Origin: Ranitomeya imitator | Lineage: Eukaryota | Length of the DNA stretch: 64,000 nt | Assembly (NCBI RefSeq): GCF_032444005.1 | Contig: NC_091286.1 | Location: forward strand, 68,200,001 to 68,264,000 | Direction of reading: 5' to 3' | Shown here: piece after piece, positions 1-64,000 of the stretch | Layout: every line of letters starts with the position of its first letter | Numbering within the stretch: position 1 is the stretch's first letter | The notes under the pieces: model-generated | The model's input: the letters and a program-made list of their open reading frames with translations, nothing else | Told to the model about the DNA's origin: nothing | The model's database searches: none | Made by a program: the position numbers and the translations under genes

Positions 1-826
1 GTGCAAATGGCCTTTCAGGGGTTATCGGCAGTGTCATTAAAAAACAACCAGAGTCGGGAAGACCTAACAGTAGGACTGGTAACTTCCGTCGTGTTGGTGT
101 TACAGGAAACGGTTGCCTGCCTTCTGTCTACGGCCACCCCACTTCTTCCTGCCTGTTGGGGTGCTATGCCTACCTCCCCCTATGTGCTGCTGTCCTCGCT
201 CTGCATGTCCTCCTGCCAGGTTGTGTCAGTTACTATATCCTCCACCACGTCTTCCAGTTCTGCACCCTGGTCCTTCTCCTGACTTTCTGGCAATGGTGTC
301 TCATCATCGTCCACCTCTTGTGACACTTTCCCACCGTCACCTTCCTGTGACCAAGGCTGCTCAAATATTTGGACATCGCAACATGCGATCTCCTCTTGCC
401 CCGCATCAAGTGGACCGGGCAAGAGGCCCGAATCTGTAAATGGAAAAATGAACAGCTCTTCGTAGTGTCCAAGTGTGGGATCAGTTGTCTCCGGGCACTC
501 GGCATGGTGGGAGGAAAGAAAATTAGGGTGAGGAATATGCGTTCCAGACTCATGGCTACAGAGACTTGACCATGTGGAAGACAGGATGGTGGTGGCAGCG
601 GCGAAGTGACTGGAAGCATTGTCCGCTATCCAACAAACAACCTTTTGACACTATTCTGGGTTCAATAGTGGTGTGCTGCGGTCCCCTAGTAATTGCGACA
701 GGAAGGGCAGGCGAGAAGGTGTGGGTGTTTGTTGTGGCACAATTTCAGCTTGTCCACGGCCTCTGCATGAACCATTACCATCACGTCCAGTTCCCTGTCC
801 CTTTCCACGCACCCATTTTAAATGGA
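1..826 (-). pseudogene. hAT transposase N-terminus: Gly/Arg-rich start, acidic region, start of BED zinc finger
   Basis: ORFs 651-848 and 180-422 share a frame and are separated by stops. The frame continues to SRLWLFFNDTADNP*KAIC at the window edge, a W-x-F-F...A-I-C BED-finger opening. Confidence 0.7.
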
Positions 827-1608
827 TGACAATATTTGCCACGTTCACTACAAGTAGATTAATTTTGAGCGCACATTTATGTGATCCGTGTGATGGAGAA
901 AGCAGTTTTAAATAGCTGGCCTGTAGGTAACTATTTTGAACAGCACACTGGTGTCAATAACTTTGCTATCACACTGCAACAAAATTTAAAGAGGCCAGAA
1001 ATGTAAGAATTTAGAGCGCACTTTTTATCTTTTATCTGTGTGATGGACAAACTAGTGTTTTAAATAGTTGACTTGTAAAAAATTATTCCGGGCCCCTGAT
1101 ACCTGGGGTTAGGACTAGAAATATCTGTAATAGCAGCAGCAGAAGACAGAACTGGAATGGACCCTCTTGCTATATCGGATATCTACACAGCTAATTATTA
1201 GTCCTCAGATGGATTGTTAGTTGATATGGATATGTGTATAATATATGGTATACCCACACTAAGTAAGAACCAAGCAAATCTCTCCGTAGCTCAGCAGCAA
1301 CGCTCCCTACACTGCCTGATTACGGAGTAGACTGATGAGCATGGCAGTGCCAGGTCTGATATAGACCTGATGACGCTGTGCGGCCAGACAATCACTGTAA
1401 TGCCACAAGCAACATGGCTGTGGCATTACTGTGTGTGGCAGACAACCCCTGCATGTTCAGTGGCTCTCTAAAGAGCTCCAGACATGCAGGGAGGGGACCC
1501 AAGCTCCCACCAAGAAACCCCGGAAACACTCAGCGAGCTCCGAGCATCGTGAGCAGCGAGATGCTCGGGAGAGTAATGAGTAGTGGCGAGCATGCACGCT
1601 TATCACTA
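1..1608 (-). mobile_element. hAT-family DNA transposon, 5' part (runs off the window start)
   Basis: Terminus CGCTTATCACTA at ~1597-1608 (reverse complement TAGTGATAAGCG, the same end type as at 30613 and 35523). It encloses a decayed transposase N-terminus. Confidence 0.65.
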
Positions 1609-2032
1609 GTATCTACCATTATATGTCACCATATGGTGGCATTATCAGTGCTGGTGTTTATATAGAGATACATTTTCAACAACAGTGTGGTGATCTCCTG
1701 TGGCTCCCCTATACCTCCGTAGTTATAATCAATCATGGCTACCTGGTTAGGGGCCATAGGCGGGCACAGACAGAAAAGGGCCCATGTGCAAGAACAATAT
1801 ATGGGCCCTTTGCAGCTTAAGAGCTCCTAAAAATGCAAAATTGCACCTTATTTAGAGATAGCAATGGTCTCCCTTATCTCTTGGGCCCATATGTGGCTGC
1901 ACAGGTTGCACTAATGATAAGTCCACCTGTTAGGGACCCACTCACATGTTTCGCCCCCCGTGAGCTGAACCCCTAGCTACGCCTCTGCATAGTATGTAAG
2001 GCTGTTATGGGGTTTGGTGCCACCCGAGTTAA

Positions 2033-3860
2033 CCCCCTAGTGACCGAGCCAATTTTTAACTTCATGACCAAACCAAATGTTACAATTCTGACCAGTCACT
2101 TTATGAGGTAACGGATCCCACTGATTTTGATAATTTTTTTAATGACATTCTTTCTTCTTCATGATGGTGGTAAAATTTCTTCGATATGAATTGCGTTTAT
2201 TGGTTTTAAAAAAATTTAAAAAAATAAGGAAATCGGGCAAAAATTTTACAATTTTAATTTAATGCCCTTAAAGGGACACTGTCACCTGGATTTGGAGGGA
2301 ACAATCTTCAGCCATGGAGGCGGGGTTTTTGATTCACCCTTTCCTTACCCGCTGGCTGCATGCTGGCTGCAATATTGGATTGAAGTTCATTCTCTGTCCT
2401 CCGTAGTACACGCCTGCGCAAGGCAAGATTGCCTTGTGCAGGCGTGTACTACGGAGGACAGAGAATGAACTTCAATCCAATATTGCAGCCAGCATGCAGC
2501 CAGCGGGTAAGGAAAGGGTGAATCAAAAACCCCAAAACCCCGCCTCCATGGCTGAAGATTGTTCCCTCCAAATCCAGGTGACAGTGTCCCTTTAAATCAG
2601 AGCATTATGTCACACAAAATAAAACATTTCCCACAAGTCTGCTTTACATCAGCACAATTTAAACAATTTTATGTTGTTAGGAAGTTATAAGGGTTAAAAG
2701 TTGACCTGCGATCTAAAAAAAAAAAATTACAATTTTTTTTGTAAGGGACCACATCATAATTGAAGTGACTTTGAGAGGTCTACATGACAGAAAACTAAAA
2801 GATCCACCTTTCTAAAACTGCACTCCTCAAGGTGCGCAAAGCCACGATCAAGAAGTTTATTAACCCTTCAGGTGCCGCTCAGGAACTGAAGCAATGTGGA
2901 AGCAAAAAAATGTACTTTTTTTTTTTTTTTCACAAAAAAGTTAACTTTAACTCTAAATATTTTAACAGGAGAAAATGGACCCTATAATAAGTTATGCAAT
3001 TTCTCCCGTGTATGCAGATATCCCATATGTGGGGCTAAGCCACTGTTTGGGTAAACAGCAGGACTCGAAAGGGAAGGAGCACAGTTTCACTTTTTGAAAA
3101 CAAAATTGTCTGGAATCGAGAGCAGATGTCATGTGGCATTTGGAAAGCTCCTTATGTGCCTAAACAGTAGAAACACTCCACAAGTGACCCTATTTTATTA
3201 ACTAGACCCCTTTAGCAATGTATCTAGATGTGTGGTAAGCACCTTGAACCGTCAAGGTGCTTCACAGAAGTTCATAACAGCTGTGAAAATTTGGGCACAT
3301 GGCAGGGCTCGGAAGGGAAAGCGTGATGTTTTAGAACGCAGACTTTGATGAAATGGTCTGTAGTTGTCATGTCACATTTGGAGAGCGCCCAAGGAATTCA
3401 TATTGGTGTGTAGTAATTCTTTTGATCTCATAGGTGCCACACAGAATTTTATAACATTGAGACGTGAAAATATGACATTTTGGTGGTGAATGTAATTTTT
3501 ATATTTGTTGCAAATTTGTCAAGTATACAAGGTAGACCCCACAATTTCTTGTGCAATTTCTCCCTAATACTGTCCTGCCACATACGTTGTCAGAAATTAC
3601 TTTTAGGTCACACGCTAGGGCTGAGAAGGAAGGAGCGCCATTTGGCTTTTGGAGCACAGATTTTGCTAGAGTAGATGGCGGGCGACATTTGCACAGCCCT
3701 GAAAGTGCCAAAATAACAGAAAACCCCCAAAGTAATCCCACTGTAGAAAGTCTCTCAATGAATTTATCTACAGATAAAGTGATTTTTTTTTTGATTTTTT
3801 TTAGATTAACATCCACACCAGGATTTTTTTCTGGAGAACTACAAATCTGCTAATGTACCC
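2033..3860 (-). mobile_element. Non-autonomous piggyBac-like element, truncated, reverse orientation
   Basis: TTAA (2029-2032) followed by CCCCCTAGTGACCGAGCCAATTTT, the reverse complement of the end at 15200-15217. Internal sequence resembles 18560-20590. Confidence 0.65.
2272..2591. mobile_element. T2/Kolobok-type palindromic MITE
   Basis: TTAA on both sides (2268-2271, 2592-2595), termini AGGGACACTGTCACC/GGTGACAGTGTCCCT, near-perfect ~160-bp arms centred at ~2427. Confidence 0.9.
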
Positions 3861-3879
3861 ACACATTGTGTCACCATTC

Positions 3880-4430
3880 AGTGTAGAGCTTCCTAATTGT
3901 TAAAGCTCAGGCGAAAGGTGCGTCGGGTGCGGGATGGAACGGGTTCTCTCACTGGTTAGTATTCCACTTGATCTCCTTATTGCACTTTATGGCACTATGA
4001 CACTTTGTCCTTATAGGAGTATTCCTTTATGTTTGCCATAGCCATTTATAAATGGGTGACAGTATTTATTTATTTCAGGATACACTGCACTTTTTGATAT
4101 TTGATATTGGCATGTACAATATTCTTTAAATGATAATCACCCTACACGCCATTACCTTATTATAGGTTTTGGGATCATGCAATGTGGTTACTTAACTTGA
4201 GATACACTGCATATGTTCTATTGTCCACACAATAATAATTTCTGGAATTTACCTACATGGTTTTGAATTTATGCTAGATTATTGTTAATGGTGTGGTAAT
4301 TTACATATATCCTGTGACATCCTGCTTTTATATCCACCTTATCTGTGTTCCCCTGCACTATTTATTTGTTGTATAATTTTGATATAATAAAATTATGATT
4401 TTCTATATATTTTGGAGTTGTGCATCATAA
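3880..4430 (+). mobile_element. Possible degenerate Penelope-like pseudo-LTR
   Basis: GCGAAAGGTGCGTCGGG at 3911-3927 resembles GAAAC-NNNN-GTC; AATAAA at 4386 is followed by GGAGTTGTGC at 4414. Confidence 0.35.
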
Positions 4431-4556
4431 TTATAGGTGGTATAGTATTGAGTGGATACACTCTATTTACTATATATTGTTTTGGTTCTGTATATTGACC
4501 GGTCAGTAACATACAAATTATTCATAGTACAGCTGCAGCTCACACAACATAATTAA

Positions 4557-5177
4557 AGGGAATCTGTCACCCCACTTTAGGCTTATAAGCTAAGGCAACC
4601 GCCATCAGGGACTTAACTACAGCATTCTATAATGCTGTAGATAAGCCCCAGATGTCACCTATAAGATAAGAAAAACAAGTTAGATTATACTCACCCAGGG
4701 GCGGTCCGGTCCGATGGGAGTCGCGGTCCGGGTCCGGTGCCTCCCATCTTCATACAATGAAGTCCTCTTCTTTGCTTCCTGTTGCGGCTCCTGCGCAGGC
4801 GTACTTTATCTGTCCTGTTGAGGGCAAAGCAAAGTACTGCAGTGCGCAGGCGCCGGGCCTCCCTGACCTTTCCCCGATGCCTGCGCACTGCAGTACTTTG
4901 CTCTGCCCTCAATGGGGCAGACAAATTACGCCTGCGCCGGAGCTCCGACAGGAAGCAAAGAAGAGGACGTCATCGTATGACGATGGAGGTGCCGGACCAG
5001 AAAGACTACGCCCGTCGGACCGGATCGGGACCACCCCGGGTGAGTATAATCTAACTTGGTTTTTTTATCTTTCAGGATACATCGGGGGCTTATCTACAGC
5101 ATTACATAATGCTGTAGATAAGCCCCTGATGGCGGTGGCCTAAGCTTATAGGCCTAAAATGGGGTGACAGATTCCCT
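4557..5177. mobile_element. T2/Kolobok-type palindromic MITE
   Basis: TTAA TSD (4553-4556, 5178-5181), termini AGGGAATCTGTCACCCC/GGGGTGACAGATTCCCT, long self-complementary arms. Confidence 0.9.
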
Positions 5178-5544
5178 TTAAAATCTGTTTGCTGGTAACA
5201 TGTATTATGGAGAATCATATTAAATGTTATGTAAGCAATGACTGAAATATAAAATATTAAATATCTTCTTATTTCAACATCACTTCAATTGTTTCTCTTA
5301 AAAGGCATCATTTATTTATAAAAAGTAGATTACATTCTGAGACGTGGCCAGCTCAGTGCTTGGCGTTAAACTGCAAGTATGTCTCTACTAGAATATTAAT
5401 TCATCTGAGTATGAATATGAATGGAGAAAGCATCCCAAGTAGCAGTGGCAATTTAATTTGCCAATACAACGCAAACATGCATCTTTATGCATTAAAATAA
5501 TGCTCTTACAGTCACCTTATGTTTAATGGGTAAAGAAGTGCCTA

Positions 5545-6203
5545 AAGAGGTTGCCAATACAATGTATATTGTGCACATAGATTTAAACCTATATATAGGT
5601 CACTCCGTTCCAATCATGTGTCCGCCGGCTGCAGCCACCGGTGATGTCACTCACAACCTTCTGGACTTTGGAAGTTGACCTTACATCACCGAGGCGTTAC
5701 CCAGTCTCACGCAGTCCACCTCATTGACTGGGCTGTCACAGCACAATATCAAGTACACGCTTGCGGGCTCTTCCAATGAAAGCAGAAGAGACAGAAAGCT
5801 TCTACATCGCACGCTGGATACCAGGCTGTGCCATGCGGTGAAACACTGCCACAGCCCAATCAATCAGGAGCAGTGCATGAGACCGGATCACGACTGTGAT
5901 ACAAGGTCAACTTCTGATCATCCGCAGTGAGGTTGTCAGAAACCAGTACGTGCACACCTGGCTTCAGATGATCAATGATGCAAGGGTAAGTAGCCGCCCA
6001 TAGGGGCGTAATAATTTGTTAAGGGGCCGACTAGTCTGGGGACACCAACACCCCCTCGACTAATCAAAGCCCTCATTTACATATCAAAGACTTCATAAGT
6101 ACTTTTTCTAAAGATCTGTTTAATGTAATAAAAGGACTGTTAGGCTGGGTATTTATATATGCAGACAACTTCTGGTGGTTCTGGGGCACCTGATCAGTTC
6201 CCT
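5545..6203. mobile_element. Degenerate T2-type MITE
   Basis: Right end GATCAGTTCCCT-TTAA at 6192-6207. The left end is only tentatively CTAAAGAGGTTGCC near 5543. Confidence 0.4.
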
Positions 6204-7565
6204 TTAACCCCTTTATGTCCAATGACGAACATAGCACATCAGGCAGGTGTCAGTTCCAGCTCCATGACGCACTATGCCCATCATGACTTAGCTGTTACTG
6301 CGTGTAAACATGCAGTGACCTGTCAGCGCTGACAGATGTCACTGACCACTGAGAGGCACAGGAAGAGGAGCAGGGATCCATACAGTTGGTCCCTGCACCT
6401 GAATCGCTGTGATTGGCCAGTCAGTCTGACTGACCGGTCACCGCATGATCGAACAGATGCTGAAATATCAGCACCTCGTGCCTGATCAGTGCAGGAGCTC
6501 AGAGCTGCCAGTGGCGGAGCTTCTGCACCATCAACCTGGAGCGGTGTCAATGCCGCCCCTGGCTGTTAACCCCTAAGTGCTATCGCAAGATTCAAGATGC
6601 AGGCAGAGGGATAGGAGTTCCCCCTGCCTTCAAATAAGCGCAATGTCATAGCGGGGGCCCAATAGTTTCCATTGTAACCATGGGTTGTCATGATGACCCC
6701 AGGGTCACCAAGCTACGGAAAGCTTCTGAAACAATGCTCAGAGCATGTTCTCAGAAGCTTTTATAGTATTGCTATAATGCACTGCAATGCATTGTACCCG
6801 AAATCAAAATAAAAAAAGTCCCATAGAGGGACCAAGTAAAAATATATAAAAAATAAAAAAAATGAAAACACTAAATACAAAGATGTAAACTAAAACAAAA
6901 AAAGTACACATTTGATATTGCTGCATCCGGAACAATCCGATCTATTAAAGTGTCACACCAGTTAACCCCCTTTCAGTGAAAGCTGTATATAAAAAAAAGT
7001 AACAAACTATGCTTTAACAGAATAAATCAGCTCAGAATAAAGCGATGCAAAATTATAATTTTTATGAAAGTTTTCGTGTAAAATTACAAAAAAAGCTACA
7101 CAAATGTGGCATTGCTGTAATCACACTGACCTGAAGAATAAAGCTGCCTGATCAATTTTACTACACGCAGAACGACATTAAAAAATATAAATAAATCTGG
7201 AACTGCTGTTTTTTGTTCATTCGGCCTCCATAAAAATCAAAATAGAAAGCAATCAATAAAGTTTTGTGACTGAAAATCGTGTCATTAAAAAAAGTCAACT
7301 GATCCTGCAAAAAACAAGCCTTCACATGACTGTCGAACGAAATATGGAAAAATTATAGCTTTCAAAATACGGTGAATAAAAATCATCTTTCAGTGTATGA
7401 CTGCAGCAAAACATAGAAACCAGATCTAAATCTGGTATCGCTATAATCAAACCAACCTGAAGAATAAAGTAAAGTAGTCTAATGCACGAGGAACAGCATG
7501 AAAAATAAAGCCAATTCTGCACCTGCTGTTGATTTGTTGATTCTGCCTCTTAAAGATCACAGTAA

Positions 7566-7957
7566 GGCTCGGCTCACATTTATTTAGCGCTCTGCCATGA
7601 GCACTTGCACCGGGGTTTCTTAGTAAATCTCTAAAATACGTGGTTCAGACGGAACCCTCAGAGGACGATTCCCTATAATGAGGCACGTAGTGACACTGTG
7701 GACGCAGTCTAACCTATGATCCGGAGGGGAGGTGTCTGTATTTTTAGGTGTGCATATAAGTGCAGTCAGCCACAGATTTGTGCACTCCTGAAAAGAAGGA
7801 CAACGATGAGGCCAGACTGAGTCCAGAATAACCCTGCTGCCTCATTATAGTGAATGGATCCCTTGGGGTTTCATCTGAATCGCATCACTCACAGATTAAA
7901 ATGGAAACCCCAATGTAAGTGCTCAATGTAAAGCACCAGATAAATGTGATCCAAAAT
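7566..7957. mobile_element. Degenerate PIF/Harbinger-type MITE
   Basis: TAA-GGCTCGGCTCACATTTAT...ATAAATGTGATCC with internal inverted symmetry. Confidence 0.55.
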
Positions 7958-8854
7958 GTTATATAAAAATTGTAAAATGTTCCCAGTAAAAGCTTTAACT
8001 CAATCCACGAAAAAAAAAGAAAAAAAAAAAAATCAAGTTCCCGCTCAGCTCCATTAACGCAAATATAGTGGGTTTCCATGTTAATGGTAGTGCAAAGGCT
8101 CTGGAAAAGCGAAATGAAATTCAGCGAATTCTACGCTCCCAAATCCAAATGTCCCCCTTCCTTCTGAGCCCCAATGTGCATAAGTCACCTTTAGCGTCCA
8201 CATGTTTGGCGGGGGAATAATTTCAGAAATGGGGTCACTTGAGGGGATTCTGCTCTTCTAGCAATTAGGAGCTTTGTATATTGAGTCAGCAAACTAGTCT
8301 AGGAAAATCTGTGCTCCAAGAGGCAAATAGCACTCTTTACCTCCAGAGTCTCGCTGTGTGGCTAAGCAGTACTATACGGCAACATATAGGGTATTTTTAC
8401 ATTCAGCAGAAATTTTGGGACAAATTTTGGTGTTCTATTTATCCATTTTCCTTGTGAAAATGTAAAATCTTGGGCTAAAACAATTTTTGTGGTAAAAATG
8501 TAATTTTTTTTCTTCTGTACTGCCCAATGGCATAAAAATCTGTGACCCACCTGTGATGTCAGTTCTGGCACTACAAGGACTCTCCTAGTGGGTCATGGCA
8601 CCGTAACCGTAAAATCTGCAGAATAAAAAGGCGTTCCTTCCCTTCTAAGCTTTGCACTGTGCCTCAAAAGTAGTTCCCAATTACATGCAGGATTTTGGTG
8701 CACTCAGGGAAAAATAAACCTCAGTATGTTTTGCAATTTATCCTATTTGTCGTTATACAAATTAAATTTGGGACTAAAACAACATGTTAATGGAAGAAAT
8801 GTAATTATTCTTTCTTCATCGCTTAAAAGTAATAAATTCTGTGAGGCACATGTG

Positions 8855-10507
8855 GGTTCCCTGAAAAATGCCCACAGGAAAATTGCCCACACGGAAATTT
8901 GCCAATTGCAGCATCACAAAGTTTCAGATCTATGATATTTGAGGTGAAAGGTGAGGATGTTCACATGATGTGTAATCAACTTGTGATTTACAGCTGACCT
9001 AGTGCAAAACTGCAAACATGCTGAAGATCTGTGGTTTGTAGCAGTCTGTCATTATCAGCAATAGATAGATCTAGTCTGCTCTCATCTCACTGATTCAGCC
9101 TTACTCCTCCCACCAGCCCAGAACAGCAGCACAATGCATGCAGAAACAGCAGCAGTATGCTGCAGAGGAGCCATCACTGCTATCAGTACCCACAAAAGAA
9201 TCACTATTATCTGTGGAGTTACATGGGACTGCAGGTCATATCTAATACATCATCATCTCAGTGGGTGCCCACCAAAAGCAGGGTGCTGCTGGCTGAGATA
9301 GATGGTCCTGGAATCACCGCAGAAAGGTGAGATTCTGTCAGAATCTGTCAGAGGAGCGGAAGTGCCATAGCAGCTCCGCTCTCCCATTGACTTCAGTGGC
9401 AGTAAATCTGGGGCCTGCACTTCATTCCCTGTCCACTTATGGCTACCAAGAGTAAGGCTATGTGCACACGTAGGAAATGTGGTGCAGAATTTTCTGCACT
9501 AAATGTTTCATCTCCTGGCAGAATCCGCAGGTGCGTTTATTATGCATTTTTTGTGCAGATTTTACCACTGTGGATTTCTATAATGGAGGGGTGCAGAAAC
9601 GCTGCAGAACTGCACAAAAGAAGTGACATGCACTTCTTTGAAATCTGCAGCGTTTCGAAGCAGATTTTTCTGCACCATGCGCACAGCTTTTTTTGTTTTT
9701 TTTTTACATTGATTTACATTGTACTGTAAATCACAGTGCAGTTCTGCAGCGCTTCTGCTGCAGAAAAATCTGCTGCAGTTCTGCACTTAATCTGCATCGT
9801 GTGCACATACCCTAAGAGTGAACAAATCCTATGTAGTCATGTATCATACACATATACTGCAGGTGCAGGCAGGCATAGGATGGAAGGAAATGCAGAGTGG
9901 ATTTGAATAAGGGTCTCTAGGCCCAAACACAGCACAATGAGAGTGGAATTATTGTTAGCACAGTGGAATGACAAGAACAGAATCCGTACTCTGGTACTAG
10001 GGATGAGTGAACCGAACCTGTAGAACCTGGAGAAGTTAACTGGGCCCAGAAACCTTTGTTGAAATCCATTCTGCATTTTCTTTGCTGCATGTGTTGTGCT
10101 GTATTCTATTTCAATGGAGCCCATGGAAGTCAAGGACAATCACCCGGCAGCTAATCAAGTTATTGTTATTAGAACTCATTAATAAACTGTTCTTAATAAA
10201 CTTGTCGGTAGTTTTTTTATGTGGGCAATTTTCGCAGACATTCTTCTGTGCTGCAGAGCATCTCACCTATAATTCTATATTATTCTTCTGCCCTGCAGAG
10301 CATCCCACGTATACATGCATATACTATCCCTCTGTCCTACAGAGCATTTAACCTATAATTCAGCCTGTGGGCAATTTTCTGTGGGCATTCTTCACCTTGC
10401 ACCTCAAATATCATGGATCTGAAACTTTTTGATGCTGCAATTGGCAATTTTTTGTGTGGGCAATTTTCCGTGTGGGCAATTTTCATGTGGGCATTTTTCT
10501 GGTCACC
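8855..10507. mobile_element. Unclassified TIR element with ~110-bp inverted ends
   Basis: 8855-8960 is the reverse complement of ~10385-10507. Both ends carry tandem GAAAATTGCCCACA motifs. No clear TSD. Confidence 0.65.
9456..9812 (+). mobile_element. PIF/Harbinger-type MITE (GGCTATGTGCACACG family)
   Basis: TAA TSD (9453-9455, 9813-9815); TIR GGCTATGTGCACACG/CGTGTGCACATACCC. Confidence 0.85.
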
Positions 10508-11540
10508 GGTTTTGAGCACCTTGAGGGGTGCAGTTTTTAGAATGGTGTCACTGAAGGGTACTTTATGTTCATAAAGATCCCTCAAAGTCACTTTAAATGT
10601 GATGTGGTCTCAAAAAAAAAAATGGTTTTATAAATCATGTTGGAAAAATGAGAGCTTGCTGGTCAACAATTAAAAAGTTTAAACATCTTAAAGAAAAACA
10701 GTTTCAAAAAAATTGTGCTGATGTAAGGTAGACATGTGGGAAATGTTATGTATTATTTTGAGTGGCATAACGGATTTAAAATGTAAATTCAAAGTTTGAA
10801 AATTGTGAAATTTTCAACATTTTTGCCAACTGTTCGATTTTTTTTTGTCTACAAATAAATGCAAGTCATAACGAAGAAATTTTATCACTACCATGAAAGG
10901 CAATATGTCACGAAAAAAAAACAATCTCAGAATCAGTGGGGTCTAGTGAATCGTTCGAGTTATTACCTCATAGTGACAGTGGTCAGATTTAAAAAAAAAA
11001 AAACAACCCAGAAAGTGGTTACATCCTTACAGGGTTAAGAGTATGCTCATAGATCACACCATGTTGGGAAAAACGCCTCATTGTAATGTCCCAGCACAGT
11101 GAAATCATTTTTCTGAAATCTTATACACGTTGCTTATTTTTTCCTTGCATATTTGAAGCGGTCTCAATTCTTTAAGGGTAGGTGCCCACAATCCAGAATA
11201 TCAGCGTTTTGGAAGGTCACCTGCCTTATGTTCTTACAATAGAAGCACAGTGGATGGGATTTATAGAAATACCATACCTGCTGCGCTTCTATTTACCACT
11301 GTGTAAACTCATGCTGAGGCCCGTAAACCCATGCTGGGGCTGTCAATTTCAACAATAGAATGTATTGGATGAGATAAATCCACATGGTTCAGTGAACACA
11401 TGCGGATTTACCTGCGCGATTAGAAAGCTTTTTTTGGACGCAGCAAAAATATGCAGAGTTCAAAAAGTCACTACTTCCTGAACTTGGGGATGTACTACCA
11501 AGAGAAAATCATTTCATAATGTCTGCAAATACTTGGTGTG

Positions 11541-11565
11541 TACACACACACACACACACACACAC
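11541..11565. repeat. (AC)n microsatellite
   Basis: Direct reading; it overlaps the expected TIR CACAC of 11535-13552. Confidence 0.95.
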
Positions 11566-12197
11566 GTCCTGATATTTCCAGTACCGGAAAAGTCCGTGAT
11601 CGTGTGTGTAATACTTGTGGCACCCGTGTGGCAACAGTGTGCCACATCAGTACCACACACACGGGAACTAGGGAAGAAGTGGTACAGTAAGCGCTGTTTT
11701 CTGGTGGCAGGTGCTGAAGACTGCTCTCACCATTCTCCCCTGCTCTGCTGGCGATCAGCATGATTGGGAAAGAATGATGAGAGTTATAATCAAGTTTCAG
11801 TGACAGAAGGCGGTAGCTGATAGAACTATTACAATAAAGAATTTCTCAAGATGATGTGCTGTGAAGTCACTGAGCTTTAACTGCAGTGACCTCATCACTG
11901 ACTTTTTCCCACGGTACTGAGGTCACTGCAGATCTGCCATGATGAGGAATGGCAGCTTCACTGACCAGCGATAAACTCAATGTCACCGCTAGTAACTGAT
12001 GCTGCACTCAACAGCTCGTTCACCAGTGGTTCTCAGTCTGGACGGTCGCATCTTTGCACCGTCCAGGTTGAAAACTAATTATTCCCAGACATGGATTATG
12101 GTGTGTGACAGAACGACAGACTGGTGAGAGATATTGTTTTTTTATTTTATTACAGGAGACTAGGGATTCAGTGGAATTAGGAGTTAGGCGAGTATAA

Positions 12198-12956
12198 GGC
12201 TGTGTGCACACGATGCGGATTTAGTGCGGATCCGCAGCGTTTTTTTCCATGCAGAAATGCTGCAGATGCACAAAATGATTTAGGCTATGTGCACATGTTG
12301 CGGATTGGGGTGCAGAATTTTCTGCACAAAATCCGCATCTCTTGGCAGAAAACGCAGGTGCAGATTTGACGCGTTTTTTATGCTGATTTTGCGCATATTT
12401 GATGCGGATTTTGTGCGGATTTCATGCGTTTTTTACCACTGCGGATTTCTATAATGGAAGGGTGCAGAAACGCTGCAGATCCGCACAAAAGTAGTGACAT
12501 GCTACTTCTTTTGTTCCGCAGCATTTTTCATGCGGAATTATCAGCACCTTTAGCACAGCATTTTCCTATTGATTTACACTGTACTGTAAATCACTCTGCG
12601 GATCTGCAGCGTTTCTGCGTGGAGAAAAACGCTGCGGATCCGCACTAAATCCCCATCGTGTGCACAAAGCCTTACAATACAATGTAAATCAATAGGAAAC
12701 AAAAAAAAAAAAAAAGCTTTGCTAATGGTGCAAAAAATTCCGCATGAAAAAAAGCTGCAGTTCAAAATTAGTAGCATGTGACTTGTGCGGATCTGCAGCG
12801 TCTCTGCACCCTTCCATTATAGAAATCCGCAGTGGTAAAAACCGCATGAAATCCACACAAAAAAACAGGTCAAACCTGCACCTGCGTTTTCTGCCAGGAG
12901 ATGCGGATTTTGTGCGGAAAATTCTGCACCCCAATCCGCAACGTGTGCACATTGCC
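12198..12956 (-). mobile_element. Harbinger-type MITE (outer copy), interrupted by a same-family copy
   Basis: TAA TSD (12195-12197, 12957-12959); TIR GGCTGTGTGCACACG/CGTGTGCACATTGCC. Confidence 0.85.
12283..12671 (+). mobile_element. Harbinger-type MITE (inner copy)
   Basis: TTA TSD (12280-12282, 12672-12674); same layout as 9456-9812. Confidence 0.85.
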
Positions 12957-14257
12957 TAACAGTTTGTTATTTTTAAATAAAAATGGAAAAGTGAGTTTTA
13001 TTTCTAATAAAAGACTTTATTCTGGCTGTGTCTTTATTTACAATACAACTACAGGATTAGTAATGGATAGGCATTACTAATCTGTGGGCTTGATGTCACC
13101 TGATTATACAAAAGTGACATCAACCCCACACATCTGAACCCCAATTGCCAATGTGACATGTGCAAGTGGGAAGAGCCGGGCAAAGCACCATAATCGGAGC
13201 ATATAATAGATGTTCCTTCTCTGGCTGGTTGCAGGCCGCTATCTTTAGGCTGGGAAAGGGAGGAGGCGGGTGGAAAGGTGTCAATATGAGTAGCCCCCTC
13301 CCAGCATCATCACCAGCACATCCCAGTGTGTCATCTGTGTGCGGAACGGTTTGTGGCCCGTGCTGACAGTAAAAAAACAACAAAACAAAACAGACATGTC
13401 AGTGTGATTTGCCCATGGACACATGGTGTGTGGAAACACACTGACATGTGCAGAGACCCATTCACTTGAAAGTGTCTACGTGCTTAAGTCTCTCTGGTAC
13501 GTGTGAAAACGGTCACCACACATACCAGAGACACTGACCTGTGAAAGAGGCCTTATGCTGCTCTAGGATGAACATCACAGAAAAAAGTAGCTTTACACCA
13601 GGTCAGATTTACCAATGCACTAGCAGGATGCAGCAGACCCCCATGATAAGGTGGTGGCAGCACAGGTGCAAAATACTGATGCAAACAGCCACTCACACAC
13701 AGGCAGTTCACAGTGTCTAGCTTACAGCCTTTTGAGGACATCAATAGTATTTAGCACTTGACAGTCAGCCTGATCAAAAAAGTGCACCCCACAATTTATC
13801 CACCCAAACACTAAAGGGCCTGGCTGCATCGTGTATAAAATTGGAAAAATGGGCAATAAAAAGAAAAAAATATATAAATTAGGTAACATTGACAAATACC
13901 TAATGCATTTTATATATCATTTCAGATAGATTTAAAGTTGTACATTTTTATGCATATTCCCAAATTTACTGGCAATGAGATAGTATAGTATCTACTCCAG
14001 TGTATTTCTTAAGGCATTTTATTTTTAAAAACTTAACATCCATGACCCAGGTTGCTAAGCAACTACTTTACACATTCTTCTGCTGGAAAAAGATGTGGCT
14101 TTCTTTTATAAATTTCCATTGGGACTTAAATTTATAAAAAAAAATAAAAAAAAACACAGTTCTACTTCACACATACTAAGCAAACGTTCTAGGCAGATGT
14201 GGAAATAAATGCTGCAAAGTACGAATGGTTTTTAAAAAGCAAGTTTATTTGTATTAA

Positions 14258-15217
14258 CCCCTTAATGACCGCCAATACGTCTTTTAACTGACCTGAGATA
14301 TAAGAGAATAGCCTCCCCATACAGGTGACAATCCAGCATCTGTTGGTTGTACACTATAGCTGACAACTTGCTGTACCAGCCACGATCAGTATTTGCACCA
14401 TCTAAATCTGTTTAACCCCTTAGATGCTGCTGTCAATAGTGACTACATCATTATAAATGGTTAACAGAGCGTGGGGGCTTCTTCTTTGTCCCAATTGGTA
14501 CCCTCAGATCATGATTGTGTGGTCCTGATGTTTGCCATGGCAATTCATGGCCAAATAGCGGCCTTAGAGTCTGACGGCTGTAGTAATCTGTTTAGAAGTT
14601 AGAGACATTTAGGTGGTAAAAATACACATTTTCATTTCTGTCATACCACTTTGCATTAATTCCTGTAAAGCACCTGAAGGGTTAATAAACTACCTGACCG
14701 CAGTTTTTGATATGTCAGGGGGTGCTGTTTTTAAAATGGTATCACGTTTGGGGGTTTCCCAATATATGAGACCCCTAAAGTCACTTCAAACATGGATAAG
14801 TCCCTAAAAAAATAAATTTTGTAAATTTCTTTGAAAAAATGAAAAATTGCTGCTACATTTTTAAACCTCCTAAACTGCTAACAAAATAAAATAATATTTT
14901 ACAAATGGTCCTGATGTAAAGCAGACATGTGGGAAATGTTATTTATTAATGGATTGCTGAGGTATGACCATCTGGATTAAAGGGATAATCATTCAAATTT
15001 AGAAAATTGCTAATTTTTTAACATTTTTCTCAAATTTTTGATATTTTTTATAAATAAACACAAAAAATGTTGAACAAAATTTACCATTATCATAAAGTAT
15101 AATGTGTCACGAAAAAACAATCTCAAAATCACTGGGATTTGTTGAAGCGTTGCAGAGTTATTACCACATAAAGTGACACTGGTCAGATTTCAAAAATTTG
15201 GCTCGGTCACTAAGGGG
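14258..15217 (+). mobile_element. Complete 960-bp non-autonomous piggyBac-like element
   Basis: TTAA TSD (14254-14257, 15218-15221); TIR CCCCTTAATGACCG/CGGTCACTAAGGGG; no coding capacity. Confidence 0.85.
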
Positions 15218-15224
15218 TTAAGGC

Positions 15225-16436
15225 TTGTCTGTCTGCTGTCTCTAACATCATGTCCTCCCTCTATCAAACTAAATCTCTCCAAAACTGAACTTCTTGTGTT
15301 TCTCCCTTCTACTAACCTCACTCTACCAAACATCGAAATTACCCTGGAAGGTGAAACCATAACTCCCAAGCAGCATGCCCGCCGTCTTGGGGTCATATTC
15401 GACACCGAACTTTCCTTTACTCCCTATATCCGATCACTCACTCGCTCCTGTCACCTGCATCTTAAAAACATCTCCAGAATCCGACCTTTTCTCACCTTTG
15501 AAACTGCTAAGACTCTTACTGTCGCTCTTATTCATTCTCGTCTGGACTACTGCAACTCTCTTCTGATCGGTCTCCCTCTTTCCAAACTTTCTCCTCTCCA
15601 ATCCATCTTGAATGCGGCAGCCAGGGTCATATTTCTGTCCAACCGCTTCACCGATGCCTCCATCTTGTGCCAGTCATTACACTGGCTACCCATTCGCTAC
15701 AGGGTCCAGTATAAACTCATCTCTCTCACCCACAAAGCTCTCCACAGTTCTGCACCGCCTTATATCTCCTCTCTCATCTCTGTCTATCGCCCTACACATG
15801 CCCTCAGTTCTACAAATGACCCAAGACTAACATCGCCCGTAATCCGAACCTCACACCTCCGTTTCCAAGACTTCTCTCGTGCTGTGCCAGCTCTCTGGAA
15901 TGCACTTCCCCAGACGATCAGACTGATACCTAGCCCCGACCTATTCAAGCGCGCTTTAAAAACCCATCTCTTCAAACAAGCCTACCACATCAACTACTCA
16001 GTAAACTAACTTTGTCCTGTTCCCTCCCTCCAAATATTATCTGCATGTGAATCTGCACCCTACTATTCATCTGTCTCCACACCCTCCATGCACATGATAA
16101 CTGCACTTGATACTTGACCATTGCTCTTAAACACACGGGCTGATGATTGGATCATGCAGCTTTATATGAAAATCCCTATTTATTATAATTGCCAGACCTG
16201 AAATAACAAGCACTTTTCACCTATTGTGTCCCCCCCCATTTCCTTGTAGATTGTAAGCTTGTGAGCAGGGACCTCACCCCTAATATCACTGTTTAAATTG
16301 TCTTAACTTCTACTGAATTTATTGTCTGTACATGTCCCCGCTTAATTGTAAAGTGCTGCGGAATATGTTGGCACTATATAAAAATAATAATAATAATTAT
16401 AATTATTATTATTATTATTATTATTATTATGATTAT
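15225..16436 (+). mobile_element. 5'-truncated L2-clade LINE (ORF2 C-terminus, 3' UTR, hairpin and (TTA/AAT)n tail)
   Basis: ORF 15173-16009 contains KLNLSKTELL, SRLDYCNSLLIGLP, LHWLPIRYRVQYK and FKRALKTHLF. 3' end TGTAAAGTGCTGCGGAATATGTTGGCACTATATAAA plus tail. Confidence 0.92.
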
Positions 16437-17119
16437 GATTAACAAAATGCAAAGTGAAATAAAAAAAAACACTATTTTTGATGGAATTCAGGAAGTAGGT
16501 TGTTCCAAACATCTGGGATAAATAACCGCAGATCTTCTGAGGATTCAGGTTTGTGCAAATTCTGTCTCTGAATGCAATCCCCAAAAGACAATCTTAAGAT
16601 CAGGGCTCTGTTGGTTCCATAGCGTCACTTCCTGGCCTCCTGGTATCCTGAAGATGGACAGCTCCGTGACAAGATTCCATGAAGGATGTTTGTCTGAATT
16701 TCTCAGCACTAAGGACACCATTAACCCCTTCCCGACCTTTGACGCCACGTAGGCGTCATGAAAGTCGGTGCCTATGTGGCGTCATGGAAAGATCGCGTCC
16801 CTGCAGATCGGGTGAAAGGGTTAACTCCCATTTCACCCGATCTGCACGGACAGGGGGAGTGGTAGTTTAGCCCAGGGGGGGTGGCTTCACCCCCTCGTGG
16901 CTACGATCGCTCTGATTGGCATTTGAAAGTGAAACTGCCAATCAGAGCGATTTGTAATATTTCACCTATTATAACGGGTGAAATATTACAATCCAGCCAT
17001 GGCCGATGCTGCAATATCATCGGCCATGGCTGGAAATACTAATGTGCCCCCACCCCACCGATCGCCCCCCCAGCCCCCCGATCTGCCCGGTACACTGCTC
17101 CGGCTCCCCTCTGTCCTGT

Positions 17120-17330
17120 GCTCCGCTCCCCCCCGTGCTCTTGTCCGCTCCCCCCGTGCTCCAATCACCCCCCCTGCACTCCGATCAACCCCCCTCCGTG
17201 CTCCGTTCCACCCCCCGTGCTCCGTTCCACCCCCCCGTGCTCCGTTCCACCCCCCGTGCTCCGTTCCATCCCTCCCGTGCTCCGATTCACCCCCCTGTGC
17301 TCCCCCCCCCCCCTATCATACTTACCGATC
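17120..17330. repeat. C-rich ~19-20-bp minisatellite (CCCCCCGTGCTCCGTTCCA-like)
   Basis: Direct reading of tandem units. Confidence 0.85.
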
Positions 17331-17582
17331 CAGCCGGGGTCCCGTCCGTCTTCTCCCTGGGCGCCGCCATCTTCCAAAATGGCGGGCGCATGCGCAGTGC
17401 GCCCGCCGAATCTGCCGGCCGGCAGATTCGTTCCAAAGTGCATTTTGATCACTGAGATATAATCTATCTCAGTGATCAAAATAAAAAAAATAATACCTGA
17501 CCCCCCCCCCTTTGTCACCCCCATAGGTTGGGACAATAAAAAAAAAAGAATTTATTTTTTTTCCACTAATGTTAGAATAGGG

Positions 17583-17666
17583 TTAGGGCTAGGGTTAGGG
17601 CTAGGGTTAGGGCTAGGGTTAGGGCTAGGGTTAGGGCTAGGGTTAGGGCTAGGGTTAGGGCTAGGG
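17583..17666 (+). repeat. Telomere-like (TTAGGGCTAGGG)7
   Basis: Seven perfect 12-bp units. Confidence 0.97.
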
Positions 17667-17669
17667 TTT

Positions 17670-17990
17670 CGGTATGTGCACACGTATTCTGGTCCTCTGC
17701 GGATTTTTCCGCTGCGGATTTGATAAATCCGCAGTGCTAAACCGCTGCAGATTTACCGCGTTTTTTCTGCGCATTTCACTGCGGTTTTACAACTGCGATT
17801 TTCTATTTGAGCAGTTGTAAAACCGCTGCGGAATCCGCACAAAGAAGTGACATGCTGCGGAATGTAAACCGCTGCGTTTCCGTGCAGTTTTTCCGCAGCG
17901 TGTGTACAGCGATTTTTGTTTCCCATAGGTTTACATTGAACTGTAAACTCATGGGAAACTGCTGCGGATCCGCAGCGTGTGCACATACCT
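17670..17990. mobile_element. Harbinger-type MITE
   Basis: GGTATGTGCACACG...CGTGTGCACATACCT-TTA; left TSD degenerate. Confidence 0.75.
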
Positions 17991-17999
17991 TTAGAATTA

Positions 18000-18367
18000 G
18001 GCCATGTGCACACGGTGCGGATTTGGCTGCGGATCCGCAGTGGATTGGCCGCTGCGGATTCGCAGCAGTGTTCCATCAGGTTTACAGTACCATGTAAACA
18101 TATGGAAACCAAATCCGCTGTGCCCATGGTGCGGAAAATACCGCGCGGAAACGCTGCGTTGTATTTTCCGCAGCATGTCAATTCTTTGTGCGGATTCCGC
18201 AGCGTTTTACACCTGTTCCTCAATAGGAATCCGCAGGTGAAATCCGCACAAAAAACACTGGAAATCCGCGGAAAATCCGCAGGTAAAACGCAGTGCCTTT
18301 TACCCGCGGATTTTTCAAAAATGATGCTGAAAAATCTCACACGAATCCGCAACGTGGGCACATAACC
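18000..18367. mobile_element. Harbinger-type MITE
   Basis: TTA TSD (17997-17999, 18368-18370); TIR GGCCATGTGCACACG/CGTGGGCACATAACC. Confidence 0.85.
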
Positions 18368-18540
18368 TTAGGGTTAGGGTTGGAATTAGGGTTGTGGTTA
18401 GGGGTATGTTGTGGTTAGGGTTGTGATTAGGGTTATGGCTACAGTTGGGATTAGGGTTAGGGATGTGTTGGGGTTAGGGCTGTGATTAGGGTTATGGCTA
18501 CAGTTGGGATTAGGGTTAGGGGTGTGTTGGGGTTAGTGTT
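18368..18540 (+). repeat. Degenerate TTAGGG-derived tract with an internal ~57-bp duplication
   Basis: TTAGGGTTAGGGTTGGAATTAGGG...; the GTGATTAGGGTTATGGCTACAGTTGGGATTAGGG block occurs twice. Confidence 0.85.
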
Positions 18541-18561
18541 GGAGGTAGAATTGAGGGGTTA

Positions 18562-19990
18562 CCACTGTTTAGGCACATCAGGGGTCTCCAAACGCAACAT
18601 GGCGCCACCATTGATTCCAGCCAATCTCGTATTCAAAAAGTCAAATGGTGCTCCCTCACTTCCGAGCCCTGACGTGTGCCCAAACAGTGGTTTACCCCCA
18701 CATATGGGGTATCAGTGTACTCAGGACAAACTGCGCAACAATTACTGGGGTCCAATTTCTCCTGTTACCCTTGAGAAAATAAAAAATGCTTGCTAAAACA
18801 TCATTTTTGAGGAAAGAAAAATGATTTTTTATTTTCACGGCTCTACGTTGTAAACGTCTGTGAAGCACTTGGGGGTTCAAAGTGCTCACCACATATCTAG
18901 ATAAGTTCCTTGGGGGGGTCTAGTTTCCAAAATGGGGTCACTTGTGGGGGGTTTCTACTGTTAAGCCACATCAGGGGCTCTGCAAACGCAACGTGACGCC
19001 CACAGAGCATTCCATCAAAGTCTGCATTTCAAAACGTCACTACTTCACTTCCGAGCCCCGGCATGTGCCCAAACAGTGGTTTACCCCCACATATGGGGTA
19101 TCAGCGTACTCAGGACAAACTGGACAACAACTTTTGGGGTCAAATTTCTCCTGATACCCTTGGGAAAATAAAAAATTGCAGGCTAAAAGATCATTTTTGA
19201 GAAAAAAAATTTTTTTTTATTTTCATGGCTCTGCGTTATAAACTTCTGTGAAGCACCTAGGGGTTTAAAGTGCTCAATATGCATCTAGATAAGTTCCTTG
19301 GGGGGTCTAGTTTCCAAAATGGGGTCACTTGTGGGGGAGCTCCAATGTTTAGGCACACAGGGGCTCTCCAAACGCGACATGGTGTCCGCTAACAATTGGA
19401 GCTAATTTTCCATTCAAAAAGTCAAATGGCGCGCCTTCCCTTCCGAGCCCTGCCGAGTGCCCAAACAGTGGTTTACCCCCACATATGAGGTATCGGCGTA
19501 CTCGGGAGAAATTGCCCAACAAATTTTATGATCCATTTTATCCAATTACCCATGTGAATGAAAAAATTGAGGCGAAAAGAATTTTTTTGTGAAAAAAAAA
19601 GTACTTTTTCATTTTTACAGATCAATTTGTGAAGCACCTGAGGGTTTAAAGTGCTCACTAGGCATCTAAATAAGTTCCTTGGGGGGTCTAGTTTCCAAAA
19701 TGGGGTCACTTGTGGGGGAGCGCCAATGTTTAGGCACACAGGAGCTTTCCAAACACGACATGGTGTCCGCTAAAGAGTGGAGCCAATTTTTGATTCAAAA
19801 AGTCAAATGGCGCTCCTTCCCTTCCAAGCCCTGCCGTGCGCCCAAACAGTGGTTTACCCCCACATATGAGGTATCAGCGTACTCAGGACAAATTGGATAA
19901 CAACTTACGTGGTTCAGTTTCTCCTTTTACCATTGGGAAACTAAAAAAATTGTTGCTAAAAGATAATTTTTGTGACTAAAAAGTTAAATG
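18562..19990 (+). repeat. ~385-bp tandem array (about 3.5 units) inside the piggyBac-like element
   Basis: Unit starts at 18562, 18955, 19342 and 19723 (periods 393, 387, 381). Confidence 0.85.
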
Positions 19991-21018
19991 TTCATTTTTT
20001 CCTTCCATGTTGCTTCTGCTGCTGTGAAGCACCTGAAGGGTTAATAAACTTCTGGAATGTGGTTTTGAGTACCTTGAGGGGTGCAGTTTTTAGAATGGTG
20101 TCACTTTTGGGTATTTTCAGCCATATAGACCCCTCAAACTGACTTCAAATGTGAGGTGGTCCCTAAAAAAAATGGTTTTGTAAATTTCGTTGTAAAAATG
20201 AGAAATCGCTGGTCAAATTTTAACCCTTATAACTTCCTAGCAAAAAAAAATTTTGTTTCCAAAATTGTGCTGATGTAAAGTAAACATGTGGGAAATGTTA
20301 TTTATTAACTATTTTGTGTCACATAACTCTCTGGTTTAACAGAATAAAAATTCAAAATTGCGAAATTTTCAAAATTTTTGCCAAATTTCCGTTTTTATCA
20401 CAAATAAACGCATAATTTATTGACCTAAATTTACCACTAACATGAAGCCCAATATGTCACGAAAAAAACAATCTCAGAACCGCTAGGATTCGTTGAAGCG
20501 TTCCTGAGTTATTACCTCATAAAGGGACACTGGTAAGAATTGCAAAAAACGGCGAGGTCTTTAAGGTCAAAATAGGCTGGGTCATGAAGGGGTTAATGTG
20601 GATCAAATCCCCAACTTAAGTTTGTTGAAATGAAATGAAGCCACAAACTCACACGTAGCCATCACAATGCTTCACTGCCAGAAGGCCTTTAGAGAACAAA
20701 CTGCTTCCTGTTATAACCAAATATTTAAACTTTTAAAAATTTTTTTGTTTGTTTTAAGTCTTTCATGAGGACCAATTCTTGCCAAACTTCTCTAAACAAT
20801 AATTGGATATATCCGAGTCCTAATGGTTACAGCCAGGTCTGAGGTGATGAAAATCTAAAGATGTCCAAGAGTGCCAAGAGAAAAACCATGATGTGCCTTT
20901 AATCTGCCTGTCCACTGATTCTATGGTCTTCATTGGTGCCCACTTCTGTGTGCCTTTACAAAAAAGAGTGTGAAACACGGTTCTTGAAATCCCAGTCTAC
21001 TTTGGAATCTCTGCCTTA

Positions 21019-21816
21019 GGCCGGTTTCACACGTCAGTGTCTCCGGTACGTGAGGTGACAGTTTACTCACGTACCAGAGACACTGACACACGTAGACACA
21101 TAAAAATCAATGCATCTGTTCAGATGTCATTGATTTTTTGCGGACCGTGTCTCCGTGTGCCAAACACGGAGACATGTCAGTGTTCGTGGGAGCGCACGTA
21201 TTACACGGACCCATTAAAGTCAATGGGTCCCTGTAAATTTACGTACTGCACACTGACGTTGTCCGTGTGCAGTGCAGGAGACAGCGCTACATTAAGCGCT
21301 GTCCCCCCCACTGGTGCTGAAGCCGCGATTCATATCTTCCCTGCAGCAGCGTTTGCTGCAGAGAAGATATGAATAAGTGTGTTTAAAATAAAGATCCCCG
21401 CTGTTCTGAAAATACTCACCCGGCTCGCTCCTTCGCCGGCGCCGCTTCCTCTCCCGGCCGCATCTTCTCCTGTATGCGGTCACGTGGGGCCGCTCATTTA
21501 CAGTAATGAATATGCCGCTCCACCTCTCATAGGGAGGGCAGCGCACAGGGGGTGGGAGGGCGGGGGGCACAAAGATCTTTATTTTAAACACTATTATTCA
21601 TATCTTCTCTGCAGCAAACGCTGCTGCAGGGAAGATATGAATCGTGGCTTCAGCACCAGATGTTGGTACGTGTGGTACCTAGCACGGTGCATGTGGTACG
21701 CAGTGGGCACACGGGCGGCACACGTGTGCCACAGAAACATAGGGGCACATGGACACGGATAATTCCGGTACCGATTTTTTCCGGTACTGGAATTATCTGG
21801 ACGTGTGAAACCGGCC
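21019..21816. mobile_element. Complete Harbinger-type MITE (798 bp)
   Basis: TTA TSD (21016-21018, 21817-21819); perfect TIR GGCCGGTTTCACACGTC. Confidence 0.9.
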
Positions 21817-21843
21817 TTAGAGAGGCCTTGCTGATGCAGTATA

Positions 21844-23350
21844 CAGGTGCTTCTCACAAAATTAGAATATCCAAAAGGTAATTCCAGTTTTTCAATACAA
21901 AAAGTGAAACTCATTATATATAGTCATTACAAACAGTGATCTATTTTAAGTGTTTATTTCGGTTTATATTGATAATTATGGCTTACAGCCAATGAAAAGC
22001 CAAAAGTCATTATCTTAGTAAATTAGAATACTTTATAACATGAGCTTGAAAAATTATTTTAAATCCAAAATGTTGGCCTACTGAAATGTATGTTCTGTAA
22101 ATGCACTCAATACTTAGTCAGGGCTCCTTTTGCATGAATTACTGCATCAATGCGGCGAGGCATGGAGGTGATCAGCCCGTGGCACTGCTGAGGTGTTATG
22201 GAAGCCCAGGTTGCTTCGATAGCAGCCTTCAGCTCGTCTGCATTGTTGGGTCTGGTGTCTTATCTTACTCTTTACCATACCCATAGATTCTCTATGGGGT
22301 TAAGGTCAGGCGAGTTTTCTGGCCAATTAAGCACAGTGATACTGTTGTTTTTAAACCGGGCATTGGTACTTTTGGCAGCGTGGACAGGTGCCAAGTCCTG
22401 CTGGAGAATGAAATTTTTTTTCCCCATCTCCAAAAAGCTTGTAGACAGAGGGAAGCATGAAGTGTTCTAAAATGTCCTGGTAGACGGCTGCGCTGACTTG
22501 ATAAAGCACAGTGGACCTACATCTGCACATGGCTCCCCAAACCACTGATTGTGGAAACTTCACACTAGACCTCAAGCAGCTTGGATTGTGGCCTCTGCAC
22601 TCTTCCTCTAGACTCTGGAAACCTGGTTTCCAAATGAAATGAAAAATTTATTTTCATCTGAAAACACCACCTTGGACCACTGAGCAACAGTCCAGTTCTT
22701 TTTCTCTTTGGCCCAGGTAAGATGCTTCTGGCTTTGTCTATTGGTCATGAGTGGCTTGACACCAGGAACGTGACACTTGTAGCCCATGTCCTGGATACAT
22801 CTGTGTGGTAGCTCTTGAAGCAATGACTCCAGCAGCAGTCCACTCCTCGTGAACTCCACCAAATGTTTCAATGGCCTTTTCTTAATCCTTTCAAGGCTGC
22901 AGTTGTTTGTGCATCTTTTTCTACCACCCTTTTTAAATTCCACTCAACTTTCCATTAATATGTTTGGATACACCACTCTTAACAGCCAGCTTCTTCAGCA
23001 ATGATCTTTTGTGGCTTACCCTACTTGTGGAGTGTGTCAGTGACTGCCTTCTGGACATCTGTCAAGCCAGCAGTCTTCCCCATGATTGTGGAGCCTACTG
23101 AAAAAGACTAAAGGAACCTTTTTAAATTCTTAGGAAGCCTTTGCATGTTTTTTTGTTAATTATTCAAATTTACTGAGATAATGACTTTTGGGTCTTTATT
23201 GGCTGTAAGCCGTAATTATCAACATTAACAGAAATAAACACTTGAAATAGATCACTGCTTGTAGTGACTATATAATACGAGTTTCACTTTTTGTATTGAA
23301 GAACTGAAAAATTCTTTTTGATGAGATTCTACTTTTGTAAGAAGCACCTG
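21844..23350 (-). mobile_element. Tc1-family transposon fossil with long TIRs and a decayed transposase
   Basis: TA TSD; TIR CAGGTGCTTCT(C)ACAAAA. Fragments WSKVVFSDENKF, KFPQSVVWGAM and VYQDILEHFMLP are in broken frames. Confidence 0.92.
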
Positions 23351-23354
23351 TAAC

Positions 23355-23845
23355 TACCTTATATCTAACAGCTGTGCTCAGACTTGCCATTGGAGCACAG
23401 CGGCCGGAAAGCAGAGCGGTGACGTCACAGCTCTGCTTTCCGGCTGACCGACGCTCACAGCCAGTGCAGGAGGAGTGCAGAGAAGCAGGGCGCCGGGGAC
23501 AGACAGCGGTAGGTAAGTATGTAGTGTTTGTTTTTTTAACGTTTACGCTGGTAACCAGGGTAAACATCGGGTTACTAAGCACGGCCCTGCGCTTAGTAAC
23601 CCGATGTTTACCCTGGTTACCAGTGAAGACATCGCTGGATCGGTGTCACACATGCCGATCCAGCGATGTCCACGGGAGATCCAGCGACTTAATAAAGTTC
23701 TGCACTTTCTTCAACGACCAACGATCTCCCAGCAGGGGCCTGATCGTTGGTCGCTGTCACACAGAACGATTTCCTTAACAATATCGTTGCTACGTCACAA
23801 AAAGCAACTATATCGTTAACGATATCGTTATGTGTGACGGTACTT
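23355..23845. mobile_element. Right half of a Harbinger-type MITE (GGTACCGTCACAC family)
   Basis: Ends GTGTGACGGTAC before TTA; internal palindrome GGTAACCAGGGTAAACATCGGGTTACTAAG...CTTAGTAACCCGATGTTTACCCTGGTTACC. Confidence 0.7.
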
Positions 23846-25295
23846 TTAGAGTCTGCTGGCTACAGTGACCAGTTCAGAAGTTAGCGACATTTAGGTGGTA
23901 AAAATCCTTTTTTTCATTTTATGCCATTTTGCATTAATTCCTGAAAATCACCTTAAAAGTTAATACAGCAGATTTCAATATGTTGAGGGGTGGAGTCTAA
24001 AATGGTATCACTGAGGTTTTCCAATCTATACGACCCCCAAAGTCATTTCAAACCTGGATAGTTCCCTTAACAAAAATTTTTTAAGTAAATTTGTTTGAAA
24101 AAATTACTGCTACATTTTTAACCCCTTTACCCCCAAGGGTGGTTTGCACGTTAATGACCAGGCCAATTTTTACAATTCTGACCACTGACCCTTTATTAGG
24201 TTATAACTCTGGAACGCTTCAACGGATCCCGGTGATTCTGACATTGTTTTCTCAAGACATTGTATTTCATGTTAGTGGTAAAATTTATTTGATATTACCT
24301 GCATTTATTTGTGAAAAAAAACGGAAGTTTGACGAAAATTGACAATTTCGCAATTTTCCAACTTTGAATTTTTATGCAATTAAATCACAGAGATATGTCA
24401 CACAAAATACTTAATAAGTAACATTTCCCACATGTCTACTTTACATCAGCACAATTTTGGAACCAAAATTTTTTTTTGATAGGGAGTTAAGGGTTAAACG
24501 TTGACCAGCAATTTCTCATTTTTACAACACCATTTTTCTTTTTTGAGGGGTCTGTGTGATAGAAAATACCCAAGTTTGACACCACTCTAGAAACTGCACC
24601 CCTCAAGGTGCTCAAAACCACATTCCAGAAGTTGATTAACTTTTCAGGTATTTCACAGGAATTTTTGGAATGTTTTTTTTTTTTTTTAAATGAACATTTA
24701 ACTTTTTTTCACAAAAAAATTACTTTAGCTCCAATCTGTTTTATTTTACCAAGGGTAACAGGAGAAATTGGACCCCAAAAGTTGTTGTACAGTTTGTTCT
24801 GAGTATGCAGATACCCCATATGTGGGGGTAAACCACTGTTTCGTGCATGGCAGAGCTCAGAAGGGAAGGAGCGCCATTTTACTTTTCAATGCAAAATTGA
24901 CTGGAATTGAGATGGGACGCCATGTCACGTTGGGAGAGCCCCTGATGTACCTTAACATTGAAACCCCCCACAAATGACACCATTTAGGAAAGTAGACCCC
25001 CTAAGGAACTTATTTAGATGTGTGGTGAGCATTTTGAATCCCCAAGTGTTTCACTACAGTTTATAATGCAGAGCCGTGAAAATAAAAAAATAAAAATTAC
25101 TTCCACAATAATTATTTTTTTGCCCCCAGTTTTGTATTTTCCCGAGGGTAACAGGAGAAATTGGACCCCAAAAGTTGTAGTCCAATTTGTCCTGAGTACG
25201 CCGATATCCCATATGTGGGGGGGTGGGGAGGAACCACTGTTTGGGCGCATGGCAGAGCTCGGAAGGGAAGGAGCGCCGTTTGGAATGCAGACTTA

Positions 25296-25489
25296 GGCTG
25301 CCATCACACTTGCAGTATTTGGTCAGTATTTTACATCAGTATTTGTAAGCCAAAACCAGGAGTGGGTGATAAATGCAGAAGTGGTGCATATGTTTCTGTT
25401 ATACTTTTCCTCTAATTGTTCCACTCCGGTTTTTGCTTACAAATACTAATGTAAAATACTGACCAAATACTGCTAGCGTGACGGCAGCC
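25296..25489. mobile_element. Small Harbinger-type MITE
   Basis: TTA TSD (25293-25295, 25490-25492); TIR GGCTGCCATCACAC/GCGTGACGGCAGCC. Confidence 0.88.
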
Positions 25490-25535
25490 TTAGATGGAAT
25501 GGTCTGCAGGCATCACATTGCGTTTGCAGAGCCCC

Positions 25536-25740
25536 TTATTATTATTATTATTATAATTTTTATTTATATAGCGCCAACATATTCCGCAGCGCTTTACAAA
25601 TTATAGAGGGGACTTGTACAGACAATAGACATTACAGCATAACAGAAATACAGTTCAAAACAGATACCAGGAGGAATGAGGGCCCTGCTCGCAAGCTTAC
25701 AAACTATGAGGAAAAGGGGAGACACGAGAGGTGGATGGTA
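25536..25740 (-). mobile_element. L2 3'-end fragment (~200 bp)
   Basis: Reverse complement nearly identical to 43072-43267, including the 3' hairpin and tail. Confidence 0.9.
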
Positions 25741-27172
25741 CCTAAACAATAGAAATCCCCCACAAGTGACCCCATATTGGAAACTAGACACCCCCAAGGA
25801 ACTTATCTAGATGTGTTGTGAGAACTTTGAACCCCCCAAGTGTTTCACTACAGTTTATAACGCAGAGCCGTGAAAATAAAAAATTACCACAAAAATGATT
25901 TTTTAGCCCCCCCAAAATTTTTTCACTAACGGGAAAATGGAAATAAATACATTTTTATTATATTTCCATAACTAAGGGGGTGATGAAGGGGGGTTTGATT
26001 TACTTTTACAGCGGGTCTTTTACTTGATTTTTTATGATTGGCAGCCGTCGCACACTAAAAGCCACTTTTTATTGCAAAAAAATATATAGTTTTTGCGTCT
26101 CCACATTTTGAGAGCTATAATTTTTTAATATTTTGGTCTACAGTCATGTGAGGTCTTGTTTTTTGCGGGACGAGTTGACGTTTTTATTGGTACCATTTTC
26201 AGGCATGTGACTTTTTTTATCACTTTTTATTCCGATTTTTTTATACCGTTTATACCGTTCCACGTTTGATAAAATTGATTAAGCAGTTTTATTCTTGTGG
26301 TCAGTACGATTACAGCGATACCTTATTTACATCTTTTTTTAGGTTTTGGCGCTTTTATACGATAAAAACTATTTTATATAAAAAAAATTATTTTTGCATC
26401 GCTTTATGCTGAGGACTATAACTTTTTTTTGCTGATGATGCTGTATGGCGGCTCGTTTTTTGCGGGACAAGATGATGTTTTCAGTGGTACCATGTTTATT
26501 TATTTTTGATCGCGCGTTATTCCACTTTTTGTTTGGCGGTATGATAAAGCGTTTTTTGCCTTTTGTTTTTTTACAGTGATCATTGAAGGGGTTAACTAGT
26601 GGGACAGTTTTATAGGTCGGGTCATTACGGATGCGGCAATACTAAATATGTGCACTTTTATTGCTTTTTGTTTACATAAAGAAATGCATGTAGTGGAACA
26701 ATCTACTATATAATTGTCTAAGGTCACTTCAGTCCGCGGTGTAACGCACTCCATTAACGCAGCTATTAACCCTGTGTGACCAACTTTTTACTATTGATGA
26801 TGTATATGCAGCATCAATAGTAAAAAGATCTAATGTTACAAATAATAATAAAAAAAATTAAAAAAAAGGTTATTCTCACCCTCCGCCGTCGCGTCCTCTC
26901 CTTGGCAGTGCAAGCGGCAGGTTCCGGTTCAAAAGATGCTATGCGAGAAGGACCTTCCATGACGTCACGGTCATGTGACCGCAACGTCATCACAGGTCCT
27001 GCGCTCATCCAACCCTGGGACCGGAAGCTGCCGCGTGCACCGCACACAAGCGACAGGACTACAAGGGCTCCCTCAGTAGGTGAGTATATGTTTATTTTTT
27101 ATTTTAACTCTTTTTTTAACCTGTTACATACGTGACTGGGCAATATGCTACCTGACTGGGCAATATGCTACG

Positions 27173-29532
27173 CGTGCGACGAACCAATAGACAACCCTGG
27201 CACAATAACATCACTAAAAAGCTTCGGCAAGTATCCAGAATTGCAGAACGGCGTTGGAAGAAAACGCATTCACAAGATGATTTCACTGCACTCAAACAAG
27301 GAACACTGGCATTCAATTCAGCTCTCACCTCTGCTAAACAGACCTACTTCACAACCCTCATATCTTCCTTATCCCACAACCCCAAACAGTTGTTCAACAC
27401 TTAACTCCCTCCTCCGCCCACCACTGCCCCTCCGAGTTCCCTAATCGTTGCCGAGGACTTTGCCACGCACTTCAAAAATAAGATAGACCAAACAAGGCAA
27501 GTCTTTGTTGTCCAACCACCACAACCCCTTTGTATGCCAGACCAATGCCCAAACCCCATAACTTCACTCTCCAAAATCTCTGAAGGGGAGCTTGCTCATC
27601 TCTCCAAATCACACCTCACCACTTGTGCACTTGACCCCATCCCATCTCCTCCCCAACCTCACCACCACACTAATCCCATCCCTAACCCATCTCTCCAACC
27701 TTTCATTAACTTCTGGTACCTTCCCTTCTGCCTTCTAACATGCCACAATCACACCTATCCTCAAAAAGCCATCCCTTGACCCAAGCGCTGTGTGCAGCTA
27801 TCGCCCCATATCTTTGCTCCCATTTGCTTCCAAACTCCTTGAGCAGCATGTCCATGCTGAACTTTCCTCTCACTTTGCATCTAACTCTGTCTTCGACAAC
27901 CTACAATCTGACTTCCGTCCCCACCATTCCACTGAGACTGCCCTGACCAAACGACTTACAGCCAAAGCTAACAGACAATTCTCTATACTCCTCCTCCTAG
28001 ACCTGTCCTCTGCCTTCGACACAGTTGACCACTGCCTCCTACTACAGATCCTCTCTTCTTTTGGTGTCAAAGACGTTGCCCTATCTTGGATCTCCTCATA
28101 CCTCGCCAACCGCACATTTAGCGTTTCCTACTCCCATACTACCTCTTCATCTCGCCCCCTCTCTGTTGGAGTCCCACAAGGCTCTGTCCTAGGACCCTTA
28201 CTCTTCTCAATCTATACACTCGGCCTGGGACAACTCATAAGGTCCTATGGCTTCCAGTACCATCTATATGCCTCATTTACAGTAATGAATATGCGGCTCC
28301 ACCCCTATGGGAGGTGGAGCTGCATATTCATGAATGTAATGGGCGGCACCACGTGACCGCTCATACAGTAGAAGGTGCGGCCAGGACAGGAAGCAGCGCC
28401 AGCGAGGGAGCCGGGTGAGTATTTTACTAACAGCGGGCGGGCGGGCGCACAAAGGGTGGGAGGGGGGTGGGGTCATGGATCTTCATTTTAAACACAAGAA
28501 ACAAAAAAAAAAAAAAAGAAGGAATTATTCATATCTTCTCTACAGCAAACGCTGCTGCAGAGAAGATATGAATGGCGGATTCAGCACGTGGGGGGGGGGG
28601 GGACAGCGCTTACTGTAGCGCTGTCTCCTGCACGGCACACGGACAACGTCCATGTGCGGTACGTGTTTTACACGGACCCATTAACTTTAATGGGTCCGTG
28701 TAATCCATGCGCTTCCACGAACACCGACATGTCTCAGTGTTTTGCACATGGACACACGGTCCGTGAAAACACGCTGACATGTGCAGAGACACATTGATTT
28801 CAATGTGTCTACGTGAGTCAGTGTCTCCGGTACGTGAGGAAACTGTCACCTCACGTACCGGAGCCACTGACATGTGAAACCGGCCTAACACTCTCGCACC
28901 CCTGCAGTCCATCCTTAACTCTGCTGCCCGACTAATTAATCTCTATCCTCGCTACACTCCTGCTTCACCTCTTTTCAAATCCCTTCACTGGCTCCCAATT
29001 TCCCAGCGTATCCAGTTTAAATTACTAACACTGACCTACAAAGCCATCCATAACCTTTCTCCTCCGTATATTTCGACACTAATCTCTTAATATCTTCCCT
29101 CACATAATCTCCGGTCCTCCTAAGACCTCCTCCTTTCCTCCACGCTTACTCGCTCTTCACTCAATCACCTCCAATACTTCTCCCAAATATCCCCCATCCT
29201 CTGGAATTCTGTGCCCCAACACATCCGGTTATCCACTTCTTTTGGATCCTTCAAAAGAAAGCTGAAAACCCACATCTACAAAGAAGCTTACAGCCTGTAA
29301 AGACCACATGGCCACCTCAACACCATTGGAGCTACTGCAACCCCCGACCTACTGTCTCTTTCCCCATAATCCTGTAGAATGTAAGCCCGCAAGGGCAGGG
29401 TCCATTTTTCCTCTGTACCAGTCTGTCATTGTTAGTTTTGTTTACTGTAAGTGATATTTGTATTTTGATGTAACCCCTTCTCATGTACAGCACGATGGAA
29501 TTAATGGTGCTATATAAAGAAATAATAATCAT
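27173..29532 (+). mobile_element. 5'-truncated L2-clade LINE with RT domain, internally deleted
   Basis: YRPISLLP, QSDFRPHHSTETAL, LLDLSSAFDTVDH, GVPQGSVLGPLLF and YHLYA. 3' hairpin and tail present. Probable TSD AATAT(G/A)CTACG. Confidence 0.92.
28273..28885 (-). mobile_element. Partial Harbinger-type MITE inside the L2
   Basis: Ends GTGAAACCGGCC-TAA; homologous in reverse to 21019-21560; the other end is missing. Confidence 0.8.
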
Positions 29533-30612
29533 AATATACTACGTGACTGGGCAATATAGGAAGGGGGCATCATGTTACAGTGTCAGATTGCTGATCTGAC
29601 ACTTTGCACAGCACTGTGTCAGATCAGCGATCTGACAGGCAGTGCTGCAGGCTTGTGAGAGCCTGCTCTGAGCAGGCGCTTGCAAGCCACCTCCCTGCAG
29701 GACCCGGAAGGAGCCCCACGGCCATTTTGGATTCGGGGCCTGCAGGGAGTAGGAGGTTGGAGACCCTCGGAGCAATCACATCACGCTGCTCCGAGGGTTT
29801 CAGGGAAGCACGCAGGGAGCCCCCTCCCTGCGCAATGCTTGCCTATGCCGCCGGAACACTGCGATCATGTTTGATCGCATTGTTCCAGGGGTTAATGTGC
29901 CTGGAGCGGTCCGTGACCGCTCCTGGCACATAGTGCCGGATGTCAGCTGTAATAATCAGATGACACCCGGCGGCGATCGGCCCCCCGTGAGTGCGGCTGA
30001 TCGCGCTGGACGTACTATTCCATCCATGGGAAGTAGGGCCCACCCCACATTGACGGAATAGTATGTCTAATGGCAGAAAGGGGTTAAACCTCCTAAAAAG
30101 GATAATAAAATATAACAACATTTTACAAGTGGTGCTGATGTAAAGCTGACATGAGGGAAAAATTATTTATTAGTGTTTTTCTGTGGTATGACTATCTGGA
30201 TTAAAGGGATAATCATTCAAAGTTTGAAGATCGCAAAAAAATATATATTTTTTTACATTTGTCAAATTTCTGGGTTTTTTTGTTTTTTTTTTCAGTGGTG
30301 AGATTTCAAAAGTTTGGCCCTGTCACTAAGTAGGTTAAGCGCACTACAAAGCTCACTGTTAAACCACCATTTCAACCTACAGAAGAAAATGATCCACTGC
30401 TTGGTATAATTGGTTACTCATACACCTGACTATAATCCTACAAAATACCCAACTGTCTGCTATTATTTCTGCCATCACCTCAAATGCATCAGTATTCATC
30501 TCATACTGAGCTTATGTCATTGCCACCTTGTGGACAGTATCAAACTACAACTGCAAATGTTTTTCTAGAGAACTATTTCATGAAGGTGATAAATGTATTA
30601 ACTTATTACCAG

Positions 30613-30905
30613 TAGTGATGAGCGAACGTGCATGGACATCCTGCTATCAGAGCATTCTCATGTGCTAACCGACTGTCTTCTACGTGCTCGAAAAATATGT
30701 TCCGACTCCCTGCGACTGCATGTCTCGCGGGGGCTCAACAGCCACAATGCATGCAGGGATTCCATGTTTGTTAGGCAATCCCTGCATGTGTTGCGGCTGT
30801 CTAACATGTAGCTGCAGGAATTTGGAACATTTTTCAAGCACGCCGAAGACAGTCGGTTAGCACACGACTATACTCTGATAATGATGAGCAAACGTGCTCG
30901 GATAA
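30613..30905. mobile_element. hAT-type MITE remnant (TAGTGATGAGCG end)
   Basis: Terminus TAGTGATGAGCGAACGTGC; internal inverted symmetry. Confidence 0.6.
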
Positions 30906-32210
30906 GTTACCAGTTATTAAATGTAGATTTGGGTCTCAGAAATGTGTCAAAATAAAAATGATGAGATCAGGAGACCCATTGCTAGCCTGTGATCTGAACA
31001 CGGAACATGAAACAAATGATTTTAGAGAAATTTTAAGGCGTTTTGTCCCATTTCATTAAAAACTTGTTTTGATATGTTCAGTTGATTGTAAAAAAGATAG
31101 ACAAAAAACTAAAGAAAAACACAACAAACGAATGCATGATGATTGGAAGAAAAGATGTCGACATCACTGCACACTGGGAGTGTAAGCAAGTTGGGGGTGG
31201 AGTGGAAAAAAAAAACTATACATGAAGGAACTTTTTGGAAAAGGGACAGCCCATTTGAAAAAAATATATATTTGTGTCGCACTCACATCACAGGTCATTA
31301 GGTTAATGCGAAGCACAGAAGAAGGATGACGTCACTACCCATAGAAAGGCGGACAAGGTTTGGATAATAGCGCATTTGCAGGAATGGGATTATGGCGCCA
31401 CAACTGCACGTCACAGGGCAGTGTACAGGGACTTGGTCCTCCATGGTGTGGCCAATCATTTAAATACACCTTCCCACCTCATTTATTTTCCCCTCCATCT
31501 CCATCCATCTTTTCCTTGATTGACATCTCTTAGCTTTATAGAGCCAGAGAAGGGTGGAGCTAGAGGGAAAACTAGCAAGTTACCATCTTTTCAATTAGCA
31601 ATTAAAATGTATTTTAAAGGGCAGAAAGAGGAGAAAGAAGCATATTTCTGTTTAATGTATTAAAGTTTCTTCTATTTAACTGTACTCATTATTTATGCAA
31701 TGATTAAACAAGGTATGACCTATTCATTCAATAGATGGGTATTCTCCTCTAGCCACCAGATTTTATCTATTAGTTGAATGGAGTGGCAGGGTGCATTCGT
31801 GACCATTCTAGGGCATGAATGGTTACCTTCAGATTTAACTTGAATGGAGTGTCACGGGCACAAGCATGTCCAACGGCACAATTCAGCTGCTGCTGGCGTA
31901 GTTTTGGGCTATGTGCCCATGTTGCAGAATCCAAGCAGATTTTTCCTCAGCAAAACCGGACTCCCTTGCCAGGAAATCCGATTGCGTTTTTTTCCTCCTT
32001 TTTTTGTTTTTGCGTTTTTATAGCGTATTTGTCGCGTTTTTCCATGCGTCCCAATACAATTCTATAGCAGCGAAATTGCCGCGATTCCGCAAAAATTAAT
32101 GAACAAGCTGCGTTATTTTCCACGATGCGTTTTCGCTGCGGAAAAAAACGCAGCATGGGCACAACAAATGCAGAATGCTATTAAAAATAATGGGATGTAA
32201 GTGTTTAGGC

Positions 32211-33492
32211 CAGGGTGGATTTGATTTAAATCTAACTGATTTAAATCACGATTTAAATCACGATTTAAATCACTAGTCAGTAAGGCTTGATTTAAATCAG
32301 TGATTTAAATCAAAGTTTCTACCTAAACTAGTTCTTGCTACTTTAACATGCAAGTAGATGAAGATTTTTAGAATCACTTTTTATATTACTTTTTTCTCCC
32401 CAGTTTAATGGGTTAATCATTCATATTTGGACACCACTGTTCTGTTGTACTTAGGAAGGAGAAAAATAATCCTGACCTTAATAACAATTTAAATAGATTT
32501 ATTCAACTGAAACAATAACAACATTACAGCATAAGTTATTTGCTTAAACAAACATCCATGTTTGTTAACTAATTTGGCTAAACAAAATATATATATATTT
32601 TAAGAAACTTAGACTGTCAGCCCAGCCGACACATGAAAAACTTAAATACTACTGTCCCTGCTGTCCTCTTTAGCTCACTTGTCGTCATCTTCATCACCGC
32701 ACTTCTCATGATGTTGGTTGCGTCATTCACGCCACCAGGCCTTGCATCTCTTTGTTGCATCGTTTGCATTTTGCACGCATGCCTGCCTTACCAATAGGCG
32801 AAGGAGCTTCATTAAAATATTCCCAAAATGGGTCTCTTTTACGGCCTGCTGCCATTATAAGGAAAGAATGTAATAAACCTCAGATCGTACACACAAACAG
32901 ACTTGACTGTCTGTGGCTATGCTGCAGTATTGTGCTCAAAGTTTCACTTTCATTTTCTTATCTGCTTGCCCTTCCTCCTCCTCACACTTAGATTCACATT
33001 CTTCTTGTGTTGTGCAGATCTATTCCACTCCAAACAATCAGAAACATTGTCTAACTTCTTGGACTTGGCACTGAAGGGGTTGATTCTGTATTCATAGGTT
33101 TGTAGAACAATAGGATTAAGGTCTTTTTCTCAACTCTGTTCATGTTGTAACATTTTTGCCATGAAGAAGAGGCTGGGACCTCTGCGGAGTCAAATTCAGT
33201 GCGTAAGTAAAGCGAGCGTCTGTGATAATAGGAGAGAAACTGCCCACTAATCCTACAGAAACCTCTGGAAGAGCATGGCATTGTGAATGTTACACATATA
33301 CAGCCTTTATTCTACTGAGTTAAACAACTCAGCTTTATCTCATGATGGAAGAACCTTTGGATGGTAAAATATTTTCCTCAAAAAGCAGTTTATTGAAAAA
33401 AATCCGATTTAAATCAAAAATCCGATTTAAATAAAAAAAATCCGATTTTTTTTGATTTTTTTAAAAAAAAACATTGATTTTTATCCACCCTG
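32211..33492 (-). mobile_element. hAT deletion derivative
   Basis: TIR CAGGGTGGAT/ATCCACCCTG; 8-bp TSD GTTTAGGC/GTTTAAGT (6/8 match); subterminal GATTTAAATC repeats. Confidence 0.85.
32680..32855 (-). pseudogene. BED zinc-finger remnant of a hAT transposase
   Basis: MAAGRKRDPFWEYF...RAKCKRCNKEMQGLVA*, then in a shifted frame HHEKC. Confidence 0.8.
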
Positions 33493-33561
33493 GTTTAAGT
33501 GTTTCCACGGCGGAAAAACGTGGCAGAAACGCTTGAACGCAACGTGGGCACATAGCCTTAA

Positions 33562-33770
33562 AGTGAACCTGTCACCAGCAAAAACAATGAATCCGCACCG
33601 GAAACCGACAAGCCAAATGCTGCCGGGGAGAATAAAGTTCATTTTCTCCCCACAGCGTTCAGCTACGTGCAACCTCCAGGCAGGTTAGTAATGCTATAAA
33701 CTTGCAGATTAACCAAATATCTGCAGGTTAATAGTGTTTTTTTTTTTTTTTTGCTAGCGACATGTTCCTT
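33562..33770. mobile_element. Small T2-type MITE
   Basis: TTAA on both sides; AGTGAACCTGTCACC...GCGACATGTTCCTT. Confidence 0.65.
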
Positions 33771-33774
33771 TTAA

Positions 33775-34786
33775 AAAGAATAAGACCAGCATATCCAAGC
33801 TAGTGTGAACAGGTACCAACCAAGTTTTGATGTGATGGCCTTTTTCTCTATTTGTATGAAACCCTTTTCGGATATCTGCACTCCCACTCCCATCAACCAC
33901 AGGTGATTATAAGTAGTTAGCTGGTCCATGCCTGCCCCATAAGATGTAGGGGCTTTTTTTGCCCAAGAGAGGGGATATATCAGGACAGGGACCCAACTTT
34001 TGAAGGTCGCATTGACATGGCTGTTGGGCTCACACATATTGGCCAATGTAACATAAAAAAAAAAGGTTGCACTCTATCGTGCCAAAACACGTTTAATATG
34101 AAATACATGAAATCTGAATAGCAAAATTGCTTTTTGAACATTAGGAAAAAAAATTTTTTGAGACGCTTAGCACAGAATTTGGCCAAATAGTGTGAGCCCA
34201 TCAACCATCGTCAAGGTGGTCTCATTAGCAACTGAGGGGTACCTGACCTCCCTGTCCAAATGTGAACGCTTACCGAAGGCTAATGTCTGTATGCTTGGGT
34301 GAATATGCACACATCTCTCAGCAAAGCCTACATATGGGTTGGCCGGAACCAAGTGTGAATAGATGTAATTAAAAACCAGATGGTGAAGGGAGCTTCCTGA
34401 CTGAGCACTCCTCCCTTCACCATCTGGTTTTTAATTACATCTAATCACACTTGGTTCCGGCCAACCCATATGTAGGCTTTGCTGAGACATTAGCCTTCAG
34501 TAAGTGTTCACAGTTGGACAGGGAGGTCAGGTACCCATCAGTTTTAATGAGACTACCTTGACGATGGTTGATAGGCTCACACTATTTGGCCAAATTCTAT
34601 GCCAAGCGTGTTAATGTTAATGTGGTAATGTTCAAAAAGCAATTTTGCTATTCATATTTCATGTATTTCATATTTGACGTGTTTTGGCACGATAGAGTGC
34701 AACCTTTTTTTGTATATTATATATGGAGGTAGCTTCTCCTGGTATGCACCTATTCACACTAGTTTGGATGTGCCAGTCTTTTTTCT
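33775..34786. repeat. ~1-kb imperfect foldback (inverted repeat), unclassified
   Basis: Arms symmetric about an ~18-nt loop at 34393-34410; about 350 bp of high-identity inner arm plus matching outer blocks. Confidence 0.85.
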
Positions 34787-34974
34787 GTCATTTCTATATT
34801 GGCCAATCTATGCGCTAAGTACCTTCTTTTAAACATTTTTCAAAGCAAATTTGCAGATGAATATTTCATATATACAGCACTTTATTTTCCTTTTTCCTCT
34901 ATTTCCTATACTAGTAAAGCAGTTTTTCAATGTTCTAAAATAATTATTCCACCGCAGAGAAATGCAAAAATCTC

Positions 34975-35397
34975 CACACCTGACTAAAGGTGTGGAGGGC
35001 AAACTCTGCTGCCCAAAGCTTCCAGCTTAACTGAATAGATCCATACTGAAAAGCTGGACAAATGAACAAAAACAAAGAAAGTGCTGAACAACAAAGTCCA
35101 CAACAAGAGTACCGCAAAAGGACAAGCAAGGACTTAGCTTTGATGAACTAGTCAGAGTGTCAGGAAAGTCCTAAGAGCAATGACTCCAGGCAGGAACAAT
35201 TGACAACTGGCATTGAATGAGGGATAAGGCCAGACTAATATAGCCGAGCCAGAAAGACGATCAGTAAAAACAGCTGCTGAAGCTAAATCCAAGAAGCAGC
35301 CATACCACTCAAAACCACAGGAGTGAGCCAAAGAGCAGAACTCACAAAAATGCTACTTACAACCACCGGAGGGAGCTTAAGAGCGGAATTCACAACA
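34975..35397 (-). mobile_element. Truncated Gypsy-type LTR
   Basis: Ends GAATTCACAACA, the reverse complement of the TGTTGTGAATTC start shared with 43690 and 46906. Confidence 0.7.
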
Positions 35398-35522
35398 CAG
35401 GTCCAGCAAACTGATACACACCATCTGTTGTAGCTACTTCACTTAAGCGGTGCTTGTGAGATGGCTCTCTGGTATTAAAAAAATATTTAACTAAGGTGAT
35501 AATGTAATTACTTATTACCAGT

Positions 35523-36079
35523 AGTGATGAGCCAACATACTTAGATGTCATTATATCTGAGCATTCTCATGTGCTAACCGAATCCCGAACTAAATGAACT
35601 GTCGCTTCTAAGTCTTACTTTATGTCTCAATACATTAAACCCTACGGAAGTTATAACATGTTTTCTAAAGAAAGCAGCGTAAAAAAAAGTTAAAAAAAAG
35701 TCAGCAATGACTGCAGATCAACATGAAGTTGGGAAGGTGCTGAAGTTACCTCCACATTATGATGACTATAGTAAGTAAGTGTCATTTCATACAAAATAAA
35801 GATGTAAATTATTTTCTTTTTATATGCAACACAGCATTAAAGGGAACCTGTCACCAGATTCTTGCTGCCAAATTCACAGTCATGAATCAGAGCTCAGGAG
35901 CACAATTGCAGTCAGGAATTCCCTACTAAACAGGCAATCTCTGCATGTGCTGCGGCTGTCGAACAGCAGCGAAACATGCAGTAGCGGGAAATCAAACATT
36001 TTTCGAGCACGCATAAGTCACTGTAAGCACCTGAGCATGCTCGGATAACACCTTATCTGAGCACGCTCGCTCATCACCA
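35523..36079. mobile_element. Rearranged hAT-type MITE containing a T2-MITE left end at 35841
   Basis: TAGTGATGAGCC...GCTCGCTCATCACCA; TTAA-AGGGAACCTGTCACC at 35837. Confidence 0.55.
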
Positions 36080-36089
36080 TTTATAACCC

Positions 36090-49736: not shown

Positions 49737-51140
49737 CTATATTGAGTTCCCCTTTATATGAACTGCCGACAGGGATTGTAAGTGATTCTCGGCCAGAGAC
49801 AATATCTGTGCTGTAGTGGTCATTAGGGATCGTGACCTTGTCCCCCCTGATGATTGATGTAGGCTACCACAGTCATATTGTCTGTTTGTATCTGTACATG
49901 GGAATTCCTCAGGGATGGTAGTAAGCAAAGAAGAGCCTGATTGACTGCAGCAAGCTCTCTTAGATTTGAGGAATTTTGGGACTCTTGAATCGACCATCGC
50001 CCTTGGGTTAGAATGTCTCCCATATGGGCTCCCCAACCGAACGGACTGGCATCTGTTGTAACTACATTGTCCGGAGTGATGGTCCAGAGAACTCCTTTTG
50101 ACAAATGTGCTAGATTGAGCCACCATCTCAGATCGTGAAGAGTGGCGGGTGATAATTTGAACTTCCTGCTTAGAGCACCGTGAAGATCTTTCTCTGCTTG
50201 AAGAACTTCGTATTGAAGCATTCGGGTATGAGCCTGAGCCCATCTCACCGCCGATATACACGCAGTCAAAGATCCCAGTAGAGACATTGCGTCTCTTAAA
50301 CTTAAGTTTGGAATTTCTCTTACGGCCGTGATCCTTTGAATGATCTTCTGCTTCTTCTCTTCTGGTAGGAAGAACTCCTAGGAACATTTGACGTCTTGTG
50401 GGTTCCAGTGTTGACTTTTCCCAGTTGATAATCCATCCGAGTTCCTGTAGGGATGATATTATGGCATTTACCCTAGACGTACACTGAGCAATTGAATTTC
50501 CAACTATCAAAAAATCGTCTAGATAGGGCACTACAAGGGTTTCCTTTTCCCTGATATGGGCCATTACTTCCAAAACAACCTTCGTAAAAACTCTAGGTGC
50601 CATGGACAGGCCAAAGGGCATTGCCAAAAATTGAAAATGTTTAATCTTATGGTTTACCCATACTGCCATCCTGAGGAATTGCTGGTGATTTCTGTGAACT
50701 GGAAGATGGTAGTACGCATTTTTTAGATCCAAGACCGACATGTAGCACCTAGGAATCAAAAGCTTAGTTGCTGATTTAATGGATTCCATCTTAAAAGCGT
50801 GGTACTGAAGATATTTATTTAATTTACGTAAATTTATGATAGTCCTAAAGGACCCATCAGGTTTAGAGATTAAGAATAGCGGAGAATAAAAACCCGTCTT
50901 CTCCTGATGTTTTGGTACTTCTTCAATAACTCGCTTTGTAAGCAATTGTTGAATCTCTAATTCTAAGGCCTGTTGTTGGGCCGGAGTGTCCAGTGATGTT
51001 ATTACAAAATGATTTGGGGGAGTTCTCAAAAATTCTAGTTTTAACCCTGACTCGACTACCCCCATTATCCAGGCACTAGAAGTTATCTTTCTCCATTCTT
51101 CTGAGAAGAACCTTAGTCTTTCCCCTACTGGTAGATCTGT
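49737..51140 (-). pseudogene. DIRS reverse transcriptase and RNase H, with a deletion/frameshift between them
   Basis: FYSPLFLISKPDGSFRTIINL, LDLKNAYYH, MPFGLSMAPRVFTK and PYLDDFL; RNase H TTDASPFGWG...RELAAV...TDNMTVVAYINHQGG. Confidence 0.94.
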
Positions 51141-51141
51141 T

Positions 51142-52586
51142 CTATCTGTAATTACGTCTACGTCTTGAGAAAGATGAAGGGTTCTTATAGTATCCACCTT
51201 TCTTCTTTTGATCCGACGTTTCCCAGTCACGATTATATCCCTGTTGGTCTGACTGGAATTTTCTGAAGGGCATGCATCTCCGGAAGGCATTCCTAAAAGT
51301 GGGATTAAATGTTTTAGGAAATCCCTTCTTTCTGTCTTCTGCCTTTGCAAGGATGTCATCCAGCACCAGGCCGAATAGGTACTCACCCTTACACGGAATG
51401 GAGCACAATTTGGCTTTAGCCTGAGCATCCCCCTTCCAGGTCTTTAGCCATAGTGCCCGTCTGGCTGCATTCGAAAGACATTCCGATCTTGCGGCCAATT
51501 TCAGGGAATCAATCGAGGCATCCGCTAGATAAGCTGCTCCTTCTCTGACCTGAGACAGGGAATTCAACAATTTATCCCTGGGTACCTTTGCTTTGAGCTG
51601 TTCCTCCAGCTGAGTCACCCAGACCATGATTGATCTAGCCGTACAGGTGCCTGCGGTAGCGGGTTTAAAGGCTCCAGATGACGACTCCCATAGTTTTTTA
51701 AGGAGCATGTCAGCCTTCCTGTCTGAAGGATCCTTGAGGAGCCCTACATCTTCTAACAGTAATGAGGCTGTCTTTGAAGTAGAGGCTACTGCCCCATCCA
51801 CTTTCGGAACCTTCATCCACTGGGATAAGGTGTCATCCTCAAAGGGGTACCTTCTTTTTGCAGCTGAAGGTAAAAACCCCTTATCCAGCTTGTCCCACTC
51901 CCATCTGACCAGATCCTTAACTGAATCCACCACTGGGAAAGCTTTCCGACTTCTCTGGCTCAGCCCTGCGAACATGATCTCCTGGGTTGTTTTCGGTTCT
52001 TTACTCTCTGCAACCCCCATAGTCGCACGGACTGCTCTGATTAAGGTCTCCATACTATCCGTGGAAAAGCAAGGCCTTCCCTCCTCATCTGAAGAGGATG
52101 CCGAAGAACTTTCCGAGCATTCGCCCTCTTGTAGCGAAGGGCTGGAATCGGACACTAACTCCACACTGCTTTTTTTATGCCGTCTGGATTTAAGGGATGA
52201 TTTTATTTCTTCCCTAATTACTTCCCTCAAATCCGATACCCGGAGAGGGGCCTCTTCTTCTAACGTACGGCATATACATGTTTGACATAATTTCTTTACA
52301 TAGGTGTCAGGTAGAGGCTCTGTGCATAAAGCACACTGCTTATGCTTAGATTTGGAGACCTTCTTCCCCTACAACAAAGCATAGTATAGAAAAACAGTTG
52401 TATCAGGCAATGGTTCACATATCAAACTCACCACTGCTGACAAATATAGAGTACCGGTTTCTGAGGGGGTGAGGTGCGACGTGACGTCGGGTTGCCAGGG
52501 TCCTGCTGCCCGCGTACCACATCCCCACTAAGAGACCTGCTGATGTGCTCTCCTTGTCTGTGTTCGGCGTCTCCTGCCGAAGACAT
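51142..52586 (-). CDS. DIRS ORF1 (gag-like): predicted two exons, 52455-52586 and 51142-52368, with a C-x2-C-x12-C-x2-C finger
   Basis: The frame is open from 52368 to the stop at 51142 (GKKVSKSKHKQCALC...CQTC...KVDGAVA...LLKDPSDRKAD...AARRALWLKTW). The exon join is inferred. Confidence 0.7.
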
Positions 52587-54396
52587 GTTGCCGCACACAC
52601 ACTCACCTGAGCGCTGCTTCCTTTCAAAAGTCCCGCGCTCCTCCCGGTCTCCTCCGGAAGCCGTTACCTTTACTTCCGGGTCATAAGCGCCGACCTGCTC
52701 CAGCAGCATCGCGCGCGTGTGGACGACCCAGGGCGGCGTGCCTTCCCCCGGGAACGCAACTAATCCTCGCCAGACGAGGGGGGAGGCTGAAAACAAGACT
52801 TCCCCCGACGCTGCTTCCGGGCCCCTGACTCTGCCGTTCCCCCCCCGGACACCGCACAGAGGCTTGGCAGACCCGGGTAAGACAGAAAGACTCCTGCAGG
52901 CTCCCGCCGTCCGGACAGGAACCCAAACTGGAGGGCGAGGGGGGCCGCCCCTTTTTAACCTGTAGGTTCCTGTCCGGAAGGTGGGCGGATCCCCTCTCTC
53001 GTTGTGGGTGCTGTCGTGGCGATAGGAAAAATGAAACTTTATTATCATACCACTGAACAAAATGTGGAATAACACGCGATCATAAAGACTAATATAAATA
53101 ACCAGAGTACCGCTGAAAATGTCATCTTGTCCCGCAAAAAAGAGCCACCATACAGTGTCATCAGCAAAAAAATAAGTTATAGTCCTCAGAATAAAGTGAT
53201 GCAAAAATTATTATTTTTTATGTAAAATAGTTTTTATCATATAAAAGCGCCAAAACATAAAAAAGTTATAAATGAGCCATCACTGTAATCGTTCTGACCT
53301 GAAGACTAAAACTGCTTTATCAATTTTACTAAACGTGGGACGGTATAAGCGCCCCTCCCAAAAGTAATTCGTGAATAGCTGGTTTTTGTTCATTCTTCCT
53401 CACAAAAATCGGAATAAAAAGCGATCAAAAAATGTTACGTGTCTGAAAATGGTACCAATAAAAACCAACTCGTCCCGCAAAAAAACAAGACCTCACATGA
53501 CTGTGGACCAAAATATGGAAAAATTATACCTCTCAAAATGTGGAGACGCAAAAACTATTTTTTGCAATAAAAAGCGTCTTTTAGCGTGTGACGGCTGCCA
53601 ATCATAAAAATCCACTAAAAAAACCCCGCTATCAATAGTAAATCAAACCCCCCTTCATCACCCCCTTATTTATTGAAAATAATAAAAAAAATTATTTCCA
53701 TTTTTCCGTTAGGGTTTGGATTACATTTACAGTTGGGATAAGGGTTGGGATTAGGGTTAGGGGTGTGGTTAGTATTATGGTTGAGATTAGGGTTAGGGGT
53801 GTTTGGGTAAGAGTTTCAGTTATAATTGGGGGGTTTCCACTGTTTAGGCACATCAGGGTCTCTCCAAACGCAACATGGCGTCCGATCTCAATTCCAGCCA
53901 ATTCTGCGCTGAAAAAGTAAAACAGTGCTCTCTCCCTTCCCAGCTCTCCCGTGCACCCAAACAGGGGTTTACCCAAACATATGGGGTATCAGCGTACTCA
54001 GGACAAATTGGACAACAACTTTTGGAGTCCAATTTCTCCTGTTACCCTTGGGAAAATACAAAACCGGGGGCTAAAAAATAATTTTTGTGGAAAAAAAAAA
54101 TATATAGAATATTTATTTTCACGGCTCTGCATTATAAACAGTAGTGAAACACTTGGAGGTTTAAAGTTTTCACAACACATCTAGATAAGTTCCTTAGGGG
54201 TCTTCTTTCCAAAATGGTGTCACTTGTGGGAGGTTTCAATGTTTAGGCACATCAGGGGCTCTCCAAAAGAGACATGGCGTCTTAACTCAATTACAGTCAA
54301 TTCTGCATTGAAAAGTCAAATGGCGGTATCAGCATACTCAGAACAAATTGTACAATAACTTTTGGGGTCCAATTTCTCCTGTTAACCTTGGTAAAT

Positions 54397-54708
54397 TAAA
54401 TGGTAAATCGCTGCGGAATATGTTTGCGCTATATAAAGATAAAGATGATTATTATTGATGATTATTGATGATGTGATCCTCAACCTACTGAACAGCCGCA
54501 CAGCCAGCTTTTCCCTCTCCTAGTGTATCCTCACCCACCCCCTGCAGACTGTGAGCCCTCGCGGGCAGGGTCCTCCCTCCTTATGTACTCGTGTGCCTTG
54601 TTATCTGCTCATGTTTAATGTATTTGTCTATATTGGCCCCGTATTCACATGTAAAGCGCCATGGAATAAATGGCGCTATAAAAATGTATAATAATAATTA
54701 TTATTATT
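54397..54708 (+). mobile_element. Two tandem L2 3'-end fragments
   Basis: Two 3' hairpins (~54408-54435 and ~54655-54680), each followed by a simple-repeat tail. Confidence 0.8.
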
Positions 54709-55298
54709 TAAAACAAATTGGAGCTAAAGTAAATTTTTTGTGAAAAAAAGGTAAATGTTCGATTTTTTTTTTTTTTTTAAACATTTCAAAAATTCCTGTG
54801 AAATACCTGAAGGGTTAAACTTCTTGAATGTGGTTTTGAGCACCTTGAGGGGTGCAGTTTTTAGAGTGGTGTCACACTTGGGTTCTTTCTATCATATAGA
54901 CCCCGCAAAATGACTTCAAATGTGATGTAGTCCCTAAAAAAAAGAAATGGTGTTGTAAAAATGAGAAATTGCTGGTCAACTTTTAACCCTTATAACTCCC
55001 TATTAAAAAAAAAAAATTTGTTCCAAAATTGTGCTGATGTAAAGTAGACATGTGGGAAATGTTACTTACGGTATTACCGTAAGTATTTTGTGTGACATAT
55101 CTCTGTGATTTAAGGGCATAAAAATTCAAAGTTGGAAAATTGCGAAATTGTCAAAATTTTCATCAAACTTACGTTTTTTTTTCACAAATAAACGCAGGTA
55201 ATATCAAATAAATTTTACCACTAACATGAAATACAATATGTCACGAGAAAACAATGTCAGAATCAGTGGGATCCGTTGAAGCGTTCCAGAGTTATAAC

Positions 55299-55682
55299 TA
55301 GTGTTGAGCATTCCGATACCGCAAGTATCGGGTATCGGCCGATATTTGCGGTATCGGAATTCCGATACAGAGATCCGATATTTTTGTGATATCGGGTATC
55401 GGTATCGAATCAATAGGGATGCGTAAAATAAAGAATTAAAATAAAAAATATTGATATGCTCACCTCTCCGGCGGCCCCTGGACTTCACGCTGCTATCCGG
55501 GAGGCTTCTTTGTTTAAAAAGCGCGCCTTTCGGACCTGTGAATGACGTCCCGGCTTCTGATTGGTCGCGTGCCGCCCATGTGACCGGCACGCGACCAATC
55601 AGAGGCCGCGACGTCATTCGCAGGTCCTCAATTCCTAGAATTAGCAGTTTTGTGAATGAGAATGACGTCGCGGCTTCTGATT
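55299..55682. mobile_element. Truncated hAT-type MITE (TAGTGTTGAGC end)
   Basis: Terminus TAGTGTTGAGCATTCCGATACC with subterminal GTATCGG repeats. Confidence 0.65.
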
Positions 55683-56286
55683 GAAAAATATATCTGCGGG
55701 TTTTACCGCGGTTTGTGGTGCAGAACCGCTGCAGTGTGGCTGCCCCCCCGTGCTCCAATCCCACCCCCCCATGCTCCGACGCCCCCCCCCCCCCCTTATA
55801 CTTACCCGGCCTCCCGGTGTCCGTCCGGCCGTCTTTTCCCTGGGCGCCGCCATCTTGCAAAATGGCGGGCGCATGCGCAGTGCGCCCGCCGAATCTGCCG
55901 GCCGGCAGATTTGTTCCAAAGTGCATTTTGATCACTGAGATATAACCTATTTCAGTGATCAAAATAAAAAAAATAGTAAATGACACCCTCCCCCCGCCCC
56001 CCTTTGTCAGCCCCATAGGTAGGGACAATAAAAAAATTAAGAATTTTTTTTTTTTCACTAAGGTTAGAATAGGGTTAGGGTATTTTCAGCCATTTTAACT
56101 TTAAAAAACTTCCTAGAAAAACATACAGACTCTGCATAGAAAAATGCATCAAAAAACGCATCAAAAAACGCACCAAAAAACGCACCAAAAAACGCACCAA
56201 AAAAAGGACGTGCGTTTTCTGCCAAGAGCTGCGGTTTTTAGTCCTGAAAAAAAAAGGAGGGAAATCAGGAACGTGTGAACATACCC
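55683..56286 (+). mobile_element. Fragment of the 16725-family left region plus a partial Harbinger MITE
   Basis: 55790-56075 is similar to 17320-17585; the segment ends CGTGTGAACATACCC-TTA. Confidence 0.7.
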
Positions 56287-56459
56287 TTAGGGCCTCTTTA
56301 GTGGTAATATCAATGCAAAACAACTAGATATTGATAGTCTAACCTAAACGTAATATAAAAGTCCTGAAAAACCCTTAAAAAGGTTTCTCAAAGAAACTTT
56401 AAGCAATAGATCTTGAAATAATGATTCACCTTCAAGGCTTGCATCCGTGGATATTAGTG

Positions 56460-56535
56460 TATGTGTGTATACATATATACACACACACACACACATATAT
56501 ACACATACATACATACATATATACACACACGTATA
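56460..56535. repeat. Compound TA/CA microsatellite
   Basis: Direct reading. Confidence 0.9.
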
Positions 56536-56559
56536 TACTTTTGCTTTTTTGTGAATCAC

Positions 56560-59500
56560 ACTACCATCACCAAGATAGGGCGGGAATTAGTGCGGTGCTG
56601 TCATGGATCTGGAAAATCTAATTATCGTATTTTTCAGACTATAAGATGCACCGGACTATAAGACGCACCCAGGTTGTAGAGGTGGAAAATAGGGAAAAAA
56701 ATATTTGAAGCAAAAAAGGTGGTAAAATATTTAATAACATAAACATACTATTATATGTGTTGTTATTATATATAATAGTATGTTATTATGTTGGAAGCTG
56801 CGGGTAGAAGATGGTGCAGCGGAACCAGTGTGGTGTCTGTAAAGTACTATATGAAGATGCTGGAGGATGAGTATAAGAATGGGGGCACAGGGATTATATT
56901 GAAAGCACCACTCCAGCACTGAAAAATAACACTGGAGTGCTGCTTTGGGATCCCATTGGGAGAACTATAACTCCCAGCATATCCTGCAGAACCTATGGCA
57001 TGCTGGGAGTTATAGTTCACCACAGAAGTGGCAGAGTGCTTTATTGTGTGTTGTGACAAACCTTTTAATTGTGGCAGCCAGCCATACTGTGGTGAGATAA
57101 AATGCTGGAGCATCCCATGACACCACAGAGCGCTCCCTCTTGTTGTCTCTCCACAGCACAGGAGCAAGCTTGCAGATTGCAGTGTGGTGTCTGCATGACC
57201 TGTGATGACATCAGAAGAGGGAGGGCTCTGTGCTGTCATGTGATGCTCCAGCCCGCCCTCTTCATGACATCACAGGTCCTTATGCCCAGTACTCAGCATC
57301 CAGCACAGCCCTGGCAGGCAGGTACACAGCGATCTTGTCCCCTTTGGCCCCTGCTGCTGCCTCTTCCACCAGACACACAGATCTCCCCAGCTGCTGCAGG
57401 AATCCAGCGCTGGGGAAACCATGTGTGTCCCTGTGAAGGAGTATTCATTTGCTGCCCCAGACTCACTGCTCAGCTGACAGGTGGGCGGGGAAGCAGCTAA
57501 TGAATATTCACTGCACTTTAATGATCGGGACCATGTGGTTTCCCCAGTGCTGATTCCTGAAGCCTGGCAGGGACATTTTTCTGCCTCCTGCCTCCCAGTG
57601 CAATCAAACTCGCTGCTGCTCCCTCTTCAAGTTACATCCATACCATAAAACGCACCCACAGTAGTTTCCTCTCAAATTTGGAGGAAAAAAATTGCGTCTT
57701 ATGGTCAGAAAAATACGGTACTCGTAAGTAATAATTTTTTCCCTTCCCCATGACCGCACAGTTAGGTGAGAGGAAGAAATAGAAAAGACTCCTAGGGTGG
57801 GACAACAGCAGATAACACCTTTCTCCCAAAGGCAAGACTTGATAACCCCAGATATAGCCTGTAGTGGCGGAAGAAAGTAGTAGGTGAGGACCATACTGCT
57901 GCATTACAGTTCTGTTCTATAGATGCGTATGCCCTCTTGGCCCAGGATGTGGCAATAGCCCTTGTAGAGTGAGGCGTTACACCCAGTGGAATGCTTTGCC
58001 CCAAAGAGGAGTAAGAAAGTGATATAGCCATACAAAGCCACCGTGTGATGGTTGATTTTGTGGCCTTTTTCCCCCTGTTTGCCCCCTGGAAGGAAGCAAA
58101 AAGGGCTGACGACTGACACCATGGTTTTGACACTTCTAGATATTGAAGTAGACAACGTCTGACGTCTAGGCAATGGAAGGTTTATTCTCCCTGGGATTTG
58201 GGGGAAGCACAAAATGAGGGCAGCACTATCTCCTGATCCCTGTGAAATTTAGAGTTGACCTTTGGTAAGAAGGCCGGGTCAGTTTTAATAATTGCTCTGT
58301 CATCCATAAACACAGTATATGGGGGATCTACAGATATGGCTTGGAGCTCACTAATACGTCTAGCAGACGTAAGGGCAATCAGGAGAACAGTTTAAGGTTA
58401 AGGCTTTTACCGAGATGGCAGAAAGAGGCTCAAAAGGAGAGGAGGTTAAGGCATTCAATACTAAATTTAGATCCCAGGGAGCAACCTTTGGACGGGGTTT
58501 AAATGGTCTGGCCGTAAAGGAGGCTCGGATGAATCTATACACCCAGGGGTGATTAGCCAATTTCTGTTCAAACAGGGCGCTAAGCGCCAAAACCTGCACT
58601 TTTAAATTGCTGGTAGACAACCCCCTTTCCAACCCTTTCTGGAGGAATTCTAGAACCTCAGCCATTGGAACTTTTTGGATGGTATTTAACAGGTGTCGTC
58701 CCGAAAATTCTAGAAATTTTTCCCACACCTTTTGTTATTTATCAGATGTGACCTTTTTCCTACTGGATAGCAGGGTAGTGACTAACGGGTCAGAGAATCC
58801 CTTTGCTAGCAGAAGTCCCCTTAAGTTCCACGCAGTGAGGTGCAGGTTGTGTACTTGAGGATGCGTTACCGGACCCTGGTGTAAGATTTGGGACATCTGG
58901 AAGGATCCAAGGGTCAGAGATGAACATAAGCCTGAGCCAAGTCAACCATGCTCTCTTCGGCCTGAAGGGTGCGATTAGGATTATGTGTGTTTTGTCCTCC
59001 CAGATTTTCTTTAGGACTGTAGGAATTAGTGGGATAGGTGGAAAAGCGTAAGCAAGTTGATATTTCCACGGGTGAAGCAACGCATCCACACCCTCTGGAT
59101 TTTCCCTTGGGTTCAGGGAGTAGAACTTTTCCACTTTCCGGTTTTGTTTTGTGGAAAACAGGTCTACTTGGGGAACCCCCCAGGCGGCACAGATTTATCC
59201 AAAGACGCTTTGATCTAAGGACCATTCACCTTGATGTAGCACATGTTAACTTAAGAAGTCTGCAACAAGGTTGTCTGCTACTCTTAGGTGTGTGCTTGTT
59301 AGTGACAGGAGATGGTTTTCACCCCCCAGTAAAACAGTATTTTTGCCTCTTCCAACAACAGTCTCGATCTTGTTCCCCCTTGACGGTTTATGTATGAAAC
59401 TGTTGTGCTGTTGTCGGACAACACCACTAGATGTCTTCCTTTTATGTGTTCTTCTGCTTGAAGAATTGCTAGCCTTACTGCTGTTCGTTCCTTAAGGTTT

Positions 59501-62500
59501 GAGGAGGCCGATTCCATCTGGGGATCCCAAAGGCCTTGCAGGATATGATCTTTGAGGTGCGCCCCCCAGCCTAATGGACTCGCACCCGTTGATAGAACCA
59601 GGGGATTGTGTATTGACCATGAAACCTCTTTTTTTAAGTTTTTGGTTTCTAACCACCAATTTAGAGAGTCCCGTACCTGTGGTGCTAATGTGATTTTTCG
59701 GTTCAAGTTGTAAGGGTTTTTTACTTGTTCTGACAATATCTGCCACTGTAACTCTCTGGAATGTAGTTATGCCCATTGGACAGCCGGGATCGATGCTGTC
59801 AGCATACCCAGTAGAGACATGGCTGGCCTCCCTCACCGAGATGGATCGGGTACTCTGTGCTGGTCTTATCCTTTGTTTTATAGCCTCGACCTTCCTGTCC
59901 AGAAGGACACAGACTTGTTTGGTTGAGTTTATCTGACTCCCCAGGAACTCTTGTATCTGGGTTGGAATCATTTTTGACTTTTTAAAATTTATTATCCATC
60001 CTAGCCTGGACAGTATCTCCAGTACTTTCACTACTGTCTCCATGCAGTCCTCCTGGGTGTCTGCTATAAGGAGAAAATCGTCTAAGTAGGGTACTAGAAG
60101 AATATTTTCTTTCCTTATGTAGGATGTTATCTCTGAAATTATTTTTGTGAAGATACGAGGGGCTATTGACACCCCAAACGGGAGGCATTGATATTGTAGA
60201 TGGGTGTACACCTGATCCAGCAGTACCACCATCCTCAGAGACTGTTGATGTTCTATGCAGATTGGTACATGGTAGTATGCATCCGTAAGATCTATCACTG
60301 CCTTGTAACAACCCAGATACAGTAATTTTATTGCTGATTTTAGTGTTTCCATTTTGAATTTTTCTACCCGGATGTATTGGTTTAGGGCTTTTAAATTGAA
60401 ATTTTTCTTAGTGACCCATCCGGTTTTGGCGTGAGTAATAGGGTGCTGTAAAACCCCTTCCCTATATCCTGTGGTGGTATCCTTACAAGGACTTTTTCCA
60501 GAAGCAGGAGGATTTCCCTTTCTAGCAACTTTTGGTTTTAGTGCTACGTGGGTGACTTTTCCGATGAGGAGGCTGGGTAACAAAGTTCAAACGTAGGCCT
60601 TTGGATAACAGGTCGATTACATTGTGAGGACTGTAAGGTCTCCCATTGATGGACGAAAAACCAAAGCCTTCCTCCCACCCGGACTCTGGCGTTATTGTTG
60701 TTTAGGGTCTGGTTTATGAGGGGGCTTATTGAAGAGGAAGCCTCTGTCTCTTCTATCATTCCAAGCCCTCCCCCGAGTGGATCTATCTGCTGGCCGGACT
60801 CGGCCTGCTTTACCTGACCCCCAAAAGGATCGACGCACGTCACCCCAACAGCGTCTGAACAAGGGGGCGGAGGAAATGCTTCTTATCTGCAGTCTTCTCC
60901 AAAATGTCATCTAGCGCTTTCCCAAATAGGTACGGTCTTTCACAAGGTACAGCACAAAGTTTTACCTTTGATTTGAAGTCAGCATTCCAATTCTTTAGCT
61001 ATAGTCTTCTTCTACCTGAATTGGAAAGCATGCATGCCCGAGCAGAAAAACGTACCGAGTCAATGGCAGTGTCTGCTAGGAACCCCGCCGCATTTTGTAA
61101 TGACGGTATTACTTCCATGAGTCTATCCCTTGGGAATTTGTCTCTTATTTGTTCCCCTAGTTCTTCTAACCATTTTACCACGGCCCGAGCTGTGCAGGTG
61201 GCGGCTACTGCTTCTTTGAACAACAAGGTCGACGCCTCCCAAGCAGATTTTAAAAAGGCATCCGCCTTTCTGTCAAGGGGGACCTTCAAGGCGCCCATGT
61301 CCCCTAAGGGAAGAGCAATACCTCTGGAGGTACTCGCAATGGCTGCATCAAGCTTAGGCGCTTTCTCCCATTTGTCATATCTCCTCATCAAAGGGATATT
61401 TACGTTTTAATGCCTGGGGGACTGCCATTTTCTTACTCTGCTTTTTCCATTCCTTTTTAATCAGATTTAGGACATTATCATGAAACGGAAATACCCTCTG
61501 TTTCCTTCCCTCCAAATTGTTAAACATTGAATCATGGATTGATTGCTGTTCTTTTGGGGTTTCAACTCCTAGGGTAGAACGAACAAGTTTCAACAATTTC
61601 CCAATATCTTCAGATAACACATACGGGTGACCAAACTCTTCTTCTGTAGAGTTTAAGTCAGTCACCCCCAGGCAGTAATTCCACTGGTTCCCCCTTAGAT
61701 TCTATGTCAGTTCTGTGTAGGGGCAGAAGATGTATTTTCGGAACTATGCAATTCATGTTGTTTAAAATGCTCTTTTACTGTGCTCTGGACCTCATCTCTA
61801 ACAATTGCTTTAATGTTCTGGAGTCACCGTTTTCTCTATACACGGACGACAGATCAGTTTTTCATATGCTCTAGGGAGGGCTTTCTCACAGAGTGCACAT
61901 ACTTTATTCTTTTGTTTGGACGTCACTTTCTTTCTTTGTATACGTGAAATATAGTGTTACAGATTCGTTTTTGCCTTAAAAAGGCAGTCACCCCAGGAAA
62001 CCTTAATACCACGGCAGGCTGTGGGTTCTCTGCTGGAATGGCAGATTCCACCGGGTCCGCCATTCTGCAGGAGGCTGTAGCTGGCGTCAGGATTGCCGCT
62101 CCCTCCTTAAATGATTTTAGAGCGGTGTATGCGTCCCTGAAGCTGCTCCCCTCTGGGAGTGTCAGCACACCGCTGTCACTCGGCGTGTGACATCACTTCC
62201 GGTTTGATACAGGAAGTTTCCCCATTCACTCAGCGCCTGGCGTCGTGATGGGCACGCCCCCTTACCCCAGCTCAGCCTCCGGCCAGGAGCGAATGCCGGG
62301 GAGCCCGCAGCAGGCAGGATGCTTCTCCGCAGCTCCAGGGCCCGTAAGTGGCGAGCGCGCGCCGACACCCGCCACGCGCCTTGGTCTCCGGACCAGAATC
62401 TGCCAGAGAGAGATCCCTCCGTATGCAGCACCTCAGGCTCCCCGCCAGAACAGGAAACCAAACTGAGGAGAGTGGTGCCGCCCCCATCTTTTATCTCCTC

Positions 62501-62570
62501 TGCAGGTTTCCTGTTCTTGGGGGTGGGAGCCATCTCTCACGTAACGGTGCTGTCATGGGGAAGGGAAAAA
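56560..62570 (-). mobile_element. DIRS1-type retrotransposon, copy 2 (different family, more decayed; 3' ITR not found)
   Basis: gag-like, RT (PYLDDFL), RNase H, MT (YAFPP) and YR (HSTRAIATSWA, TFFRHY) fragments. Terminus GTGCTGTCATGGGGAAGGGAAAA is complementary to 57737-57760. Confidence 0.92.
56625..57718. mobile_element. Non-autonomous Tc1/mariner-superfamily element with CCGTA-type TIR (Tc2/pogo-like)
   Basis: TA TSD; TCGTATTTTTCAGACTATAAGA.../...TCTTATGGTCAGAAAAATACGG. Confidence 0.85.
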
Positions 62571-62789
62571 TACCACTGACAGCAGCATTTAACTCGTGCT
62601 AGTCGGAAGCAAGTCCCAAGTCCCACTCATGCAATCGTGGGGCATCAATTGTTTTTCATGACAACCTGGGGGGGAGGGGGTCTGCAGAAGACCATGCCGC
62701 TCATTACAATACTCCTGGGAATGCTGACTCATGGCAGACGTTCATTGAAGATCATGATTTTTGCTACACATAGTAGTGTATTGTTATGA

Positions 62790-63460
62790 CGCCATATTAA
62801 AAATAAAAAAAAATACACAAAGACACATAGCTGCCTTCCCGAAGTGTTTGATATCAAAATATAAAGTAAATTAATAAAAAAAATTGAAATTCAAGAGCTA
62901 GTTTCTTTGAAAGCCTCAATATTGCAATAACAGGCGATTAAAACACCGTATCTAACCAAACACGGTATCAATAAAAAAAAAAAAAGTCAGCTCAAAATGC
63001 AAAAAAAATACAGCCCTAGAACTTGAAGAAAAACAGACGCTATGGGTCTCGGGAAAACGGTGACATAAGCCAGTTTTTTTTCTCAAATTTTGGATCTCTT
63101 TTTTTCCATCACTTAAATAAAAAACCATACATGCTGGGTATCTGCGTACTCTTAGTGACCTGGAGAATCATAATGATGGGTCAGTTTTATCATTTATTGA
63201 ACATGGTAAATACAAAAAATAAAAAAAATATACGGTAATAAATTGTGGAATTGCATTTTTTTTTTTTTGCAATTTCACAGCACTTGGAATGTTTTCCTCT
63301 TTTCCAGTACATGATATGGTCAAATCCATGGCGTCATGCAAATGTAGAACTTATCCTACAAAAAAACAAGCTCTCATATGGCCATATTGAGAAGAAAAAT
63401 GAAAAAAGAAAGTTAAAAGTTATGTCTCTGGGAAGAAGGAAAGGAAAAAAATAAAGCGTA
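62790..63460 (+). mobile_element. Internal fragment of the piggyBac-like family
   Basis: Resembles the internal block at 7000-7560. Confidence 0.5.
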
Positions 63461-63567
63461 TTGGACCAACAACTTAAACTCCTTAACAGCCAATTTATTT
63501 TGAAAATGACTATTTTTAGTATATTACTATGTACTGTTAAATGATGTGAAAACTATATTCTACATAC

Positions 63568-63681
63568 CTTCATATGCAGAACTCTGTTGCTCTTTCAGCA
63601 GCGACTGAATGTTGTCCAGCGGTATATAATCCTTGCACAGCTCTTTGCGCCTTTCAGTCTGCGTCATACTTAGAAGCCGCT
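63568..63681 (-). CDS. MACROD2: Internal coding exon (114 bp, phase 1-1) of mono-ADP-ribosylhydrolase MACROD2, equivalent to exon 2
   Basis: Acceptor TTGTCTCCTCTGCAG, donor AG/GTATGT. Peptide (E)RLLSMTQTERRKELCKDYIPLDNIQSLLKEQQSSAYE(G) resembles the recalled human ERLLKMTLEERRKEYLRDYIPLNSI. Confidence 0.85.
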
Positions 63682-64000
63682 CTGCAGAGGAGACAACAGG
63701 GTCACGATTTTTGCAACACAATTTTAGCGGTAGTAATGGGCACATGAAAAAACTTCAGTTGTTGTAAGGACAGGTAATAGAAAAATCAATGTCAGTTATT
63801 ACTATTATTGTTTCATCAGCAAGTTTCTCGAATGCAATAAATAAAAATAAAAAAAATAGAATAGAAATATTCAAAGCTTCTCCTGCTATTTATAACATTA
63901 ACATTGAACAAACTAGACTTGCATGGGTGATCGGTGACAAATTAAGGAAACTACAGATATTGATCTAAGACAAGGTTAGGAAATAATAATAATGATAATT

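Follow-up and report, generated by a model that had tools for sequence, protein, structure and literature searches.

Retroelements normally lose introns, being copied from processed RNA. The locus described here raises the question of whether a DIRS retrotransposon has nevertheless kept a spliceosomal intron at the start of its gag gene, and what such an intron would do. Amphibian genomes are rich in DIRS elements, about which little is understood. Only two DIRS copies are present within “the window”, i.e. the whole 64,000-nt stretch of Ranitomeya imitator DNA that was analysed, and the original prediction had placed an intron in both of them, immediately upstream of the zinc finger. For the first copy, we estimate a probability of about 70% that the 86 nt at 52454..52369 (minus strand) are a genuine, positionally conserved phase-0 U2-type GT-AG intron, which would gate the translation of Gag.

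Structure of the first DIRS copy

The first copy (copy 1) occupies positions 47921..53019 on the minus strand and was recognized by inverted terminal repeats (ITRs), an internal complementary region, and Pfam domains. The ITR arms (47962-48063 and 52918-53019) have a length of 102 nt and are 99% complementary. Complementarity to 47921-47976 (96%, with one ITR end compared) marks the stretch 48210-48265 as the internal complementary region. The ITR at 53019 is devoid of its outer ~41 nt, and the loose ends of related contigs continue as the complement of 47921-47961. Stretches of N are present in neither copy 1 nor copy 2.

The gag gene matches the Pfam domain LAP2alpha (PF11560) with a value of 1.5e-21, and its LAP2alpha-like part matches the solved C-terminal domain of LAP2alpha (PDB 2v0x, chain 2v0x_A) with 1.9e-19. 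The reverse transcriptase (RT) reading frame comprises 563 codons (49737..51428, minus strand) and matches Pfam RVT_1 with 6.7e-20; the respective value for copy 2 is 6.8e-17. The match to Phage_integrase is weak (E 0.0028, under the curated cut-off) and consists of a 117-aa fragment at 48312-48665, where the frame is fragmented. In comparison with related contigs from several sequencing runs, the RT region of copy 1 is missing 26 nt at 50368 and 1 nt at 49841, and its alignment to the closest relative (P0001, see below) changes frame near 50370. The extra letters of the related contigs at 50368 and 49841 indicate that pol of copy 1 is broken, although the ITRs are still 99% alike.

In each of the four runs described below, the flank beside the DIRS end (53020-53100) exceeds the element in word depth ~100- to 1000-fold. 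This flank is probably a very high-copy repeat that was the target of the DIRS insertion. On the other side, copy 1 adjoins direct repeats of ~400 nt (44001-44413 and 47226-47643; families D3, D6, D7, and D8), which are 79-96% identical and 3.2 kb apart, and may be the LTRs of another element or a segmental duplication. A further unit of ~340-400 nt occurs in two tandem copies with 83-89% identity at 53829-54398 (families D2 and D5).

Proposed exon-intron layout of gag

The proposed gag exon 1 (52455..52586, minus strand) was defined by its translation and by the alignment to P0001, and consists of an ATG and 43 further codons rich in S, R, and P. It is followed by the proposed phase-0 intron of 86 nt (52369..52454, minus strand), which was delimited by the sequence, the reading frames, and a break in the homology to P0001, and which has the boundaries CCG/GTACTC and TTGTTGTAG/GGG. 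Exon 2 (51145..52368, minus strand) contains 408 codons, which encode a K-rich start, a CxxC-x12-CxxC finger (52335..52276, minus strand), and the LAP2alpha-like domain, and its frame is closed by a stop codon at 51144-51142. In the upstream direction, the exon 2 frame first meets a stop at 52371-52369, a TAG that is the acceptor itself. Between this TAG and the finger of copy 1 there is no ATG, and the first in-frame Met is codon 106.

Without splicing, the frame that starts with the ATG at 52586 encounters a TGA (52430-52428) inside the insert after 52 codons. Removal of the 86 nt, a length of 3n+2, joins 44 and 408 codons in frame. The AT content of the insert is 64%, compared to 39% in exon 1. 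As read from the sequence, initiation at the first gag ATG of the unspliced RNA could yield no more than a peptide of 52 residues, and not a Gag protein that bears the finger. The original prediction had given the ATG at 52586, the GTACTC start, the length of 86 nt (3n+2), and the in-frame connection to ORF1, all of which proved correct on re-reading, and it had rightly described the inserts of both copies as AT-rich (64% in each case).

The frame of the ATG at 52586 belongs to an open stretch of 258 codons, which offers three GT donors and six AG acceptors as in-phase choices, each with an open product. Because in-frame GT/AG pairs are so frequent in this stretch, frame compatibility alone is weak evidence for an intron.

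Comparison with the closest relative

The translation of exon 2 was searched against protein databases, and 50 relatives were retrieved. Most of them are NCBI gene models from Ranitomeya variabilis, R. imitator, Dendrobates tinctorius, Phyllobates terribilis, and Bufo. The best relative, with 77% identity, is P0001 (XP_077137263.1) from R. variabilis, which is, like the other NCBI relatives, a computed gene model.

Two blocks of P0001 align to copy 1. Residues 1-56 align to 52598..52455 and end exactly at the proposed donor (48% identity), while residues 57-383 align from 52368 to 51385 (76.5% identity). Zero residues of P0001 are left between the two blocks, and the 86 extra bases of the window start with GT (52454-52453) and end with AG (52370-52369) on the minus strand. 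The P0001 model thus joins its two parts exactly at the GT and AG that had been predicted for copy 1. Exon 1 is weakly conserved, with 48% identity to P0001 and no similarity to copy 2. On its own, the first block has an E-value of 1.8e-9 (4.9e-5 with composition correction), and its frame is kept across two whole-codon gaps, which argues that exon 1 is coding despite its low identity.

The P0001 model also points to a putative second intron, which would comprise 94 nt at 51293..51386 (minus strand) in copy 1, with the boundaries AGG/GTGAGT and TTTTAG/G. Its removal would fuse gag to the RT frame. The junction CRG/IPSRD of P0001 matches the CKG/MPSGD of the window exactly across these sites. 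The strong donor lies within the conserved G-E-Y codons of gag; it is absent from the homologous codons of copy 2.

The second copy

In copy 2, which is also oriented on the minus strand, a putative gag exon 1 of 18 codons (62010..62063, from the sequence) begins with an ATG at 62063. It is followed by a putative intron of 80 nt (61930..62009; 64% AT), which has weak sites (GTG/GTATTA and AGAAAG/AAA). Exon 2 (60740..61929) was identified by the alignment to P0001, the homology beginning at 61929, and it contains the finger at 61840-61899, 10 codons downstream of the acceptor. Decay of the gag frame of copy 2 is evident from 18 stops in 400 codons, together with at least one frame shift. The pyrimidine tract of the acceptor is poor (48% Y), and besides the proposed pair, three further GT/AG combinations would be in frame.

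To compare the two copies, alignment scores were contrasted with those of shuffled sequences. The starts of exon 2 (the first 80-86 nt) are significantly alike, as none of 500 shuffles reached the score. The interiors of the inserts are not significantly alike (38 of 500 shuffles), and the first exons have no similarity (64 of 500 shuffles). The coordinates that had been predicted for copy 2 (ATG 62063 and an 80-nt insert at 61930-62009) were found to be accurate, and so was the warning that its acceptor is weak. The further claim that both copies have an intron at the same site before the finger held in part: it gains comparative support, but the solution for copy 2 is plausible by its position and is not unique.

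The same boundary in other frog gag families

A survey of 96 proteins was performed for pairs with finger regions that are 88-100% identical and upstream parts that are unrelated. In four further frog gag families, the two members of such a pair part at residue -11/-10 relative to the first Cys, where the conserved A/G-K-K/R start follows. The four families are represented by P0004/P0018, by P0007/P0015, by P0006 and P0008/P0076, and by P0013/P0036/P0045/P0047. As judged from these proteins, the acceptor position is common to several gag families. All four Cys of the finger are conserved across frog gag families with identities of 31-77%, and the K-rich stretch before the finger is also conserved in families down to 31% identity. 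We regard it as likely that an intron site 11 codons before the zinc knuckle is common to many DIRS families of dendrobatid frogs. The exact coincidence of the GT..AG pair with the homology break to P0001, together with the occurrence of the junction in other gag families, makes the pair more than a chance match. Word searches with residues 1-140 of P0022 and with the exon 2 finger region retrieved only the query itself or P0001.

Five of the models from R. variabilis and R. imitator (P0015, P0018, P0036, P0045, and P0047) are chimeric, i.e. exons of host genes are joined to gag exactly at the gag acceptor. The host parts belong to an SH3-domain protein, a tRNA methyltransferase, a protein disulfide-isomerase, and an Sm protein. 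The chimeric models suggest that DIRS insertions serve as exon traps, either in fact or in the gene predictions.

Several reading frames read through the boundary (the Logan P0022 cluster, P0055, P0076, and P0017), and in these a peptide rich in F, L, S, and P, followed by a Q, directly precedes the junction. This is the look that would be expected of a translated pyrimidine tract followed by CAG. In the Logan proteins P0022 and P0051-P0064, which are derived from contigs of ~5.0-5.3 kb, the putative intron has a length of 32 codons and is in frame and stop-free. Most differences between the members of the P0022 cluster upstream of the finger are located in this 32-codon insert. In the P0022 family, the unspliced RNA would also encode Gag, albeit with the insert. 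In the distant P0043 (31% identical), the reading frame runs uninterrupted over 22 residues from a start codon to the finger, so that gag forms that apparently have no intron may exist as well.

Contigs from public sequencing runs

Eleven public runs were found, none of which is on record as RNA, and the share of the sampled words present in each is 8-14%. Three studies supplied the four runs (X1, X2, X3, and X6) whose contigs were aligned to 48300-53100 at 88% likeness. Related copies are represented by contigs along the entire element, and the insert is crossed without a break, e.g. at 52216-52485. As the related contigs of all four runs contain the 86-nt insert, it is a feature of the family, and the possibility that it is an insertion private to copy 1 was rejected.

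The joint 52455/52368 was not present in the contigs of the four runs, which contained the unspliced form only; these libraries are possibly DNA, and contigs drop rare forms. Likewise, no GT..AG joint was found anywhere in the element (48300-53100) in the same contigs. The few joints that were listed have ends other than GT/AG; with their short sides, they resemble diverged copies that matched in part. Single-nucleotide indels are not listed for the related contigs inside exon 1. They do occur upstream of the ATG at 52586, namely an insertion of one nucleotide at 52601 and the deletion of base 52666. An alternative start at the ATG 52709 was rejected, because relatives have 1-nt indels between 52709 and 52586.

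Splice-site quality and alternative donors

Besides the GT, the donor of copy 1 (CCG/GTACTC) matches the MAG/GTRAGT consensus only at -3, the G at -1, and the A at +3. It has neither the A at +4, nor the G at +5, nor the T at +6, and thus deviates from the donor consensus of U2-type introns. Weak donors occur elsewhere, and a poor donor lowers the claim of an intron without excluding one. At the other end, 70% of the final 27 nt of the insert are pyrimidines. The A of a branch-like site, CTGAT, is at 52403, which leaves 34 nt to the 3′-end and 51 nt to the donor.

A strong GTGAGT is located within the insert (52426..52431, minus strand) and is a putative decoy 5′ splice site. Its use as the actual donor was rejected, as it is out of frame with exon 2 and would leave an intron of 63 nt, with 28 nt to the branch-like A. 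Both reservations about copy 1 that accompanied the original prediction, i.e. that the proposed donor is weak and that the stronger GTGAGT at 52431 leads to an out-of-frame product, are borne out by the sites present and by the frame. In addition, the leader contains a consensus donor (CAG/GTGAGT; 52601..52609, minus strand), 20 nt before the ATG of gag. Its position resembles that of the major splice donor of retroviruses.

The presence of much better donors upstream of a weak one raises the possibility that the acceptor at 52369 is real but that the donor and the first exon are different. Candidates are the leader donor CAG/GTGAGT at 52606, the donor AAG/GTAACG at 52667 together with the ATG at 52709, or alternative first exons. 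In that case, the 86 nt would represent no more than the 3′-portion of an intron that is longer or defined in another way. The comparison across families is compatible with this possibility, since it pins the acceptor and not the donor. However, a junction between the leader donor at 52606 and the acceptor at 52369 would lose the ATG and would not keep the frame. The in-frame donor at 52667 loses the T of its GT by the deletion of base 52666 in the related contigs, and this deletion and the insertion at 52601 show that the region upstream of 52586 behaves as non-coding sequence. Furthermore, the first exon of P0001 stops exactly at the proposed donor. We thus consider a different donor improbable, although it is the best of the alternatives.

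Possible synthesis of Gag without splicing

A somewhat less probable alternative is that splicing does not occur at all, and that Gag is made from the unspliced RNA by internal or non-AUG initiation, e.g. at Met 106 (52053). The finger and the upstream ATG exon would then be relics or remain untranslated. This would be in line with the exclusively unspliced form in the contigs and with several related gag models that begin at a downstream Met and have no finger (e.g. P0011, P0019, P0023, P0037, and P0039). In contrast, the conservation of the finger Cys and of the K-rich stretch down to 31% identity needs translation of this region, and the sequence from the TAG to the finger contains neither an ATG nor a good near-cognate codon. 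The models without a finger look like truncated predictions.

Least probable is a chance match combined with an annotation artefact, i.e. a fortuitous GT..AG pair and predictors that stitch open frames together: in-frame GT/AG pairs are frequent in the stretch and the gene models are computational, but two independent alignment blocks are bounded exactly by GT and AG (for the dinucleotides alone, odds of ~1 in 256), four other families and the host chimeras have the same boundary, and the start of exon 2 is conserved between the two copies while the interior of the insert is not.

A model for two fates of the DIRS RNA

If the 86 nt are an intron, splicing would join the 44 and 408 codons to an open reading frame for a Gag protein of 452 residues, which would be translated from the spliced RNA. 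Reverse transcription would use the unspliced RNA as its template. This would be the only route by which an intron can be inherited, and would account for its presence in every new copy. It would follow logically that the RNA has two fates, with the spliced form being translated and the unspliced form being copied. The weak donor, the short length of the intron, and a strong but unusable GTGAGT 23 nt past the donor would be expected to make splicing incomplete, so that both RNA pools could coexist. More speculatively, the GTGAGT at 52431 might be a decoy that restrains splicing, comparable to the pseudo-5′ splice sites of some retroviruses. The second intron of 94 nt near the end of gag would, based on the P0001 model, give rise to a Gag-Pol fusion.

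These elements can be combined to a splice-coded programme of frog DIRS elements, which we offer tentatively and regard as rather doubtful as a whole. In such a programme, an obligatory 5′ intron would gate Gag and mark the genomic RNA, the second intron in the G-E-Y/F codons would make Gag-Pol and replace a frameshift, weak and decoy sites would set the ratio of the two pools, and inserted copies would offer a 3′ splice site before an open gag exon.

Comparison with other retroelements

Retroviruses also divide their RNA, by means of suboptimal splice sites, into a spliced pool for translation and an unspliced pool for packaging and reverse transcription. The negative regulator of splicing of Rous sarcoma virus is a pseudo-5′ splice site. 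Purely by analogy, a strong but unproductive 5′ site such as the GTGAGT at 52431 could favour unspliced genomic RNA. The transcript of LTR elements, namely the Ty1/copia elements of Arabidopsis and Drosophila and BARE of barley, is likewise split into spliced and unspliced pools (PMC5580714, PMC3735527). The spliced pool of these LTR elements is translated, the unspliced one is packaged and reverse transcribed, and the splice sites are suboptimal (PMC5580714, PMC3735527), an arrangement that frog DIRS elements would share. A difference is that Gag or Gag-Pol is already encoded by the unspliced RNA of LTR elements and retroviruses, from which splicing takes out pol or gag-pol. The unspliced RNA of the frog DIRS element would be unable to make Gag, as a small intron would interrupt the start of gag. 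Moreover, the frog element is a tyrosine-recombinase (DIRS) retrotransposon and not an LTR element.

Penelope-like elements are reported by Arkhipova and colleagues (2003) to retain spliceosomal introns. They would thus have in common with the frog DIRS element that a spliceosomal intron is kept through RNA-mediated copying, but they belong to another order of retroelements and have another mode of replication. We know of no description of a gating of gag translation in Penelope-like elements.

The founding DIRS element, DIRS-1 of Dictyostelium, is replicated from full-length RNA, and the introns that are mentioned for it are engineered markers (PMC7192593). Like the frog element, it has ITRs, an internal complementary region, a gag-like ORF1, and RT, and it has a tyrosine recombinase, to which the weak Phage_integrase match of the frog element may correspond. 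No natural gag intron is described for DIRS-1 (PMC7192593). The terms “intron” and “splic” are absent from four papers that are dedicated to DIRS elements (PMC2685390, PMC3266345, PMC3783388, PMC9210276). A description of a natural gag intron in DIRS elements was not found in the literature, with Goodwin and Poulter (2001) as a possible earlier mention. The survey of DIRS elements in Xenopus relied on ORF finding with ATG as the only start (PMC9210276), an approach that would miss the true N-terminus of Gag.

The LAP2alpha domain of mammalian TMPO and of ZNF451 was domesticated from a DIRS gag (PMC4495291). The mammalian LAP2alpha domain is encoded by one large 3′ exon that is spliced to host exons. 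Exon 2 of the frog gag matches this domain, which in mammals is part of host genes.

Implications for DIRS biology

A conserved intron at the start of gag would mean that the element must separate two RNA fates and that the host spliceosome controls the production of Gag. The intron would thus provide a testable handle on the balance of translation and replication in DIRS elements. With an acceptor of their own in front of gag, DIRS insertions would also be natural exon traps, a point of relevance to the chimeric frog models and to the origin of host exons of the LAP2alpha type. Should the tentative splice-coded programme be true, the ready-made acceptor would explain why many chimeric models of host genes and gag are joined at that residue, and it could also be the reason why a DIRS gag was repeatedly captured as a terminal exon in mammals (LAP2alpha of TMPO, ZNF451).
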